The position numbers and the translations under genes are program-made. Positions 1-64,000 of a stretch of DNA of 64,000 bases are shown in pieces. The notes beneath the pieces were generated by a model that saw only the letters and a program-made list of their open reading frames with translations, was not told the origin of the DNA and made no database searches. Where the stretch lies: positions 42,006 to 106,005 of the forward strand of contig QHOS01000017.1 in NCBI GenBank assembly GCA_003219415.1, read 5' to 3'. This stretch comes from Verrucomicrobiota bacterium (GTDB lineage Bacteria > Verrucomicrobiota > Verrucomicrobiia > Chthoniobacterales > UBA10450). The first letter of the stretch is position 1, and each line of letters opens with the position of its first letter.

Positions 1-1741
1 TGGTCTTGCCGCCGGGGCCAATGAGCGCCCCGATCTTCTCCGGATTAATTTTGATCGTCTCGATCCGGGGCGCGTACTTCGATAATTCCGGCCGCGGCTT
101 ATCCAATGCGCTGCGCATGATGTCGAGGATTTTGGAGCGCGCTTCTTTCGCGCGTTGGATCGCCTCTGCCATAATCTTGTGGCTGATACCTGGGAGTTTT
201 AAATCCAGCTGAAAACCAGTGACGCCCGCGTCAGTTCCGCAAAGCTTGAAATCCATGTCACCAAAATGATCTTCGGAACCGATGATGTCCGTGAGCAATT
301 CGTAGCGTTTCAATGCTTGATCGTCGCCGCGCTCGGTGACCAGCCCGATTGAGATTCCGCTAACCGGCGTTTTCACGGGCACACCCGCATCCATAAGCGC
401 CAGTGTTCCCGCGCATACGCTCGCCATGGAGGTCGACCCATTTGATTCCATAATTTCGCTCGATATGCGGATTGCGTATCGAAAATCGTTCTCGTTCGGC
501 ACAACGGGTTCCAACGAACGCTCCGCAAGCGCGCCATGGCCGATCTCGCGCCGGCCGGGCCCCCCTGTCCGTCCCGTTTCTCCTACGCTAAATGGCGGAA
601 AGTTGTAATGCAGAATGAACCGCTTCGATTGTTCGCCGCCGCCGTAGGCATCCAGCATCTGCGCTTCCTCGATCGGCGCGAGCGTCGCGAGCGCCATCGC
701 CTGAGTTTCGCCACGCTGAAAAATGGCCGAGCCGTGCGCACGTGGCAGAACGCTCACTTCGCAACCGATGGGCCGTAGATCCTGGTAGCCGCGACCATCG
801 ACCCGTTTCTGTTTTTCCAGAATACTGACGCGAAACGCCTTTTTTTGGACGTAATCGAATGCTTGCGAAATCGAAAAGGGGTCGGTCTCTGGATATTTTT
901 CCAGGATCGCCGTCTTCACTTCCTCACGCAACGCTTCGACAGCCTTAGCGCGAGCCACCTTGCCTTCAGTGTAAAGCGCCGCCACAATCCGGTCGCCTGC
1001 GACGCGGTAAGCGATATCGAGTAACTCCTGGTTGACCTGGAGCAGCTGCGGTTCGCGCTTGGGCTTCCCCGCCATCGCAGCCAATTCTTTCTGAACCCGA
1101 ATCATCTCGCGCGCATGTCCGTGCGCGAACTCGAGCGCTTTGACGAACTCGGCTTCCGGCAATTCTCTGGCCGATCCTTCGATCATGATCACATCGTTTT
1201 CGGTACCGACATAAATGAGATCGAGATCACTCTCGGCGCGTTGCGTGTGCGTCGGGTTCGCGACGAACTCCCCTTTCACTCGGCCGACGCGCACAGCACC
1301 GATTGGGCCAGCAAACGGAATGTCCGAAACGCACAGCGCAGCCGATGCGCCGTTCATCGCCAGAATGTCAGGATCATTCTCGCCGTCGGCGCTGAGCAAA
1401 ATCGAGATAATTTGCGTATCGTAAAAGTATCCCTGTGGAAAGAGCGGCCGCAGCGGCCGATCGATCATGCGCGACGTGAGCGTTTCCTTTTCCGTGGGAC
1501 GACCTTCGCGCTTGAAGTAGCCGCCCGGGAATTTTCCGACTGCTGCCGCTTTCTCGCGATAATCGACCGTCAGCGGAAAATAATCCTGGCCTTCTTTGAT
1601 GTTTGTAGCCGACACGGCGCTGGCGAGCACCATGGTGTCACCACACGTAATAACGACTGCGCCGTCGGCGAGTCTGGCGATTTTGCCGGTTTCGATTGAA
1701 ATGGGAGTAGCCCCAACTTGGGCCGTGACCTTCTGTTGCAT
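1..1741 (-). CDS. pnp: polynucleotide phosphorylase (PNPase), 5' part; C-terminus lies beyond the left window edge
   Basis: Manual translation of the minus strand from ATG (1741-1739) gives MQQKVTAQVGATPISIETGKIARLADGAVVITCGDTMVLASAV...FPLTVDYREKAAAVGKFPGGYFKREGRP, typical PNPase RNase-PH repeats. The frame stays open to position 1, where a KH-type IGPGGKT motif begins. It is absent from the ORF track only because no stop lies in the window. It sits downstream of rpsO as in the conserved rpsO-pnp operon. Confidence 0.93.
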   Translation of the reverse strand, partial: MQQKVTAQVGATPISIETGKIARLADGAVVITCGDTMVLASAVSATNIKEGQDYFPLTVDYREKAAAVGKFPGGYFKREGRPTEKETLTSRMIDRPLRPLFPQGYFYDTQIISILLSADGENDPDILAMNGASAALCVSDIPFAGPIGAVRVGRVKGEFVANPTHTQRAESDLDLIYVGTENDVIMIEGSARELPEAEFVKALEFAHGHAREMIRVQKELAAMAGKPKREPQLLQVNQELLDIAYRVAGDRIVAALYTEGKVARAKAVEALREEVKTAILEKYPETDPFSISQAFDYVQKKAFRVSILEKQKRVDGRGYQDLRPIGCEVSVLPRAHGSAIFQRGETQAMALATLAPIEEAQMLDAYGGGEQSKRFILHYNFPPFSVGETGRTGGPGRREIGHGALAERSLEPVVPNENDFRYAIRISSEIMESNGSTSMASVCAGTLALMDAGVPVKTPVSGISIGLVTERGDDQALKRYELLTDIIGSEDHFGDMDFKLCGTDAGVTGFQLDLKLPGISHKIMAEAIQRAKEARSKILDIMRSALDKPRPELSKYAPRIETIKINPEKIGALIGPGGKT

Positions 1742-1957
1742 TTTACTTTTCCTGGATGTGCAATTCCAGGTGGGTCACCCTGACTGTAGGTTTTAAACCC
1801 GCACGAGGGTCACTCGCCGAAGCGAGCGCCACGATCCGAAACTAAAACCTAAAATCCAAGGTGATTACTGCACCTGGAACTGCTGATTATCTTTTGTTTT
1901 TAATTTGGTTACGGCTTCGAGCAATTCAAACAGTAGGACGCGAACGTGGGGTCCGCG

Positions 1958-2221
1958 TTATTTGCGCAGGTTCAGTTTGTCGATCAGTTTCTTATAACGA
2001 TCGGCTTTTGTTTTGCTCAAATAATCGAGCAAACTCCGGCGATGCGCGACCATCTTAAGCAGGCCGCGTCGCGAAGAGTGATCCTTCCCGTTGATCTTAA
2101 GGTGTTCGGTTAAATGCTCGATCCGGCTGGTTAGAAGTGCGACCTGCACATCCGCGCTGCCGGTATCTTTCTCATGCAACTGGAACTCCTGGAGATTCGA
2201 CGTTTGGTTGCTCTCTGCCAT
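1958..2221 (-). CDS. rpsO: 30S ribosomal protein S15
   Basis: ORF 1958..2266(-). The internal start [68 protein letters not shown] gives 87 aa, the normal S15 length, with the S15 signature (DTGS..VQ.A.LT.RI..L..H...). Confidence 0.93.
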
Positions 2222-2290
2222 AACGAAGGCGCTAATGTAGATGAAGACCGCATTTTGGCAACCCATGTGCTGAAGCCTCGTGTCGCGACA

Positions 2291-3001
2291 TCATGCCGGG
2301 TTGCCTTCGCGTTTGCCGTCGTACCATAAACGCAATCTGGCGCGCGACCGCGCCATGCGGGGTCCGCCGAGGATCATAATAAGCAGCGTGCCAAGAATTT
2401 GCCTGGCTGGATACATGCGCAACTTCCGGCCCGAGGTGAGAACGGGTTCCCTGAGTACCTTGAAACGGCCAAGTTTCCTTAGCGCGAGACTGAAATAAAC
2501 TTCTTCGCCGGCAAAATATTGCTCATCGAAACCGCCAGTTGCCTCGAAATTGCTTCGTGTAGTGAAGAGAAATGCGCCTGCGCCCAGATTCAGGCCAAAA
2601 TAAAGGGTGCAAAACGCGTGTAACAGAATGCGGCTCCACAATGGGATGAATCCATCCATGACTCCGCGCGCGCTGCCGCCAGTGTAACCCACCTCGAGCA
2701 GAGCCATTGCTTCGGTCACGTGGGTCTTGTTGATTCGCGTATCGGCGTCAACGAAAAACAGATATTCACCCTGCGCTGCGCGCGCGCCAGCGTTTCGGGC
2801 AGCACCAATTTGGCGTCGATGGATCGACACGACTCGGGCACCAGCTTGCTCGGCGATTTCTGGCGTAGCATCTGTCGATGCATCATCCACCACGATGATT
2901 TCGACCGGCTGAGACAAACCAGAAGTTGCAGCGCGAATCGCGCCGAGCGTAGAGGGAAGCTCTGTCTCTTCGTTGTACGCGGGAACAATAAATGAGATCA
3001 T
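2291..3001 (-). CDS. glycosyltransferase family 2 (short, GtrB/polyprenyl-phosphate type)
   Basis: N-terminus ISFIVPAYNEE...IIVVDDASTDAT...FFVDADT shows the GT-A DxD architecture. 236 aa. Confidence 0.8.
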   Translation of the reverse strand: MISFIVPAYNEETELPSTLGAIRAATSGLSQPVEIIVVDDASTDATPEIAEQAGARVVSIHRRQIGAARNAGARAAQGEYLFFVDADTRINKTHVTEAMALLEVGYTGGSARGVMDGFIPLWSRILLHAFCTLYFGLNLGAGAFLFTTRSNFEATGGFDEQYFAGEEVYFSLALRKLGRFKVLREPVLTSGRKLRMYPARQILGTLLIMILGGPRMARSRARLRLWYDGKREGNPA

Positions 3002-3167
3002 TTATTCCTGGTCTCGGAAATTCACTGGCGGGGTAATCCAATCGTTTTGATCATCGAACTTATTTCTCATTTATCCATTTCGCTGCCGGCGCGCAATTGA
3101 AAGCAGGCAATTGGTAAGAGTCGTTAGGGCCTGGATCAACTGGTCACCGCTACAGATTGACTTGCGT

Positions 3168-3362
3168 ATGACAAAGATCGAGATGGGAACCGTGCTTGCG
3201 AGAGCGTTTGTAATTTTCATTTCGGTCTGGTCGTTGCTCTCCGGCTGCGCGGACACAAAACAGGCTGCACAGTCAGACTCTAATTCCCTCCTTCGCACAC
3301 TAGACAGCGACCACGAGGTCCACGGTGAAGTAGGCGTGATGTACGGTCATAGCGCGAGATAA
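3168..3362 (+). CDS. small putative lipoprotein (hypothetical)
   Basis: MTKIEMGTVLARAFVIFISVWSLLSGCADTK has a signal peptide followed by a lipobox-like LSGC. It has no recognisable family and the start is uncertain (ORF 3111..3362). Confidence 0.4.
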   Translation: MTKIEMGTVLARAFVIFISVWSLLSGCADTKQAAQSDSNSLLRTLDSDHEVHGEVGVMYGHSAR

Positions 3363-3456
3363 GCCTGCGGGTATTCACCGCAGCACAACGACTTCAACTT
3401 CTACCTCGTCGTCGCATAGAGGAGTGAATCGAGAAGCTTTCCGGGAGCTGCATCGA

Positions 3457-3870
3457 CTATTTGGCGTCGAATTTAATGCCGGCTTTCTGGACTTCGCCGT
3501 AAGGCAAAAGCCAGACGAGCGATTCATCGTGAAGATCGACAACCTGAATTCGGTTGCCCCACGGATCGCGAAAATCACAGCGAAACGGCGGCTCCAGTTT
3601 TAGTTTGTATTTTTCTTGGAGTTTCTTTCGGACTTCCGCCAGTTGCGCTTCATCGCGCACCATGATCCCGAAATGCCGCATGTTCGCCGGTTGCACCTTA
3701 TCCACCTCGAAAATTGCAAGGAACTGGTGTTCGCCCAATTTGAAAAACGCATCGCCTTCGCCGCCACGCATCTGTTCGAGATTGAAAACGTCCTTGTAAA
3801 ACGCCACCGCCTTTTCGATGTCATCGACCTCGATGGCCACATGATTGCATCCATAAACTTGCACGCTCAT
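3457..3870 (-). CDS. VOC/glyoxalase-bleomycin resistance family protein
   Basis: Internal start MSVQVYGCNHVAIEVDDIEKAVAFYKDVFNL...HFGIMV...DPWGNRIQV, a typical glyoxalase-fold beta-alpha-beta-beta-beta pattern. Confidence 0.8.
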   Translation of the reverse strand: MSVQVYGCNHVAIEVDDIEKAVAFYKDVFNLEQMRGGEGDAFFKLGEHQFLAIFEVDKVQPANMRHFGIMVRDEAQLAEVRKKLQEKYKLKLEPPFRCDFRDPWGNRIQVVDLHDESLVWLLPYGEVQKAGIKFDAK

Positions 3871-4009
3871 CTGCCAGCTTAGCCGAAAACGAAGCTGTGC
3901 GCGCCACGCTTCTTTATGGGACGAGAATGTTCGCGGGATTGTAAAGAATAAGCGGTTAAGCGACACTCCGCGGAACCGAGTCTGCGTATTCCAAGAAATT
4001 ATTCGAACG

Positions 4010-5566
4010 ATGCGCGATGCAATTCCAGTAGCGGTGAATCCAAGGCGTTCCAGCGCTGAACCGATTCTAATAATTCTCTTCAGCGTCGTAGCGCTCTTGA
4101 TCCATCTCCTGACAATCGGGCGCTACGGTTATTTTCGTGACGAGCTCTACTACATCGCCTGCGGTCGGCATCTCGCCTTCGGATATGTGGACCAACCTCC
4201 GTTGTCGATCCTGCTGCTGCGCCTGAGCCAGATCCTTCTCGGCAACTCATTGTTTATGATTCGTCTTCTTCCTGCGCTAGCAGGAGCGGCGACGGTTGCA
4301 ATCACAGGTTTGATCGCACGTGAACTGGGCGGACGCGGGTGGGCGATTGCGCTCGCCTGCGCGGGCTCGCTCTGTGCGCTGTTCAGTTTGGCGGTCGGCA
4401 ATTTTTTCTCCATGAACGCGTTTGAGCCGCTGTTCTGGATGGGATGCATTTATCTGCTCGTTCGGATTATCAACGGTGGTTCACCGATCCTTTGGCTTTG
4501 GTTCGGCGCTCTTCTGGGACTCAGTCTCGAAAACAAACATTCCACGGCGTTTTTCGCGGCTGGCATTTTCGTCGCGCTGCTACTCACGCCCGAGCGCCGC
4601 CATTTCGCTGAGAAATGGATCTGGTTCGGTGGTCTGATCGCGTTCGCCATCGCGTTGCCGAACGTTCTATGGCAGCTGCAAAATCATTGGCCCACGTACG
4701 AGCTATTGAGCAACATTGCGCACAGCGACAAAAACGTCGCTCTAAGCCCGGCACAATTCATCGTGCAGCAGGTTGTTTTCATGAATCCGGCAACGCTTCC
4801 GCTGTGGCTCGCCGGGTTATGCTGGGTGTTCGGTTCCCGCGAGGGCCGGCGCTATATCGCGCTTGGAGTCATATATCTGGTCATGCTCGCCGAGTTCATC
4901 ATCTTGCACGGCAAAAGCTACTATCTCGCACCCGCGTATCCGATGCTTCTTGCATCGGGAGGCGTGGCATTAGAGCGCGTTTTCGCTAACCGATTGAAAT
5001 GGTTTAAGCCGGCATTGCTGGTTGTAATCGTCCTGACCGGCGCGCTATTTGCGCCATTGGCCATACCAATTTTGCCGCCCGGCAAACTGGTCGCGTACAT
5101 GCGAGCCATCCACCAAGAGCCGCCACGCACTGAAACTTCGCATACCGCTCCGCTGCCCCAGCTTTTCGCCGATCAATTTGGCTGGCAAGAAATGGTCGCA
5201 TCGGTCGCACACGTTTATCATCACTTGCGGCCCGAAGATGAGAAACGCGCTGCCATCTTCTGCCAAAACTATGGCGAGGCTGGAGCAATTGATTTCTTTG
5301 GTCCCAAGTTTGGGCTGCCATCGGCAATTTCTGGCCATCAGAATTATTTTCTCTGGGGACCGCGAGATTGGAATGGCGAAGTTGCTTTGGTGCTCGACAC
5401 GCGGGATGACAACGAGCGCGAGCAATTCGCCTCAGTCGAAGATTTGGGCCAAATCGTGAGCAGTCCGTGGGCGATGCCTTTTGAACGCCGGACGCATATT
5501 TATCTCTGTCGCGATTTGAAGGTTAACGTGCGGGAATGCTGGCCACATGTAAAAAAGTGGCTTTAA
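4010..5566 (+). CDS. GT-C fold glycosyltransferase (ArnT/PMT-like, GT39/GT83-type membrane protein)
   Basis: 518 aa and polytopic. The N-terminal loop motif YFRDELYYIACGRHLAFGYVDQPPL is typical of ArnT/dolichyl-phosphate-mannose mannosyltransferase-like enzymes. It lies near the short GT2 at 2291-3001. Confidence 0.8.
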   Translation: MRDAIPVAVNPRRSSAEPILIILFSVVALLIHLLTIGRYGYFRDELYYIACGRHLAFGYVDQPPLSILLLRLSQILLGNSLFMIRLLPALAGAATVAITGLIARELGGRGWAIALACAGSLCALFSLAVGNFFSMNAFEPLFWMGCIYLLVRIINGGSPILWLWFGALLGLSLENKHSTAFFAAGIFVALLLTPERRHFAEKWIWFGGLIAFAIALPNVLWQLQNHWPTYELLSNIAHSDKNVALSPAQFIVQQVVFMNPATLPLWLAGLCWVFGSREGRRYIALGVIYLVMLAEFIILHGKSYYLAPAYPMLLASGGVALERVFANRLKWFKPALLVVIVLTGALFAPLAIPILPPGKLVAYMRAIHQEPPRTETSHTAPLPQLFADQFGWQEMVASVAHVYHHLRPEDEKRAAIFCQNYGEAGAIDFFGPKFGLPSAISGHQNYFLWGPRDWNGEVALVLDTRDDNEREQFASVEDLGQIVSSPWAMPFERRTHIYLCRDLKVNVRECWPHVKKWL

Positions 5567-5585
5567 GCCCGGAACACTTTCGAAG

Positions 5586-6605
5586 CTAATCGCGGACCGC
5601 GTTCATCCCCTGCCGCACGATCCGGTCGATCAGTTGCGGATACGGCAAACCCGCTTTTCCCGCTGCAAGGGCAAAGTCTTCATCGTTGGCGAGAATGGGA
5701 TTGGGATTGGCTTCGATGAAATAAACTTCGTTGGCCTCTGTCAGCCGCAGGTCAATGCGCGCATACCCGTCAATGGTGAGCAGACGATAGATGCGTTTGC
5801 ACGTCTCCTCGATGTGGCTCACAAGTTGTGGATCGAGGTCTTCGGCGAATCGATTTTCCAATCCCCAGCGTTTGCGGTATTCGTCATCCCATTTCGCCTT
5901 AAACGTCGCAATCTTTGGTTCGTTAGGCGGCACTTCGCGAAAGACCAGTTCGCGAACAGGAAGCACTATTAGCCGCACGTTGCCCATCAAACTTACGTAG
6001 AGTTCGCGGCCATCGATGTATTCCTCGGCGATTGCATCGCTGTTATATTTCTCATGAACAAAAGTCACGCGCTCGCGGAACTGCTCGTCGGTATCGACGA
6101 ACGACGCCTGCGAAATCCCATACGATGCCTCTTCCTTCACCGGCTTCACCAGGATTGGGAACCTAAGCTGCTTCGGTCGCGCGATGCGCTGACCACGTGG
6201 AATGACGACGAAATGCGGGACGTGGATGCCGTGATAATGTAGGATCTTCTTGGAAATGCCTTTGTGCTTGCAAAGAGTAAGGCCCGTTGAACCGCAGCCG
6301 GTAAACGGCAGGCCTTGCATTTCGAAAAACGAAACGATGTTTTGATCGAACCCGGGATTGTTCCTGAATTGTTCGACGAGGTTGAAAAGAATGTCGGGAG
6401 CGAAAGTCTCTAGTTTTTGACGCACAAGATCGACCTCATCGTAGATCGCGAGATGCTCTGCGGTGTGACCAAGCGTGCCGAGCGCGGCCATGACGTCCGC
6501 CTCGGTTTTCCAGTCCTTTGTCTTCAGCTCCTTTGTGAAATCCTGATCGACGGTTGTTGGACTTGTGCCGTCGAAAAGCACGAGGATTTTAAGTTTCTTT
6601 TTCAC
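5586..6605 (-). CDS. ATP-grasp ligase, D-alanine--D-alanine ligase family
   Basis: KILVLFDG...FNLVE...CKHKGISKKIL...FPILVKPVKEEASYGI...AEEYIDGRELYVSLMGN...FIEANPNP, a Ddl-like ATP-grasp layout. 339 aa. Confidence 0.8.
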   Translation of the reverse strand: MKKKLKILVLFDGTSPTTVDQDFTKELKTKDWKTEADVMAALGTLGHTAEHLAIYDEVDLVRQKLETFAPDILFNLVEQFRNNPGFDQNIVSFFEMQGLPFTGCGSTGLTLCKHKGISKKILHYHGIHVPHFVVIPRGQRIARPKQLRFPILVKPVKEEASYGISQASFVDTDEQFRERVTFVHEKYNSDAIAEEYIDGRELYVSLMGNVRLIVLPVRELVFREVPPNEPKIATFKAKWDDEYRKRWGLENRFAEDLDPQLVSHIEETCKRIYRLLTIDGYARIDLRLTEANEVYFIEANPNPILANDEDFALAAGKAGLPYPQLIDRIVRQGMNAVRD

Positions 6606-6623
6606 GTCGTTTTGTCGCCTTTG

Positions 6624-7676
6624 TCATTTGGTGCGCTTGAATTTTCCGGTGAAAAGATAATTCATCACCAGCGTGGTGATAAATGCGGAGACGCGAAAAT
6701 CCTGTTGCGGATCGTCATTGAGCACGTGGAGCCCGAGCTGATCGCAGCGGCGGGTCAGCCGGGCGAGCAGCTGGTTCACCCGGAACTTGTTCTCATTCGT
6801 CCATTGACAGATGGCGTTCAATAATCGTCGCCGCCGCCGTTGCAGATAGACGCTTGCTTTGATGCCCGCCGGCGCTGCGAAAAGTTGCCGCAGATCGGCG
6901 TCATAGAAATCTGGGTATGTATCTTCGTAGAGCTTTCGTTTGCGCGCGTAATAAGTCTTGAGTTTGACGTTCAAACAATCGTAATCAGCGACGCGATACT
7001 CGGGCATGTGAACTGGTGGCTTGCCCACCAACGAGCGCATTAACTCATCGACGTATTCCAGTTTTTGGAGCGCCCGCCAGCGTGCGTAACGCTTGCGCCA
7101 GTCGAGCCCGGGCGTAAGCCAGACCGCGAAGGTTTCCGCGAAATCTTCATCGGGATGGCTCTGCGCGTACCAGTCCTCGAGATGCATGACATAGCTGCGG
7201 CTGAACGGTCGGGGGCGGTAACTGTCCGGCGTCTCTTCACGTGAAGTTTGCCCGAAAAGCTCCTGCCATTTCTTCTTCCGGGTGAGACGATACGCATACA
7301 TATAAGCGTGACCCGCTTCATGTCGCATCAATTTCATGAACCACTCGGGCGTACCTCCCTCGACCTCGAGCATCATCGTCCGCTCCAGTGCCCGCAACCG
7401 ATCGTGCACGAGGAAAAACGGAATGAAAATGGCCGGGATACCGATTGGCACAAACCATTCATCGCCCACGTGACACGGTGGGTGAAACACAAGCCCACGC
7501 GCCGACAGTTCATCATATAATTGCCGAATGAGCGGTTCCAGTGCGGTGCCTTCAAGGCGCAGACCAAGCGTGGAGATGCGGCGTTCGAGAAGTTCCTCGT
7601 CACTCAGCGACGCCCAATCGGCAGTTTCCATTTCGCGCATGGTATCATCGAGCGATGCCCTGTCACGCCTTGCCAA
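6624..7676 (-). CDS. putative zinc metallopeptidase (HExxH)
   Basis: 350 aa with an MRHEAGHAY HExxH motif and a downstream acidic residue (DFAETF). It lies 18 bp upstream-adjacent to the ATP-grasp gene, so they are probably one operon. Confidence 0.7.
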   Translation of the reverse strand: MARRDRASLDDTMREMETADWASLSDEELLERRISTLGLRLEGTALEPLIRQLYDELSARGLVFHPPCHVGDEWFVPIGIPAIFIPFFLVHDRLRALERTMMLEVEGGTPEWFMKLMRHEAGHAYMYAYRLTRKKKWQELFGQTSREETPDSYRPRPFSRSYVMHLEDWYAQSHPDEDFAETFAVWLTPGLDWRKRYARWRALQKLEYVDELMRSLVGKPPVHMPEYRVADYDCLNVKLKTYYARKRKLYEDTYPDFYDADLRQLFAAPAGIKASVYLQRRRRRLLNAICQWTNENKFRVNQLLARLTRRCDQLGLHVLNDDPQQDFRVSAFITTLVMNYLFTGKFKRTK

Positions 7677-7747
7677 GTTTCTGAGTTCGGCGTTGGGTGT
7701 GAAGAGCTGCGCGCTAAATATTGAACCTCAGGGAAAAGATAGACTGA

Positions 7748-8302
7748 ATGCAAAGAGCTGAAGAAAAAAAGCATTGCAGACATTCGGACGGTTATCCGGT
7801 GGCACGAGTTGCTTCCGACTCTTTTAAGATTCGTCGCGCTACTCTGCGGGATGCCGACATCATCGCGTGGCATCGAGCGCGGATGTTTCAGGATATGGCA
7901 GACGTTTCCGGTGATGCCTTTGAGATTCTGCGCACTAAATCGCGGACACGACTGGAGCAGTGGCTCGATAGCGGCGGCTACATCGGCTGGCTTGCAACTC
8001 CGGCCGACAAACCGGAGACGATTGTTGGAGGCGCTGGTGTTCAGTTACAACCGATCCTGCCACGCCCGGTCGACACCTCTACAATTGGCGAAGGCCGGCA
8101 GGCGATAATTGTGAATGTTTTCACCGAACCGCAATGGCGACGACACGGAATCGCCAGCCTCCTCGTCAAGGAGATCGTCACTTGGTCGAAGGATCAGCGG
8201 ATCGACCGTCTCTTGCTTCATGCTTCGGACGAAGGCCGCTCACTTTATGAGAAGTCCGGATTCGTCGCCAGCAACGAAATGCGCTTCTCGGGCGGTCAGT
8301 AA
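7748..8302 (+). CDS. GNAT family N-acetyltransferase
   Basis: The C-terminal segment QWRRHGIASLLVKEIVTWSKDQRIDRLLLHASDEGRSLYEKSGF matches GNAT motif A (Q/RxxGxA). The start codon is uncertain. Confidence 0.75.
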   Translation: MQRAEEKKHCRHSDGYPVARVASDSFKIRRATLRDADIIAWHRARMFQDMADVSGDAFEILRTKSRTRLEQWLDSGGYIGWLATPADKPETIVGGAGVQLQPILPRPVDTSTIGEGRQAIIVNVFTEPQWRRHGIASLLVKEIVTWSKDQRIDRLLLHASDEGRSLYEKSGFVASNEMRFSGGQ

Positions 8303-8357
8303 TTCTTTTTCCCTAATTCTCCAAAGTCCCGCGGTTCACTTTTCTCGCGTGGACCGT

Positions 8358-8385
8358 TTGACAATTCCGCTAACTCCTCTATAGG
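8358..8385 (+). promoter_or_regulatory. sigma70-like promoter candidate (TTGACA-N16-TATAGG) ahead of the 3D-domain gene
   Basis: TTGACA at 8358-8363 and TATAGG at 8380-8385. It is followed by a 115-165 nt leader containing hairpins (GGCTCGG-CACA-CCGAGTC; CGCC-CAGAA-GGCG). Confidence 0.3.
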
Positions 8386-8556
8386 GAGGCCGGCTCGGCA
8401 CACCGAGTCGTCGTCAAGTCCGCGCGTCGCCCAGAAGGCGCTAGTACGCCGGGGCTATTCCGAACCCGAGATCAATCTGCGTTCCTGCGGCTCTCGGCAT
8501 CGAGAATGGCTCGCTCTACCCGAGACTCGACAACGTCGGAGCAACGCTTGGACATT

Positions 8557-8973
8557 ATGAAGTCATTTTACACAGTCATGTTTTTGTTATCGTTGGCATC
8601 GGCCGCTTTCGCGCGCGAGGAGTCGATCCTGGCGCGTGTCACCAGTTACTGGGCAGGTCAGGGCCCTAAATACGCCAGTACCGGCCGACGACTGTGCGCC
8701 GGACATTGCGCTGTCGATCCGAAACGAATTCCGTACGGCAGCAAAGTTGTTTTCCCTGATCGGGCCTGCACCGCGGTCGACACCGGGCCGGCGGTCGTTA
8801 GTCGCAAAGCGGCTCGTCTATGCGGACGAACTGCGAGCCAACTCAAGGCCATCGTGGTCGACCGATTTTTTGAAACAAAGCGAGAGGCGATGGCGTGGAC
8901 GAACACGCATCCCCACTTTATGACCGTTCAAATTGTCCGGCCCGGATCTCACTCAGAACCGCCCGAGCCATGA
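8557..8973 (+). CDS. secreted 3D-domain (MltA/RlpA-like double-psi beta-barrel) protein
   Basis: Signal peptide MKSFYTVMFLLSLASAAFA, then ARVTSYW...CAVDPKRIPYGSKVVF...AVDTGPAV, a 3D-domain pattern. The ORF track start at 8506 is probably too far upstream. Confidence 0.7.
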   Translation: MKSFYTVMFLLSLASAAFAREESILARVTSYWAGQGPKYASTGRRLCAGHCAVDPKRIPYGSKVVFPDRACTAVDTGPAVVSRKAARLCGRTASQLKAIVVDRFFETKREAMAWTNTHPHFMTVQIVRPGSHSEPPEP

Positions 8974-9273
8974 TTAAGTGGAAAAAAGTTCGGATCGCTT
9001 CTATCACCGCGAGAGGCCTTTATGGCTGAAATCACGAGGCATTACTGGACAGACACGCAAACGGCTGTAGATAGATACCCGATGAAAACGACTAATGCGC
9101 CAATTGGCGTCGCCCGCCGCGGCGGGCAGGCGGCATAAAGGCTCGTTAGATATCGCCAAGTTGGAGCCCGCAATTCGCGGCACCCCAGTGGTCGAATCAC
9201 ACCACGCGCGGTTTTTTTGCGCCCGGTCCTCTCGAACCGCATTCGGGAACCACACTTAACAATCTAGAAATTT

Positions 9274-9591
9274 ATGAAACCAACACCTCAAATCAGTCTC
9301 AAAGAGCAGGACGGCTCGCGTCGCGACAATCGCGCACGGCGCAAGCACCCAAGTTTCCCATTAACGGATTACAACTATCGTCCGACGGCGAAAAACCTGG
9401 TGAGTTCCTCCGTGGGTCAGACAGCCACAAAGCTGCCCGCCTTCCACAAATTAAGCAGTGAATTCTTCTGCGGAGAAGCAACCCGGGATTACATCGCCGA
9501 GCTTTTCTTCTTCATTCTGATCACTGGCATTGCCGCCTGGCCGGTCACGTCCATGTTCATCGCAGTAATCCGCCTGATCAGGAATTACTAA
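9274..9591 (+). CDS. hypothetical small membrane protein
   Basis: 105 aa with a basic N-terminus and one clear C-terminal TM segment (LFFFILITGIAAWPVTSMFIAVI). It has no recognisable family and weak coding support. Confidence 0.3.
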   Translation: MKPTPQISLKEQDGSRRDNRARRKHPSFPLTDYNYRPTAKNLVSSSVGQTATKLPAFHKLSSEFFCGEATRDYIAELFFFILITGIAAWPVTSMFIAVIRLIRNY

Positions 9592-9743
9592 AGGGGTCAA
9601 CGCCCGGGGGAGCCCTAAAATTACTCTCACAGTTTCAGCCGCTAGGACTAACCCACGTCGACGCCTACAGCAGTGATGCGCCGGCGACGTGGCGATGATG
9701 CGATTGATTAAGGATCCTTGGATCCCGGCAGTCGGCGAGAAAA

Positions 9744-10631
9744 TTACAACTTCGCGTAAACGCCGAGTAGAGGGCGGCGGGACGGCGTTTTCGAACGGAA
9801 ATCGCTAACAAAACCATCCCGCGTGCGAAGCTCGACATGCCCGACGCTACGGGCACTGCCGTAGACGAGTACCGAACCGACCGGCGCAGAAAATGGATCT
9901 GTCACCGGGAGTCGCTTGAATCCGTAGTTGCTGACAAGCTCCGATGCCGCGTCTCTGGCGAGTTCGCTTTTCGGCCGAGACTCGATAACACCGGAAGCAA
10001 GCAACGCGTCTTTTACATAATGCCAGCATCTCGAGCGCGAATGCGCATGCGCGCGTTCCTGTGCGATCGTTGCCGCTTGCATCAGCCTGCTATCGATGTG
10101 CCGATCGATCTTGCCATACGGGTAAACAATCTGCTGGGGATAATACTGCGTGATGACGGGGACAGACTCTTTTTTGCCCTCAGGACTTTTGAAGCTGAAA
10201 TGGAAACCAGACCGCGTTGGCGCGCTTGTTGCCTGTTGACCCATGGGTCGCACTGGCTCTATCGCAAAAGTTCGCCCCGATTCTTTGCTAATTGTTTGCG
10301 AGGGCTTTTGAGTGATCGCACTCGTCGGCTTTTTCGGCATCGCTTGCGTCGGCTCTTTGGCGACGGCTTGCGCAGGCTCTTGCTTGACCGGTTGCGTCGG
10401 CTTCTTCGCAGTTGCGGGCGCTCGCTTTTTCGTGACCGCTTTCACCGGCTTTTCTGTGGTTCCCTGCGCCGACTTCTGCGTGATCACTTGAACCATGTCA
10501 TCAGCTTTCTTTTGGTCGTGGCTCGCGAGTTCCAACGTTGAAGGAGCCAATGCCTGCGCGCGGAGAGTCGCGCTGGAAATGGCAAGAAGTGATGCAGTTG
10601 CGAATGCCCAGAGGGCAGGTCGTTTCCCCAC
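9744..10631 (-). CDS. secreted protein with a Pro/Lys/Gln/Thr-rich repeat region and a C-terminal papain-like (CHAP/NlpC-type) Cys-His signature
   Basis: Signal peptide MGKRPALWAFATASLLAISSATLRAQA. Degenerate repeats AKKPTQPVKQEPAQAVAKEPTQAMPKKPTSAITQKPSQ. The C-terminal domain carries ...SRCWHYVKDAL... and ...SVGHVELR..., resembling the CxxxV/GHV catalytic pair of CHAP-type amidases. The domain assignment is inferred. Confidence 0.6.
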   Translation of the reverse strand: MGKRPALWAFATASLLAISSATLRAQALAPSTLELASHDQKKADDMVQVITQKSAQGTTEKPVKAVTKKRAPATAKKPTQPVKQEPAQAVAKEPTQAMPKKPTSAITQKPSQTISKESGRTFAIEPVRPMGQQATSAPTRSGFHFSFKSPEGKKESVPVITQYYPQQIVYPYGKIDRHIDSRLMQAATIAQERAHAHSRSRCWHYVKDALLASGVIESRPKSELARDAASELVSNYGFKRLPVTDPFSAPVGSVLVYGSARSVGHVELRTRDGFVSDFRSKTPSRRPLLGVYAKL

Positions 10632-10772
10632 GAAGGCGAGGTTATGCCGGGAATTGCGACACTAGGCAAGCTTTTTTTTCGAATTTTTCAGATGTTTTGG
10701 CGGCTCCCAAAACAGGTCTGCTAGCAGGCAACAGCCGTTACATGTTAGGATCCCGCGCATCCTTTGGAGAAA

Positions 10773-12458
10773 CTAATCGTAGGGAAGATAATCCGGCCCA
10801 AATTGAGGCGGAGGAGCGAACATCTCATCGCGCTGGATTGGAGCACGGCGGTGTCGGCGCGGAGCGAATTGATTTTGGTCCGAATCAGGCGCAATGATTC
10901 TGGTGCGCCCCGAGGGCAAACGATAAATTATCCTTCCATCGGACGTTATTCCAAGCATCCGGACGCGCATTGATCCCTGGCGAGGTAGCGATGTCGAAGC
11001 GACGCGTTTCTTTTTGCCACGTGAACTCGACTGAGTGGCAGTGGTGGGCTGCGCAGTCTCGGAAGCTTTCGTCGATGAATTAGAAACCTCGGCCTCAGTG
11101 GAATTTTCTGGAACTGCGCTTGGCGAATTGGCCGCGATAGCGTTTTGGGTCGTAGCGGCCTGCGATTGGCTGCCCGATGTTTGAGCTTGTTGAAGATCCG
11201 GGGACGCAGCTTGAGACGAATTGGGAACTGCCGCAGCGTCCGTCGCTGGTTGATTCGCGGACCCCATAGCCGCATTTGCCGCCCGCGATAGCACAGTCGC
11301 AGGAGCCACTGGCGTCGCAGCATTTTGGACCGCGGCAGGCACTGGTGAAGATTCGGGAACCCCAACAAGAACGCCAATGGACTTTGCCTCGCGGGGCTGA
11401 TGTAGGATTTTGCCAATTGGCCCAGGCAACAGGAACGCAGCAAGCACCGCTGCAGCCACGACGAGCGCGCCGAACGCCAATGCTCTTCGTAGTAAACGCC
11501 GCGGCCGAGGCTGGTCCGGCCGGGGAATTGTTGTTCTGAAGGGAATGCCGTATCGATCGGCCAATGCGAGCCGGCGTTCAATTTTTAGTAGGCAACTCCG
11601 AATCATCTCTCCTAGCACGACCAGGTCCTTTGGACGCTGATCGGGATTGGGATGCAACATGTGGGAAAGCAAGTTTCGCAGCGGTTTTGGAAATCCCGAA
11701 AGCTTCGGAGGCTGCCGGAGCGTCTCAGCGGAAAGCTCTATGCCGGTCAGAAGAAAATACATTGTGGCGCCGAGCGAATAGATCTCCGAACGAAGACCCG
11801 TCGTTTTGTACTCTCCCCGAGGTCCAGCGATGGCAGACTGCTCCGCAGAAGATATTTGCCCATTCACTTCTACTTCGTTTCGCTCGAGTTCGCCTGCTAC
11901 ACTGGGCGGCGAAGTCTCGCCCGGTGGCGAGCTTTCCGTGCGTGCCTTGAGCCCGGTTAGACCGAAGTTCGTCAACTTCACTAAGGGCCAGCCGCCTTCG
12001 GGAGTTTGTCCGGGAACAACGATGATGTCTTGGGGCTGAACAGGCGGATACGGAAGCTTGTGAAAACTGGCAGACGAAAGCACGCTCACGATTTGTTCTG
12101 CCACACGCAACGTGGCGTCAGCCGGCATTGGGCCGTGCTGGGCAACCCACGCTGCAAGCGTTTCGCCTGGTAATCGTTCCGAGGCGTAAACGTAATCTTC
12201 GCCTTCGCGTCCAAAATCAAAAACCTTGGCGATATTGACGTGACGCAGTCTCTGCAGAGCGCGCGCTTGCTCTTCGAATTGCTCCCGGACAACCGGATCG
12301 ATGCCTGCTACTGGGACTAGCGTTAGGACAACTGGTTCGCTGGATCTTTCGTCCACGGCCTCATAAGCAACCGCGTCGCTGTCTCGGCCAAGCTCATTGG
12401 GCGTGCCATCATAGCCAACGCAGAGCCGGTAATGCTCAAGGAAGGTTGTCCGCTGCAT
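10773..12458 (-). CDS. membrane-anchored Ser/Thr protein kinase-like protein with degenerate catalytic motifs (pseudokinase)
   Basis: 561 aa with a Hanks-kinase fold: ...LQRLRHVNIAKVFDFG..., SEIYSLGATMYFLLTG, HPNPDQRP. VAIK is replaced by VVLTLV, HRDLKPxN by HKLPYPPVQPQDI, and DFG by NFG. One TM segment (FGALVVAAAVLAAFLL) is followed by an Ala/Ser/Thr/Gln-rich tail. Confidence 0.8.
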   Translation of the reverse strand: MQRTTFLEHYRLCVGYDGTPNELGRDSDAVAYEAVDERSSEPVVLTLVPVAGIDPVVREQFEEQARALQRLRHVNIAKVFDFGREGEDYVYASERLPGETLAAWVAQHGPMPADATLRVAEQIVSVLSSASFHKLPYPPVQPQDIIVVPGQTPEGGWPLVKLTNFGLTGLKARTESSPPGETSPPSVAGELERNEVEVNGQISSAEQSAIAGPRGEYKTTGLRSEIYSLGATMYFLLTGIELSAETLRQPPKLSGFPKPLRNLLSHMLHPNPDQRPKDLVVLGEMIRSCLLKIERRLALADRYGIPFRTTIPRPDQPRPRRLLRRALAFGALVVAAAVLAAFLLPGPIGKILHQPREAKSIGVLVGVPESSPVPAAVQNAATPVAPATVLSRAANAAMGSANQPATDAAAVPNSSQAASPDLQQAQTSGSQSQAATTQNAIAANSPSAVPENSTEAEVSNSSTKASETAQPTTATQSSSRGKKKRVASTSLPRQGSMRVRMLGITSDGRIIYRLPSGRTRIIAPDSDQNQFAPRRHRRAPIQRDEMFAPPPQFGPDYLPYD

Positions 12459-12618
12459 AACCGAGCCCCATTGTCCGCACCCGGGACCATACGCGCCTCA
12501 TCATCCATCATTCAACCTTAATTTTCTCGGCAAGTTGCTTAGCGGAAGCGCAGTCACACTTGAATTTTGGACATTGCGCTTGAATCGAAAATCGCCAATC
12601 TAAAATCGCAAATCCTCG

Positions 12619-12692
12619 TACCCCGTGGTGTAACGGTAACACAGCGCCCTTTGGAGGCGTTATTCTTGGTTCGAATCCAAGCGGGGTAGCCA
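12619..12692 (+). tRNA. tRNA-Gln (anticodon UUG)
   Basis: Hand-folded cloverleaf: acceptor TACCCCG/CGGGGTA, D-arm GTGT-AACGGTA-ACAC (G18G19 present), anticodon arm GCGCC-CTTTGGA-GGCGT (TTG), T-arm CTTGG-TTCGAAT-CCAAG, discriminator G, encoded CCA. The U1-A72 pair and G73 are classic bacterial tRNA-Gln identity features. Confidence 0.93.
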
Positions 12693-12761
12693 CGTAAACC
12701 CCGAAAGCCCTCGCGGGCACGGGATCGCCGTTCGCAAATCGCCCAAATCAGCGTATATTTA

Positions 12762-13538
12762 TTGTTCGGCTTTATGAAGGAATTAAACATAGAGAGGCTA
12801 CACATCGCTGTGGGCGATCAGGAGATCGTTCGAGGACTGACTCTGCGTGTGCCGCGCGGTGAAGTGCACGCGCTCATGGGCCCAAATGGCTCAGGAAAAA
12901 GCACGCTGGCCAAGGTCTTGGCCGGCCATCCGGATTATCGCGTCACCGCGGGCAAAATATTGATGGATGGCGAGGACCTTCTGGAACTTGAACCCGACGA
13001 ACGCGCGCGACGCGGTCTTTTCCTGGCCTTCCAGTATCCGAGCGAAATTCCAGGCGTGACGATCGCAAACTTTCTCCGCGCGGCCTTGCAATCGCGCCTG
13101 CCGGAAGGCGGAGAGCTCGAGGCGACCGACTACTACGCGAAGCTTTATGAAAAGATGGAGTTGCTCGGGATGGATCGTTCATTCACGTCGCGGGCGGTCA
13201 ACGAGGGCTTTTCCGGAGGCGAAAAGAAGCGCACCGAGATTCTACAAATGGCGGTGTTAGAGCCTAAGTACGCAGTTCTTGACGAGACGGACAGCGGCTT
13301 GGACATCGACGCGCTCAAGACCGTCGCACACGGGGTAAACTCATTGCGCGGCCCTAATCTTGGCATATTATTAATTACGCACTATCAGCGCCTCCTGAAT
13401 TACATCGTACCCGATCACGTCCACGTAATGGTGGCGGGGCGAATCGTTAGAAGCGGACGGAAAGAACTCGCTCTCGAACTCGAAGAGAGAGGTTACGATT
13501 GGGCACGCGACGGTGCAACTGAGCCGGCATATAGGTAA
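12762..13538 (+). CDS. sufC: Fe-S cluster assembly ATPase SufC
   Basis: [21 protein letters not shown]...[20 protein letters not shown]...FLAFQYP...[11 protein letters not shown]...[13 protein letters not shown], the SufC signature, followed by sufB and sufD. Confidence 0.93.
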
Positions 13539-13556
13539 CAACTGGGACAATTCACA

Positions 13557-14966
13557 ATGAAAACAGAAAATTCTGCAGTCGATATCGATCGAAACAAAGG
13601 GGATTTTTTTTATCCGGAAGTTCACGTGCGCGATGCGGGCGTCGGACTCAGCGAACGAACCGTTCACTACATCGCAGACGTAAAGGATGATCCGGACTGG
13701 GTGCGCGAGTATCGCTTACGCGGCCTGAAAACGTTTCTGGAAAAACCACTCCCAACGCATTGGGCAAGTAAGGATCTAGAAGCAATCGACTTTAATAAAA
13801 TCCGCTATTACCTCTCACCCGGCACCGAACCGAAACGTAGTTGGGAGGAAGTTCCGGACGACATCAAGCGCACGTTCGAACGGCTAGGCATTCCCGAGCA
13901 GGAACGGAAATTCCTCGCGGGCGTGGAAGCGCAGTTTGACAGCGAAGCGGTCTATTCAAACATTAAGAAAGCCGTCGGCGAACAAGGCGTCATCTTTGTC
14001 GGCTCGCGAGAGGGACTCAAGAATTATCCGGAAATTTTCCGGAAATGGTTCGGCAAAGTTATTCCGATCGCCGACAATAAGTTTAGCGCACTGAATTCTG
14101 CTGTGTTCAGCGGCGGCTCGTTCATTTACGTCCCGCCCGGAGTGAAAGTGAAACATCCGCTCCAGGCCTACTTCCGTATCAACGCCGAAAACTTCGGCCA
14201 ATTCGAGCGCACGCTCATCATTGCCGATGAAGGTTCGGAAGTGACTTACATGGAGGGCTGCACTGCGCCGAAATTTAACACGCCCACATTGCACAGCGCG
14301 GTCGTGGAATTGGTCGCGCTGAAGGGGGCGAAGATTCAGTACATCACCGTGCAAAACTGGGCGTCGAACGTGTTCAACCTCGTTACCAAACGCGGTCTCG
14401 CTCACGAAAACGCCGAAGTAAAATGGATCGATTGTAACATCGGCTCGCGTCTCACGATGAAATACCCCAGCGTGATCATGAAGGGTCGTAAAGCCCGTGG
14501 CGAAGTTCTTTCCATTGCGCTCGCCAACGACGGTCAGCACCAGGACACCGGAGCGAAAATGATCCACGCTGCCGACGAGACAACCAGCAACATCGTTTCC
14601 AAATCGATCTCCATTGGCAAAGGTCGCGCCACTTATCGCGGCTTGGTCCATGTGCCGAAGCATCTGAAGAATTGCAAAAACAACACCGAATGCGACGCGT
14701 TGCTTATCAACGCGACCTCGCGGACCGACACCTATCCGGCGATCACCGTGCGAGGGACAGGCAACGCCGTTCAACACGAAGCCAGCGTCAGCCAAGTGAG
14801 CACGGAGCAAATTTTTTATATGCAACAGCGCGGCCTCAGTGAGGCCCAGGCAATGAGCTTGAGCGTCAACGGTTTTGTCAACGATCTCGTCCGCCAATTC
14901 CCAATGGAATACAGCGTCGAGCTCAAGCGGTTGATCGAGCTGGAGATGGAAGGCTCGGTTGGATAA
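13557..14966 (+). CDS. sufB: Fe-S cluster assembly scaffold protein SufB
   Basis: 469 aa with highly characteristic SufB motifs: [21 protein letters not shown]...[20 protein letters not shown]...HSAVVE...KYPSVIMKG... Confidence 0.95.
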
Positions 14967-15015
14967 TCCCGTACCCGCCGCACGTGAGCCTAACCATGGG
15001 ACCCATGGGTCCTAG

Positions 15016-16362
15016 GTGTCTTATATCGGAATGACCAGAAACCAGACAGCGACACTCGAGAAGGAGGCTGCGCCAATTCTTTCCGGCCCTGGTGGGACAC
15101 GCGAATGTCCGGATTGGTTCCAGGACCAGCAGCGTGAGGCGTGGATGCAATTTGAATCACTACCCAAGCCGACTCGAAAAGATCAGGCATGGCGATTCGC
15201 CAATGTAAGTCTTCTAGATCTAAGCCCGTTCAAGTACGGTGGCACGTTAACTGAGAAAGAGCGCGCAACTATTCTCGAGCAATCACGCGGACTCGAAGAA
15301 GTGGCTGGCCGGATGATCTTCGCTGGTGACGAGCTTCTGGAGCGCGACGTGATTTCGGATCAGCTGAAAAAGCGCGGCGTCATTTTCCAACCGCTCGAGC
15401 GAGCAATGGTTGAGCACGCCGATTTGTTCCGCAAATATTTCATGTCGCAGCCAGCTATTCTTGGATCGGCTAAGTTCGCGGCGCTGCATCAGGCGCTGGT
15501 TTCATCAGGAACATTTCTTTACGTGCCGCGCGGCGTCGAAATCGAGCTACCAATCGAGATTTTCCATTGGCTGAACGCTGAAAACGATTCCGCGTTTCCG
15601 CATTTGCTCCTGGTCACCGACGAGCTTGCCAAAGTCACGGTGATCGAACATTTCCGCTCGGTGAATGAACATGCGTCCGGTTTTGCCTGCGGCGTAAACG
15701 ATCTCGTCGCCGGCCCCGGCGCGAAGGTCACCTACGTGTGTGCTCAAAACTGGGCAGACAATGTCATCGCGCTGCAAATGAACACGACAACGGTCGATCA
15801 TGATGCCTCGGCGATGAGCCTGAACTTGAATCTTGGCTCGCGATATTCGCGCTTCGAAAGTCTCAGCAGGCTCACCGGCGAAGGCGGCCGCAGCGATCTG
15901 CTTGCTGTCGCGGTCGCCAAACACCAGCAGGAATTCGATGCGCGCACGTTGCAGGACCACGTCTCGCCGCATACCGCGAGCGATCTCCTGTACAAAAATG
16001 CCCTCGACGATCGCGCCCGCACAATTTTCGGTGGACTGATCCGAGTAGAGCCGCATGCCCATTTCACCGATGCGTATCAAAAGGTTCGCAACCTTCTGTT
16101 GAGTGACGACGCAGAAGCCAATTCGATGCCTGGCCTCGAAATTCTCGCCGACAACGTCCGTTGCACCCACGGGGCGACTTCCGGTCAAGTCGACGAAGAC
16201 GAGCTTTTCTATCTGCGCACCCGCGGTATTCCAGTTCCGGTCGCCCAGCGTCTCATTGTGACTGGATTTCTGGATGAAGTCGTCCAGCGCCTCGATCATC
16301 CGGCGATATCTGAACACTTACACCGCTTGATCGAGGACAAATTTTCGGAAAATCGCCGTTGA
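15016..16362 (+). CDS. sufD: Fe-S cluster assembly protein SufD
   Basis: 448 aa immediately after sufB. SufBD-family beta-helix region (GTFLYVPRGVEIELPIEIFH...SRFESLSRLTGEGGRSDLL...HTASDLLYKNALDDRARTIFGGLIRV...). Confidence 0.9.
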   Translation: MSYIGMTRNQTATLEKEAAPILSGPGGTRECPDWFQDQQREAWMQFESLPKPTRKDQAWRFANVSLLDLSPFKYGGTLTEKERATILEQSRGLEEVAGRMIFAGDELLERDVISDQLKKRGVIFQPLERAMVEHADLFRKYFMSQPAILGSAKFAALHQALVSSGTFLYVPRGVEIELPIEIFHWLNAENDSAFPHLLLVTDELAKVTVIEHFRSVNEHASGFACGVNDLVAGPGAKVTYVCAQNWADNVIALQMNTTTVDHDASAMSLNLNLGSRYSRFESLSRLTGEGGRSDLLAVAVAKHQQEFDARTLQDHVSPHTASDLLYKNALDDRARTIFGGLIRVEPHAHFTDAYQKVRNLLLSDDAEANSMPGLEILADNVRCTHGATSGQVDEDELFYLRTRGIPVPVAQRLIVTGFLDEVVQRLDHPAISEHLHRLIEDKFSENRR

Positions 16363-16404
16363 ATCGCGGATATCCGTCGATCTCGAGCGCGGGTGAGATA
16401 TTCG

Positions 16405-17307
16405 TTATTTCGCCGTCTCCTGGCTCGTATTCAGCTCGAAATTGATTTTTACGTCGTAGTGATTGCCAGTGCCAAGCCCGACCGGTGGCGGGTCAACTTC
16501 AGTCACTCGTTTCGCAACTGCTGCAACCGATTCATTCACGACAACGTTTTCCGAAGGCTTAATGATATCGAATTTGGAGACGTGACCGTCCTTTTCGATT
16601 CGAACTTTCACCAGCGTTGAAATTTTGGCGCCGGAAGCGACGGTGCTCGTCGGTTGGATCCACGCACTGTAGAAACGATCATGCAGCATGTTGCCATACC
16701 AGCCGAATTCGGATGCGCTGCTTCCCCCGCCCGCACTGCCACCTTTGCGGGCTGAACCAGTTTTGTCACTGCCCTTATCCGATGACGATTCAGTCTTTCC
16801 ACTCACAATTTTCGCACTCTTCTTTTTCTCATTACTCGCGTCGGTTTGGTCTCCAATAGATTTTGGCGGACTCGACTTGGGATGCGTCGATGATTTGGTC
16901 GCTTTCGCCAGCACAGTTTTTTTAGGAGTCGACTTGGGTGTTGGCTTCGGGAGGGGTTTTGGTGTTGCCTTCGGCTTTGCCATTGCCTTTGGCACAGCTG
17001 TTTCCATCGGCGTTGGGTTCGGCAATTCGATTTCGCTCTTTGCTTGAATTAGAGGGGCCGGTTCCTTTTTTTCTTCGTCCGGCTTCAAAGGTTCTGACTC
17101 AACAGAAGGGATCAAAATCTTTGAGGAGGACGCCACGCTATTATCTGATCTCCCAGGCTCGAGATCTCCCGCACTCAGCCAAACCAAGCTCTCTTCATCT
17201 GGCGTGCTTCGCGCTGCTAAACTCCAGCGAATCAATCCTGCGATGAGTGCGATATGCGCAACGGCAATTAACGTGACGTTTCGCCAAAACCGCGGATTCT
17301 TCGACAT
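16405..17307 (-). CDS. tonB: TonB family energy transducer
   Basis: N-terminal TM anchor, Pro/Lys-rich spacer (KPKATPKPLPKPTPKSTPKK), C-terminal TonB-type domain. Its start abuts the exbD stop. Confidence 0.8.
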   Translation of the reverse strand: MSKNPRFWRNVTLIAVAHIALIAGLIRWSLAARSTPDEESLVWLSAGDLEPGRSDNSVASSSKILIPSVESEPLKPDEEKKEPAPLIQAKSEIELPNPTPMETAVPKAMAKPKATPKPLPKPTPKSTPKKTVLAKATKSSTHPKSSPPKSIGDQTDASNEKKKSAKIVSGKTESSSDKGSDKTGSARKGGSAGGGSSASEFGWYGNMLHDRFYSAWIQPTSTVASGAKISTLVKVRIEKDGHVSKFDIIKPSENVVVNESVAAVAKRVTEVDPPPVGLGTGNHYDVKINFELNTSQETAK

Positions 17308-17724
17308 CTATTTCGACTCAGCCCTTGTGGCGATACCAACCTTCGTAATCTGCGCCGCCTTTAGCGCATCCATCAACGCGATTAATTTTTGCACAGGCAA
17401 GTCGCGATCGGGTCGAATCACAATGGCGATGTCTGGATTGATCTGTTTCAGTTCCGTTAGTCGCGCCGTAAGTGCTTTCAAATCGATTACCTGATTGTTA
17501 AACCGAATTGTCTCACTACGGTCGATCGAGACAATTTGCACTTGTGATGACTTGATCGGCGGATTCGTCGCGCCACTGGATGGAATCACGAGATTCATGC
17601 TGCTTTCAAGTAGCGGCGTTGTGATCATAAAGATGATGAGCAACACGAACGCCAGATCGAGCAGCGGCGTGATGTTGATCTCGCTGAGCGTCGAAAGATT
17701 CTGTCGTTGGGAGTAGCGTCTCAT
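17308..17724 (-). CDS. exbD: biopolymer transporter ExbD/TolR
   Basis: 138 aa. EINITPLLDLAFVLLIIFMITTP is the ExbD/TolR TM signature. Confidence 0.88.
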   Translation of the reverse strand: MRRYSQRQNLSTLSEINITPLLDLAFVLLIIFMITTPLLESSMNLVIPSSGATNPPIKSSQVQIVSIDRSETIRFNNQVIDLKALTARLTELKQINPDIAIVIRPDRDLPVQKLIALMDALKAAQITKVGIATRAESK

Positions 17725-18509
17725 CGGCGAAACGCCGAGTCACCCGCCTGCGCCGAGGCTACAGCGGGCAGACGTGAACCATGGTCGACGTATTTGTGCT
17801 CGAATTCCGAAGCGAGCTCAGCGGCAAAATTGTCCATCTCGACGATGATCCCGCGAATGCTGGTGACGAGAAAATTATATCCAAACATCGCTGGGATCGC
17901 GACGCAGAGCGCGGTCACTGTCGTGATGAGCGCGCCGGATACACCGGGCGCCATCGAGACGAGATTCGGCGAGCCTGCCTCGGCCACGCCGGTGAAAGCG
18001 TCCATCACGCCCCAGACCGTGCCAAGCAAGCCGAGAAATGGCGAACCACTTACCGCAGTTGCGAGCAAAATCATCTGAGATTCGAGTGAAAGCGCTGTTT
18101 CGCCCACGGCTCGTTCCATCGCGGCGTTTACCGCACCCATTTGTGCCGGCGAAATCTTATCAGCGATTCCCAGTCGCGCCCGAAAGGTGTCGTCCACCTC
18201 AGGCGATCCGAGCAAATGAAATGTCATTTCCTCGCAGCCCGCGCGATACACATTGAATACTGGCGATCCGGGAAAGCGCGCATTTTTCTCAAATAGGCGC
18301 AGCGGCTGCCGGTCCTGTCGAAAAGCGGCGAGGAAACGCGCGTTCTGTTTTCGGGCAAACCGGATCACGCGCAATTTCGTGATCATGATGGACCAACTGA
18401 AAATGGAAACGATGGCTAGAAGAGTGAGAACGAGTTTTCCTGCGATCGTCGCGTGATCGAACGCAAAAAGGAGACCACCGCCGGCCGCTACGATTTCCGG
18501 AACAAGCAT
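17721..18509 (-). CDS. exbB: MotA/TolQ/ExbB proton channel protein
   Basis: 262 aa. SPFLGLLGTVWGVMDAF...APGVSGALITTVTAL is the ExbB/TolQ signature. It overlaps exbD by 4 bp. Confidence 0.88.
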   Translation of the reverse strand: MLVPEIVAAGGGLLFAFDHATIAGKLVLTLLAIVSIFSWSIMITKLRVIRFARKQNARFLAAFRQDRQPLRLFEKNARFPGSPVFNVYRAGCEEMTFHLLGSPEVDDTFRARLGIADKISPAQMGAVNAAMERAVGETALSLESQMILLATAVSGSPFLGLLGTVWGVMDAFTGVAEAGSPNLVSMAPGVSGALITTVTALCVAIPAMFGYNFLVTSIRGIIVEMDNFAAELASEFEHKYVDHGSRLPAVASAQAGDSAFRR

Positions 18510-18592
18510 TCCCGCTTCACCGGGTTAAGTAATAACGCCGTTTTGGAGAAACGAAAGCAAGATTCGCGGAAATGACATTAGTTCGTCATTCG

Positions 18593-19531
18593 TTATTCGT
18601 GCTTCATCATTCCTTTTGGGAACGTCGGTCGCATTTTTGCTACTGCAACAAACCCGAGACCAATCGCGATCAGGAAGAACGAAAAAAATTGGCCTCGCGT
18701 GAAGGGACCGACCAGTGTCGCGTCGGGTTCGCGGAAATATTCGATTACGATCCGAAAAATCGCGTACCAAATAAAGAACAATCCGGTCAAAACGCCATTC
18801 GGCTCACGCCTGCGCGTACGTACGAACCACAAAATCGCGAAAAGAACGACTCCTTCAAAAAAAGCCTCGTAGAGCTGGGAGGGATGGCGCGGCGAAATGA
18901 TTGAGCGCAACGCAGTTGCTACTTGCGGTTGGCGAACTGCGCCGACGATTGCATCGGGCGTGGTGAGCGATGGATCAATTCGAACGCATGTCGCGACCGC
19001 GCGCTCGGCTTCCTGAGGATGATCGAATAGTTCCTTGGGGAATTGCATCGCCCAGGGGATTTTCGTCATCCGCCCATAAAGTTCGCCGTTGATGAAATTC
19101 GCGCAGCGCCCAAAGAACAAACCAATTGGCGCGGTCACAACCAGATTATCGCCAAGATTTGTCCACGAGATTTCGTGTCGGTACGCGTAGTACAAAGTGA
19201 AAAGCAACAGACCAAGCATTCCGCCGTGGCTGGACATTCCGCCCTCCCAAACGCGAAAGATCGACAGCGGCTCGCGCAACATTTCGGGTTTGTAGAAGAA
19301 AACGTAGCCGAGGCGCCCACCGATGATTACGCCAAACAGCGCGCAGCCCGTGATGAAGTCGCCGACACGTTGCGGGGGCAGATCTGCGTATCCGCGTTTG
19401 GCCAGCCAGTGGAACAACAGATAGCCGCAGATAAATGCAAGCACATAGGCCAGACCGTACCATCGCGGCCCAACGTTATCGTAAATGCGAAAGATAATCG
19501 GATCGAGATTGTGCAGATAATATGCGAGCAT
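18593..19531 (-). CDS. lgt: prolipoprotein diacylglyceryl transferase
   Basis: Internal start MLAYYLHNLDPIIFRI...RWYGLAYVLAFICGYLL...GGRLGYVFFY...WEGGMSSHGG...GRCANFINGELYGR...HPSQLYEA, canonical Lgt motifs. Confidence 0.9.
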   Translation of the reverse strand: MLAYYLHNLDPIIFRIYDNVGPRWYGLAYVLAFICGYLLFHWLAKRGYADLPPQRVGDFITGCALFGVIIGGRLGYVFFYKPEMLREPLSIFRVWEGGMSSHGGMLGLLLFTLYYAYRHEISWTNLGDNLVVTAPIGLFFGRCANFINGELYGRMTKIPWAMQFPKELFDHPQEAERAVATCVRIDPSLTTPDAIVGAVRQPQVATALRSIISPRHPSQLYEAFFEGVVLFAILWFVRTRRREPNGVLTGLFFIWYAIFRIVIEYFREPDATLVGPFTRGQFFSFFLIAIGLGFVAVAKMRPTFPKGMMKHE

Positions 19532-19578
19532 TGCGCCGATTGTCCGTGATGTCCGCAAGACTCGCAACGAAAACGCGC

Positions 19579-19686
19579 GTCATCCCGAACGAATGTGAGG
19601 GACCTCCCAAAGGTGATCGACCACGCAGTCTCCTCTGAGTAACGGCGGCTTCGATTGTGTGGTCCTTCGCTTCGCTCAGGATGACC
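19579..19686. repeat. palindromic REP/MITE-like element, family 1 (termini GTCATCCyGArCG...CGyTCrGGATGAC), copy A
   Basis: gtcatcccgaacgaatgtgagggacctc...gtggtccttcgcttcgctcaggatgac. The terminal and subterminal inverted repeats are shared with copy B at 22373-22456. It lies between lgt and uvrA and contains the uvrA stop codon. Confidence 0.75.
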
Positions 19687-22600
19687 GTGCTGTTTTGGCG
19701 CGCGATGCGTCCAAAATCTTTCGCAAAAACGGCGCGGTGCGGCTGACACGGTTCTTTGCAACGTGTTCCGGCGTCCCGCAGGCGACGACTTCGCCTCCAT
19801 CCGCGCCAGCTTCTGGGCCAAGATCAACAATGTAATCGGCCTCTGCGATCACGCTGAGATTGTGCTCGATGACAATTACCGTGTTTCTTTCGTCGACGAG
19901 CCGATGCAGCACGCTGAGAAGCAATTCAATATCGGCCATGTGCAGGCCGATCGTTGGTTCCTCTAGCAAATACAATGTCGAGCCCGGTTTGCGCATTTTG
20001 CGGATCCGCTCGTCGGCCGCCCGACCGACACCACGCTTGAGTTGTGTGACTAGCTTCAGTCGCTGCGCTTCGCCGCCGCTCAGCGTTGGACTCGGTTGTC
20101 CCAGCTTGAGATAGCCTAATCCCGTATCGACCAGCAAAGAAAGCGGCCTCGCAATTTTCGGGTGCGCCGAAAAGAATTCGGCCGCTTCTTCGATCGTCAT
20201 TTCCATCACATCGCCGATCGATTTGTCGTTGTAGAGTACTTCAAGCGTTTGCGGATTGTAACGTTTGCCGCCGCAGTCTTCGCATGGCACGTAGCTGCGC
20301 GGCAGAAAATTCATCTCCAGTTTGATTACGCCCTGACCCTTGCAAGTCTCGCAACGACCACCTTCGGCGTTGAACGAGAATCGACTGGCAGAATATCCGC
20401 GCACACGGGAGACAGGTAATTGCGCGTAAAGATTCCGGATCTCGTCGAACACTTTGACGTAGGTCCCCGGCGTCGAGCGCGATGTCTTACCGATGGGTGA
20501 TTGATCGACCTCATAAACAGCTTCGATCTCTTGCGCGCCACTAACCAGTTTGAATAGATCGCCATTTCCCGCGCGTTTTCTTTGTTTCAGCTGCTCGCAC
20601 ACCGCAGGCCAAATTACCTCGTGCATCAATGTGGATTTGCCGCTGCCGGAAATTCCGGTGATCACTGAAAGCCTGCCAAGAGGGAAACGAACATCGATAT
20701 CTTTCAAATTATTCGCGCTCGCGCCGCGGACTTCGATCCAGTCTCCAACATCGCGTAACGACCGGCGCGATCCGCGGATGGGATGGTGAGATGGCGATTT
20801 CAGGCAGCGCGCCGTTTCTGAATCTGAGTTCCTTTCCACGTCGCGCAGCGTGCCGCTCGCCACGACTTCTCCGCCGTGAATCCCTGCACGCGGTCCAAGA
20901 TCGACGATGTGATCGGCTCGCCGCATGGTTTCCTCATCGTGCTCGACAATAATGAGTGAGTTTCCTTTGTTCCGCAGCGCGGTGAGCGTGTCCAGCAAGC
21001 GCAGGTTATCGCGCGGATGGAGACCGATCGTCGGCTCATCGAGTACGTAAAGGACGCCACGGAGGTTTGAGCCTAACTGCGCAGCCAATCGGATTCGCTG
21101 GGATTCTCCGCCGCTTAAAGTTTTCGCCGAGCGCCCAAGCGCAAGATAGCCAAGGCCCACCTTCTCCATGAAACGCAATCGCTGCTGTATTTCCGGAACG
21201 AGACCGACAGCGATTGTTTGATGCGTTCCCCGGAACTTCAATCTATCAACCTTGCGAGCTGCTTCGCTGGCCGAAAGATTCGTGAATTGATCGATTGTAT
21301 AACCCTGGACACGCACGTGACGCGCCACGGCGTTCAGACGCGAGCCGTGACAACTCGGGCATTCGTGCGCCTCGCCTTCGTCGATCCATTCCGATTCGCG
21401 CTCGGCGGCGAGCTCTGCTTCCAGAACCGATTCACCGTCTGGGTTGGCAGCCGTTTGCAGATCCTGATCCCAGATCTCGCCGAATCCGCCGCATTCTTCA
21501 CACGCGCCGTGAGGCGAATTAAACGAAAACAACCGCGGATCGAGCTCCTCGAATGCGCGGCCACAGTTTGGGCAGCTCATTTCGGTGCTCATGACTGAGA
21601 GCCTGTTTTTTGAATCAAGCAGACGACCCGTGCCGCGGCCGATCTCCAGTGCCCGACGAACGACGTCGCGCGTCTCCGCAATTCGCTTTCGATCGATGAG
21701 ACCAACGACTACATCGATCGTATGCTCTTTGAATCGCTCCAATTTTCGAAAATCCGGGACAGCAACCACTTTCCCATCCACATACAGCGTATCGAATCCC
21801 TGGCGTTCCGCCCATCGCGCGACTTCGGTATGAAAACCTTTTCGAGCCTTGACCAATGGCGCGAGCACTCTCACCGGTCCGCGTTTCGCTGTTGATTCGA
21901 TTTGCTTGGTAATGGCAGCGAGACTTTGTTTCTCCACCGGCAAATTGCAGTCCGGGCAAAACTGCGTCCCGGTTTTTGCGAAAAGCAGCCGAAGAAAGTG
22001 ATAAACCTCTGTCACTGTCGCGACCGTCGATTTACCTCCGCCGCGTGTGACCCGTTGCTCAATCGCGACACTGGGAGGCAGTCCGCTGACTAAATCGACA
22101 TCCGGTTTTTCCAGCTGCTCCACGAATTGCCGTGCATAGGGCGACATGCTGTCGAGGAAACGCCGTTGTCCTTCCGCGAAGAGAATATCAAATGCGAGCG
22201 TAGATTTCCCGGAGCCACTCAGGCCGGTGATAACCACCATTCGTTCCCTCGGGATTTTGACATCGATGTTTTTCAAATTGTGCTCGCGGGCGCCATGGAC
22301 TTGGATTGCGCCATTCACCCGATTTAGTCGAAAACTGGGAGCGTCCTCAGCGGCTCGGGCTATTTCCACCTCGTCATCCTGAGCGTAGGCGAAGGATCCC
22401 TCCAACTCGCGTGCTGCTTTGCGAGGTCCCTCGCCGTCTTTGCGGCTCGGGATGACATGCAGCTTTTTCCGAGGTTGTGTGAACATTTTTTGTAAAAAGT
22501 GTCCGGTGTGTGATGCGCTCGCCTTTGCGATTTGCTCTGGAGTTCCAACCGCCACCACATCGCCGCCGGTGTCTCCGGCGTCGGGGCCAAGATCGACAAT

Positions 22601-25591
22601 CCAATCGGCGCACTTGATCACTTCGAGATTGTGCTCGATCACCATGATGGAATGACCGCGACCGACCAGCCGCTGAAATAGCTGCAGCAGCATCGCCACG
22701 TCATCGAAGTGAAGTCCCGTGGTTGGTTCATCGAAGATAAACAAATTTCCGCGTGGCATCGGCATCCTGCCGGTCGGAAATTGGCCGGAAGCCAATGCCA
22801 CGACGTTTTCTGTTTTGCGCAAATGACCGACCAGTTTGAGACGCTGGGATTCACCACCGGAAAGGGTGTTGAGAGGTTGCCCCAATCGCAGGTACCCGAG
22901 CCCGACTTCCTCAAGCACGCTGAGCGGTTCGGACAGGGTCCTGTCCTCGCCGATTTGCGCGAAAAATTCGATCGATTCGCTTACGGTGAGCTTAAGCAGA
23001 TCGTGGATTGATTTTCCGTGCAGTCGAACTTTCAGAACATGCGGTTGAAATCGTTTGCCTTCGCATTCTGCGCAGCGCACGAAAAGATCGCTTAAAAATT
23101 GCATCTCAATTTTCTCGTATCCTGTGCCGGAGCAACGCTCGCAACGGCCGCTGCCGGAATTAAACGAGAATGTCCCCGCTGTGAGTCCCTGCGACATTGC
23201 TTCCGGTTGAGCGGCGAACAATTCACGAACGCGATCGTAAAGCCCCAGATAAAGCAGCGGCGTTGACCGAGGCGTCCGCGCAAGTGGTGCCTGATCGACC
23301 ATGATCACGTCCCGGATGCGATGCGCGCCGGCGACCGATTTGCACGCGCCGGCCTCTTGATCAGACGACTGCCCCTTCGCGACCAGCAGATTCCGATAGA
23401 GTACATCGTGAATCAGCGTGGATTTCCCGGAACCGGAAACGCCGGTGACACATGTGAATACGCCCAGCGGAAGTTCGACATCGATGTTCTTCAGGTTGTG
23501 TTGTTGCGCGCCGACAATCTTGACGGATGCGAACCATTTTCTCCGCGACTTTGGCACCGAAATCGATTTGCGATTCGTTAGGTAATCACGCGTAAGTGAT
23601 TGGGGAGCGCGGGCGCCTCGCCCGCTCTTTTCGGTGCCCCCGCCGAAAAGACGACCCGTGTCCCGCGAGGCGCGTGACACAGCGGACGAGGCGCCCGCGC
23701 TCCCCAGATTTCCGCCGTCACATTCGAGAAAATCCTCGAGCGCTCCGTTCCAAACTAATTCGCCGCCGTGTTCGCCGCGGCCCGGGCCGATATCGATTAA
23801 ATTGTCAGCAGCGCGAATGATTTGTTCCTCGTGCTCGACCACGAGCAGTGTATTGCCTTTGTCCCGCAAGGTGTGCATCACTCGTACCAGCCGGCCAACG
23901 TCGCGCGGATGCAAACCCACGCTTGGCTCATCCATGACGAACAGCGTGTTGACCAACGATGCACCGAGACATGTTGTGAGGTTCACCCGTTGCACTTCGC
24001 CGCCGCTCAAAGTGCGCGTGGAACGGTCCAGTGTTAGATAGCCAACCCCGACTTCGCAGAGATAATTGAGGCGCGCACAGATTTCGTCGCGCAACATTCG
24101 CCCGGTCGAATCGTTCGACGGAATCTCGATCGCCGTCAGGAAATTGCGGGCATCCAAGATCGAAAGCGCCTGGAATTCGGGAAGCGTCAGCTGCGCCGGC
24201 GCTGTGCGAGGACTGTTCCGGCGGTCACGCACCACCACGACGATTTTATAATTGAGCGCGTCGGGCTGGTATCTTCCCCCGTTGCACCTCGGGCAGGTGA
24301 CGTAAGCCCGATAGCGGCTGAGCAACACCCGCACATGCATCTTGTACGTCTTGCTTTCAAGCCACCGGAAGAAGCCGCGCACCCCATACCAGCGATCATC
24401 TTCGTAATCTTCTCCTGTATAATCGCCTGATCGTTTCTCGCCTTCGATGACGAAGTCCTGGTCGGCCTTCGGCATTTCTTCGAATGGAACGTCGATATCG
24501 ATCTCGTTCCGTGCGCAGGCTCGAAGCAAATCTTTCTGAGATTCGCCAAACTCGGCACCGCGAAAAACGCGCACCACGCCTTGTTTGATGCTAAGACCGC
24601 GATTTGGAATCGCTTTGTTTAGATCGATTGCGATGGTACGACCAAAACCTCGACATTCCGGACACGCACCCAGTGGATTGTTGAAACTGAACAGGCCGGG
24701 TGTAGGCGGGCGAATGTCGAGATCGCAATGCGCACAATGCCACCCGGTGGAGAATGGGAGTTCGTGATCGGGGATCGGTGATTCGTGATCAGTTCTGCGT
24801 TGAAGATTGGGCGTTTGGGGTTGGGCGTTTTGTGAAAGAGCAATAATGTTGATCTTGCCCTTCCCAAAGCGCAGCGCGGTTTCAATTGCCTCGATTAATC
24901 GTGCGCGGTTTTCCTCCGAGATTGCGATGCGATCCTGGATAACCTGCACACGCGCGCCAAGTCGGTTGAACTTTGGATCGACGTCGACGCGTACGATTTG
25001 GTTGTCGATCCAGACGCGCAGGTAACCCTGCTGCTGGAGGAAATCGAAGAACTTCCGCGGGTCAGTCTTCGACGGAACAGGAACCCAGAAAGTGATGAGA
25101 ACAGTTTTCCCAGAGCAGTCGTGCAACACCTGGTGACTAATTGACTGTGCGGTTTCAGGGCGAATTTCCCGGCTGCAGCTCGGACAGAACGCTCGAGCAA
25201 CGCGCGGCCAGAGCAATTTCAGATAATCGTTGATCTCCGTCATCGTGCCGACGCTAGAGCGGGAGCTCTTGACAGGGTTCGCCTGCTCGATGGCAATCGC
25301 GGGAGGGATGCCGCGGATGTCGTCGACGCGCGGCTTGTCCATGCGGTCGAGAAATTGCCGCATATACGGGCTGAATGTTTCGACGTAACGTCGTTGGCCT
25401 TCAGCGTAAATCGTCTCGAACGCCAGACTTGATTTGCCGCTGCCGCTGGGACCTGTGACGACCGTTAATTTCCCCAGGGGAAGATCGACGTCGATTCCTT
25501 TGAGATTGTTCTGACGCGCCCCACGAATCTCAATACAATCCTTCGCGCTCGGCGTTGTGACGCGCTTGTTTTTCGCAATCTTCGAACCCAC
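19676..25591 (-). CDS. uvrA: tandem-fused excinuclease ABC subunit A paralogue (UvrA-UvrA, four ABC ATPase modules)
   Basis: Single 1971-aa ORF. Four Walker A sites ([48 protein letters not shown]) and four LSGGE signatures. UvrA-type Cys4 zinc modules occur in both halves. Each half starts with the UvrA N-terminal pattern (I.I.GAR.[NH]NLK.IDV..P) and ends with a UvrA-type C-terminus (SHTGHFLQKMF / SRTAPFLRKIL). Confidence 0.9.
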   Translation of the reverse strand: MGSKIAKNKRVTTPSAKDCIEIRGARQNNLKGIDVDLPLGKLTVVTGPSGSGKSSLAFETIYAEGQRRYVETFSPYMRQFLDRMDKPRVDDIRGIPPAIAIEQANPVKSSRSSVGTMTEINDYLKLLWPRVARAFCPSCSREIRPETAQSISHQVLHDCSGKTVLITFWVPVPSKTDPRKFFDFLQQQGYLRVWIDNQIVRVDVDPKFNRLGARVQVIQDRIAISEENRARLIEAIETALRFGKGKINIIALSQNAQPQTPNLQRRTDHESPIPDHELPFSTGWHCAHCDLDIRPPTPGLFSFNNPLGACPECRGFGRTIAIDLNKAIPNRGLSIKQGVVRVFRGAEFGESQKDLLRACARNEIDIDVPFEEMPKADQDFVIEGEKRSGDYTGEDYEDDRWYGVRGFFRWLESKTYKMHVRVLLSRYRAYVTCPRCNGGRYQPDALNYKIVVVVRDRRNSPRTAPAQLTLPEFQALSILDARNFLTAIEIPSNDSTGRMLRDEICARLNYLCEVGVGYLTLDRSTRTLSGGEVQRVNLTTCLGASLVNTLFVMDEPSVGLHPRDVGRLVRVMHTLRDKGNTLLVVEHEEQIIRAADNLIDIGPGRGEHGGELVWNGALEDFLECDGGNLGSAGASSAVSRASRDTGRLFGGGTEKSGRGARAPQSLTRDYLTNRKSISVPKSRRKWFASVKIVGAQQHNLKNIDVELPLGVFTCVTGVSGSGKSTLIHDVLYRNLLVAKGQSSDQEAGACKSVAGAHRIRDVIMVDQAPLARTPRSTPLLYLGLYDRVRELFAAQPEAMSQGLTAGTFSFNSGSGRCERCSGTGYEKIEMQFLSDLFVRCAECEGKRFQPHVLKVRLHGKSIHDLLKLTVSESIEFFAQIGEDRTLSEPLSVLEEVGLGYLRLGQPLNTLSGGESQRLKLVGHLRKTENVVALASGQFPTGRMPMPRGNLFIFDEPTTGLHFDDVAMLLQLFQRLVGRGHSIMVIEHNLEVIKCADWIVDLGPDAGDTGGDVVAVGTPEQIAKASASHTGHFLQKMFTQPRKKLHVIPSRKDGEGPRKAARELEGSFAYAQDDEVEIARAAEDAPSFRLNRVNGAIQVHGAREHNLKNIDVKIPRERMVVITGLSGSGKSTLAFDILFAEGQRRFLDSMSPYARQFVEQLEKPDVDLVSGLPPSVAIEQRVTRGGGKSTVATVTEVYHFLRLLFAKTGTQFCPDCNLPVEKQSLAAITKQIESTAKRGPVRVLAPLVKARKGFHTEVARWAERQGFDTLYVDGKVVAVPDFRKLERFKEHTIDVVVGLIDRKRIAETRDVVRRALEIGRGTGRLLDSKNRLSVMSTEMSCPNCGRAFEELDPRLFSFNSPHGACEECGGFGEIWDQDLQTAANPDGESVLEAELAAERESEWIDEGEAHECPSCHGSRLNAVARHVRVQGYTIDQFTNLSASEAARKVDRLKFRGTHQTIAVGLVPEIQQRLRFMEKVGLGYLALGRSAKTLSGGESQRIRLAAQLGSNLRGVLYVLDEPTIGLHPRDNLRLLDTLTALRNKGNSLIIVEHDEETMRRADHIVDLGPRAGIHGGEVVASGTLRDVERNSDSETARCLKSPSHHPIRGSRRSLRDVGDWIEVRGASANNLKDIDVRFPLGRLSVITGISGSGKSTLMHEVIWPAVCEQLKQRKRAGNGDLFKLVSGAQEIEAVYEVDQSPIGKTSRSTPGTYVKVFDEIRNLYAQLPVSRVRGYSASRFSFNAEGGRCETCKGQGVIKLEMNFLPRSYVPCEDCGGKRYNPQTLEVLYNDKSIGDVMEMTIEEAAEFFSAHPKIARPLSLLVDTGLGYLKLGQPSPTLSGGEAQRLKLVTQLKRGVGRAADERIRKMRKPGSTLYLLEEPTIGLHMADIELLLSVLHRLVDERNTVIVIEHNLSVIAEADYIVDLGPEAGADGGEVVACGTPEHVAKNRVSRTAPFLRKILDASRAKTARSS
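22373..22456. repeat. palindromic REP/MITE-like element, family 1, copy B (inside the uvrA-uvrA linker, in frame)
   Basis: gtcatcctgagcgtaggcgaaggatccctc...gaggtccctcgccgtctttgcggctcgggatgac, 84 bp. It is translated on the minus strand as ...HVIPSRKDGEGPRKAARELEGSFAYAQDDE... Confidence 0.75.
23602..23705. repeat. GC-rich palindromic element, family 2 (19-bp perfect terminal inverted repeats), in frame inside uvrA module 1
   Basis: The left arm ggggagcgcgggcgcctcg (23602-23620) is the exact reverse complement of the right arm cgaggcgcccgcgctcccc (23687-23705). There is an inner hairpin cttttcgg/ccgaaaag. It is translated as GSAGASSAVSRASRDTGRLFGGGTEKSGRGARAPQ. Confidence 0.8.
24761..24830. 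repeat. short direct-repeat/low-complexity insert inside uvrA module 1
   Basis: ttcgtgatc occurs at 24761 and 24782, and ttgggcgttt at 24807 and 24821. The region encodes NAQPQTPNLQRRTDHESPIPDHELP. Confidence 0.5.
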
Positions 25592-25639
25592 TGGAAATAT
25601 TCGCTGCCAGTCAAGCAGTTCGCAAATTTTCCGGGCAAA

Positions 25640-25663
25640 GCGGGCGAGGCGCCCGCGCTCCCC
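25640..25663. repeat. solo arm of the family 2 GC-rich palindromic element (intergenic uvrA/pckG)
   Basis: gcgggcgaggcgcccgcgctcccc is the exact 24-nt reverse complement of 23602-23625. Confidence 0.8.
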
Positions 25664-25677
25664 ACGGATTACGAGCT

Positions 25678-27483
25678 CTACTCGTTAAATCGCGCGACGA
25701 GCTGTTCGCGTTGTTTCTGTAATTCTTCCGGAACCACCCCCCCGAGCGAGTCGAAAAACATCTTGTGCTCGGCGAGTTCTTTTTGCCATTCCTCGTGATC
25801 GATTCCGAGAAGATCGGCGACAGATTTATGGTCGATATCCAGCTCTTCCAAGTCGAGATCGTGTGGGCTCGGCAACCAGCCAACGGGCGATTTGAGCGCG
25901 CCGCCTGTCTGTTCGCAGCGATCAATGACCCATTTGAGCACTCGCATGTTCTCGCCGAAGCCCGGCCAGAGGAATTTTCCATTCTCGCCTTTGCGGAACC
26001 AGTTCACGTTGAAGATGAGCGGCGGATTGGTGAGACGTTTGCCGATGTCCATCCAATGCCGGAAATAATCGCCGATGTTGTATCCGCAGAAAGGCAACAT
26101 CGCCATGGGATCGCGCCGGACTTTGCCGACCGTGCCCGTCGCGGCTGCGGTCGTCTCTGAGGCCATTGTAGCTCCAAGATAAACGCCGTGATTCCAATCG
26201 AATGCCTCGTAAACCAAAGGCACCGTGTCACTGCGGCGACCGCCGAAAATGATCGCGCTGATCGGAACCCCTTCGCCTTTTTCAACGTCGGGATCCAGAG
26301 CAGGATTATTGCGCATCGGCGTGGCGAACCGACTGTTTGGATGCGCGGCTTTTTCCTTGGAATCGGGCGTCCAATCGTTCCCGCGCCAGTCGATGGCATG
26401 CTTCGGCGGCGCGCCATCTTTTCCTTCCCACCAAACGTCGTTGTCATCAGTGAGCGCGACATTGGTATAAAGCGTGTGGTGCTCGATCGATTTCATCGCG
26501 TTCGGATTCGATTTGTAACTCGTGCCGGGAACTACGCCGAAATAACCGTTCTCGGGATTCACAGCGAACAAACGCCCGTCGCGAATTTCCATCCACGCGA
26601 TGTCATCGCCGACGGTCGTCACTTTCCACCCATTGAAGTGCGCGGGCGGAATCAACATTGCGAAATTGGTTTTGCCGCAGGCGCTGGGGAATGCGGCAGC
26701 GACGTAATGTTTTCTTCCTTCGGGCGATTCAACGCCGAGAATCAGCATGTGCTCCGCCATCCAGCCTTGCTTACGCGCGAGATACGAGCCAATGCGCAGC
26801 GCGAAACATTTCTTGCTTAGTAAAACGTTCCCGCCGTATCCAGAACCGATCGAGATAATCGTGTTGTCCTGGGGAAAATGACAGATGAACCGCCGATCCG
26901 GATCGACATCTAACAACGAATGCACGCCACGATTCCATTCCGCTTTTGGATCGTTGCCCAGGCGTTTCAGCGCGATCTTACCCATGCGTGTCATGATTCG
27001 CATGCTGAGCACCACGTATTTTGAATCGGTAATTTCGAACCCAACTTTCGTTAGCGGCGAATCGGGTGGTCCCATGATGTAAGGCACGACAAACATGGTG
27101 CGTCCACGCATCGCGCCATCCAGCAGTCCATATAACTTTGAATATGTGTCTGCCGGATCCGACCAGTTGTTTGTTGGTCCCGCTTCCTCTTTGGTCGGCG
27201 TACAAATGAATGTGACCTTCTCGACGCGCGCGACGTCGTTCGGGTTGGATCGGTGCAAATACGAGCGCGGAACCTTTTTCTCGTTCAGCTTAATCAGCAC
27301 GTTCTGCTTTAACGATTCTGCAATCAAAAATTCATTCTCGCGCTCGGAACCGTCGCACCAGAAAATGTTCTCCGGTTTTGTCAGATTTCCGATTTCGTGC
27401 ACCCAATCGAGCACCGCCTGGTTCGTCGGCTTCGTGTCGCCGATTCCATTGGGTGGGAATATGGCAGGTGCGATATTTTTCAT
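25678..27483 (-). CDS. pckG: phosphoenolpyruvate carboxykinase (GTP)
   Basis: 601 aa with hallmark GTP-PEPCK motifs: AAFPSACGKTNFAML, GDDIAWM, YFGVVPGTS, NWFRKGENGKFLWPGFGENMRVLKW. Confidence 0.95.
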   Translation of the reverse strand: MKNIAPAIFPPNGIGDTKPTNQAVLDWVHEIGNLTKPENIFWCDGSERENEFLIAESLKQNVLIKLNEKKVPRSYLHRSNPNDVARVEKVTFICTPTKEEAGPTNNWSDPADTYSKLYGLLDGAMRGRTMFVVPYIMGPPDSPLTKVGFEITDSKYVVLSMRIMTRMGKIALKRLGNDPKAEWNRGVHSLLDVDPDRRFICHFPQDNTIISIGSGYGGNVLLSKKCFALRIGSYLARKQGWMAEHMLILGVESPEGRKHYVAAAFPSACGKTNFAMLIPPAHFNGWKVTTVGDDIAWMEIRDGRLFAVNPENGYFGVVPGTSYKSNPNAMKSIEHHTLYTNVALTDDNDVWWEGKDGAPPKHAIDWRGNDWTPDSKEKAAHPNSRFATPMRNNPALDPDVEKGEGVPISAIIFGGRRSDTVPLVYEAFDWNHGVYLGATMASETTAAATGTVGKVRRDPMAMLPFCGYNIGDYFRHWMDIGKRLTNPPLIFNVNWFRKGENGKFLWPGFGENMRVLKWVIDRCEQTGGALKSPVGWLPSPHDLDLEELDIDHKSVADLLGIDHEEWQKELAEHKMFFDSLGGVVPEELQKQREQLVARFNE

Positions 27484-27597
27484 GAAATGAGGGTGTCCAT
27501 CTTAAGCATGAATGAACAGCTTCGCCATGTCGAATCGTTGAACGGTTAAATCGTTTTCCTGTCGGCAACGGCGTAAGAATCTTACGAATCATGAATC

Positions 27598-28479
27598 ATG
27601 CTTGCGCAAGAACAGTGCGCGGCATTAATTGAAAGCATGTTCGGGGTCACCACCTCCGATGATTATCGGCCGGTTGCGTGGATGGGCCGTTATCCCGTCG
27701 ATGTGACCACGATGCTGGTTGGGCTGCACGTCGCGGCCGCGATTCTCACGGCTATTCTCGTCGCGATCGGAGGGGGGTCGATTTTGGCCTATTTGCAATT
27801 TGATAGTGCGGCAGTCTGGTCCGGCCAGGTCTGGCGCCTTTTCACGTATGCGTTCGTGCATGCGCCGTCAGGGCTGCTCTGGTTCGCCATCGAGATGTAC
27901 ATGCTGTTCGTATTCGGCCGCGAAGTGGAACGCTTTATTGGGCGGCGCGCCTATACTGCGCTCTATCTTATTTTGTTGGTTACGCCCGCGGCGTTGCTAA
28001 CGATTTGGGGTCTTTGGCAACGTTCCGCCCTCGCCGGTTCGCCTGCCCTGCATTTTGGAATTTTTGTTGCCTTCGCCACCATCTATCCGCGGGCTGAGTT
28101 ATTTCTGCGGATCATGACGAAATGGGTTGTGCTGATTCTTGCTGCCATTTACACATTACAACTGCTCGCCTACCACGCCTGGAGCGATCTGATGGTCGTT
28201 TGGACAAGCATTGGGGCAGCGTTCCTTTTCATTGAAATGCATGGCGCCGGGCCAGAACTTCCCTGGTGGGACGCATTGAAAACGCGCTTCGCTCCCAAGC
28301 CAAAGTTCCATGTTGTTCCCAAATTGCATTCCACGCGTTCCGCGGACCCAGATGACGTTTACACCTCGATTGATCCGATCCTTGATAAGATTTCCAAATT
28401 CGGAATCGGAAGTTTAACGGCGAACGAGCGGCGGCAACTTGATCGCGAACGCGAGCGGCTTCTAAAAAAATCCGATTAA
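27598..28479 (+). CDS. rhomboid family intramembrane serine protease
   Basis: WRLFTYAFVHA (rhomboid WR/H motif), a GSP..HFG TM4-like serine motif, 6-7 TM segments, and a soluble C-terminal tail (ILDKISKFGIGSLTANERRQLDRERERLLKK). Confidence 0.8.
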   Translation: MLAQEQCAALIESMFGVTTSDDYRPVAWMGRYPVDVTTMLVGLHVAAAILTAILVAIGGGSILAYLQFDSAAVWSGQVWRLFTYAFVHAPSGLLWFAIEMYMLFVFGREVERFIGRRAYTALYLILLVTPAALLTIWGLWQRSALAGSPALHFGIFVAFATIYPRAELFLRIMTKWVVLILAAIYTLQLLAYHAWSDLMVVWTSIGAAFLFIEMHGAGPELPWWDALKTRFAPKPKFHVVPKLHSTRSADPDDVYTSIDPILDKISKFGIGSLTANERRQLDRERERLLKKSD

Positions 28480-28572
28480 TTTTGCACTCGGCCGCCTCAG
28501 GCGAATGTCGGCTGACACTTCCCTCGAAAGCTGAAGGAAATCTGTGAGTAGTAGAAGCCGCGAAAGACGTCT

Positions 28573-29349
28573 CTAGCTTTTGCGTGCGCTCACATAAAGG
28601 GTGCCATTAAGACGTGACTCGCTGTCAAGTAGCGGATCAAACTCGCGCTGATGAATTTGCGAGAATCCAACATCAGCCAAAATTAGTTCTAGAGTTTCTA
28701 GATCATATGCGTATCGGTGCTGATGAATCTGACAAATATAATTTTGACGAAATAGAAAATTGATCTGATCCATTCTCGTTCGAACCCACGAAGGATGACC
28801 CGGAAAGGGCGTAACCGGCGCACCTTTCGTCGCTCTGGCGTAGCCTTCCAACGCTGAACCGGCGTCCGGAACGCCAAAGGTAAGGAGGCCGCCCGGCGCC
28901 AACACGCGGAAGTTTTCGCGTAAAAAAAATAGGGCGTCGTCGGGGTAGTCCAGGTGCTCGAAAAAGTGTTCAGAGTAAGTACATTCGCAGCTGCCATCCG
29001 CGAACGGCAGGCTTTTTCTTAGATCCAATTGCAAATCGGCCTTGGGAGAAAGATCGATATTGACCCAGCCGGGCTTAGCATTGTCGCCGCATCCAAATTG
29101 GAGTCGTAACCGCTGCTGGTTCCGATAACGTTTCGCCCGCCACCTTCCGACGAAGTGAAGAAACAGGGCACGAATTTCAAATAGAAGGACGCATGCAACC
29201 AACGCAAGATGGAGAACACCCCAACGCCGAAGACGTGCGGTGTTGCCGCGCCCCGAGTTCGCGGGCTGGGGCTCAATGCAAATGTGATCTTGGTAGCGAT
29301 CTTGTAGACGATTCATCGATAAAACTGGACAGGATTTGATTGTGAACAC
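28573..29349 (-). CDS. class I SAM-dependent methyltransferase (N-terminal TM segment)
   Basis: LQFGCGDNAKPGWVNIDL...YSEHFFEHL...LAPGGLLTFGVPD, Methyltransf_11/23-like motifs. The start is uncertain. Confidence 0.75.
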   Translation of the reverse strand: MFTIKSCPVLSMNRLQDRYQDHICIEPQPANSGRGNTARLRRWGVLHLALVACVLLFEIRALFLHFVGRWRAKRYRNQQRLRLQFGCGDNAKPGWVNIDLSPKADLQLDLRKSLPFADGSCECTYSEHFFEHLDYPDDALFFLRENFRVLAPGGLLTFGVPDAGSALEGYARATKGAPVTPFPGHPSWVRTRMDQINFLFRQNYICQIHQHRYAYDLETLELILADVGFSQIHQREFDPLLDSESRLNGTLYVSARKS

Positions 29350-29899
29350 ACAGAATGGGAATTCGGCGGAGATACAGTCTTCGGCATTTCATTCGAGTAT
29401 GCTACGGGCCACCAAAAGTAAAAAAAACAGATTTCCGTATTCGTATGGCTCAATAGAACCTTTCCTTATCCTGCAATGTTCAGTCTTTCCTAGGCTTCCG
29501 AAGCGCATGGCCTCAACGAACACTACGGAAACCGAACCAAAAGGTTCTATCCAAAGGCACATTTCGCGATAACCGGGACCACCAAATAGCGCCTTGCTCA
29601 TGGATGAAGTGTTCACCTCGGCAAGCTTCAGGTGTTCAAGCCCGACCGCGTTATTTGTTAGACTAAGTCCACTAACGCATTTGCTCGCACTCAAAATGGG
29701 ATGAGAGAATCATCATTGTTTTCTCCATTCTGAGATGCAGTTAATCTCGCAAGCGTGCGTCCCAACGTTTCTTGTTCCTCGCACTCGATCTGCTTGAGCT
29801 GCTCTCACTGATACCAGTCGATCAGCGATGTGATGGCGTTCTCCACAAGGGAGCGCAGTTCGCTTGGCGGGATGGAAACGCAGGCGGCACTCCGCGCCT

Positions 29900-30484
29900 C
29901 TACAGCTTGTTTCCGGACAGGCGGGTTTCCGAGATCTCGCACAGCACGTGCAGCAGAAGCTGATGCGCTTCCTGGATCCGCGCGGTGGAGTCGCTGCAAA
30001 CCAAGAGATCGATGTCAGCCATGCCGACAGTTGAGCCGCCGTCACGACCCAGGAAAGCAATAGTCTTAAGCTCACGCGCTTTTGCTTCCTGTAATGCGCG
30101 CTCAATATTCCTGGATTTGCCGGATGTCGTTAGGCAAATCAGCACATCTCCTGGAAGACCAAAAGCCGCCACTTGGCGAGCGAAGATTTCCTCGAAACCA
30201 TAATCGTTGCCCGCGGCCGTAAGCAGTCCACCATCGCCGGCGAGACAGATTGCGGGATACGCAGGACGATCTTTCATAAATCGGACTACAAACTCTGTTG
30301 CAAAATGCGAAGCATCCGCGGCGCTGCCGCCATTGCCGCAAACGAGCAACTTGTTTCCCGCGCGCAAACCCTGCTCGATCAGATTGGCGGCCTGGGCTAA
30401 TTGCGAGTCGAGTTCGAGAAGCGACTGGAGCGTCTCTTTCGCCGCCGCGACTGCGTTCTTTAAAATCACAGTTGATTCGCTCAT
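29900..30484 (-). CDS. gmhA: SIS-domain D-sedoheptulose-7-phosphate isomerase (GmhA/DiaA family)
   Basis: Internal start MSESTVILKN... gives 194 aa. CGNGGSAADASHFATEFVVRF...VLICLTTSGKSRNI...QEAHQLLLHVLCE are GmhA signatures. Confidence 0.8.
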   Translation of the reverse strand: MSESTVILKNAVAAAKETLQSLLELDSQLAQAANLIEQGLRAGNKLLVCGNGGSAADASHFATEFVVRFMKDRPAYPAICLAGDGGLLTAAGNDYGFEEIFARQVAAFGLPGDVLICLTTSGKSRNIERALQEAKARELKTIAFLGRDGGSTVGMADIDLLVCSDSTARIQEAHQLLLHVLCEISETRLSGNKL

Positions 30485-30599
30485 CGGTCTCAATACCTCG
30501 CTTCCATTTTTTTGTGAACGCAATTGGCTAGCGTGCCTCAATCGTAATTGAAACAAGCGTGTAAAAACCAGACCTTTTTCGCTTTTCGATGAGCATTTT

Positions 30600-30632
30600 G
30601 GAGAACTTTGTTCCCTTGTTCCCGTAGAAGTG
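30600..30632 (+). promoter_or_regulatory. ECF-sigma-like promoter motif, copy A (GAGAAC-N16-CGTAGAAGT)
   Basis: ggagaactttgttcccttgttcCCGTAGAAGTgc lies about 190 nt upstream of small ORF 30822. It shares gtt(c/t)CCGTAGAAGT with copy B. Confidence 0.4.
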
Positions 30633-30821
30633 CTTGTGCACGGTGTAATGCTATACCTCACACCTAACCTTCTTGGCCATCAGGCTCCAGCGAGGCTGCG
30701 GATTCCGTTGTGGAGCCCGGTCAGCCATCACCCGGAGACCGGCTTTTGGCCAACGAACCGCCTTCAAATAACGAACAAAGGAGCGCATTTAGCGACCAGC
30801 AGCCAGCTGGGACAATGAAAA

Positions 30822-31010
30822 ATGGATTTTACCAGCTTTAGTGATTCCCATTCGGCGACCCCGCACGAGCACGACGAGTGTCCGCACTGTTGTGGCGTGG
30901 TGCGGATGCACAACGGACTTTGCCTCGGGTGTTTGGTGCAAACGGGACTGGCTGAAGACGACGGCTCCGAGAGCGAAAATCTCGACACTCTTCTTTCCGA
31001 AATCGAATAA
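30822..31010 (+). CDS. small Cys-rich (CxxC...CxxC zinc-ribbon-like) acidic-tailed protein, hypothetical
   Basis: MDFTSFSDSHSATPHEHDECPHCCGVVRMHNGLCLGCLVQTGLAEDDGSESENLDTLLSEIE, 62 aa. It lies between the two copies of the promoter-like motif. No family is recognised. Confidence 0.45.
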   Translation: MDFTSFSDSHSATPHEHDECPHCCGVVRMHNGLCLGCLVQTGLAEDDGSESENLDTLLSEIE

Positions 31011-31112
31011 GTGTGCGGATCGATCACCTGCGAGCATCGCTTTTCTTGTATTTCGGAACTCGATCTTTGGATTGTGACAGTGGTGTTAAATACCGTCGTC
31101 TTGCAAAATAAT

Positions 31113-31145
31113 CGGAACCTTGACCCCCCAGTTTCCGTAGAAGTA
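31113..31145 (+). promoter_or_regulatory. ECF-sigma-like promoter motif, copy B (GGAAC-N17-CGTAGAAGT)
   Basis: cggaaccttgaccccccagtttCCGTAGAAGTaagc lies about 270 nt upstream of the priming sugar transferase start (31409). Confidence 0.4.
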
Positions 31146-31408
31146 AGCGTGCGGGAAATCAGACAAATCCAACAGCCTCTCCCGGGATGCCGTCACGCCA
31201 GTGGTCAAACATCGTTCTACTGGCCTGATTCCGATTTTCGTTTCCTGCTTTGCCCCCCGGTTTTCACATTTTTGAGGGTGAGTTTTTCGAGGGCCCGCTC
31301 CTCGGTCACGTTTCCTTAATGGACCGTAGACCTAGACGCGGGTTTCTGCTCACTCACACACTCCCGCACGGTTTAGCGGGTTAGCAAGTAGTTGGAGGAA
31401 CATATCAG

Positions 31409-32272
31409 ATGAGGATAGAAGGTTATCTCTCGCATGTCGGGCGGGCGACCAAGGGCGGCAGCTTGCCCTATAACGGCTCGAACGGGAACGGGGCGAAAGC
31501 GCCTCGCGTTACAGTCGACTTTTCAGACGCGCCGGTGCCCAGAGTGCCGGGCTGGAAATCGGCCCTCGACATCACGTGTATTCTGCTTGCGCTGCCTATT
31601 TGGTTGCCACTGATGACTTTGCTCATGCTGGTAACGCGACTCGCTTCGCCAGGACCGATTTTCTACCGACAGAAACGCGTTGGATTGGGTGGAAAACATT
31701 TTCTTATCTGGAAGTTCCGAACGATGAAGGTGAGTGCCGAGACACAAAGTCATGAGCGCTATTTAGAAGAATTGATCCACGTCAATTGTCCCATGACGAA
31801 ATTGGACGCCTACGGCGATCCACGCCTCGCTCCTTTCGGCCGATTTCTGCGCGCGAGTGGCTTGGATGAGTTGCCTCAAATCTTCAATGTGCTTTGCGGT
31901 GAGATGAGTCTGGTTGGGCCGCGGCCGTGCACGCCAAATGAGTTTGCCCATTACGAGCTGTGGCAACGGGAACGCGTGAACGGCCTTCCGGGCTTGACCG
32001 GATACTGGCAGGTAAACGGCAAGAACAAAACGACGTTCAACGAGATGATCGTTATGGATCTGTTCTATCTGAAGAACTTATCGATCCTTCTCGACCTGAA
32101 AATCATGCTCAAGACCTGCACCGTTATTGCTGCGCAACTGGTCGAATCCAGACCGCCAACACAACATAACCGGCAAGATGGTGTGCCCGCTTCACCGGCA
32201 CCGATCTTACAAACGTTGGTAGGATCGGCGCAAAAGAGTCCCCGCTCACCAACAACCATTTTACAAGCCTAA
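31409..32272 (+). CDS. undecaprenyl-phosphate sugar-1-phosphate transferase (bacterial sugar transferase family; priming enzyme)
   Basis: RLASPGPIFYRQKRVGLGGKHFLIWKFRTM...GLDELPQIFNVLCGEMSLVGPRP..., a WbaP/PglC-type catalytic domain. It is the first gene of the + strand locus. Confidence 0.88.
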   Translation: MRIEGYLSHVGRATKGGSLPYNGSNGNGAKAPRVTVDFSDAPVPRVPGWKSALDITCILLALPIWLPLMTLLMLVTRLASPGPIFYRQKRVGLGGKHFLIWKFRTMKVSAETQSHERYLEELIHVNCPMTKLDAYGDPRLAPFGRFLRASGLDELPQIFNVLCGEMSLVGPRPCTPNEFAHYELWQRERVNGLPGLTGYWQVNGKNKTTFNEMIVMDLFYLKNLSILLDLKIMLKTCTVIAAQLVESRPPTQHNRQDGVPASPAPILQTLVGSAQKSPRSPTTILQA

Positions 32273-32292
32273 GGGAAACAGCTGGGGAAACC

Positions 32293-33387
32293 ATGAAGAA
32301 ACAAATCACAGTCGGCATAATCGGATGCGGCTACTGGGGACCGCTGCTGGTCCGCAACTTCAAAGGTCTTGCGGACTGTCAGCTCAAAGCCGTCTGCGAC
32401 GTCAATACTGAGCGCCTAAAACATATCCGCACGCTGTATCCGGACGTCGAAGGCATTGCACAGACGCAGCAGCTTCTCAACGGCGCAAACGTGGACGCCG
32501 TCGTCATTGCCACTCCAGTAAAGCATCATTATTCATTGGCCAAGGCAAGCCTGCTCGCAGGCAAGCATACGTTCATCGAAAAACCGATGGCGTCCTCTTC
32601 AGCCGAGTGCGAGGAACTAATAGAAATCGCCCACCGCAACGGTCTGGTTTTGATGATCGACCACACGTTTCTCTATTCGTCGCCCGTGCAAAAGATTGCC
32701 CAAATCGTTCAAGCCGGAGATTTGGGTGAAATCCGCTATATCAATTGCAGGCGTCTCAATCTGGGATTATTCCAAAAGGACATTAACGTCGCGTGGGATC
32801 TGGCGCCGCACGACATCTCGATCATTCTCCATATTCTGGACGAATTGCCCACGACGATTAACTGCCAGGGAAACGCTCACATCACGCCGGGAGTGGAAGA
32901 CGTGACAAACATGTCGCTCTCCTTCTCGCGTAAACGCTTCGCAACCATCCAGAGCAGCTGGCTCGAGCCACGGAAAATTCGCGAAATGACTATCGTCGGT
33001 ACGCGACGCATGATCGTGTATGACGATTTGCGGACCCGCGAGAAAATCCGCATCTACGATGCACGAGTAGAACGTCCGCCGCATTACGACACGTTCGCTG
33101 AATTTCAATACTCGTACCATTACGGAGACAGTTACATCCCGTACCTCCATCAGGAGGAACCGCTAAAACTGGCCTGTCAGCATTTTGTTGACTGCATCAA
33201 AACGAATTCTCAACCGCTGACGGATGGCCGTCGGGGACTGGAAATGGTTAGGATCCTTGAGGCGGCTAGCACGTCCGTCAAGATGAACGGTGCGCCGGTG
33301 ACACTTTCTCATTCGAGTAGCGCAGCGCCGGTTTTCGCCCCAGTCAAAGTGGAAGAGATGCTTCAGGTTGAAGCATTCGCTGGATGA
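32293..33387 (+). CDS. Gfo/Idh/MocA family oxidoreductase (WbpB-like sugar-nucleotide dehydrogenase candidate)
   Basis: ITVGIIGCGYWGP...VVIATPVKHHYSLAKASLLAGKHTFIEKP is the N-terminal Rossmann plus EKP motif. It is followed by a DegT aminotransferase. Confidence 0.85.
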   Translation: MKKQITVGIIGCGYWGPLLVRNFKGLADCQLKAVCDVNTERLKHIRTLYPDVEGIAQTQQLLNGANVDAVVIATPVKHHYSLAKASLLAGKHTFIEKPMASSSAECEELIEIAHRNGLVLMIDHTFLYSSPVQKIAQIVQAGDLGEIRYINCRRLNLGLFQKDINVAWDLAPHDISIILHILDELPTTINCQGNAHITPGVEDVTNMSLSFSRKRFATIQSSWLEPRKIREMTIVGTRRMIVYDDLRTREKIRIYDARVERPPHYDTFAEFQYSYHYGDSYIPYLHQEEPLKLACQHFVDCIKTNSQPLTDGRRGLEMVRILEAASTSVKMNGAPVTLSHSSSAAPVFAPVKVEEMLQVEAFAG

Positions 33388-33457
33388 GTGGCGCGCAAGC
33401 TTCACGCGAAGCTTCGACCACACCCCCCGAGATCATCCCTTTAAGCTAAACCATAAA

Positions 33458-34576
33458 ATGAAAGTTCCCTTCCTCGATTTGAAGGCGCATCATGCTCCTT
33501 TAACTGAAGAGTTCGATCGCGCTATTCGCGAAGTGATCGAGAGCAGCGCCTTTGCCGGTGGGCCATTCGTGGAAAGGTTCGAAGAGGAGTTCGCGTCATT
33601 CTGCGGGTCCTCCTACGCGATCGGCGTGGGCAACGGCACCGACGCGCTTTGGCTTGCTCTCCTGGCGCTTGGAATTGGCGAAGGCGACGAAGTCATTACG
33701 GTTCCGAACACGTTTATCGCTACCGCCGAGGCGATTACTTACTGCAAGGCCCGACCAGTGTTTGTGGATGTAGACCCAGACACATTCACGATGAACCCGG
33801 CGGAACTGGAGAAAAGTCTGACCAAGAAAACCAAAGCGATAATTCCGGTTCATCTTTTCGGGCAACCAGCGGACATGGACCCGATTTTGGAATTTGCACG
33901 CGCAAACGGACTTTTCGTCGTTGAAGATGCCGCTCAGGCGCATGGCGCACAGTACAAAGGCCAAAAAGCAGGCACGATGGGCGACGCGGGTTGCTTCAGT
34001 TTTTATCCCGGGAAAAATCTTGGCGCCTTCGGCGAGGCTGGCGCAGTCGTGACGAACGATCCTGAGTTACGGAAGCAAATCCAGGTGCTGCGAGACCACG
34101 GCCAGTCACGAAAATATTACCACTCCACGATGGGATGGAACTGCCGGATGGACGGCATTCAGGCGGCAATCTTGTCCATCAAACTGAGTCATCTTGACAA
34201 AGCAAATTCCCTGCGGCGCAAACATGCCCTGGAATACAATCAGGCTTTTGCCGGAATCGACGAAGTTCTTACACCGTTTGAGGCGAAGTACGCGCGCCAC
34301 GTCTATCACGTCTATGCCGTTCGGGTACAGGAACGCGACGCAGTATTGCGACATCTCCAGGAAAAAGGAGTCGGTTGCGCAGTGCATTATCCGGTGCCGG
34401 TTCATCTTCAAGAGGCCGGCCGAAATCTCGGTTATACAAAGGGCGCATTCCCAATAGCGGAGAAACTCGCCGACGAATTTCTTTCTTTGCCGATGTTTCC
34501 GGAGTTGACCGAAGAACAGATCGAATATGTCGGTCGCTGCGTTAGCGAAACAGTTGGCGTGGAAGCACTCGCCTAG
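33458..34576 (+). CDS. DegT/DnrJ/EryC1/StrS family sugar aminotransferase
   Basis: MKVPFLDLKAHHAPLTEEF...VGNGTDALWLAL...FSFYPGKNLGAFGEAGAVVTND...LRDHGQ, classic DegT motifs. The ORF track start at 33368 is likely too early. Confidence 0.9.
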   Translation: MKVPFLDLKAHHAPLTEEFDRAIREVIESSAFAGGPFVERFEEEFASFCGSSYAIGVGNGTDALWLALLALGIGEGDEVITVPNTFIATAEAITYCKARPVFVDVDPDTFTMNPAELEKSLTKKTKAIIPVHLFGQPADMDPILEFARANGLFVVEDAAQAHGAQYKGQKAGTMGDAGCFSFYPGKNLGAFGEAGAVVTNDPELRKQIQVLRDHGQSRKYYHSTMGWNCRMDGIQAAILSIKLSHLDKANSLRRKHALEYNQAFAGIDEVLTPFEAKYARHVYHVYAVRVQERDAVLRHLQEKGVGCAVHYPVPVHLQEAGRNLGYTKGAFPIAEKLADEFLSLPMFPELTEEQIEYVGRCVSETVGVEALA

Positions 34577-34688
34577 AAAAAGTTTTTTGAAAACTCTCCA
34601 ACCAGACGCAGCAGAGTCCGTCGAAACGGCACGCTTTTCCAGCGAGGATTCTTGGGTGGAGTCGAAGGCGAACGAGGAATCGCTGCAA

Positions 34689-35717
34689 ATGCAAATCTGC
34701 GATCCCGTTCGCAATCCGGGCTGGGATCATCTGATTGCCTTACATCGCGACGCCGGGTCCTTTCACACGAGTGCCTGGGCAAAGGTGCTTCATAAGACTT
34801 ACAACCACCACCCTTTTTACCTTCGGTTTTCCAGGGGCCACCGCTTGGCGGCGCTGGTACCGATTATGGAAGTGCGCAGTCCGTTCACTGGCCGCCGCGG
34901 CGTCTGCCTCCCATTCAGCGATACATGCGAGCCGCTCATTTTTGATCCGGAAGCGGTCGAATTGGTAAGAGATCGGGTTGTTCGCTTCGCTCGGGAACGC
35001 CGCTGGAAACACCTGGAAATCCGCGGGGGTAAATCGTTTCAATCCACCTCGGGTTCGGCAACGAAATTCTACGGACACACACTGGATTTGCGACGCCACG
35101 TTGAAGAACTACACGAACGCTTCGACAGCCCAGTGCGCCGCGCGATTCGGAAAGCAGAACGGAGCAATATCAGCGCGCTCGTTGTTCGCAATCGCCAGGG
35201 CATGGACGATTTTTACCGGCTTCACGTCCAAACGCGTCGGCGTCACGGTCTCCCACCGCAACCGGCATCGTTCTTCCTGAACATTTACGAGCACATCATC
35301 AAGCCCGGTCTGGGATTCATTGTTCTGGCACAACGCGGCTCACGCCCAATTGCGGCGGCGGTTTTCTTCCGCTTTGGAAAGAACGCCATCTACAAGTACG
35401 GCGCTTCGGACAAGAGGTTTCAAGAATTCCGCGCGAACAATCTTGTCATGTGGCAAGGCATCCAGCTTTTAGCGCGCACCGGCATCGAAAAATTACATTT
35501 CGGGCGTACCGACTGCGAAAATGACGGTTTGCGACGATTCAAACTTTCTTGGGACACGCAGGAAGAAACAATTGATTACTTCCGAGTCGATCCATCGGGT
35601 CGGCAGTGTTCACCTCCCATCCGCCGTAAGGGCGGCTTGCACAAGCGGATCTTTGGCAGATTGCCGCTGGTATTCAACCGGCTGGCGGGTTCGATCCTCT
35701 ATCCACATCTCGACTAA
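34689..35717 (+). CDS. FemAB/Acetyltransf_6 (GNAT-fold) family protein, EPS-locus type
   Basis: WDHLIALH..SFHTSAWAKVL...VRRAIRKAERS...FYRLHVQTRRRHGLPPQP...AAAVFFRFGKNAIYKYGASD...NNLVMW...GLRRFKLSW, a FemAB-related pattern like that of the PEP-CTERM-locus FemAB subfamily. The start is uncertain (34527 or 34689). Confidence 0.72.
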   Translation: MQICDPVRNPGWDHLIALHRDAGSFHTSAWAKVLHKTYNHHPFYLRFSRGHRLAALVPIMEVRSPFTGRRGVCLPFSDTCEPLIFDPEAVELVRDRVVRFARERRWKHLEIRGGKSFQSTSGSATKFYGHTLDLRRHVEELHERFDSPVRRAIRKAERSNISALVVRNRQGMDDFYRLHVQTRRRHGLPPQPASFFLNIYEHIIKPGLGFIVLAQRGSRPIAAAVFFRFGKNAIYKYGASDKRFQEFRANNLVMWQGIQLLARTGIEKLHFGRTDCENDGLRRFKLSWDTQEETIDYFRVDPSGRQCSPPIRRKGGLHKRIFGRLPLVFNRLAGSILYPHLD

Positions 35718-35728
35718 AGGTTAAAATT

Positions 35729-37744
35729 ATGGCTGAAATACGACGCGAAACACAACATCCCTCCGGAATGAAGCTGGGCGACATTCTTTTCGCTCTCTTC
35801 AAACGCAAGCGAACCATCATCGTGTGCGCAGTGGTGGGCATTATTGCCGCTGCGGCGGTTTATTTTCTCTTTCCGCCTTCCTACGAATCACAGGCCAAAT
35901 TGTTGGTGCGCTACGTTCTGGAAAGGAGCGGAGTCGACCCAGCCGAGGCAGCGGGAGCCGCGGCTCAATCGGGCAACCAAGCGCAAGCGGATAGGGTGAT
36001 CGGGGCCGAAACTGAGATTCTGACCAGTTGGGATCTGGCCATTCAAGTTGCCGAGGCACTCGGTCCCCAGCGATTGCTTCCACCGCCCCAAGACTTGTTT
36101 AGTCACGTCGTCCAGGCAGTCGGACTCAAACGGTTACTGCCGTCCTCTGGACCATCGGCAACAGTGGCCGAGGCGGCTGGCAGTATTGCTTCAGGTCTGA
36201 AGGTAGTTTCAGACAAAGGAAGCAACATCATCTTAATTTCGTATAAGAACCGTAATCCGGAGATCGCACCGCTCGTTTTGCAGGAACTGTTGAGTCGTTA
36301 TTTCGTCAAGCATCTTGAAGTGCACCGTTCCGCCGGCGCTTTCGATTTTGTGGCTCAACAGACCGATCAGGTCCGAGCGCGCTTGAATCAGGCCGAAGAC
36401 GCGCTCAAATCGTTGAGAGAGAAAACAGGAATTGCGTCGCTCAAAGAGGGCTCAGCGGCCATTACCACCGAGGCGGCGAAAGCCCAGGAACAACTTAACG
36501 CCGCCGAGGCGGACCTGGCCGAACAACAAGCTCTTGTTAGACAAAAGACCGACAGCGGCTCAAAGACTTGGAGAAAGAAGCCGACAGATGAAAAAGCGAA
36601 TAAAGCGAAGGTTGCGGGCACCCAGGCAAAAATCGAGACACTTAAGGCCCGGCTTAGCGATATCCAGCGGAGGACCAAACAGCTTTCGGAGCTGGCTCCG
36701 CAAATTGAAGATTTGGAACGGAAGAAGGAGATGGACGAAGCGAATTACAAGTACTTCGCGGCATCCCTCGAAAAGGCACGGATCGACGAGGCCTTGGACC
36801 CTACCAAGATGCCTAATATTAGCGCGGTCCAGCGGCCCTCTCCTCCTGGTCTGGAGACTAAAAAACGCGATAAGCTCTCACTCGCGTTAGTTGGTGGGGG
36901 AGTGGCCTTCGGGATAGTGCTCGCGCTGCTAAGGGGCTTGGTTTTGAACCAGACCGTTGGCCGGCCGCTCCAGCTGGAAACACAGTTACACATTCCATTG
37001 ATGCTCTCTATTCCATATAGGAACGGTCACTTCGGCTTGCTTCGTAATGGTTCACCGGCGAATCCGGGAGCGCTTACCACAGGGCGGCGTCGCGCCAAAT
37101 TGGCGCCGTGGGACGCCGATCACTTCATCCGGCCATACTGCGATGCGATCCGTGATCGTCTCGGTCTTTATTTCGAGCTCAATCACTTGACGCATAAACC
37201 GAAGCTGGTGGGCGTCACCAGCGTTTCGGAGGAAGGGGGAACTTCCACCCTTGCTGCTGGGCTGGCTGCGTCACTTTCAGAAACAAACGACGGCAAGGTG
37301 CTCCTCGTCGATGTGAATTTGGGACCGGAGGAGGTGCATCCGTTTTTCAAGGGTAAACCTGCTTACCCTCTAAACAAAGCTCTTAAGCCATCTGACTCCA
37401 TCGCCTCGGCTGCGGACAATCTCTATCTCGCCACAGTGGGTTCGCCTAGTACCGGCGGTCCGGCTCAGCTCGGCTTGAAAAAATTCTTCGACATGATGCC
37501 AAATATGAAGGCGAGCGACTTTGACTACATTATTTTTGACATGCCCCCGCTGGATCAAACGAGTCCCACGTGGGGAATGGCTGCCTTCATGGACAAGCTT
37601 TTGCTTGTGGTCGAGGCAGAGAAGAACAACCGTGAGGGCATTAAGCGCAGCTACGGCAAGCTGATCGCTGAGCGAAACAATGTTGCAGTCTTGGTAAACA
37701 AGTCGCGTTCTTACGTGCCGAAGTGGCTTGATTCCGAGTCTTAA
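35729..37744 (+). CDS. polysaccharide chain-length determinant (Wzz/GumC) fused to a degenerate BY-kinase-like P-loop domain
   Basis: N-terminal TM plus Wzz-type domain with long coiled coils, a second TM (VGGGVAFGIVLALL), and a C-terminal MinD/BY-kinase-like domain (LVGVTSVSEEGGTSTLAAGLAASL...LLVDVNLG...DYIIFDMPPL). Confidence 0.8.
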   Translation: MAEIRRETQHPSGMKLGDILFALFKRKRTIIVCAVVGIIAAAAVYFLFPPSYESQAKLLVRYVLERSGVDPAEAAGAAAQSGNQAQADRVIGAETEILTSWDLAIQVAEALGPQRLLPPPQDLFSHVVQAVGLKRLLPSSGPSATVAEAAGSIASGLKVVSDKGSNIILISYKNRNPEIAPLVLQELLSRYFVKHLEVHRSAGAFDFVAQQTDQVRARLNQAEDALKSLREKTGIASLKEGSAAITTEAAKAQEQLNAAEADLAEQQALVRQKTDSGSKTWRKKPTDEKANKAKVAGTQAKIETLKARLSDIQRRTKQLSELAPQIEDLERKKEMDEANYKYFAASLEKARIDEALDPTKMPNISAVQRPSPPGLETKKRDKLSLALVGGGVAFGIVLALLRGLVLNQTVGRPLQLETQLHIPLMLSIPYRNGHFGLLRNGSPANPGALTTGRRRAKLAPWDADHFIRPYCDAIRDRLGLYFELNHLTHKPKLVGVTSVSEEGGTSTLAAGLAASLSETNDGKVLLVDVNLGPEEVHPFFKGKPAYPLNKALKPSDSIASAADNLYLATVGSPSTGGPAQLGLKKFFDMMPNMKASDFDYIIFDMPPLDQTSPTWGMAAFMDKLLLVVEAEKNNREGIKRSYGKLIAERNNVAVLVNKSRSYVPKWLDSES

Positions 37745-38024
37745 TTGGCTGCACCAATAACGGGCCGGACCGGGGTTGCAATTTTGCAATGGCCGCTTCC
37801 CGTTCGCCGTGGATTGGTGATACCCTGCGAATGCTCTCTGTTTTGTCGGTCTTCCTGACACTTCTGCTTGTCCTTCGATGTCCGCCTCGGTGCTGATAGA
37901 GGCGTTCGCTGAACGCCGGCGCCGGGGTTTTGAAGAGTCGAACCAGGAGAGGCACACAAGTTTTAACCCTCCGTTTCGTGCTCACCCCAACCTTTATAGC
38001 GGCCGTCGAGGTCGCTATTCTCTA

Positions 38025-38993
38025 ATGTTACGCAATAGAATTTATTACTGGCTAAAGCCTTTCGTTCCGCAATTCCTTCGGACGGCGATTCGACGATCAC
38101 TGGCTACGCGATTACGCAAGCAAATCGGAGACGAATGGCCTATCATGCCGGGCTCGGAGCGGGCACCGGAAAACTGGCCTGGCTGGCCGGGAAACAAAAA
38201 ATTTGCGTTTGTTTTGACGCACGACGTTGAGAGCAAGGCCGGGCTCGGAAGGTGTCGGTCCTTGATGGAGTTGGAACAGCGCCTCGGATTCCGCTCTTCC
38301 TTTAACTTTATTCCAGAAGGGAGCTACCGCGTCCCAGTTGAATTGAGGCAGGAACTCACTGCCAACGGCTTCGAGGTTGGCATACATGATCTTAAACACG
38401 ATGGCCATCTCTTTTCCTCGCGTCGCAAGTTCACGCGGCACGCCGCCAAAATCAACGCTTATGCGCGCGAGTGGGGAGCGTCGGGATTCAGATCGGGATT
38501 CATGTTGCGTAATCTCGATTGGCTGCACGACCTCGACGTGCAATACGATGCGTCCACTTTCGATACGGATCCATTCGAACCGCAGCCCCAGGGCCGCCAC
38601 ACGATCTTTCCTTTCTGGGTTCCGAATCCAAATGGCGACTCGATCAGGCAGCAACGATCAGCTATCCAGTCTTCTTCCAACGGTTACGTTGAACTTCCTT
38701 ATACCCTTCCTCAAGACTTCACGCTCTTCGTGCTGTTACAGGAGAAGACGCCGGAAATCTGGATGCGAAAACTCGATTGGATCGCGCAGCACGGCGGGAT
38801 GGCACTAGTTGACGTTCATCCTGACTATTTGTGCTTTGATAACGCGATCGCAACATCAAGGGAATATCCAGCTGCTCATTACAAATCGTTTCTGGACTAT
38901 GTGAGTCAGCGCTACAGCGGCGCTTTTTGGAATACAACTCCGAGACAGGTGGCCCAGTTCTGTATTCGAGTAACGCAGGCCACAAGGAGCTAG
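38025..38993 (+). CDS. putative polysaccharide deacetylase-like (CE4-type) protein
   Basis: FAFVLTHDVES...GFEVGIHDLKHDGH...WGASGFRSGF resembles the CE4 motifs (xxDVE / H..H) of EPS-locus deacetylases. The assignment is tentative. The start is taken at MLRNRIYY. Confidence 0.5.
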   Translation: MLRNRIYYWLKPFVPQFLRTAIRRSLATRLRKQIGDEWPIMPGSERAPENWPGWPGNKKFAFVLTHDVESKAGLGRCRSLMELEQRLGFRSSFNFIPEGSYRVPVELRQELTANGFEVGIHDLKHDGHLFSSRRKFTRHAAKINAYAREWGASGFRSGFMLRNLDWLHDLDVQYDASTFDTDPFEPQPQGRHTIFPFWVPNPNGDSIRQQRSAIQSSSNGYVELPYTLPQDFTLFVLLQEKTPEIWMRKLDWIAQHGGMALVDVHPDYLCFDNAIATSREYPAAHYKSFLDYVSQRYSGAFWNTTPRQVAQFCIRVTQATRS

Positions 38994-39022
38994 CAAAGGG
39001 CTAAACCTCAACAACAACTCTT

Positions 39023-40330
39023 ATGGAAATTACAGTTTTTGGAATGGGCTACGTGGGTTGCGTAACGGCAGCATGCTTCGCCGAGATGGGTCATTCAGTA
39101 ACCGGTGTGGACTTGCAGGAGATCAAAATCTCTCTCGTCAACTCGGGAAAAAGTCCCATTATCGAGCCGGACTTGGAACAGTTGATTCGCCGCGGAGTTG
39201 ATGCCGGACGCTTGCAAGCCACTCAGCGCGTAAAGACGCTTGGAGACATTTCCCTAATCTGTGTTGGCACACCTAGCAACGACAATGGCAGCCTGGGCCT
39301 TGACCAGCTAAAAAGAGTTCTAAGCCAGATCGGCGAATTGCTACGAACCACAGATAGCTTCCATGTTGTCGTCGTTCGAAGCACCGTTTTGCCGGGAACG
39401 GTGAACGATGTGGTGCGTCCTTTGCTGGAACAAGAATCGGGTAAAAAGGATGGAAAGGATTTCGGCATCTGCATGAATCCCGAGTTCATGCGTGAGACCA
39501 CGGCTATTTATGATTTTTATCACCCTCCCTTTACGATCATCGGCGCCACTGGCGACCGTGCTGCCGAACGAGTTGCCACTCTTTATTCGAGCCTAAAAGC
39601 CCCTGTGGAGCGCACCCCCATTCCAGTAGCTGAGTTGATTAAGTATGCCTCGAACGCATTTCACGCACTCAAGGTATGTTTCGCGAATGAGGTCGGAAAT
39701 CTCAGTAAGGCCATGGGTATTGATAGCCACAGAGTGATGGAGATTTTTTGCAAAGATACGAAGCTGAACATCTCTCCGTATTATCTTAAACCCGGATTTG
39801 CTTTCGGTGGTTCTTGTCTGCCAAAGGACCTTCGTGCTATTCTTTACAAGGCGAAGCAATTGGATCTGGAACTGCCGGTGCTCGGGGCTGTGCTCGAAAC
39901 AAATCGTAAGCAGATCGAGCTAGCCTTCAATTTGATCCGCCACACAGGAACAAACCGTGTTGGGGTCTTGGGCCTCAGTTTCAAAGGCGGGTCCGACGAT
40001 CTTCGTGAAAGCCCTATCGTAGGATTGATAGAAACCTTGATCGGCAAAGGATATAGATTGGCTATCTACGATGAAGAAGTTGCTTTGGCCAGACTCGTGG
40101 GTGCGAACAAGCACTACATCGAGCAAGCAATACCCCACATCTCGTCGCTGATGGTTTCTTCTCCAAAAGAAGCCATCGAAGCCAGTGACGTAGTCGTAGT
40201 TGGCAAAAATAATTCCAAAATTCAGGAAGCTGTAGCCAATAATAGCGATTCAAAGTTGATTATCGATTTGATTCGGTTACCGCGCGAAGTCGTGAACGCT
40301 TCTCCGAATTATCAAGGCATCTGCTGGTAG
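39023..40330 (+). CDS. nucleotide-sugar 6-dehydrogenase (UDP-glucose/GDP-mannose dehydrogenase family; N-terminus most like GDP-mannose 6-dehydrogenase AlgD)
   Basis: [55 protein letters not shown]... closely parallels the AlgD N-terminus. The catalytic [10 protein letters not shown] motif is present. Confidence 0.85.
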
Positions 40331-40353
40331 CGCAGCCACAAAGCAGTCCGATC

Positions 40354-41601
40354 GTGATGCGATCCCTAACTAAAGTCCTGATGTGGGTTGAAAACAATTT
40401 TCCACAGGACACTCGTGTCGCGAATGAGGCACGTTTACTCGCTAATGCGGGTTACCAGGTCGCGGTGATCGCACTTCGGAATCACCGCCAGGCGGCGCGC
40501 GAAACCTGGAATGGTATAGAAGTTTACCGCGTACCAACGTTGGAGCTGTTTAAAAAGACAGTAGCTGGAAATGGTAGCCGATTGAATCTGCTTTTCGTTA
40601 GGCTGAAATCCTTTCTTGGTTATGTTGTAGAATACCTTTACTTCACCTCGGCTTGCCTTCTTGTTAGCACATATATTTTTGTGAGGCGCGGCTTCGACGT
40701 AATGCACGCCCACAACCCGCCCGATACTCTCTTTTTAGTGGCGGCGCCTTTCAAACTACTCGGAAAGAAATTTGTCTTTGACCAGCACGATCTCTGCCCG
40801 GAGCTTTACCGATCCCGTTATAGCGCCAGGGAAGGAGTTTACACCCGGTTTCTAAGAATGTTTGAGTGGTGCAGCCTGAAGCTTGCTGATGTCACGATCG
40901 CCACGAACGAATCGTATAAACAAATACAAATTGAGCGGGCGAATAAGAATCCCGCCAGTATCTTCGTTGTAAGAAATGGGCCGAACCAGATGCGAATGAC
41001 CTCAGCGGCACCCAGCGCCCGTTTGAGAGGAATGAATAAGTCCATTCTATGCTATGTCGGCAGCTTGAACCCACAAGACGGTGTTGATTACCTGCTCCGT
41101 TCCTTGCGCCATTTACTACATGGTTTGAAGCGTTCGGATTTTTATTGCGTCATCATGGGAACTGGAGACTCACTGCAAGATTTGCGTGATCTGGCTGGGA
41201 ACCTGCAACTTAATGGTTGCGTCGAATTAACCGGCTTCGTGTCTGATGAAGAGTTGCAAGCTAACCTTGCGGCCGCCGACATTTGCGTGGATCCCGACCC
41301 TTCCAGCCCATTAAACGATGTGTCTACTTGGATCAAAGTGATGGAATACATGGCATCGGCAAAGCCGATCATCTCTTTCGACCTGAAGGAGACACGATTT
41401 TCTGCCCGAGACGCCGCCATCTATGTTGAGCCAAACAACGAAACTGAATTCGCGAAAGCTATTGCCCAACTAATGGACCAACCCAACCTTCAGAAGGAAA
41501 TGGGGCATTATGGTCGCCGTCGGGTTGAGGAGGACTTGCAATGGGCGAAGGTCGGCAAGAACCTTCTCACCGCGTATCAGACGCTCTTCGCGGAGAAATG
41601 A
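40354..41601 (+). CDS. glycosyltransferase family 4 (GT-B)
   Basis: 415 aa. HAHNPPD...FDQHD in the N-domain. The C-domain has ...ICVDPDPSSPLNDVSTWIKVMEYMASAKPIISFDL.. (the E-x7-E region). Confidence 0.85.
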   Translation: MMRSLTKVLMWVENNFPQDTRVANEARLLANAGYQVAVIALRNHRQAARETWNGIEVYRVPTLELFKKTVAGNGSRLNLLFVRLKSFLGYVVEYLYFTSACLLVSTYIFVRRGFDVMHAHNPPDTLFLVAAPFKLLGKKFVFDQHDLCPELYRSRYSAREGVYTRFLRMFEWCSLKLADVTIATNESYKQIQIERANKNPASIFVVRNGPNQMRMTSAAPSARLRGMNKSILCYVGSLNPQDGVDYLLRSLRHLLHGLKRSDFYCVIMGTGDSLQDLRDLAGNLQLNGCVELTGFVSDEELQANLAAADICVDPDPSSPLNDVSTWIKVMEYMASAKPIISFDLKETRFSARDAAIYVEPNNETEFAKAIAQLMDQPNLQKEMGHYGRRRVEEDLQWAKVGKNLLTAYQTLFAEK

Positions 41602-41674
41602 ACGAGTCCTGTGAAGCGCATCGCGCGAAGAAGCCCACAGACGCTGTTTCGAGACTGACTCGGTCCTTTGTTGG

Positions 41675-42202
41675 ATGAGTCACCACGTCCGTTCCTTGAC
41701 TACCCGGGCTTATTCAACTCAGCCATTGAGCGAGAGCTTTGTGGCAAAGCCAGAAATCCGCCATGCAGGGATTGTCGACGTAAGGTTCGGTAAAAACGTT
41801 ACGGTTGTGCAGCCGGTCAATCTCTATGGTTGCGCGATTGGAGACGACAGCTTCGTTGGGCCGTTCGTAGAGATACAAAAGGGAGTAAGTATCGGAAAGC
41901 GGTGCAGGATTCAGTCGCACTCATTCATTTGTGAGCTCGTAACGATCGGAGACGAGTGCTTCATTTCTCACGGCGCGATGTTTATTAATGATCTTTTCGC
42001 CACCGGGAGGCCAACTAAGGAGTCCCAGTTCTGGCGAGCGACCAAAGTTGGGAATCAGGTCAGCGTTGGAACAAATTCCACAATCCTTCCGGTGACGATC
42101 TGCGACCAGGTAGTCATCGGAGCCGGCGCAGTTGTTACCAAGGACATTACCATTCCCGGAATTTATGCGGGCAATCCAGCACGCCTCCTTCGTCGTCTGT
42201 AG
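41675..42202 (+). CDS. left-handed beta-helix (hexapeptide) sugar N-acetyltransferase (WbpD/WlbB/FdtC-like)
   Basis: Hexapeptide repeats (VGPFVEIQKGVSIGKRCRIQSHSFICELVTIGDECFISHGAMFIND...VGTNSTILPVTICDQVVIGAGAVV). It lies between a GT4 and a DegT aminotransferase. The start may be internal. Confidence 0.8.
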   Translation: MSHHVRSLTTRAYSTQPLSESFVAKPEIRHAGIVDVRFGKNVTVVQPVNLYGCAIGDDSFVGPFVEIQKGVSIGKRCRIQSHSFICELVTIGDECFISHGAMFINDLFATGRPTKESQFWRATKVGNQVSVGTNSTILPVTICDQVVIGAGAVVTKDITIPGIYAGNPARLLRRL

Positions 42203-42237
42203 CCGCTGCCCTGGAGCTGTCACTTGTCGGTTTTGAC

Positions 42238-43398
42238 ATGAAAATTCCCTTTGTTGACCTGCACGCGCAATACCTGACTATCAAGCAAGAGATCGATGGC
42301 GCGATTGCTGAAGTCATCGCGGAGTCGGCGTACATTCGCGGGCGACACGTAGATGCTTTTGAGCAGGCCTGGGCTAATGCGCTAGGTGTGAAGCATTGCG
42401 TTTCCTGCGCAAACGGAACCGATGCGGTTTACATCGCCCTGCGGGGACTTCACGTAAAGCCCGGCGATGAGGTCATCGCTCCGGCACATTCCTGGATCTC
42501 GACGTCGGAGACAGTTACGCAAGCCGGCGGGCGGGTCGTATTCTGCGACGCAGATGAGGAAACGTTCACGATTGATCCCGAAGATATCCAACGAAAGATC
42601 ACGCCTGCCACGGTCGGTATTATTCCAGTCCATCTTTATGGACAGCCGGCGGACATGGATGCGATCATGGCCATCGCAAAACGGCATAATCTTTGGGTTA
42701 TAGAGGATTGCGGCCAGGCGCATCTTGCCAGGTACAAGGGGCAATACGTTGGTACCTTTGGAACTGCCGCGACGTTCTCGTTTTACCCCGGGAAGAACCT
42801 GGGCGCTTACGGCGATGCCGGATGCGTTGTGACAAACGACGATCGGCTTGCCGACTGGATAACGACTTTCGCTCGGCACGGTGGAAAGGGCGATCACCTC
42901 ATGGAAGGGATAAACAGCCGCATGGACGGCCTGCAAGCAGCCATCCTAAATGCGAAGTTGCCCCATCTACCTGCCTGGACTGAGGCACGCCGTTATGTTG
43001 CTGCATGTTACGACGAGCTCCTGGATGAGGTGGGTGATATAATCACACCGAAAATCGGTCCTGGCCGTGACCACGTTTATCATCTCTATGTGATTCGTAC
43101 AGAAAACCGGGATGCATTGAGGGAGTATCTTACCCAGGCAGGCGTCTCCACCGTTTTAAACTATCCGAAGGCATTGCCCTTCTATTCCGCCTATGCTCAT
43201 TTCGGTCACAGCCCCAAAGATTTTCCCGTCGCCTGTTTTAACCAATCCCGCATCTTATCACTGCCGATCTATCCGGAGATGAAAAAAGAGATGATTACTC
43301 ACACAGTTGAGTCTATCGGCAGCTTTTTTAAACAATTTCAAGAACCGGATGGCGCCACCTTGAAAGTAATCCAATTTGCAAGCCTTGCTGACCTGTGA
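42238..43398 (+). CDS. DegT/DnrJ/EryC1/StrS family sugar aminotransferase (second copy)
   Basis: MKIPFVDLHAQYLTIKQEIDGAI...CANGTDAVYIAL...FSFYPGKNLGAYGDAGCVVTND... Confidence 0.9.
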   Translation: MKIPFVDLHAQYLTIKQEIDGAIAEVIAESAYIRGRHVDAFEQAWANALGVKHCVSCANGTDAVYIALRGLHVKPGDEVIAPAHSWISTSETVTQAGGRVVFCDADEETFTIDPEDIQRKITPATVGIIPVHLYGQPADMDAIMAIAKRHNLWVIEDCGQAHLARYKGQYVGTFGTAATFSFYPGKNLGAYGDAGCVVTNDDRLADWITTFARHGGKGDHLMEGINSRMDGLQAAILNAKLPHLPAWTEARRYVAACYDELLDEVGDIITPKIGPGRDHVYHLYVIRTENRDALREYLTQAGVSTVLNYPKALPFYSAYAHFGHSPKDFPVACFNQSRILSLPIYPEMKKEMITHTVESIGSFFKQFQEPDGATLKVIQFASLADL

Positions 43399-43532
43399 GC
43401 TCTGCTATCTCTCTTTCAAATGCTGGATATTACGGTCTCGGGCATTTATGCGAGTAACCTTGCCCGTCTCCTGGTCGCCTCCGAGCCGCGTCATAGCCTT
43501 GGGGTAGATGGTAACCCTTTGATCGCTGTCAC

Positions 43533-44264
43533 ATGTTAATCATTAACGCGGACGATTGGGGCCGTTCTGTGGCGGAGACGGATGCAGCACTAAGGTGTTA
43601 TTGGGGAGAGAGAATCACGTCAGTTAGCGCCATGGTCTTCATGGCGGACTCCGAGAGAGCGGCGGAGCTGGCGAGCGCTAATGGGTTAGAGGTCGGTTTG
43701 CACCTAAATTTTTCGGAGCCATTTACCGATGGCAGGTGTTCGGGAAGACTTAGAGATTGTCATAACCGAATCGTTGGGTTTCTGACACGGAATAAATACT
43801 CGCAACTTCTGTACAATCCTTTTCTGCGAAGAGAATTTGCTTATTCGTACAGTGCACAGGCTGAAGAGTTTGCGCGTTTGTTTGGAAAATCGCCGTCACA
43901 TATCGATGGGCACCATCACATGCACCTGTGTGTGAACTTGCTTTTCAGCGACATGATTCCGCCTGGTACGAAGCTGCGCCGCAACTTTTCTTTCTGGCCT
44001 GGCGAGAAAAGCCTATCGAACCGAACCTACCGCAGGCTGGTCGATCGCTGGCTCGCTCGTCGATACCGTCTCGCAGACTATTTTTTCGACCTGACTCAGT
44101 GCAGGGAGGGAAAGAAACTCCATCGAGTCGCGGCCTTGGCGAAGTCAAGCAACGTGGAAATCATGACACACCCGATCGCAAATGGGGAAGAGGAATATCT
44201 TATGAGCGATGACTTTCAGGCGATATTGCAAGGGCTCGGAATCGGCGGCTATGCGCTGTTGTAA
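43533..44264 (+). CDS. YdjC/ChbG/HpnK family carbohydrate deacetylase
   Basis: MLIINADDWGRS...GLHLNFSE...IDGHHHMH are YdjC-family metal-site motifs. Confidence 0.8.
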   Translation: MLIINADDWGRSVAETDAALRCYWGERITSVSAMVFMADSERAAELASANGLEVGLHLNFSEPFTDGRCSGRLRDCHNRIVGFLTRNKYSQLLYNPFLRREFAYSYSAQAEEFARLFGKSPSHIDGHHHMHLCVNLLFSDMIPPGTKLRRNFSFWPGEKSLSNRTYRRLVDRWLARRYRLADYFFDLTQCREGKKLHRVAALAKSSNVEIMTHPIANGEEEYLMSDDFQAILQGLGIGGYALL

Positions 44265-44313
44265 TGTCATTGTTCGCTTTCCCGGTCAGCTTCAACAAAA
44301 GGTTTCCTAATCC

Positions 44314-45744
44314 ATGAATCTAGTCAGACCCCATATTGCGAGCTTGTTCGGTCTTCATCTGTCGCCATCTCTAGCCTCTTTTCTCACGGTCGCCTTCATT
44401 GTCTTCCTTTTCCGGCGAGACATTCGGGAAAGACCCGATGTGAGCGGCGCGCTTTGGCTTCCGCTTCTTTGGTTCGTGCTCATTTGCTCAAGACCTTTTT
44501 CCGGATGGCTAAACATCTTCGGCTTGCCCGTGAGCAGCGCTGCTTCAGTAGAAGAGGGAAGTCCGCTGGATGCATATTTTTACCTGGCACTGGTTACAGC
44601 GGGTTTTTGTGTTCTCATCAAAAGGCAGGTCCAACTTTCAGAGGTTTTGCGACAAAATGGGTGGCTCATCGCGTTTATTGCCTACTGTTTCATTGCTATT
44701 ATTTGGTCTGACTACCCCTTCGTGGCGTTCAAACGGTGGACCAAAATTCTTGGCCATCCGATTATGACGCTGATCGTCCTTACGGAACCGGATCCCAAAG
44801 AAGCGCTGATACGGTTGATGAAGCGGTGCGCCTATGTGGTCATCCCGGTTTCCATTCTCTTTATCAAATACTATCCCGAGTTGGGTCGAAGCTTCGATGA
44901 GTGGACCGGGGACCCAATGAACAACGGTATCGCCACGGACAAAAACATGCTGGGTGCAGATTGTCTGATCCTGGGTTACTTTTTCTTCTGGCATTTACTG
45001 CAAATCTGGAAAACTGACCGGAATATTTGGAGACGAAACGAGCTTCGGCTAACCGTTGGGTTGTTAGTCGGTATTTGCTGGCTCCTTTCGGTGGCTCACA
45101 GTGCCACCTCTCTCATATCTTTGGTTGTAGGGGCACTAGTGGTCGTGTTTATCGGTATCCGTTCTATAAATAAGAATTTTATCGGCACGTACATGTTACT
45201 GGCACTAGTTCTCCTTATCGTGGCAGAACTGGCATTTGGGATTTCAGGGCATTTGTCCCAAAATCTGGGTAGGACCTCCACTCTGTCGGGAAGAACAATA
45301 CTCTGGACACACCTCCTGCAACTTCATACCAATCCGATTCTTGGGACGGGATTTGATAGCTTCTGGTTGGGAGGAAGGCTAAAGCAGCTGGAAGGAATTT
45401 TCTTCTTTATCCCAAACGAGGCCCATAACGGCTATTTGGAAACTTATTTAAACTTGGGGCTAATTGGCGTGTTCCTCGTAATTGGCCTCTTTGTCGCTAC
45501 ATTCTGGAAAATACGCCCTGAGCTTTTTCGAAGTTTTGAGTGGGGACGATATCGCGTGGGTTTTCTCGCGGCAGTAGTCCTGTACAACTGGACGGAAGCA
45601 GCCTTCGGAACGTTTAATCCTATCTGGTTTGCTTTCTATCTCATTGCCATGGACTATCCGCGAACTGCCCTTGCGACTGCCCAACCATTTGTCGTAACAC
45701 AAGAAGAGAGCAGAGAATTCGTATATGCTGAAGAAGAACCCTGA
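44314..45744 (+). CDS. O-antigen ligase/Wzy-like polymerase family membrane protein
   Basis: 476 aa with about 10-12 TM segments. The periplasmic loop carries ...GTGFDSFWL...NEAHNGYLETYLNLGLIG, typical of the Wzy_C/O-antigen ligase domain. Confidence 0.8.
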   Translation: MNLVRPHIASLFGLHLSPSLASFLTVAFIVFLFRRDIRERPDVSGALWLPLLWFVLICSRPFSGWLNIFGLPVSSAASVEEGSPLDAYFYLALVTAGFCVLIKRQVQLSEVLRQNGWLIAFIAYCFIAIIWSDYPFVAFKRWTKILGHPIMTLIVLTEPDPKEALIRLMKRCAYVVIPVSILFIKYYPELGRSFDEWTGDPMNNGIATDKNMLGADCLILGYFFFWHLLQIWKTDRNIWRRNELRLTVGLLVGICWLLSVAHSATSLISLVVGALVVVFIGIRSINKNFIGTYMLLALVLLIVAELAFGISGHLSQNLGRTSTLSGRTILWTHLLQLHTNPILGTGFDSFWLGGRLKQLEGIFFFIPNEAHNGYLETYLNLGLIGVFLVIGLFVATFWKIRPELFRSFEWGRYRVGFLAAVVLYNWTEAAFGTFNPIWFAFYLIAMDYPRTALATAQPFVVTQEESREFVYAEEEP

Positions 45745-45780
45745 CACGGGCGTAGCCTTTGGCTGAAGTCGACTCGAGGA

Positions 45781-46851
45781 ATGAGTTCTGAATACATCGC
45801 TTTAGCTAGTGATCGCATCCTGGTCACAGGGTCCAATGGTTTCATCGGCACAAGAGTTGTCGAGATTCTCTTGGGATACGGTTATCGCAATATCCGTTGT
45901 TTCGTCCGCCCCTCCAGTCGACTTGACCGGCTCGAGAAAGTACTCAGCCAGTTCGATGCCGGCAAGGATGTAGCTCTCGTTACAGGAGATCTTCTTTCGC
46001 CGACCGATTGCCGCAAAGCGGCGGAGGGTGTTTCAGTTATCTACCATCTCGCTGCCGGCATGGAAAAGTCGTTTGCAGGCGCATTTATGAACTCGGCGCT
46101 CGCTACGCGTAACTTGATGGATGCGTTTCTCCGGTTTGCCAAGCCAAAGCGTTTTGTGAATGTCAGTTCCTTTGCTGTTTATTCAAACCTGGCTTTGAAA
46201 CGTGGGGCTCTCCTGGATGAGAACTGTCCATTAGAGGATGCGCCCCAGGAACGATTTGATGCATATGGCTTCGGCAAACTTAAGCAGGAGGAACTGGTTA
46301 AGGAATATGGCGAGGTGCATAATCTGCCTTATGTGATTCTCAGACCAGGATACGTCTTTGGGCCTGGAAAGCGAGAATTGAACGGTCGCGTCGGGACCAG
46401 CGCCTTTGGACTTTTCGTCCAGGTGAGCGGCACGCAGTCCTTGCCGTTGACCTATGTTGATAACTGTGCTGAGGCCATTGTGCTAGCTGGTTTCAAGGCC
46501 GGGATTGATAGTGAGATTCTTAACGTCGTGGATGATGAGCTACTGACGGGTCAACAATTTTTAAAAGCTTACAAGGACAAGACAAAGTCTTTTATATCAG
46601 TTAGGATCCCTTACGTCGTTGGTTACACCATGTCCCTACTCTGGGAGAAGTACTGCCAGCGGTCGAAAAACCAACTTCCCCCTGCTTTTAATCGCCGCCG
46701 CTGTTCCGCCGAATGGAAGGGAAATCGCTATTCCAATCAGAAGCTCAAAGAACGGCTGGGGTGGAAGCCGCGGGTCCCAATGGAGCGGGCGATGGAGGCG
46801 TTTCTGAGCCAGTTTACATCGAACGGAAACGATGATCCGTTGAAGCGTTGA
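45781..46851 (+). CDS. NAD-dependent epimerase/dehydratase (SDR) family protein
   Basis: ILVTGSNGFIGTRVVEILL (GxxGxxG) and ...YGFGKLKQE (YxxxK). Confidence 0.85.
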   Translation: MSSEYIALASDRILVTGSNGFIGTRVVEILLGYGYRNIRCFVRPSSRLDRLEKVLSQFDAGKDVALVTGDLLSPTDCRKAAEGVSVIYHLAAGMEKSFAGAFMNSALATRNLMDAFLRFAKPKRFVNVSSFAVYSNLALKRGALLDENCPLEDAPQERFDAYGFGKLKQEELVKEYGEVHNLPYVILRPGYVFGPGKRELNGRVGTSAFGLFVQVSGTQSLPLTYVDNCAEAIVLAGFKAGIDSEILNVVDDELLTGQQFLKAYKDKTKSFISVRIPYVVGYTMSLLWEKYCQRSKNQLPPAFNRRRCSAEWKGNRYSNQKLKERLGWKPRVPMERAMEAFLSQFTSNGNDDPLKR

Positions 46852-46860
46852 AACCCGTCG

Positions 46861-46889
46861 CTAATCACTGATCACTTATGACTGATCAC
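46861..46889. repeat. GATC-rich spacer motif CTAATCACTGATCACTTA plus ACTGATCAC
   Basis: ctaatcactgatcacttatgactgatcac lies in the 46-bp spacer. A related ctaatctctgatctta occurs at 48054-48069, and the exact reverse complement gtgatcagtgat of 46864-46875 occurs at 56527-56538. Confidence 0.5.
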
Positions 46890-46897
46890 CATCCACC

Positions 46898-48043
46898 ATG
46901 TTAAAAATCGCTATCGTCGGCTGCGGCAAGGTCGCCGACCAGCATGTGGCGGCGATTCATCGCATCCCGGAATGCGAAATCGTTTCCGTTTGCGATTGGG
47001 AACCGCTCATGGCCAAACAACTTGGTCAACGGTTCGGCATTGCTGGATGCTTTTCCGACCTGAAAGAAATGCTGGAGGCTGTCTCTCCCGATATCGTTCA
47101 CATTACGACTCCGCCACGGAGCCATTATTCGCTTGCGAAACAGTGCCTCGAATCAGGAAGCCATGTCTATTTGGAAAAACCGTTCACTGTTACGGCCAGT
47201 GAGACAGAGTCGTTAATTCAGTTGGCTCAACGTCGTGGCCTAAAAATAACCGCGGGCCATAACTACCTGTTCACCCTCGAGATGCTCGAAATGCGCCGGC
47301 TGGTAGAGAAAGGATTTCTCGGCGGAAGACCGATTCATCTGGAAAGCTACTGGTCGTACGACCTGGGAGATTTAAGATACGCCAGCGCATTCCTCGGAAA
47401 TCGTAACCATTGGGTTCGCCAACTACCCGGGCAGTTATTTCACAACATTATTAGCCATGGGATTGGTAAACTGGCTGAGTTCCTTGATGACGAACTGACC
47501 GAAATTATCGCTACGGCACATCAAAGCGAACAACTCCGTAGCCTCGGCGCACAAGAAGTCTTGGATGAGCTAAGGGTCATGATTCGGGACAACCGTGGCA
47601 CGACTGCGTTCTTTTGTTTTTCGACTCAAATCAGAGGGCTTAACCAGTTGCGCGTTTACGGCCCGAGTGGGTCAGTAACTGCAGATATTATAACCGGAAG
47701 CCTTGTTCGAAATAAAAGCCGGTCATATAAAAGCTATCTCACATATTTTGTGCCTCCGTTAAAGAGCGCGCACGAATATTTTAGAAACGCGCGGGTAAAC
47801 GTGGCCAATTTCCTGACTAGACGACTTTATCAGGACTTCGGGATGAAGGAGTTGATTGAGCGCTTCTATAACAGCGTTCGAACAGGGAGCCCCCTTCCAA
47901 TTCCTTATCGCGAAATTATTTTAACGGCGCGAATAATGGATGAGATCTTCGTCCAGATCTATCCCGGCAGAAGTGAGATGCCGGAAATCGGGCACCAGGA
48001 GTCTGGACAGGCCGCCACCGTCGCAGTTTCTTCAGTAGCGTGA
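46898..48043 (+). CDS. Gfo/Idh/MocA family oxidoreductase (second copy)
   Basis: MLKIAIVGCGKVADQHVAAI...HITTPPRSHYSLAKQCLESGSHVYLEKP. Confidence 0.85.
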   Translation: MLKIAIVGCGKVADQHVAAIHRIPECEIVSVCDWEPLMAKQLGQRFGIAGCFSDLKEMLEAVSPDIVHITTPPRSHYSLAKQCLESGSHVYLEKPFTVTASETESLIQLAQRRGLKITAGHNYLFTLEMLEMRRLVEKGFLGGRPIHLESYWSYDLGDLRYASAFLGNRNHWVRQLPGQLFHNIISHGIGKLAEFLDDELTEIIATAHQSEQLRSLGAQEVLDELRVMIRDNRGTTAFFCFSTQIRGLNQLRVYGPSGSVTADIITGSLVRNKSRSYKSYLTYFVPPLKSAHEYFRNARVNVANFLTRRLYQDFGMKELIERFYNSVRTGSPLPIPYREIILTARIMDEIFVQIYPGRSEMPEIGHQESGQAATVAVSSVA

Positions 48044-48071
48044 TATCTGAGTTCTAATCTCTGATCTTAGT

Positions 48072-48980
48072 ATGAAGTACGTTCTGATCACTCCCGCGCA
48101 CAACGAGGAAGCTTTCATTGAAAAGACTCTCGTCTCCATGGTCGCGCAGACAGTGTTGCCGGAGCGCTGGGTCATAGTTGATGACGGCTCGACGGATCAA
48201 ACGGCGAAAACTATCCAGAAGTATGCTGAGCGCTACCCGTGGATCGAGCTGGTCAGTCGCCCACAGCGCAAGGATCGTACCTTCGCTGGTAAGGTGCATG
48301 CATTTAATGCGGGATTGGAACGGCTCCAGGGACTTCGATTTGAAGTAATCGGGAATCTGGACGCAGACCTTTCATTTGATCCGGAATACCTAGGGTTTTT
48401 GATTGGAAAGTTTGCAGAAGATCCACGGCTAGGCGTCGCCGGGACGCCGTTTACAGAGGATGGCGGTTACGACACTGCCCGGGATAGTTTTGAGGGTAAG
48501 AACCATGTAGCTGGCGGATGCCAGCTTTTCCGGAGACAGTGTTTTGAAGAAGTAGGCGGTTACATCCCGAACCCTGCGGGAGGAATCGACTGGATCGCGG
48601 TCACCACAGCGCGGATGAAGGGATGGAAAACGCGATCCTTTTCTGAAAAGCGCTTTCATCATTACCGAACGCTTGGCACGGCGGGGAAAACCAGCTGGGC
48701 TGCAAGCTTTTCTTACGGTGAAAAGGATTATTATCTAGGCGGTTCCCCGCTCTGGCAGCTCTTTCGAGTGGTTTATAGAATGACAAAGCAACCGGTTGAC
48801 GGGTTGGCGTTGCTGTCTGGTTACTGCTGGTCCGCCATACGGCATATAGATCGCCCCGTTTCCCATGAATTGATGCGCTTTCATCGCTGGGAACAGACGA
48901 AGAAATTGAAAGCTATTTTTCGCAGTCTTTTGCGATTTAACAAGATCGACAACTTTTCGTTGTTAACGGAGCGGAGCTAA
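48072..48980 (+). CDS. glycosyltransferase family 2
   Basis: VLITPAHNEEAFIEKTL...WVIVDDGSTDQT...NLDADL. Confidence 0.85.
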   Translation: MKYVLITPAHNEEAFIEKTLVSMVAQTVLPERWVIVDDGSTDQTAKTIQKYAERYPWIELVSRPQRKDRTFAGKVHAFNAGLERLQGLRFEVIGNLDADLSFDPEYLGFLIGKFAEDPRLGVAGTPFTEDGGYDTARDSFEGKNHVAGGCQLFRRQCFEEVGGYIPNPAGGIDWIAVTTARMKGWKTRSFSEKRFHHYRTLGTAGKTSWAASFSYGEKDYYLGGSPLWQLFRVVYRMTKQPVDGLALLSGYCWSAIRHIDRPVSHELMRFHRWEQTKKLKAIFRSLLRFNKIDNFSLLTERS

Positions 48981-49005
48981 GCACAGGCCAGTAGTTAGAG
49001 ATCAG

Positions 49006-50310
49006 ATGACGAAGGACGGACGGCGGATGGAGGAGAGTATGCAACGCACGGACAAGGTTTCTCGCGCTCTTACGGACTTTACCGAATGGCTTGGGGTCTT
49101 TGGTGAAACATCATGGGACTATCAGAGCTTTTTTGCTGGTCCGATTGGTGGGCGGGCCAAGGCGCTGTACTATCGGGATCGCGTTTGGGGGACAGCGGCG
49201 GTCGCTCCCATGATATTCTTTGAGGCAGTCCTTCCTTCTGGTCGACGCCTATTCCATCGTCCCCTGCGGTTCCCGATTGCGGACGCCCATTACGCGATGG
49301 GTTTTGCCTTCCTTTACGAGGCAACCAGAGATTTCTCGCAACTGGAAAATGCAATCCATTTTCTGACCGAATTAAAAGAGTCGCGCTGTCGGCTGTTCAA
49401 AGAATGTTGCTGGGGATATCCCTTTGACTGGGTGACTCGCAACGGAATTATCAAGAAACAAACTCCGCTCATAACCACCACGCCTTACGTGTATGAAGCA
49501 TTTCTCCAAGTGTTCGAACTGCATCCAGAAGAGGAGTGGAAATTGATTGCCGAATCGATTGCCCGGCACGCCGCGACCGACATCAAGAGTTTCCCAACAT
49601 CGGAAACGGCTAGCAGTTGTTCCTACACTCCCTTTGATCAGGGCGGAGTCATTAACGCCGCCGCTTACCGTGCGTTTCTTCTAACGAGTGCTTCCCGAGT
49701 TTTCTCTAATGAGGATTATTGGAGAATCGCGAAACGCAATCTCAATTTCATATTGGAGAATCAAAATCAAGACGGTTCATGGTATTACGCGGTGGATGGA
49801 GTACGGGACTTTATTGACCACTATCATACTTGTTTCGTCATGAAAGCCCTGGCCAAGATTCACACTTTGACTGGAGATGAATCGTGTAAAGAGGCGCTTT
49901 CGAAAGGAGTGAAGTATTACCTTGCAAATCTCTTTGATGAGGAGGGCCTTCCGAAACCTTTTTCCAAAGCCCCACGCCTGACAGTTTACAAGCGAGAGCT
50001 TTATGACTGGGCTGAGTGCGTCAACTTATGTTTGCTGCTTCGGGACAGGTTCCCCCAACTAGAGACAACCCTGCAAACAGTTATCGACGGGATTCTAAAG
50101 GACTGGATCAAGCCGGATGGTTCTTTTCGCTCCCGTCGACTGTATTTAGGGTGGGATAACGTTCCGATGCACCGGTGGGCGCAGTCGCAGATGTTTCGCA
50201 GTTTGGCGTTCTATTTTCGCGAAGCCAAGAACGCTGAAAAATTGAGACCTGACATGGTGAAAAGAGAGACACGCGAACCGGGAGTGTGCGCCACGTTTAA
50301 CCACTCCTGA
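49006..50310 (+). CDS. hypothetical protein, possibly an (alpha/alpha)-toroid fold enzyme
   Basis: 434 aa in a coding-like context inside the operon. It has a QNQDGSWYY motif of the kind seen in alpha/alpha-barrel repeat proteins, plus WGYPFDW and RWAQSQMFRSLA. No firm family is assigned. Confidence 0.55.
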   Translation: MTKDGRRMEESMQRTDKVSRALTDFTEWLGVFGETSWDYQSFFAGPIGGRAKALYYRDRVWGTAAVAPMIFFEAVLPSGRRLFHRPLRFPIADAHYAMGFAFLYEATRDFSQLENAIHFLTELKESRCRLFKECCWGYPFDWVTRNGIIKKQTPLITTTPYVYEAFLQVFELHPEEEWKLIAESIARHAATDIKSFPTSETASSCSYTPFDQGGVINAAAYRAFLLTSASRVFSNEDYWRIAKRNLNFILENQNQDGSWYYAVDGVRDFIDHYHTCFVMKALAKIHTLTGDESCKEALSKGVKYYLANLFDEEGLPKPFSKAPRLTVYKRELYDWAECVNLCLLLRDRFPQLETTLQTVIDGILKDWIKPDGSFRSRRLYLGWDNVPMHRWAQSQMFRSLAFYFREAKNAEKLRPDMVKRETREPGVCATFNHS

Positions 50311-50320
50311 AAGGTAAAAG

Positions 50321-51181
50321 ATGAAATCACCTGCCGTTTCTCCTGATATTTCGCACGGGTCCGAGCACCAGACGCTCGTCGACACGCACTTTGATTTGAA
50401 CGTCGCTGGATGGAGAGACGTTTATGATCAAATCAATGTCCACGGCGCCATTTATCGGAAGCGCTTGGAGATTGTGTTAGAGTGGATCGACGACTTGGCA
50501 ATTCCAGGCGGAGAAAAGGTTCTTGAAATTGGATGTGGTAGCGGAAGATGCACAGTCGCATTAGCTCAGCGGGGCTATCTCGTCCATGCGATGGATTCTG
50601 TGGCAGGAATGGTAGATTCTACCCGCGAACGTGTAGGTCAAGCGGGTGTGAAGTCTTCTGTTTCAATCGGTTTGGGCGATGCGCATCACCTGGCTTTCAG
50701 AGATGGTAGCTTCGGACTTGTTCTCGCAATCGGAGTGATGCCTTATCTTCATTCTCCTCAGAAGGCTTTGAGCGAAATGGCTCGGGTGCTCAAACCTGGC
50801 GGCTTTCTATTAATCACAGCAGGCAATCGCTGGCGACTCAAGCGCATCCTCGATCCCTGGTTTAGTCCCCCAATGCAACCTGCGAGGAAAGTTATCAAAG
50901 CAATCCTGCGGTGCTTTCGCGACGCTCGGCCTGACGATGCTGGGCCGCCGCTTCGACTCGATTCATTGCGTGAATTAGACCGGTGGCTTGCGACTGTCGG
51001 ACTTTTGAAGATCAAAGCAAGAACTGTGGGATTTCCACCTCTCACGTTTCGTGGCCGGCCGATTCTTGGAGAGCGAACGTCGATCAGGTTGAATCACTGG
51101 CTGCAGCGGCTAGCCGATCGCAATGTCCCAGGCGTGAGATCAAGCGGCATGGACCATATCGTTCTAGCTCAAAAGGTGTAA
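50321..51181 (+). CDS. class I SAM-dependent methyltransferase
   Basis: VLEIGCGSGRCTVALAQRGY (motif I) and ...LKPGGFLLIT. Confidence 0.85.
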   Translation: MKSPAVSPDISHGSEHQTLVDTHFDLNVAGWRDVYDQINVHGAIYRKRLEIVLEWIDDLAIPGGEKVLEIGCGSGRCTVALAQRGYLVHAMDSVAGMVDSTRERVGQAGVKSSVSIGLGDAHHLAFRDGSFGLVLAIGVMPYLHSPQKALSEMARVLKPGGFLLITAGNRWRLKRILDPWFSPPMQPARKVIKAILRCFRDARPDDAGPPLRLDSLRELDRWLATVGLLKIKARTVGFPPLTFRGRPILGERTSIRLNHWLQRLADRNVPGVRSSGMDHIVLAQKV

Positions 51182-51188
51182 CAAACCA

Positions 51189-53132
51189 ATGTGCGGTATC
51201 TGTGGTCAGTTTAACTTTGGTAGAAACGAGTCCGTGCAACCGGACACTATCCGACGGATGACCCAAACCATGGTTCATCGTGGTCCAGATGATGACGGCT
51301 ATTATTTCTCCGGCTCGCTTGGTTTGGGCTTTCGACGGCTATCAATCATTGACCTCGCCGGCGGTCATCAGCCGATGTCCGACGCCGAGGAAACGGTCTG
51401 GGTCACGTTGAATGGCGAAATTTACAATTTCAAAGAACTTCGCGCCGAGCTGGAGAGCCGTGGCCACAGTTTTCGAACTGAATCCGACACAGAAGTAATC
51501 ATTCACGGTTACAAGGAATGGGGCATCGACGTACTCAATCAGCTTAACGGTATGTTTGGCCTCGCTATTTGGGATGTGAAAAAACGACGGCTAGTGGTGG
51601 CCCGGGACGCAATGGGTATCAAACTGATTTATTATCGGCTTACGAATAGCCAGTTGAGCTTTGGATCCGAGATTCGGTCAGTTCTCGCTGCAGCAAGCTC
51701 GGGGGCTAACGTCGATCCAGCCGCACTCAATCTCTTTCTCCGGTTTCGCTACACGCCGTCCCCTTTGACCATCTTTGAAGGGGTCCGAAAGCTGGCACCT
51801 GGTACAATGCTAATCGCTGAGAACGGGAAATGTCGCGAAGCACGTTGGTACAATTACACGCCAGTGCCATTCTCAGGCCGAAAAGAGGAGAAAGAGGCGG
51901 CAGAAGAACTTCTTGAGTTGTATCGCGGAGCTGTGAAGCGTCACCTCCTGAGCGACGTTCCTGTGGGAATCCTTCTTAGCGGCGGGATTGACTCGGGCTT
52001 GCTGCTGGCATTGATGAACGAACAAGGCGGGCCCTGGCCTACCTATACCATAGGTTACGGAGAGAGCTTCCACGACGACGAGCTAACCGATGCGGCGGAG
52101 ACGGCAAAGATTTTGCGCGCCAAGCACGTAACAGTAAAGCTCGATAGGGCAGAGTTCGAACGCTGTCTTCCGAAAATCGTGGAGTGTTTGGAGGAGCCTG
52201 TCGCGGCCTCATCCATTGTTCCGATGTACTTCGTTTCACAGCGGGCGCGGCAGGACGTGAAAGTCGCGTTGGTCGGTCAGGGACCGGATGAATTGTTCGG
52301 CGGCTACAAACGGCATTTGGGTGTTCGTTATGGGGATTGGTGGCGCGGGCTGCCAGGCGTTATCCGTTCCTCTGTTAGCTTCGCTGTTGATCGATTGCCT
52401 CGTAACGAAACATTGAAACGCGGGGTCTCGTCCTTGGGAACGCTGGATAGAATGAAGCGCTATCAGGATGTTTTTTCTCTGGCGCCAGCGGATACCATAG
52501 ACGGACTCTTTCGGGGCGACATACTTCCTAACCAAAACGGCCATGCCCTTGTTGACTATTGGCACGATCTGATTCCACAAATGGCGCACACGGATGAGCT
52601 GGGTGCCTTTCAGCTTCTTGAAATTCGTTCTTCGCTGCCTGATGAGCTTCTCATGTATGCCGATAAGTTATCGATGGCCCATAGCCTTGAGGTGCGTGTG
52701 CCTTATCTCGATCGAACGATCGTCGAATACGCGCAGCGACTCGGTGCAGGATTCAAGGTTCGCAATGGCAGTCGAAAGTGGTTGCACCGTCGAGTGTGCG
52801 AACGATATCTGCCATCTCGCATCTTGAAGCGAAAGAAGCGCGGTTTTGCTGTAAACGTAGTGGACGATTGGTTTCATTCATCACTAAATAGCGAGCTTCA
52901 GGAAGTGCTCCGTGATGAAAGCTCTCTTATGTTTGGTTTCCTCAATCCTAAAGCAGTGCGAAGCCTTCTTAAAAGTCACCAGTCCGGGCGCCAGGACAAC
53001 CACAAGCTTCTATTTAGCTTGGTAATGGTCGAACAATGGTTGCGGCGGAGTTGGTCGCGTCAAGACTGGCGAATGTCTCCGGCATCGCAGGGAATCGGTG
53101 GGTTTGATTCGCATATTAGGCAAACGCAATGA
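51189..53132 (+). CDS. asnB: asparagine synthase (glutamine-hydrolysing) family amidotransferase
   Basis: MCGICGQFNF (Cys2 Ntn nucleophile), RGPDD, and the SGGIDS PP-loop (ILLSGGIDSGLL). 647 aa. Confidence 0.9.
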   Translation: MCGICGQFNFGRNESVQPDTIRRMTQTMVHRGPDDDGYYFSGSLGLGFRRLSIIDLAGGHQPMSDAEETVWVTLNGEIYNFKELRAELESRGHSFRTESDTEVIIHGYKEWGIDVLNQLNGMFGLAIWDVKKRRLVVARDAMGIKLIYYRLTNSQLSFGSEIRSVLAAASSGANVDPAALNLFLRFRYTPSPLTIFEGVRKLAPGTMLIAENGKCREARWYNYTPVPFSGRKEEKEAAEELLELYRGAVKRHLLSDVPVGILLSGGIDSGLLLALMNEQGGPWPTYTIGYGESFHDDELTDAAETAKILRAKHVTVKLDRAEFERCLPKIVECLEEPVAASSIVPMYFVSQRARQDVKVALVGQGPDELFGGYKRHLGVRYGDWWRGLPGVIRSSVSFAVDRLPRNETLKRGVSSLGTLDRMKRYQDVFSLAPADTIDGLFRGDILPNQNGHALVDYWHDLIPQMAHTDELGAFQLLEIRSSLPDELLMYADKLSMAHSLEVRVPYLDRTIVEYAQRLGAGFKVRNGSRKWLHRRVCERYLPSRILKRKKRGFAVNVVDDWFHSSLNSELQEVLRDESSLMFGFLNPKAVRSLLKSHQSGRQDNHKLLFSLVMVEQWLRRSWSRQDWRMSPASQGIGGFDSHIRQTQ

Positions 53133-54115
53133 CTACCAGCGCTAAACTGGAAGAGATTCGCATCGCGGGTAAGACATTCCATGTCCCATCAGCTGAGGTC
53201 TGTGGCCGAACCGTTGTGGTAACCGGCAGATGGATCAGGACAGCAGAAATTAAAGATGAAGCGGTGATAGAAGGCACGGTCGTTGCAGATCCTGACACAT
53301 TTATTGCGAAATTGAAGGAGAGTCAGTTACAAGCCGATGTCTTTACGTTTTCTCAAAGGCCGGCTCAGGTTTCAGCAAAACATGAGTATCACTGGGAATG
53401 GGACAACTGGGCTGCAATACCGACAGCTTGCTTTAAGGGTTGGTGGGAAAATCTGCCTCAAGTGTCGCGGAAGAATGTCAGGCGTTCTGCCAAACGTGGC
53501 GTCGTCGTAAAAGTTGTACCGTTTGATGAGGATCTTGTCAAAGGTGTCCATAGAATTTATAACAGCATACGTATACGAGACGGAAGACTCTTCTGGCATT
53601 TTGGAAAAAATTCGGACACAGTCAGGCAAGAGCTCGCTACTTATCTGGATCGAAGTGATTTTATCGGCGCGTATTTAGATGGGGAACTTATAGGTTTCCT
53701 GAAAATGGTTTACGTTGACGACTTGGCGACGATTTTTCACATCGTCTCGATGGACGAGCATTATGACAAGCGACCCCAAAACGCACTGATCGCTAAGGCA
53801 GCGGCGGTCTGCGAGCAAAAACGAATCTCGCATCTGATCTACGGAAGATTCATTTATGGCAACAAGCGCCGGAGCTCCCTCGTGGAATTCAAGCGTCGGA
53901 ACGGTTTCCAGCAAGTTAACTTTCCAAGGTATTACATTCCGTTGACCCTGAGGGGCTATCTATTCGTCCGGCTACGCCTGTACAGAGGCTTTGGCGGGTT
54001 GCTTCCGGAGCCCATTCTTCAAGTAGCTCTAAGTTGCAGAGCCTGGTATTACAAGAGAATTTTAACGAACCTTACTTTCCAACACAACAAATTCGCCGGT
54101 GTAGCTCAACGTTAG
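53129..54115 (+). CDS. FemAB/GNAT-fold (Acetyltransf_6-like) protein, hypothetical function
   Basis: 328 aa with an ATGA overlap onto asnB. NVRRSAKRGVVVKVV...FIGAYLDGELIGFLKMVY...SSLVEFKRRNGF resembles the C-terminal acyl/aminoacyl-transferase half of FemAB-family proteins. The last 7 codons and the TAG lie inside the tRNA-like sequence. Confidence 0.6.
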   Translation: MTTSAKLEEIRIAGKTFHVPSAEVCGRTVVVTGRWIRTAEIKDEAVIEGTVVADPDTFIAKLKESQLQADVFTFSQRPAQVSAKHEYHWEWDNWAAIPTACFKGWWENLPQVSRKNVRRSAKRGVVVKVVPFDEDLVKGVHRIYNSIRIRDGRLFWHFGKNSDTVRQELATYLDRSDFIGAYLDGELIGFLKMVYVDDLATIFHIVSMDEHYDKRPQNALIAKAAAVCEQKRISHLIYGRFIYGNKRRSSLVEFKRRNGFQQVNFPRYYIPLTLRGYLFVRLRLYRGFGGLLPEPILQVALSCRAWYYKRILTNLTFQHNKFAGVAQR

Positions 54116-54166
54116 AGCAGCTGATCTGTAATCAGCAGATGGAGTGTTCGATTCCTCCCGCCGGCT
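54095..54166 (+). tRNA. tRNA-Thr(UGU)-like sequence with non-canonical D-loop, position 33 and T-stem (specialised tRNA or pseudo-tRNA)
   Basis: Hand fold: GCCGGTG-TA-GCTC-AACGTTA-GAGC-A-GCTGA-TCTGTAA-TCAGC-AGAT-GGAG[T]G-TTCGATT-CCTCC-CGCCGGC-T. There is no G18G19. Position 33 is C. One T is bulged in the T-stem. The 3' tail is CCCA rather than CCA. Confidence 0.55.
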
Positions 54167-54329
54167 CCCATTTCGGACAAAATCGCGATAACCTATAAAA
54201 GGGTCCCATGTTGGGTTGCTTAATTGGTAGCCGTCTCTTAGCTAATGAAGGTAGCCCCCTGCAAAACTCGGGACATCTCGCATTTTCAGCGAGATTCGAA
54301 GAACCACTGAACTGACCACGCGTACGATT

Positions 54330-55637
54330 ATGCTACGTATCTTACTCCTAGCTCCTGGTAGTAACCCGGACGGAATTACCGGCCCCCTGATTGGGTATTC
54401 TCATGCCGAGGCCCTGGCAAGGCTGCATGGCGTGACACTGGTCATTCGTCGGGAAAACGAGGAGGCTGTGCGGCGCAGACAGGCGCCGTTTCGCGCCATC
54501 GAGGTCGTTAGTCTTCCGTGGCTCGATCGCATTTATGAATGGTTTTTTCGTCGGATTTTTAAGAATGACTATCGTAGCCAGGTTTTGACAGCCTTTAACT
54601 ATGTGTTTTGTCTGGCGTTTGAATGGTGCGCGTGGCGGCAGATGCGGACCCGAATCTCGGCTGGCGACTTCGATGTGGTCCTGCGCCTCCTGCCTATTTC
54701 GTCGGTTTTGCCGAGTCCCTTCGCTTTCTTCCTTCACCGGGGTTCCGTCCCGTTCGTGATCGGACCCATCAACGGTGGTTTGCCGTGGCCGGCGAGTTTC
54801 AGTCAGGCCGACAAACAGAAGGAGTGGATCTCTAACATAAGGAATTTTTACCGGTTCCTGCCTTTCGCCCGATCTACCTATCGTCATGCGACGGCCATCA
54901 TCGCGGGCTCTTCGCAAACCTATGCCGAGTTCGCAACTTATCGCGAGAAGCTCTTCTTTGTTCCAGGCGAGAACGGCATTAACCCTTCACTTCATGCAAG
55001 TGGTTCACGTAGCTCGCCACTTAGCGATAAGCTTGAATTGATCTTCGTCGGTGGCCTTGTCCCATACAAGGCCTGTGACCTCGCCTTGCGGGCAGCTGCT
55101 TCGCTCCTGCGAACGGGAAGGGCGTCCTTCACGATTGTCGGCGATGGGCCCGAGCGGGCCAGTCTTGACCAACTAGCAAAATCGCTCGGCATTGAGAAAG
55201 ATGTTGTGTTCTGTGGCATGCTGCCTCACGCTGAAGTCATGCGACGCTTGGGAGCAGCCGACGTGCTGGTCTTTCCATCGATTCACGAGTTTGGAGGCGC
55301 TGTGGTCTTCGAAGCTCTGGCAATGGGCGCCGTCCCCATAGTGGTCGACTACGGCGGACCCGGAGATATTATTGATTCCGAAGTGGGCTTTAAAGTACCT
55401 CTCACGAGTGAAGCTGACGTTGTGTTACAAATCGATGAGATCTTGGGGAAGCTCGCGCGCGATCCAGATATTCTCGAGCGGTTGCGGCAACAAGGTATGC
55501 GCTACGCTCGAAAACGATTAAGTTGGAACGCTAAGGCGCGGCTTATGAGTCAGATCTTGATGTGGACGGTAGGACAAGGCCCGAAGCCGGATCTTCGGCC
55601 GTCTTGCCCCAGAGTGCTGTGTTCGCAAAATAGTTAG
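54330..55637 (+). CDS. glycosyltransferase family 4 (GT-B)
   Basis: ...VLVFPSIHEFGGAVVFEALAMGAVPIVVDYGGPGDII... (E-x7-E region). 435 aa. Confidence 0.85.
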   Translation: MLRILLLAPGSNPDGITGPLIGYSHAEALARLHGVTLVIRRENEEAVRRRQAPFRAIEVVSLPWLDRIYEWFFRRIFKNDYRSQVLTAFNYVFCLAFEWCAWRQMRTRISAGDFDVVLRLLPISSVLPSPFAFFLHRGSVPFVIGPINGGLPWPASFSQADKQKEWISNIRNFYRFLPFARSTYRHATAIIAGSSQTYAEFATYREKLFFVPGENGINPSLHASGSRSSPLSDKLELIFVGGLVPYKACDLALRAAASLLRTGRASFTIVGDGPERASLDQLAKSLGIEKDVVFCGMLPHAEVMRRLGAADVLVFPSIHEFGGAVVFEALAMGAVPIVVDYGGPGDIIDSEVGFKVPLTSEADVVLQIDEILGKLARDPDILERLRQQGMRYARKRLSWNAKARLMSQILMWTVGQGPKPDLRPSCPRVLCSQNS

Positions 55638-55663
55638 CCGGTTTTAAAAAGGAAAGCTCGTTT

Positions 55664-56401
55664 ATGGCGCGTGCATGGGATCCTAAAAAATTCGACGCCG
55701 TGTATTCAGAGGTCGTTTGTAATCACTTCGGCCTTTCGGCGCCACCTGATTATTGTTCTCGCTACCGCTCCCGTTACAAAACACTAATGAAGCGGTTTTG
55801 TGATTTAGCATCCCCAAGCCCCATGGATGTACTGGACATCGGCGGAGGACAGCTGGCTCTGTTATGTAAGAAACTCTGGAATGATCGAGCCTGTGTAGCT
55901 GATCTTCTTCCGCCACTCTTTGCCTATTTGGAAACCCAGGGTGTCGAAACGGTTCAATGGAATCTATGTAAGCCTCTACAGCCACTTGTAGCGCGATTTG
56001 ACATTATCTTTTTCTCCGAAGTAATCGAGCATCTGCCCTTGCCTGGTCATATTGCCTTGGAAAAATTGAGGCGAGCACTTAAACCGAATGGTATAGTGAT
56101 TTGCTCGACTCCCAACTTCTATCGGTTACGCAACCTCGTCTACCTTGCTCTGGGCCTGCGCATTCACGATTATTTTCACATGCCGGAAGATAGAGATTTG
56201 GGGCACGTAATTGAATACAGCCGTGATCACCTCCAGTGGCAATTTAAGAAAGCTGGATTCAAGGATTGCCGTGTAGAGTATTGTCAAATGCACCACTGTC
56301 CAACGAATCCAGTCTTCCGACTTATATCCTGGATTGGATATCCGCTATTCTTGATCCCGCGTTTTCGCGATAACTTGTTAGCAATTGCCTATGCTGGGTG
56401 A
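55664..56401 (+). CDS. class I SAM-dependent methyltransferase
   Basis: VLDIGGGQLALL...IIFFSEVIEHLP...LKPNGIVICSTPN. Confidence 0.8.
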   Translation: MARAWDPKKFDAVYSEVVCNHFGLSAPPDYCSRYRSRYKTLMKRFCDLASPSPMDVLDIGGGQLALLCKKLWNDRACVADLLPPLFAYLETQGVETVQWNLCKPLQPLVARFDIIFFSEVIEHLPLPGHIALEKLRRALKPNGIVICSTPNFYRLRNLVYLALGLRIHDYFHMPEDRDLGHVIEYSRDHLQWQFKKAGFKDCRVEYCQMHHCPTNPVFRLISWIGYPLFLIPRFRDNLLAIAYAG

Positions 56402-56526
56402 AACGGGTATCGCTTCCGGTCACAGGAGCTGCTGAACCTGACTACCGACGAACCTGAAGACTGTGTCCTGTCCCAAGATCTTCTGCCGCTCGAATCGTTA
56501 AAGCGTGTTTTGATAGCTGAGGTAAC

Positions 56527-56538
56527 GTGATCAGTGAT
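56527..56538. repeat. GTGATCAGTGAT, reverse complement of the 46864-46875 spacer motif
   Basis: Exact 12-mer match in inverted orientation, located in the 235-bp spacer before the second AsnB paralogue. Confidence 0.5.
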
Positions 56539-56636
56539 CCGAGAATCATCGCCAAGGGTGACTTGGTGAAGCCAAATACGGTCCGAAAGTGGTGTGTCGA
56601 TTCCTCTCAACGGCAATTTTTTCCATTTAACTTCGT

Positions 56637-58457
56637 ATGCCTGGCATCGTTGGAATAATAAGTCAGAGGCCATCAGAGCAGTATGATGCTCTGGTGAAGT
56701 CCATGGCTAAATGCCTAATACATGAGCCGTTTTATACGGAGGGTACCTATACCAACGAGAAGCTCGGCCTCTGGGGCGGATGGGCTTGTCACAAGGGAGC
56801 ATTTGATGATTGCCTTCCTATCTGGAATGAAAAGAAAGATATCTGCCTTCTCTTTTCTGGCGAAGATTTTCCCGATCAGGCTGATGTCGACGCGCTAAGG
56901 TGTAGTCATGAATTTGGTTTAGACGACGCAAGTTATCTCGTTCGCCTGTACGAGACAAAGGGTTGCGAGTTTCTCGAAAAGCTCAACGGCTGGTTCAGCG
57001 GCGTGTTACTGGACTTTCGTGAGCAGAAACTCGTTCTGTTTAACGACCGATATGGCGTAAATCGAATTTATTATCACGAAGACGCGCGTGGATTTTATTT
57101 TGCTTCTGAAGCGAAGGCTCTTCTGAAAATCCTGCCCGGCACTCGGCAACTTGATCTGCGTAGTTTGGGCGAGGTTCTCTGTTGCGAGGCCGTTCTACAA
57201 AACAGGAGCCTTTTCTCCGGGATCTCGCTGCTTCCGCCAGGTTCAGCGTGGGTGTTTTCCCAGGGAGAACCAGTAAAGAAGAAGACTTACTTCAATCAGC
57301 AAGCCTGGGAAAATCAGCCGGAGCTAAGTGAATCTGATTTCTATGAGCGGTTGAAAGAAACCTGGGCACGGGTCCTTCCCAGGTATTTCTCTGGGAAACA
57401 GTCCACTGGCTTATCTTTAACCGGAGGTGTCGATAGCCGGATGATCCTGGCCTGGGCGTCTCGTCCTCCCGGCACACTCCCATGCTATACGTGGGGTGGC
57501 ACATACCGTGATTGCGCGGATGTCAAGATTGCGCGTCACACGGCGAAACTTTGCCAACAACCTCACAACACAATTCTGGTGGGCGGCGAGTTTCTGTCGC
57601 AGTTTCACGACCTGGCCGAAAGAGCAGTTTATATTAGCGACGGCACCATGGACGTAACTGGGTCGGTCGACCTTTACGTTCAAAGACTTGCACGACAGAT
57701 CGCCCCAGTCCGGGTAAGTGGTGTCTGTGGCGGCGAAATCTTGAGGCGGCTTGTAATGTTTAAACCCGATCCTCCTCAACAAGGCGTCTTCGATCCGCAG
57801 TTGAATTGCTCCTTTCAGGACGCTGCTGCGACCTACGCCGATGAGATCCAAGGCCACAGGCTTTCCTTCACTTCCTTCAAGCAAGCCCCATGGTACATGG
57901 CAAGTAAATTTACCGTGGAACGCTCGCAGATCACATATCGAACGCCTTACTTTGATAACGATCTGGTTGCTCTCGCCTATCAAACGCCGGCGAAGTTACT
58001 AAACAATGAGCCAGCACTTCGGCTCATTGCTGATGGCAATCCAGTATTAGGGAAGATTGGAACGGACCGTGCTCTCGCTTTTGGTTCAGGTTCCGCTGTT
58101 AACCGGATGCTACACTGGTACCAAGAGTTCACCTTTAAGGCAGAATATGCCTATGATTATCGCATGCCCCAATGGTTTGCCAGGCTTGACCATGCCTTTG
58201 CACCACTTCATCTCGAACGGTTGTTCATCGGCAGGCACAAATTCCATCACTTTCGCATCTGGTATCGAGATCAACTCTCGGAATGGCTGAAGGAAACGCT
58301 TCTCGATCCGGCCGCGCGCAGCAGGCCGTACCTTCGCCCGAACTGTTTGGAGGGCATGCTCAAAGCTCATATCAGGGGCGATCGAAACTACGCATTTGAG
58401 ATTCACAAGATTTTGACGCTCGAATTCATCCAGAAGAAACTGATCGACCTGAAGTAG
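56637..58457 (+). CDS. asparagine synthase-family protein lacking the N-terminal Cys nucleophile
   Basis: Starts MPGIVGIISQ (ATG CCT GGC) where AsnB has MCG. The GATase-like fold is retained (LFNDRYGVNRIYY...FASEAKAL) and the PP-loop is intact (SLTGGVDSRMIL). 606 aa. Confidence 0.85.
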   Translation: MPGIVGIISQRPSEQYDALVKSMAKCLIHEPFYTEGTYTNEKLGLWGGWACHKGAFDDCLPIWNEKKDICLLFSGEDFPDQADVDALRCSHEFGLDDASYLVRLYETKGCEFLEKLNGWFSGVLLDFREQKLVLFNDRYGVNRIYYHEDARGFYFASEAKALLKILPGTRQLDLRSLGEVLCCEAVLQNRSLFSGISLLPPGSAWVFSQGEPVKKKTYFNQQAWENQPELSESDFYERLKETWARVLPRYFSGKQSTGLSLTGGVDSRMILAWASRPPGTLPCYTWGGTYRDCADVKIARHTAKLCQQPHNTILVGGEFLSQFHDLAERAVYISDGTMDVTGSVDLYVQRLARQIAPVRVSGVCGGEILRRLVMFKPDPPQQGVFDPQLNCSFQDAAATYADEIQGHRLSFTSFKQAPWYMASKFTVERSQITYRTPYFDNDLVALAYQTPAKLLNNEPALRLIADGNPVLGKIGTDRALAFGSGSAVNRMLHWYQEFTFKAEYAYDYRMPQWFARLDHAFAPLHLERLFIGRHKFHHFRIWYRDQLSEWLKETLLDPAARSRPYLRPNCLEGMLKAHIRGDRNYAFEIHKILTLEFIQKKLIDLK

Positions 58458-58566
58458 CGTAGCTCGGTCCGGTTGTTGCCCAGAGCCTCCAGTCCGTGGC
58501 CGCTTTTGCAGGACTGCCGGTGGATCGATGTAAGCCAAGCCACGAACCGTCTCACCCCACACTCCA

Positions 58567-59562
58567 ATGCCAGCAACACTATTAGAATCGAAAAAAAGTA
58601 TGGCCAAACAGGACAGTTTTTTACGCAGGTGTGCGCCAACTTTTCTAGGGATCGGTTCCATGCGGTGCGGCTCGACCTGGCTCTACGAAGTATTGAAATG
58701 CCATCCAGACATACGCGTAAGCGATCGTAAGGAGATGCACTTCTTCTTTATGCGTGAGATGTTACAGCACGATTTGGACTGGTACAACGCACACTTTGAA
58801 CCGGAGAATGGAGGTGAGCCGAAGCCAGTCCGTGGCGAGATTTCACCTGTATATGCTCGCCTCAAAGCGTGGCAGGTTAATCGAATAGCGAAGTTGCTGC
58901 CGGATCTGCGAATTATTTTAACGTTACGACACCCTATTGAAAGGGCATGGTCCCAAGCGCTTTTGGACCTGGGGTACTTGAATGGGGGAGACGTGCGTAG
59001 AATTCGTTCAATTCAATTTGTGCGCCAAGTCGAGCGTGCTCGCACCAGACTATCGTCGGATTACTGCCGTGCGATCCAAATTTGGTCCAAGGCGTTTGGA
59101 CGAAATGCACTTCTCATCGAGCTATTCGATCAGCTTCAGAACAATCCTCAAGCATACGTCGACCGCATCCTCCAGCATGTTGGCGCCACAACGCCGTGGG
59201 TGCTTCCTGAGAAATTTATGAAAACAAAGGTGCACGCAACCAACAGCCTTGTTGGGTTCAAGCGTGAGATTCCCGAGGTAGTTGAATGGTACATTGCGGA
59301 TCGACTGTTGGAGCCAACCGAACGCTTGAATCAGCTCCTGGAGGGCCGGGTTTCGAACTGGGTCGACGAGATGCGTACAATCCGAGGTAAGGTACGCCTG
59401 AGCTGGCGTATTCTAAAGGCACTAAATCTTGCCCTGCTCTCGGTCCCGGAAAGATTGAGTTATGAGGTTTACCATGCGGCTCTTGATGCGAGACTTTGGC
59501 GACGTTGGCAGCACTTCCAACGATCGTACGTCTCCGATTATGACCATGCAGGGGCAAACTGA
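58567..59562 (+). CDS. sulfotransferase family protein
   Basis: FLGIGSMRCGSTWLYEVLKCHPDI (5'-PSB loop) and ILTLRHPIERAWSQ (3'-PB motif). The start is possibly at 58600 (MAKQD). Confidence 0.8.
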   Translation: MPATLLESKKSMAKQDSFLRRCAPTFLGIGSMRCGSTWLYEVLKCHPDIRVSDRKEMHFFFMREMLQHDLDWYNAHFEPENGGEPKPVRGEISPVYARLKAWQVNRIAKLLPDLRIILTLRHPIERAWSQALLDLGYLNGGDVRRIRSIQFVRQVERARTRLSSDYCRAIQIWSKAFGRNALLIELFDQLQNNPQAYVDRILQHVGATTPWVLPEKFMKTKVHATNSLVGFKREIPEVVEWYIADRLLEPTERLNQLLEGRVSNWVDEMRTIRGKVRLSWRILKALNLALLSVPERLSYEVYHAALDARLWRRWQHFQRSYVSDYDHAGAN

Positions 59563-59599
59563 GCGGCCCCGCGGTCAACTGAAATCGGGGCTTAGTCAT

Positions 59600-60499
59600 A
59601 TGAACACACTTATTGTCAAACTTGGCGCGACAGGGGATGTCGTTAGGACGACGTCTTTACTTAGCCAGTTAAACGGGCAGATCACATGGATCACGGCACC
59701 GCGAAACCTTGTGCTACTGGATGGTCTGAGAAGTAACCTGCGTTGTTTCTCGTGGGAAGAACGGACCATAGCGCTGGATCGCCGTTACGACCTTGCGATA
59801 AATTTGGAAGATACTATTGATGTTGCGCAGTTTCTCAGAGCAGTTGAGTACCGTGAAATTTTCGGCGCTTACCTCGGTTCCAATGACTCAGTGATGTACA
59901 CGCAGAGTTCGAAGCGATGGTTTGATTTAAGTCTGATTAGCTCCTATGGCCGGCAGAAGGCTGATGGACTCAAGCTGCTTAACCGGCAGACATATCAGGA
60001 GCTGATCTTCGGTGGCCTCGGGTGGCGTTTTACTGGTGAGCCGTACATGCTTCCGGGACCGATCGAGACTGGGTTATCCGGAGATGTTGCAATAGCAGCC
60101 GACGCTGGCCCGATCTGGCCGATGAAGAGATGGGCTTACTACAAGGAACTGAAGCAACAGCTCGAAGATAATGGCTTGATCGTTAATGTCCTACCCAAAA
60201 GGCCATCCCTGCTCGAGCACCTGTCCGATGTCCGCAACCATCAGTGCCTTGTTGGCGGCGATAGCCTGCCAATGCATTTCGCGCTTGGCTCGGGTACGCG
60301 ATGCGTGACTCTTTTTACGTGCACGAGTCCGTGGGAGATTCATGACTATGGTATTCAGAAGAAGGTCATTTCGCCACTTCTTGAGGAATTCTTTTATAAG
60401 CGCGGCTATGACGAGCGCGCGACAACGGCCATAACCGTCGATCAAGTGTTAGATGCGGTGATCGCCCAGTTAGAGGCGACAGAACCAGCCGCCAGCTGA
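59600..60499 (+). CDS. glycosyltransferase family 9 (heptosyltransferase-like)
   Basis: MNTLIVKLGATGDVVRTTSLL... and ...LVGGDSLPMHFALGSGTRCVTLFTCTSP are GT9 hallmark motifs. The ORF track start at 59462 overlaps the previous gene and is probably too early. Confidence 0.8.
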   Translation: MNTLIVKLGATGDVVRTTSLLSQLNGQITWITAPRNLVLLDGLRSNLRCFSWEERTIALDRRYDLAINLEDTIDVAQFLRAVEYREIFGAYLGSNDSVMYTQSSKRWFDLSLISSYGRQKADGLKLLNRQTYQELIFGGLGWRFTGEPYMLPGPIETGLSGDVAIAADAGPIWPMKRWAYYKELKQQLEDNGLIVNVLPKRPSLLEHLSDVRNHQCLVGGDSLPMHFALGSGTRCVTLFTCTSPWEIHDYGIQKKVISPLLEEFFYKRGYDERATTAITVDQVLDAVIAQLEATEPAAS

Positions 60500-60514
60500 T
60501 CGCATTACTGTCAA

Positions 60515-61843
60515 ATGACGCAGCTAGCGCAAGAGAAGACTGATGCCAGCCGCCCGATGTCACAGGGCAGTGGTCATAGATCAGAGGTCGAAAATCGGAA
60601 GACACTGGTCAGTGATCGCTCTTCCGTCATCGGACCTCCAACTCTCAGTGTCGCCTTACTCACCGGCGGCGGGGACAAGCCTTATGCTCTTGGCATGGCA
60701 GCCGCACTTACCTCAGAAGGAATATCGGTTGATTTTATCGGTAGTGATGACCTGAATGTGCCCGAGGTGGTCACTAATCCGCGCGTAAATTTTCTGAACT
60801 TGCGAGAGGACCAACGTTCAGAAGCAAGTGCGATGGCGAAGTTGCGCAGGGTATCAAAGTATTACCTCCGGCTTTTTGGTTATGCGGCGACGGCGCAACC
60901 AAAGCTGTTCCACCTGCTCTGGAACAATAAATTCGAGCTCTTCGACCGCACGCTATTGATGCTCTACTACAAATTGCTGGGCAAACGCGTCGTGTTCACA
61001 GCCCACAACGTGAATGCAGGTAAAAGGGATCAGAACGATTCGCGGCTGAATCGAATTTCACTAAAGATTCAATATGGCTTAACTGACCACATTTTTGTAC
61101 ACACCGCAAAAATGAAGAGAGAACTCGAATTCGACTTTGGTATTCAGAAAGAGAAAGTGAGTGTCATCCCATTCGGAATCAATAACACAGTTCCGAATAC
61201 CGGTCTCTCCTGTGCAGAAGCAAGGCGGCAACTCGGGCTGAACACGAACGACAAAACACTGCTCTTTTTCGGAAATATTGCCCCGTACAAAGGACTGGAA
61301 TACCTCATTGCTGCCTTTTCTGAACTCCTAAAGGAAGATCGAAGCTATCGCCTGATGATTGTGGGTAATCCAAAACAGTCTAGGCATTACTGGAGAGCGA
61401 TCCAGCAAACAATAGCGAGTGCTAGGTTGAGTGATCGAATCATTGAGAAGATTGAATATATTCCGGATGCGCAGACGGAGTTTTATTTCAAAGCGGCCGA
61501 CATTTTGATTTTGCCCTATGCACACGTATTTCAGAGTGGCGTGCTAATCCTGGGCTATAGCTTTGGATTACCGGCCATCGCAGCCGATGTGGGGACCTTG
61601 AAAGACGAAATCGTTGAAGGTCAAACCGGTTTTGTGTTCAAGCCGCAGGACTCGTCCGACCTGGCCAACAAGATCGACGAATACTTCAAGAGCGACTTAT
61701 TTCGTAACTTGGAAACCCGGCGGCTTGAGATTAAGAAGCACGCGAACGAGCGATACTCATGGGATAAAGTGGCCGCGACAATGACAAAGGTTTACTCAGA
61801 TCTGCTATACAGCACAAAGGTCCAGAGGCTAGGTGACGTTTAA
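60515..61843 (+). CDS. glycosyltransferase family 4 (GT-B)
   Basis: ...ILILPYAHVFQSGVLILGYSFGLPAIAADVGTLKDEIVEGQTGFVF... The start may be downstream. Confidence 0.85.
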   Translation: MTQLAQEKTDASRPMSQGSGHRSEVENRKTLVSDRSSVIGPPTLSVALLTGGGDKPYALGMAAALTSEGISVDFIGSDDLNVPEVVTNPRVNFLNLREDQRSEASAMAKLRRVSKYYLRLFGYAATAQPKLFHLLWNNKFELFDRTLLMLYYKLLGKRVVFTAHNVNAGKRDQNDSRLNRISLKIQYGLTDHIFVHTAKMKRELEFDFGIQKEKVSVIPFGINNTVPNTGLSCAEARRQLGLNTNDKTLLFFGNIAPYKGLEYLIAAFSELLKEDRSYRLMIVGNPKQSRHYWRAIQQTIASARLSDRIIEKIEYIPDAQTEFYFKAADILILPYAHVFQSGVLILGYSFGLPAIAADVGTLKDEIVEGQTGFVFKPQDSSDLANKIDEYFKSDLFRNLETRRLEIKKHANERYSWDKVAATMTKVYSDLLYSTKVQRLGDV

Positions 61844-62859
61844 TGAAACCTTTAGTTTCAATCTTGATCCCGGCATATAACGCTGGGCCGTGGATCGGTG
61901 ACACAATCAAGTCAGCGCTTAATCAGACATGGCCAAGGAAAGAGATCATCGTCGTTGATGATGGGTCTCGCGATGAGACGGTTGCAATCGCGCGACAATT
62001 CACCTCCAACGACGTCACTGTCATTTCGCAGGAAAATCAGGGTGCATCAGCGGCGAGAAACAAAGCGCTTCAGCTTTGCCAGGGAGATTATATCCAGTGG
62101 CTGGACGCCGATGACCTTCTCGCGCCAGACAAAATTCAAAGGCAGATGGCAGTTACGAAGGACTCTGAAAGTAAACTCAGGCTGATCTCTTGTGAATGGG
62201 GATACTTCATGTATCGGCCAAAAAAGGCAAAATTTGTTCCAAGTTCTCTGTGGTCCGATCTCTCACCATTGGAATGGTTGTTGAGAAAATGGGAGGAAAA
62301 TCTCCATATGCAGACAGCAACCTGGCTGGTCAGCCGGGAATTGACCAGCGCCGCCGGTCCCTGGGACACACGGCTACTAGTGGATAATGATGGGGAGTAC
62401 TTCTTTCGCATCGTCGGGTCGAGTGACGGTGTTCAGTTTGTACCAGGCGCCAGAGTGTTCTATCGCGCCTGCCCGAATTCCGTGAGCTATATCGGCCGAT
62501 CTGACAAGAAAATAGAAGCGAAGCTACTGGGGGCGAAACTACAGATTGGATATCTTCGTGCAATGGAAGACAGCGACCGCGTCCGTGCGGCCTGTGTGAA
62601 GTATTTGCAGACGTGGCTGCGCAATTTCTATCCTAATCGCCCCGACCTGATGCAGGAAGCGCAAGAACTTGCCAACAGCTTGGGAGGTCGGCTGTCTCCT
62701 CCCAAGGCGTCGTGGAAGTATGCCTGGATTGAAAGGCTTTTCGGATTTGCAGCTGCGAAACGTACACAGGTGTGCTACAATCAGTGTAAGTCTTCCGTGC
62801 TAAGAACCTGGGACAAGATGATGTACTCTTTCGAAGGCAACGGTAGCTTGCCCAGCTAA
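61843..62859 (+). CDS. glycosyltransferase family 2
   Basis: VSILIPAYNAGPWIGDTIKSALNQTWPRKEIIVVDDGSRDET...WLDADD. It overlaps the upstream stop by 1 nt (TAATG). Confidence 0.85.
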   Translation: MKPLVSILIPAYNAGPWIGDTIKSALNQTWPRKEIIVVDDGSRDETVAIARQFTSNDVTVISQENQGASAARNKALQLCQGDYIQWLDADDLLAPDKIQRQMAVTKDSESKLRLISCEWGYFMYRPKKAKFVPSSLWSDLSPLEWLLRKWEENLHMQTATWLVSRELTSAAGPWDTRLLVDNDGEYFFRIVGSSDGVQFVPGARVFYRACPNSVSYIGRSDKKIEAKLLGAKLQIGYLRAMEDSDRVRAACVKYLQTWLRNFYPNRPDLMQEAQELANSLGGRLSPPKASWKYAWIERLFGFAAAKRTQVCYNQCKSSVLRTWDKMMYSFEGNGSLPS

Positions 62860-62978
62860 GGAAACGAGCCTGCGTCTCTGTGACTCATATAGCCCGAAAA
62901 CCAGGGCAGTGCAGCGGCCAAGATCACAAATAAGATTGAGCAACGCTCCTAATTTCTAGCGAGCATCCGTTTATAATC

Positions 62979-63959
62979 ATGGCAGACGACTCAGGCATAA
63001 CCGTTCTGATTGCTACCTACAACAGGGCTGCAGTGTTGAGTGAAACATTGGAAGCGCTCACACACGTTGATCGGACTGGAGTTGATTGTAATATTATAAT
63101 CATTGATAACAATTCAACTGACGCCACTGCCGAAGTAGTGAAAGAATATGGGACGAAATTGCCGGTTTCCTACTTGAGGGAGACGCGTCCAGGAAAGAAC
63201 TGTGCGCTTAACAAGGCGTTACGAGAATGTGAGCTGAAAGACATCGTGGTCTTTACAGACGATGATGTGACGCCAACTCAAAATTGGCTGCAAGAGATCG
63301 CCTCCTCTGCAAAGAAAAGGCCCGAAATCGCGGTCTTCGGTGGCAAGGTAGAAGTAGTATGGCCGGATAACAAGCAGCCTGAATGGGCGAAGCCAGAATG
63401 GATCATGGCTTTCGGCTTCCCGCGTCATCATTATGCTGAAGGAGAGGCTTTCTACAAAACGCCGGATTGCCCGTTCGGGCCGAACTACTGGGTCCGGAAA
63501 ACTGTCTTTGGGAAAGTGCCGTTTTTCGACGAAACACTTGGTCCAAGGCCTAAAAATCGCATCCAAGGAGACGAAACGTCGTTTGTAATGAATCTGCGAG
63601 AGCATGGTTTCGAGATACTTTATTATCCCGGCGCAGAGGTTTACCACAGGATTCTCCACGAAGGATGCACCATACCATGGCTAAGACGTCGCGCTTACAC
63701 ACATGGCCGGGGACAGGTGAGATTACATGGATTGCATCGGCGCAATATTTATCGTAAGAATAAGATTGCGTGGGGCATGGTTCTGGTATTGGACGAGCTC
63801 TATACGACGCTGCGTTTCTTGGCTGGTTTTGCCATTACAGACTCAAATAGCAATTGCGAAGCTACGGTTGACGCCATGATGAGATTTGGCCAGATCCACG
63901 AGACCGTAAACCAGGTTTTCAAACGCTTTGTGGCTAGGAACGGTTCGACTGAGCATTGA
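62979..63959 (+). CDS. glycosyltransferase family 2
   Basis: ITVLIATYNRAAVLSETLEAL...IIIIDNNSTDAT...VVFTDDDV. Confidence 0.85.
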   Translation: MADDSGITVLIATYNRAAVLSETLEALTHVDRTGVDCNIIIIDNNSTDATAEVVKEYGTKLPVSYLRETRPGKNCALNKALRECELKDIVVFTDDDVTPTQNWLQEIASSAKKRPEIAVFGGKVEVVWPDNKQPEWAKPEWIMAFGFPRHHYAEGEAFYKTPDCPFGPNYWVRKTVFGKVPFFDETLGPRPKNRIQGDETSFVMNLREHGFEILYYPGAEVYHRILHEGCTIPWLRRRAYTHGRGQVRLHGLHRRNIYRKNKIAWGMVLVLDELYTTLRFLAGFAITDSNSNCEATVDAMMRFGQIHETVNQVFKRFVARNGSTEH

Positions 63960-64000
63960 GGAATATTCGGACGTGCTAAGTCAGCGGGGTGACTCCAGTT

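Follow-up and report, generated by a model that had tools for sequence, protein, structure and literature searches.

Gene structure and ATPase motifs

The window, i.e., the whole stretch of 64,000 nucleotides analyzed here, comes from a soil verrucomicrobium, Candidatus Udaeobacter, that carries a fused uvrA-uvrA gene besides a normal uvrA. Class I UvrA is a single unit of about 940 to 1,000 aa that forms homodimers, unlike the product of the fused gene, in which two units share one chain of 1,971 aa (Table 1). A first-pass annotation had described one uninterrupted ORF with four nucleotide-binding domains (NBDs), a covalent UvrA-UvrA fusion, and we recovered all the motifs that this implies, namely four Walker A sites (aa 47, 717, 1123, and 1646), four LSGGExQR signatures (aa 528, 910, 1492, and 1837), four Walker B motifs (aa 550, 950, 1514, and 1873), and 12 CxxC pairs that make up six Cys4 zinc modules. 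Their positions also agree with the earlier assignment of two Walker A sites, two LSGGE signatures, and Cys4 modules to each half. In the alignment to E. coli UvrA, the catalytic motifs of all four ATPase sites are kept: each site has its Walker A Lys, its catalytic Glu, the SG of the signature, and the His of the H-loop.

TABLE 1 Features of the fused uvrA-uvrA gene and their coordinates within the window
Feature	Position	Strand	Description
Whole fused uvrA-uvrA gene	19676..25591	-	1971 codons + stop, GTG start, no internal stop
Half 1, aa 1-1035	22487..25591	-	Diverged UvrA unit: NBD-I, UvrB-binding domain, insertion domain, NBD-II; best PDB match 2r6f, 755 bits
Walker A, half 1 NBD-I	25430..25453	-	GPSGSGKS, K53
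Half 1 UvrB-binding domain (PF17760, aa 147-250)	24842..25153	-	R231, E237 = E. coli R216, E222
Half 1 insertion domain	24296..24652	-	119 aa between Zn-module-2 cysteine pairs; partial PF17755 match
100-bp palindromic repeat	23601..23700	.	Read in frame, half 1 NBD-I/NBD-II linker (aa 631-664)
Walker A, half 1 NBD-II	23420..23443	-	GVSGSGKS, K723
Half 1 degenerate DNA-contact patch	23159..23206	-	PEAMSQGLTAGTFSFN; E. coli R722, R724, R730 replaced by M, Q, T
Inter-half linker, aa 1036-1094	22310..22486	-	Not UvrA sequence, weakly conserved; dN/dS 0.34 (rough, dS saturated)
84-bp palindromic REP/MITE-like element	22373..22456	.	Read in frame within inter-half linker
Half 2, aa 1095-1971	19679..22309	-	UvrA unit nearer canonical UvrA, without insertion domain; 2r6f 858 bits
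Walker A, half 2 NBD-I	22202..22225	-	GLSGSGKS, K1129
Half 2 UvrB-binding-domain fold (PF17760, aa 1222-1321)	21629..21928	-	E/R at R216/E222 positions
Half 2 insertion-domain remnant	21368..21496	-	43 aa between Zn-module-2 cysteine pairs; about 125 in E. coli UvrA
Walker A, half 2 NBD-II	20633..20656	-	GISGSGKS, K1652
Half 2 intact DNA-contact arginine patch	20369..20416	-	PVSRVRGYSASRFSFN
Walker B, half 2 NBD-II	19940..19975	-	LYLLEEPTIGLH; Glu replaces Walker B Asp; same in 10/11 verrucomicrobial lineages

The protein was well above the cut-offs of the NCBIfam equivalogs TIGR00630 (2,002.8 versus 729.8 bits, with four matching stretches spanning the two units) and NF001503 (2,048.8 versus 1,147 bits), both scores being sums over the two units. 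Among known structures, both halves matched best the class I UvrA homodimers (E. coli; Geobacillus stearothermophilus, 2r6f/3uwx; Thermotoga maritima, 3pih; Mycobacterium tuberculosis, 3zqj), with which each half shares two ABC NBDs, three zinc modules, and the UvrB-binding-domain fold, and half 2 left residues ca. 301 to 414 of the 2r6f chain unmatched. The class II PDB chains matched the halves more weakly (541 to 591 bits, versus 755 and 858 bits for 2r6f). Whereas the class I homodimer is made of identical protomers, the two halves of the fused UvrA are only 40% identical, and each is missing a different feature. AlphaFold2 models of each half separately (alignments of 22 close orthologues) had mean pLDDT values of 41.3 and 37.9, which are unusably low.

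Complementary losses in the two halves

To map individual residues, both halves from 11 verrucomicrobial lineages were aligned to E. coli UvrA (from NC_000913), so that function at the residue level is read from E. coli mutants through alignments of sequences 40 to 48% identical. In E. coli, R216A/E222A defines the UvrB interaction surface, DNA binding and all repair are gone in a four-arginine mutant, and damage discrimination drops when residues 290 to 400 are deleted (PMC3025350). For the UvrB-binding domain, which the first-pass annotation had proposed to score by aligning each half, Pfam PF17760 matched both halves, but the alignment showed equivalents of the R216/E222 contact pair in half 1 only. 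Both residues were retained by half 1 in 10 of the 11 lineages and by half 2 in none. The insertion domain followed the same trend, measuring 106 to 126 aa in half 1 and 27 to 43 aa in half 2 across these lineages. In the Pfam profile comparison, the PF17755 match of half 1 was limited to profile positions 1 to 66 of 110, and no match to this domain was found in half 2. With an insertion domain of only 43 aa in half 2, the locus cannot be described as two complete units, as had been claimed earlier. The DNA-contact arginines of NBD-II showed the opposite distribution: R730 was absent from half 1 in all 11 lineages, and R722, R724, and R730 were all retained by half 2 in eight.

Judging from these alignments, half 1 appears to have kept the UvrB/Mfd-contact residues and an insertion domain but not the DNA-contact arginines of NBD-II. 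The reverse seems to hold for half 2, where these arginines are kept while R216/E222 are gone and little is left of the insertion domain. The 10 other verrucomicrobial lineages share this pattern of different parts lost in each half. Given that the losses are complementary and that half 2 lacks the insertion domain, the covalent pseudo-dimer proposed at first holds as far as two UvrA units in one chain are concerned, but the halves are unequal, and the protein would be better described as a pseudo-heterodimer than as a pseudo-homodimer.

Conservation and origin of the fusion

The same single frame was found in more than 120 protein clusters of 1,909 to 2,049 aa that were 80 to 100% identical to the fused UvrA (one cluster was identical), and 26 of the 30 genomes sampled from the same class carried the fusion. 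At the level of the order, nearly all genomes had both the fusion and a canonical uvrA. The open frames of relatives ranged from 1,830 to 2,130 aa. Every folded domain seems to be under purifying selection, with dN/dS values of 0.02 to 0.11 in all of them versus 0.34 in the inter-half linker, although these values are rough because dS was saturated.

This conservation bears on whether the locus might be two adjacent uvrA-like genes joined because the linker was misassembled or missequenced, or else a decaying redundant copy. The linker does contain a dispersed palindromic repeat, the type of place where assemblies can fail, and the fused gene of a few relatives has frame changes. However, the single frame recurs in these independent clusters, as it does in the majority of genomes of the class, all the domains show signs of purifying selection, and the frame changes (in three relatives) are located inside domains and not at the linker. 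The linker region at 22320 to 22490 (aa 1036 to 1094), where according to the first-pass annotation a stop or frameshift would have meant two adjacent genes, is open in the assembled sequence, and the linker is likewise open in all 11 lineages examined. For practical purposes, we consider this explanation refuted.

In a tree built without the chlamydial double UvrA sequences, half 1 and half 2 formed two clades, each with 100/100 support and with congruent internal topologies. Separate and congruent clades point to a single old fusion, since which both halves appear to have co-evolved as one gene.

That duplicated UvrAs were already known, as the first-pass annotation stated, is correct: a double-length UvrA of Planctomycetes has been detected by proteomics (PMC8567305), the uvrA of Chlamydia trachomatis has 1,786 codons (PMC6686042), and Opitutus terrae has two uvrA genes (PMC3733652). 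The planctomycete and chlamydial proteins resemble the fused UvrA in having two units head to tail and in being labeled simply UvrA. However, a planctomycete double UvrA of 2,334 aa is symmetric, with R216/E222 and full insertion domains in both halves, and its own halves are sisters in the tree. Planctomycete halves grouped together or outside the half 1 and half 2 clades of the fused UvrA, and the planctomycete double UvrA represents a separate fusion event. With the NCBIfam model for double-length UvrA (NF001885/PRK00635, 1,809 positions), the fused UvrA reached 1,156.6 bits, below the cut-off of 3,054. Double UvrAs are thus already annotated and reported, and the fused UvrA adds one more member; those of Verrucomicrobiota and others constitute a widespread family that is annotated as UvrA and lacks a name of its own in databases. 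Literature searches on duplicated or class III UvrA, and on the UvrA proteins of Udaeobacter or Verrucomicrobia, turned up no study of this family, in keeping with the earlier remark that the roles of duplicated UvrAs are uncharacterized; the naming of duplicated UvrAs as a separate class, also mentioned there, did not appear in the literature searched.

Genomic context

A search of the genome for a canonical uvrA, another suggestion of the first-pass annotation, located a complete copy on contig C160, which makes the fused gene a paralogue. Contamination as the source of this copy was ruled out, both genes being present in nearly every genome of the order. As noted before, neither uvrB nor uvrC lies within the window; they are found on contigs C168/C140 and C40, respectively, and mfd is also on a different contig from the fused gene. 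The fused gene is surrounded by housekeeping genes and not by a biosynthetic cluster. We also looked for the motif TGTTC-N4-GAACA, which we take to be the verrucomicrobial LexA-type SOS box; none was found upstream of either uvrA, and within the window it has just two hits with one mismatch, no more than chance would give.

Possible role in DNA repair

On balance, we lean toward the fused UvrA being a UvrA dimer built as one chain and permanently asymmetric, which would serve next to canonical UvrA as a second ABC ATPase for sensing DNA damage and probably docks one UvrB. Half 1 and half 2 would pair within the chain in the manner of the protomers of the UvrA2 dimer, with DNA bound mainly via half 2 and the insertion domain that half 1 alone retains clamping the DNA or discriminating damage. 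Half 1 may then pass the site on to a single UvrB, or meet Mfd, and the resulting sensor-UvrB complex would be 1:1 rather than 2:2, with a built-in polarity. Against this reading, the fusion is not required for basic excision repair because a complete canonical UvrA is present, and comparison of neighborhoods gave no conserved operon partner, since the order lgt-uvrAA-pckG is kept only within the family. The complementary losses suggest a further, tentative idea that we rate as rather doubtful, namely that the protein is a natural "one-sided" UvrA, which would load a single UvrB, always on the same side of the lesion, or would serve Mfd only. Should it be true, excision repair would gain a polarity that the symmetric UvrA2B2 lacks, and Verrucomicrobia would have two damage sensors at work side by side, each with a different mechanism.

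The fused UvrA might instead act independently of UvrB, like the class II UvrAs (Deinococcus radiodurans UvrA2, 2vf7; Ecm16, 7sh1; DrrC), scanning DNA and removing or tolerating intercalating or cross-linking compounds without excision. Like the fused UvrA, these are accessory paralogues beside a canonical UvrA, with unclear or non-excision roles, and they can act without UvrB or UvrC (Ecm16 preprint). Excision repair is already covered here by the full canonical UvrA, and half 2 has neither the UvrB-contact residues nor the insertion domain. However, class II UvrAs are single units that entirely lack the UvrB-binding domain (PMC3167621), whereas PF17760 is present in both halves of the fused UvrA; moreover, R216/E222 of half 1 are conserved across lineages in a domain that seems to be under purifying selection, and the housekeeping surroundings do not suggest compound biosynthesis. 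Overall, we find such a role unlikely. A function dedicated to transcription-coupled repair, with the single intact docking surface used for Mfd and not for a global damage search, strikes us as less probable still. In E. coli, the same UvrA domain is the presumed binding site of Mfd, and the insertion domain and damage recognition by UvrA itself matter less for transcription-coupled repair (PMC3025350). Although mfd is present in the genome, it is unlinked to the fused gene, the insertion domain is still kept in half 1, and the proposal is purely inferential.

In the UvrA dimer, the division of labor between the protomers and among their four ATPase sites is still debated, and it is hard to study because a mutation in a homodimer cannot easily be confined to one side. 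This family would provide a natural single-chain UvrA with its functions split, UvrB/Mfd docking and the insertion domain on one half and the DNA-contact arginines on the other, and could be used as it stands for mechanistic work on asymmetry. It also represents an unexplained second repair sensor, present alongside a normal UvrA and common among the Verrucomicrobiota of soil, the highly abundant Candidatus Udaeobacter included. For annotation purposes, the fused gene should not be read as the sole or standard uvrA of the organism.

In-frame palindromic repeats

The inter-half linker is only about 22 to 28 aa long in other families. In-frame GTG and TTG codons are present in it, which could in principle start a separate half 2 product, but we found no support for their use. 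By description, a similar case is Opitutus terrae (Di Nocera et al. 2013, PMC3733652), a verrucomicrobium with two uvrA genes that both contain intragenic REPs, palindromic repeats translated in frame, as here; the subject of that paper is the repeats and not the architecture or asymmetry of uvrA. The 84-bp linker element gave 14 hits over 13 contigs, and its hairpin has a folding energy of -41.9 kcal/mol. Copies of the 100-bp repeat were found on contigs C58 and C26, and one arm of it lies upstream of the fused gene, at 25639 to 25664.

A double UvrA in one genuine reading frame

The double uvrA is a single frame of 1971 codons, opening with GTG, and the gene coordinates, unit boundaries, and linker described by the first-pass annotation were right, as was its count of four nucleotide-binding sites, each of the Walker A, LSGGExQR, and Walker B motifs being found four times in frame. 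NCBIfam UvrA equivalogs matched the protein with ~2000 bits in four stretches spanning the two units.

Positions of the features of the fused uvrA and of the canonical uvrA of the source genome (G000)
Feature	Protein (aa)	DNA	Remark
Fused uvrA	1-1971	window 19676..25591 (-)	single open frame
Walker A motifs (n = 4)	47, 717, 1123, 1646
LSGGExQR signatures (n = 4)	528, 910, 1492, 1837
Walker B motifs (n = 4)			within the frame
CxxC pairs (n = 12)			six Cys4 zinc modules
Inter-half linker	1036-1094	window 22310-22486
Palindromic REP/MITE-like repeat		window 22373-22456	inter-half linker, translated in frame
Palindromic REP/MITE-like repeat		window 23601-23700	inner linker of half 1, translated in frame
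Palindromic REP/MITE-like repeat		window 19579-19686	overlaps the stop codon of the fused uvrA
Canonical uvrA, locus L001		contig C160:21075-23960	single unit

That the fusion is an assembly artefact or a pseudogene can be excluded for practical purposes. A protein search retrieved the identical sequence together with >120 further clusters of 1909 to 2049 aa, 80 to 94% identical and covered over their full length, whose source names, where given, were “excinuclease ABC subunit A/UvrA” from “Candidatus Udaeobacter” or Verrucomicrobia MAGs. Nearly every genome among the same-genus and same-order relatives had an open frame of 1840 to 2130 aa with the same four-part match, and in a sample of the phylum the fusion was present in 26 of the 30 genomes that belong to this class versus 3 of 60 from other classes. 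In each of the 11 verrucomicrobial lineages extracted, a single frame carried all four Walker A sites.

In three relatives whose assemblies consist of few, long contigs (loci L034 in G018:C6, L035 in G014:C9, and L036 in G026:C14), the fused gene had one to four frame changes, located inside domains and away from the linker, which may be either indel errors of long-read assembly or gene decay in those lineages.

The three palindromic repeats of the fused gene were 84 to 108 bp long, their hairpins had folding energies of -42 to -68 kcal/mol, and further copies occurred on as many as 13 other contigs. Close orthologues carried additional in-frame palindromic inserts at different loop positions, and the inter-half linker of other families, free of such repeats, measured only about 22 to 28 aa. 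The same phenomenon is known from Opitutus terrae, with two uvrA genes that contain intragenic palindromic repeats (PMC3733652). An insert reading “...CHSERSEAKRNEVEESL...SLRSAQDDK...” was seen in the half 1 UvrB-binding domain of five proteins (P0015, P0044, P0054, P0059, and P0073).

Complementary division of functional parts

Half 1 and half 2 are 43% and 48% identical to the canonical UvrA of the genome, respectively, and 40% identical to each other. Both matched the UvrB-binding domain (PF17760), while the insertion-domain model (PF17755) was matched, partially, by half 1 only, and half 2 lacked TIGR00630 positions 306 to 401. AlphaFold2 models of the separate halves, built on shallow alignments, were unusable (pLDDT of 41 and 38).

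We aligned E. coli UvrA (NC_000913) with eleven verrucomicrobial fusions, each represented by its two halves, with the canonical UvrAs that accompany them, and with ten further double UvrAs, a comparison that the first-pass annotation had proposed for the halves. In E. coli UvrA, the surface that interacts with UvrB is defined by R216A/E222A, and the Walker A lysines are K37 (proximal) and K646 (distal). Both DNA binding and all repair require R712/R722/R724/R730, and damage discrimination drops when the insertion domain (residues 290 to 400) is deleted (Manelyte et al. 2010, PMC3025350). Half 1 retained R216/E222 in 10 of 11 lineages (here R231/E237), and half 2 had the two together in none (here E/R). 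The insertion domain spans 106 to 126 aa in half 1 versus 27 to 43 aa in half 2. Conversely, R730 was absent from half 1 in all 11 lineages (T here) and R722 and R724 in most (M and Q here), while half 2 kept all three in 8 of 11, this one included. All four ATPase sites were intact at the Walker A Lys, signature SG, catalytic Glu, and H-loop His; at half 2 NBD-II, the Walker B Asp was replaced by Glu in this fusion and, overall, in 10 of the 11 verrucomicrobial lineages. All mapped features were retained in the canonical UvrAs of the alignment. The parts are thus split between the halves in a complementary way, and this split is conserved.

Because these losses are complementary, the chain is a pseudo-heterodimer, and the best reading of the fusion is a single-chain UvrA “dimer” with a fixed asymmetry. 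Its four ATPase sites are all potentially active; half 1 bears the sole intact putative UvrB/Mfd docking surface and the sole insertion domain, and half 2 the sole intact set of NBD-II DNA-contact arginines. We infer that the halves pair in the manner of UvrA protomers and that each chain recruits a single UvrB. The main rival is a UvrB-independent role like that of class II UvrAs, but the docking residues are conserved and the UvrB-binding domain, which is absent from class II proteins (PMC3167621), is present. The best structure match of each half alone was the class I UvrA 2r6f (755 bits for half 1 and 858 for half 2), with class II chains scoring lower for either half. Dedication to Mfd-coupled repair is an unsupported possibility. 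The fusion would be of value mainly for mechanistic work, as a UvrA that is asymmetric by nature.

Origin, selection, and relatives

In a maximum-likelihood tree (54 rows, 937 columns; a quick version was also built), all verrucomicrobial half 1 sequences formed one clade (support 100/100) that also included half 1 of a Polyangiaceae protein, a Kinetoplastibacterium protein, and three further double UvrAs. Half 2 sequences formed another clade (100/100), and the canonical single-unit UvrAs, E. coli included, a separate group (96/68). Since both half clades branch internally in the same order, the tree fits one old fusion that would have evolved as a unit ever since. The double UvrA mentioned in Planctomycetes by Mahajan et al. 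(PMC8567305) is a separate, symmetric event, unlike the lopsided fusion described here, because in a 2334-aa planctomycete protein the halves were sisters of each other (100/98) and both had R216/E222 and full insertion domains.

When the gene was set against its orthologue in a different genus of the family, every folded domain of both halves, half 2's UvrB-binding-domain fold and insertion-domain remnant among them, had a dN/dS of 0.02 to 0.11, compared with 0.19 to 0.34 in the linkers and 0.05 in the canonical uvrA, values that are rough because dS was saturated. No domain of the fusion looks free to decay.

With half 1 as the query, an exhaustive search that used no profile retrieved >100 clusters (50% identity level) of UvrAs of double length, 1500 to 2340 aa, the named ones (Myxococcota, Planctomycetota, Kinetoplastibacterium, and Heimdallarchaeota) all labelled UvrA; the architecture is therefore a widespread one that is annotated routinely. 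It has its own NCBIfam annotation (NF001885), although the fusion falls below the cut-off (1157 versus 3054 bits), and the 1786-codon uvrA of C. trachomatis (PMC6686042) is implicitly a double UvrA. Judged by sequence, the fusion is of this double-UvrA kind already known from annotation. Our literature search found no functional study of the verrucomicrobial family. Several Heimdallarchaeota MAGs encoded a 1916-aa double UvrA with two full-length halves, annotated UvrA (P0164, P0279, and P0281).

Genomic context and the canonical uvrA

The fusion lies among lgt, exbB-exbD-tonB, pckG, and sufCBD, and since the order lgt-fusion-pckG is kept within the family only, it has no conserved operon partner. 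Neither the fused nor the canonical uvrA had a LexA-type box upstream. As noted at first pass, neither uvrB nor uvrC is nearby; uvrC and mfd are encoded elsewhere in the 3.6-Mb MAG (96.5% complete), and uvrB is divided between two contig ends (C168:28-1227 and C140:194-1012), so the assembly breaks inside it. The canonical uvrA, for which a genome search had been suggested, was present (1348 bits, model covered in full), and contamination was rejected as its source because fused and canonical genes occur together throughout the order.

This canonical UvrA lacks cysteines at the four positions of Zn module 1 (D, T, N, and T instead), as in several related lineages, while the fusion halves keep all six Cys4 modules. 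In family f17 of the same class (L018, G107:C1:1684800-1688200, and relatives), the single-unit UvrA has no insertion domain (12 aa) and Q at E222, and half 1 of the fusion retains R216/E222; the fused protein may act as the main sensor there.
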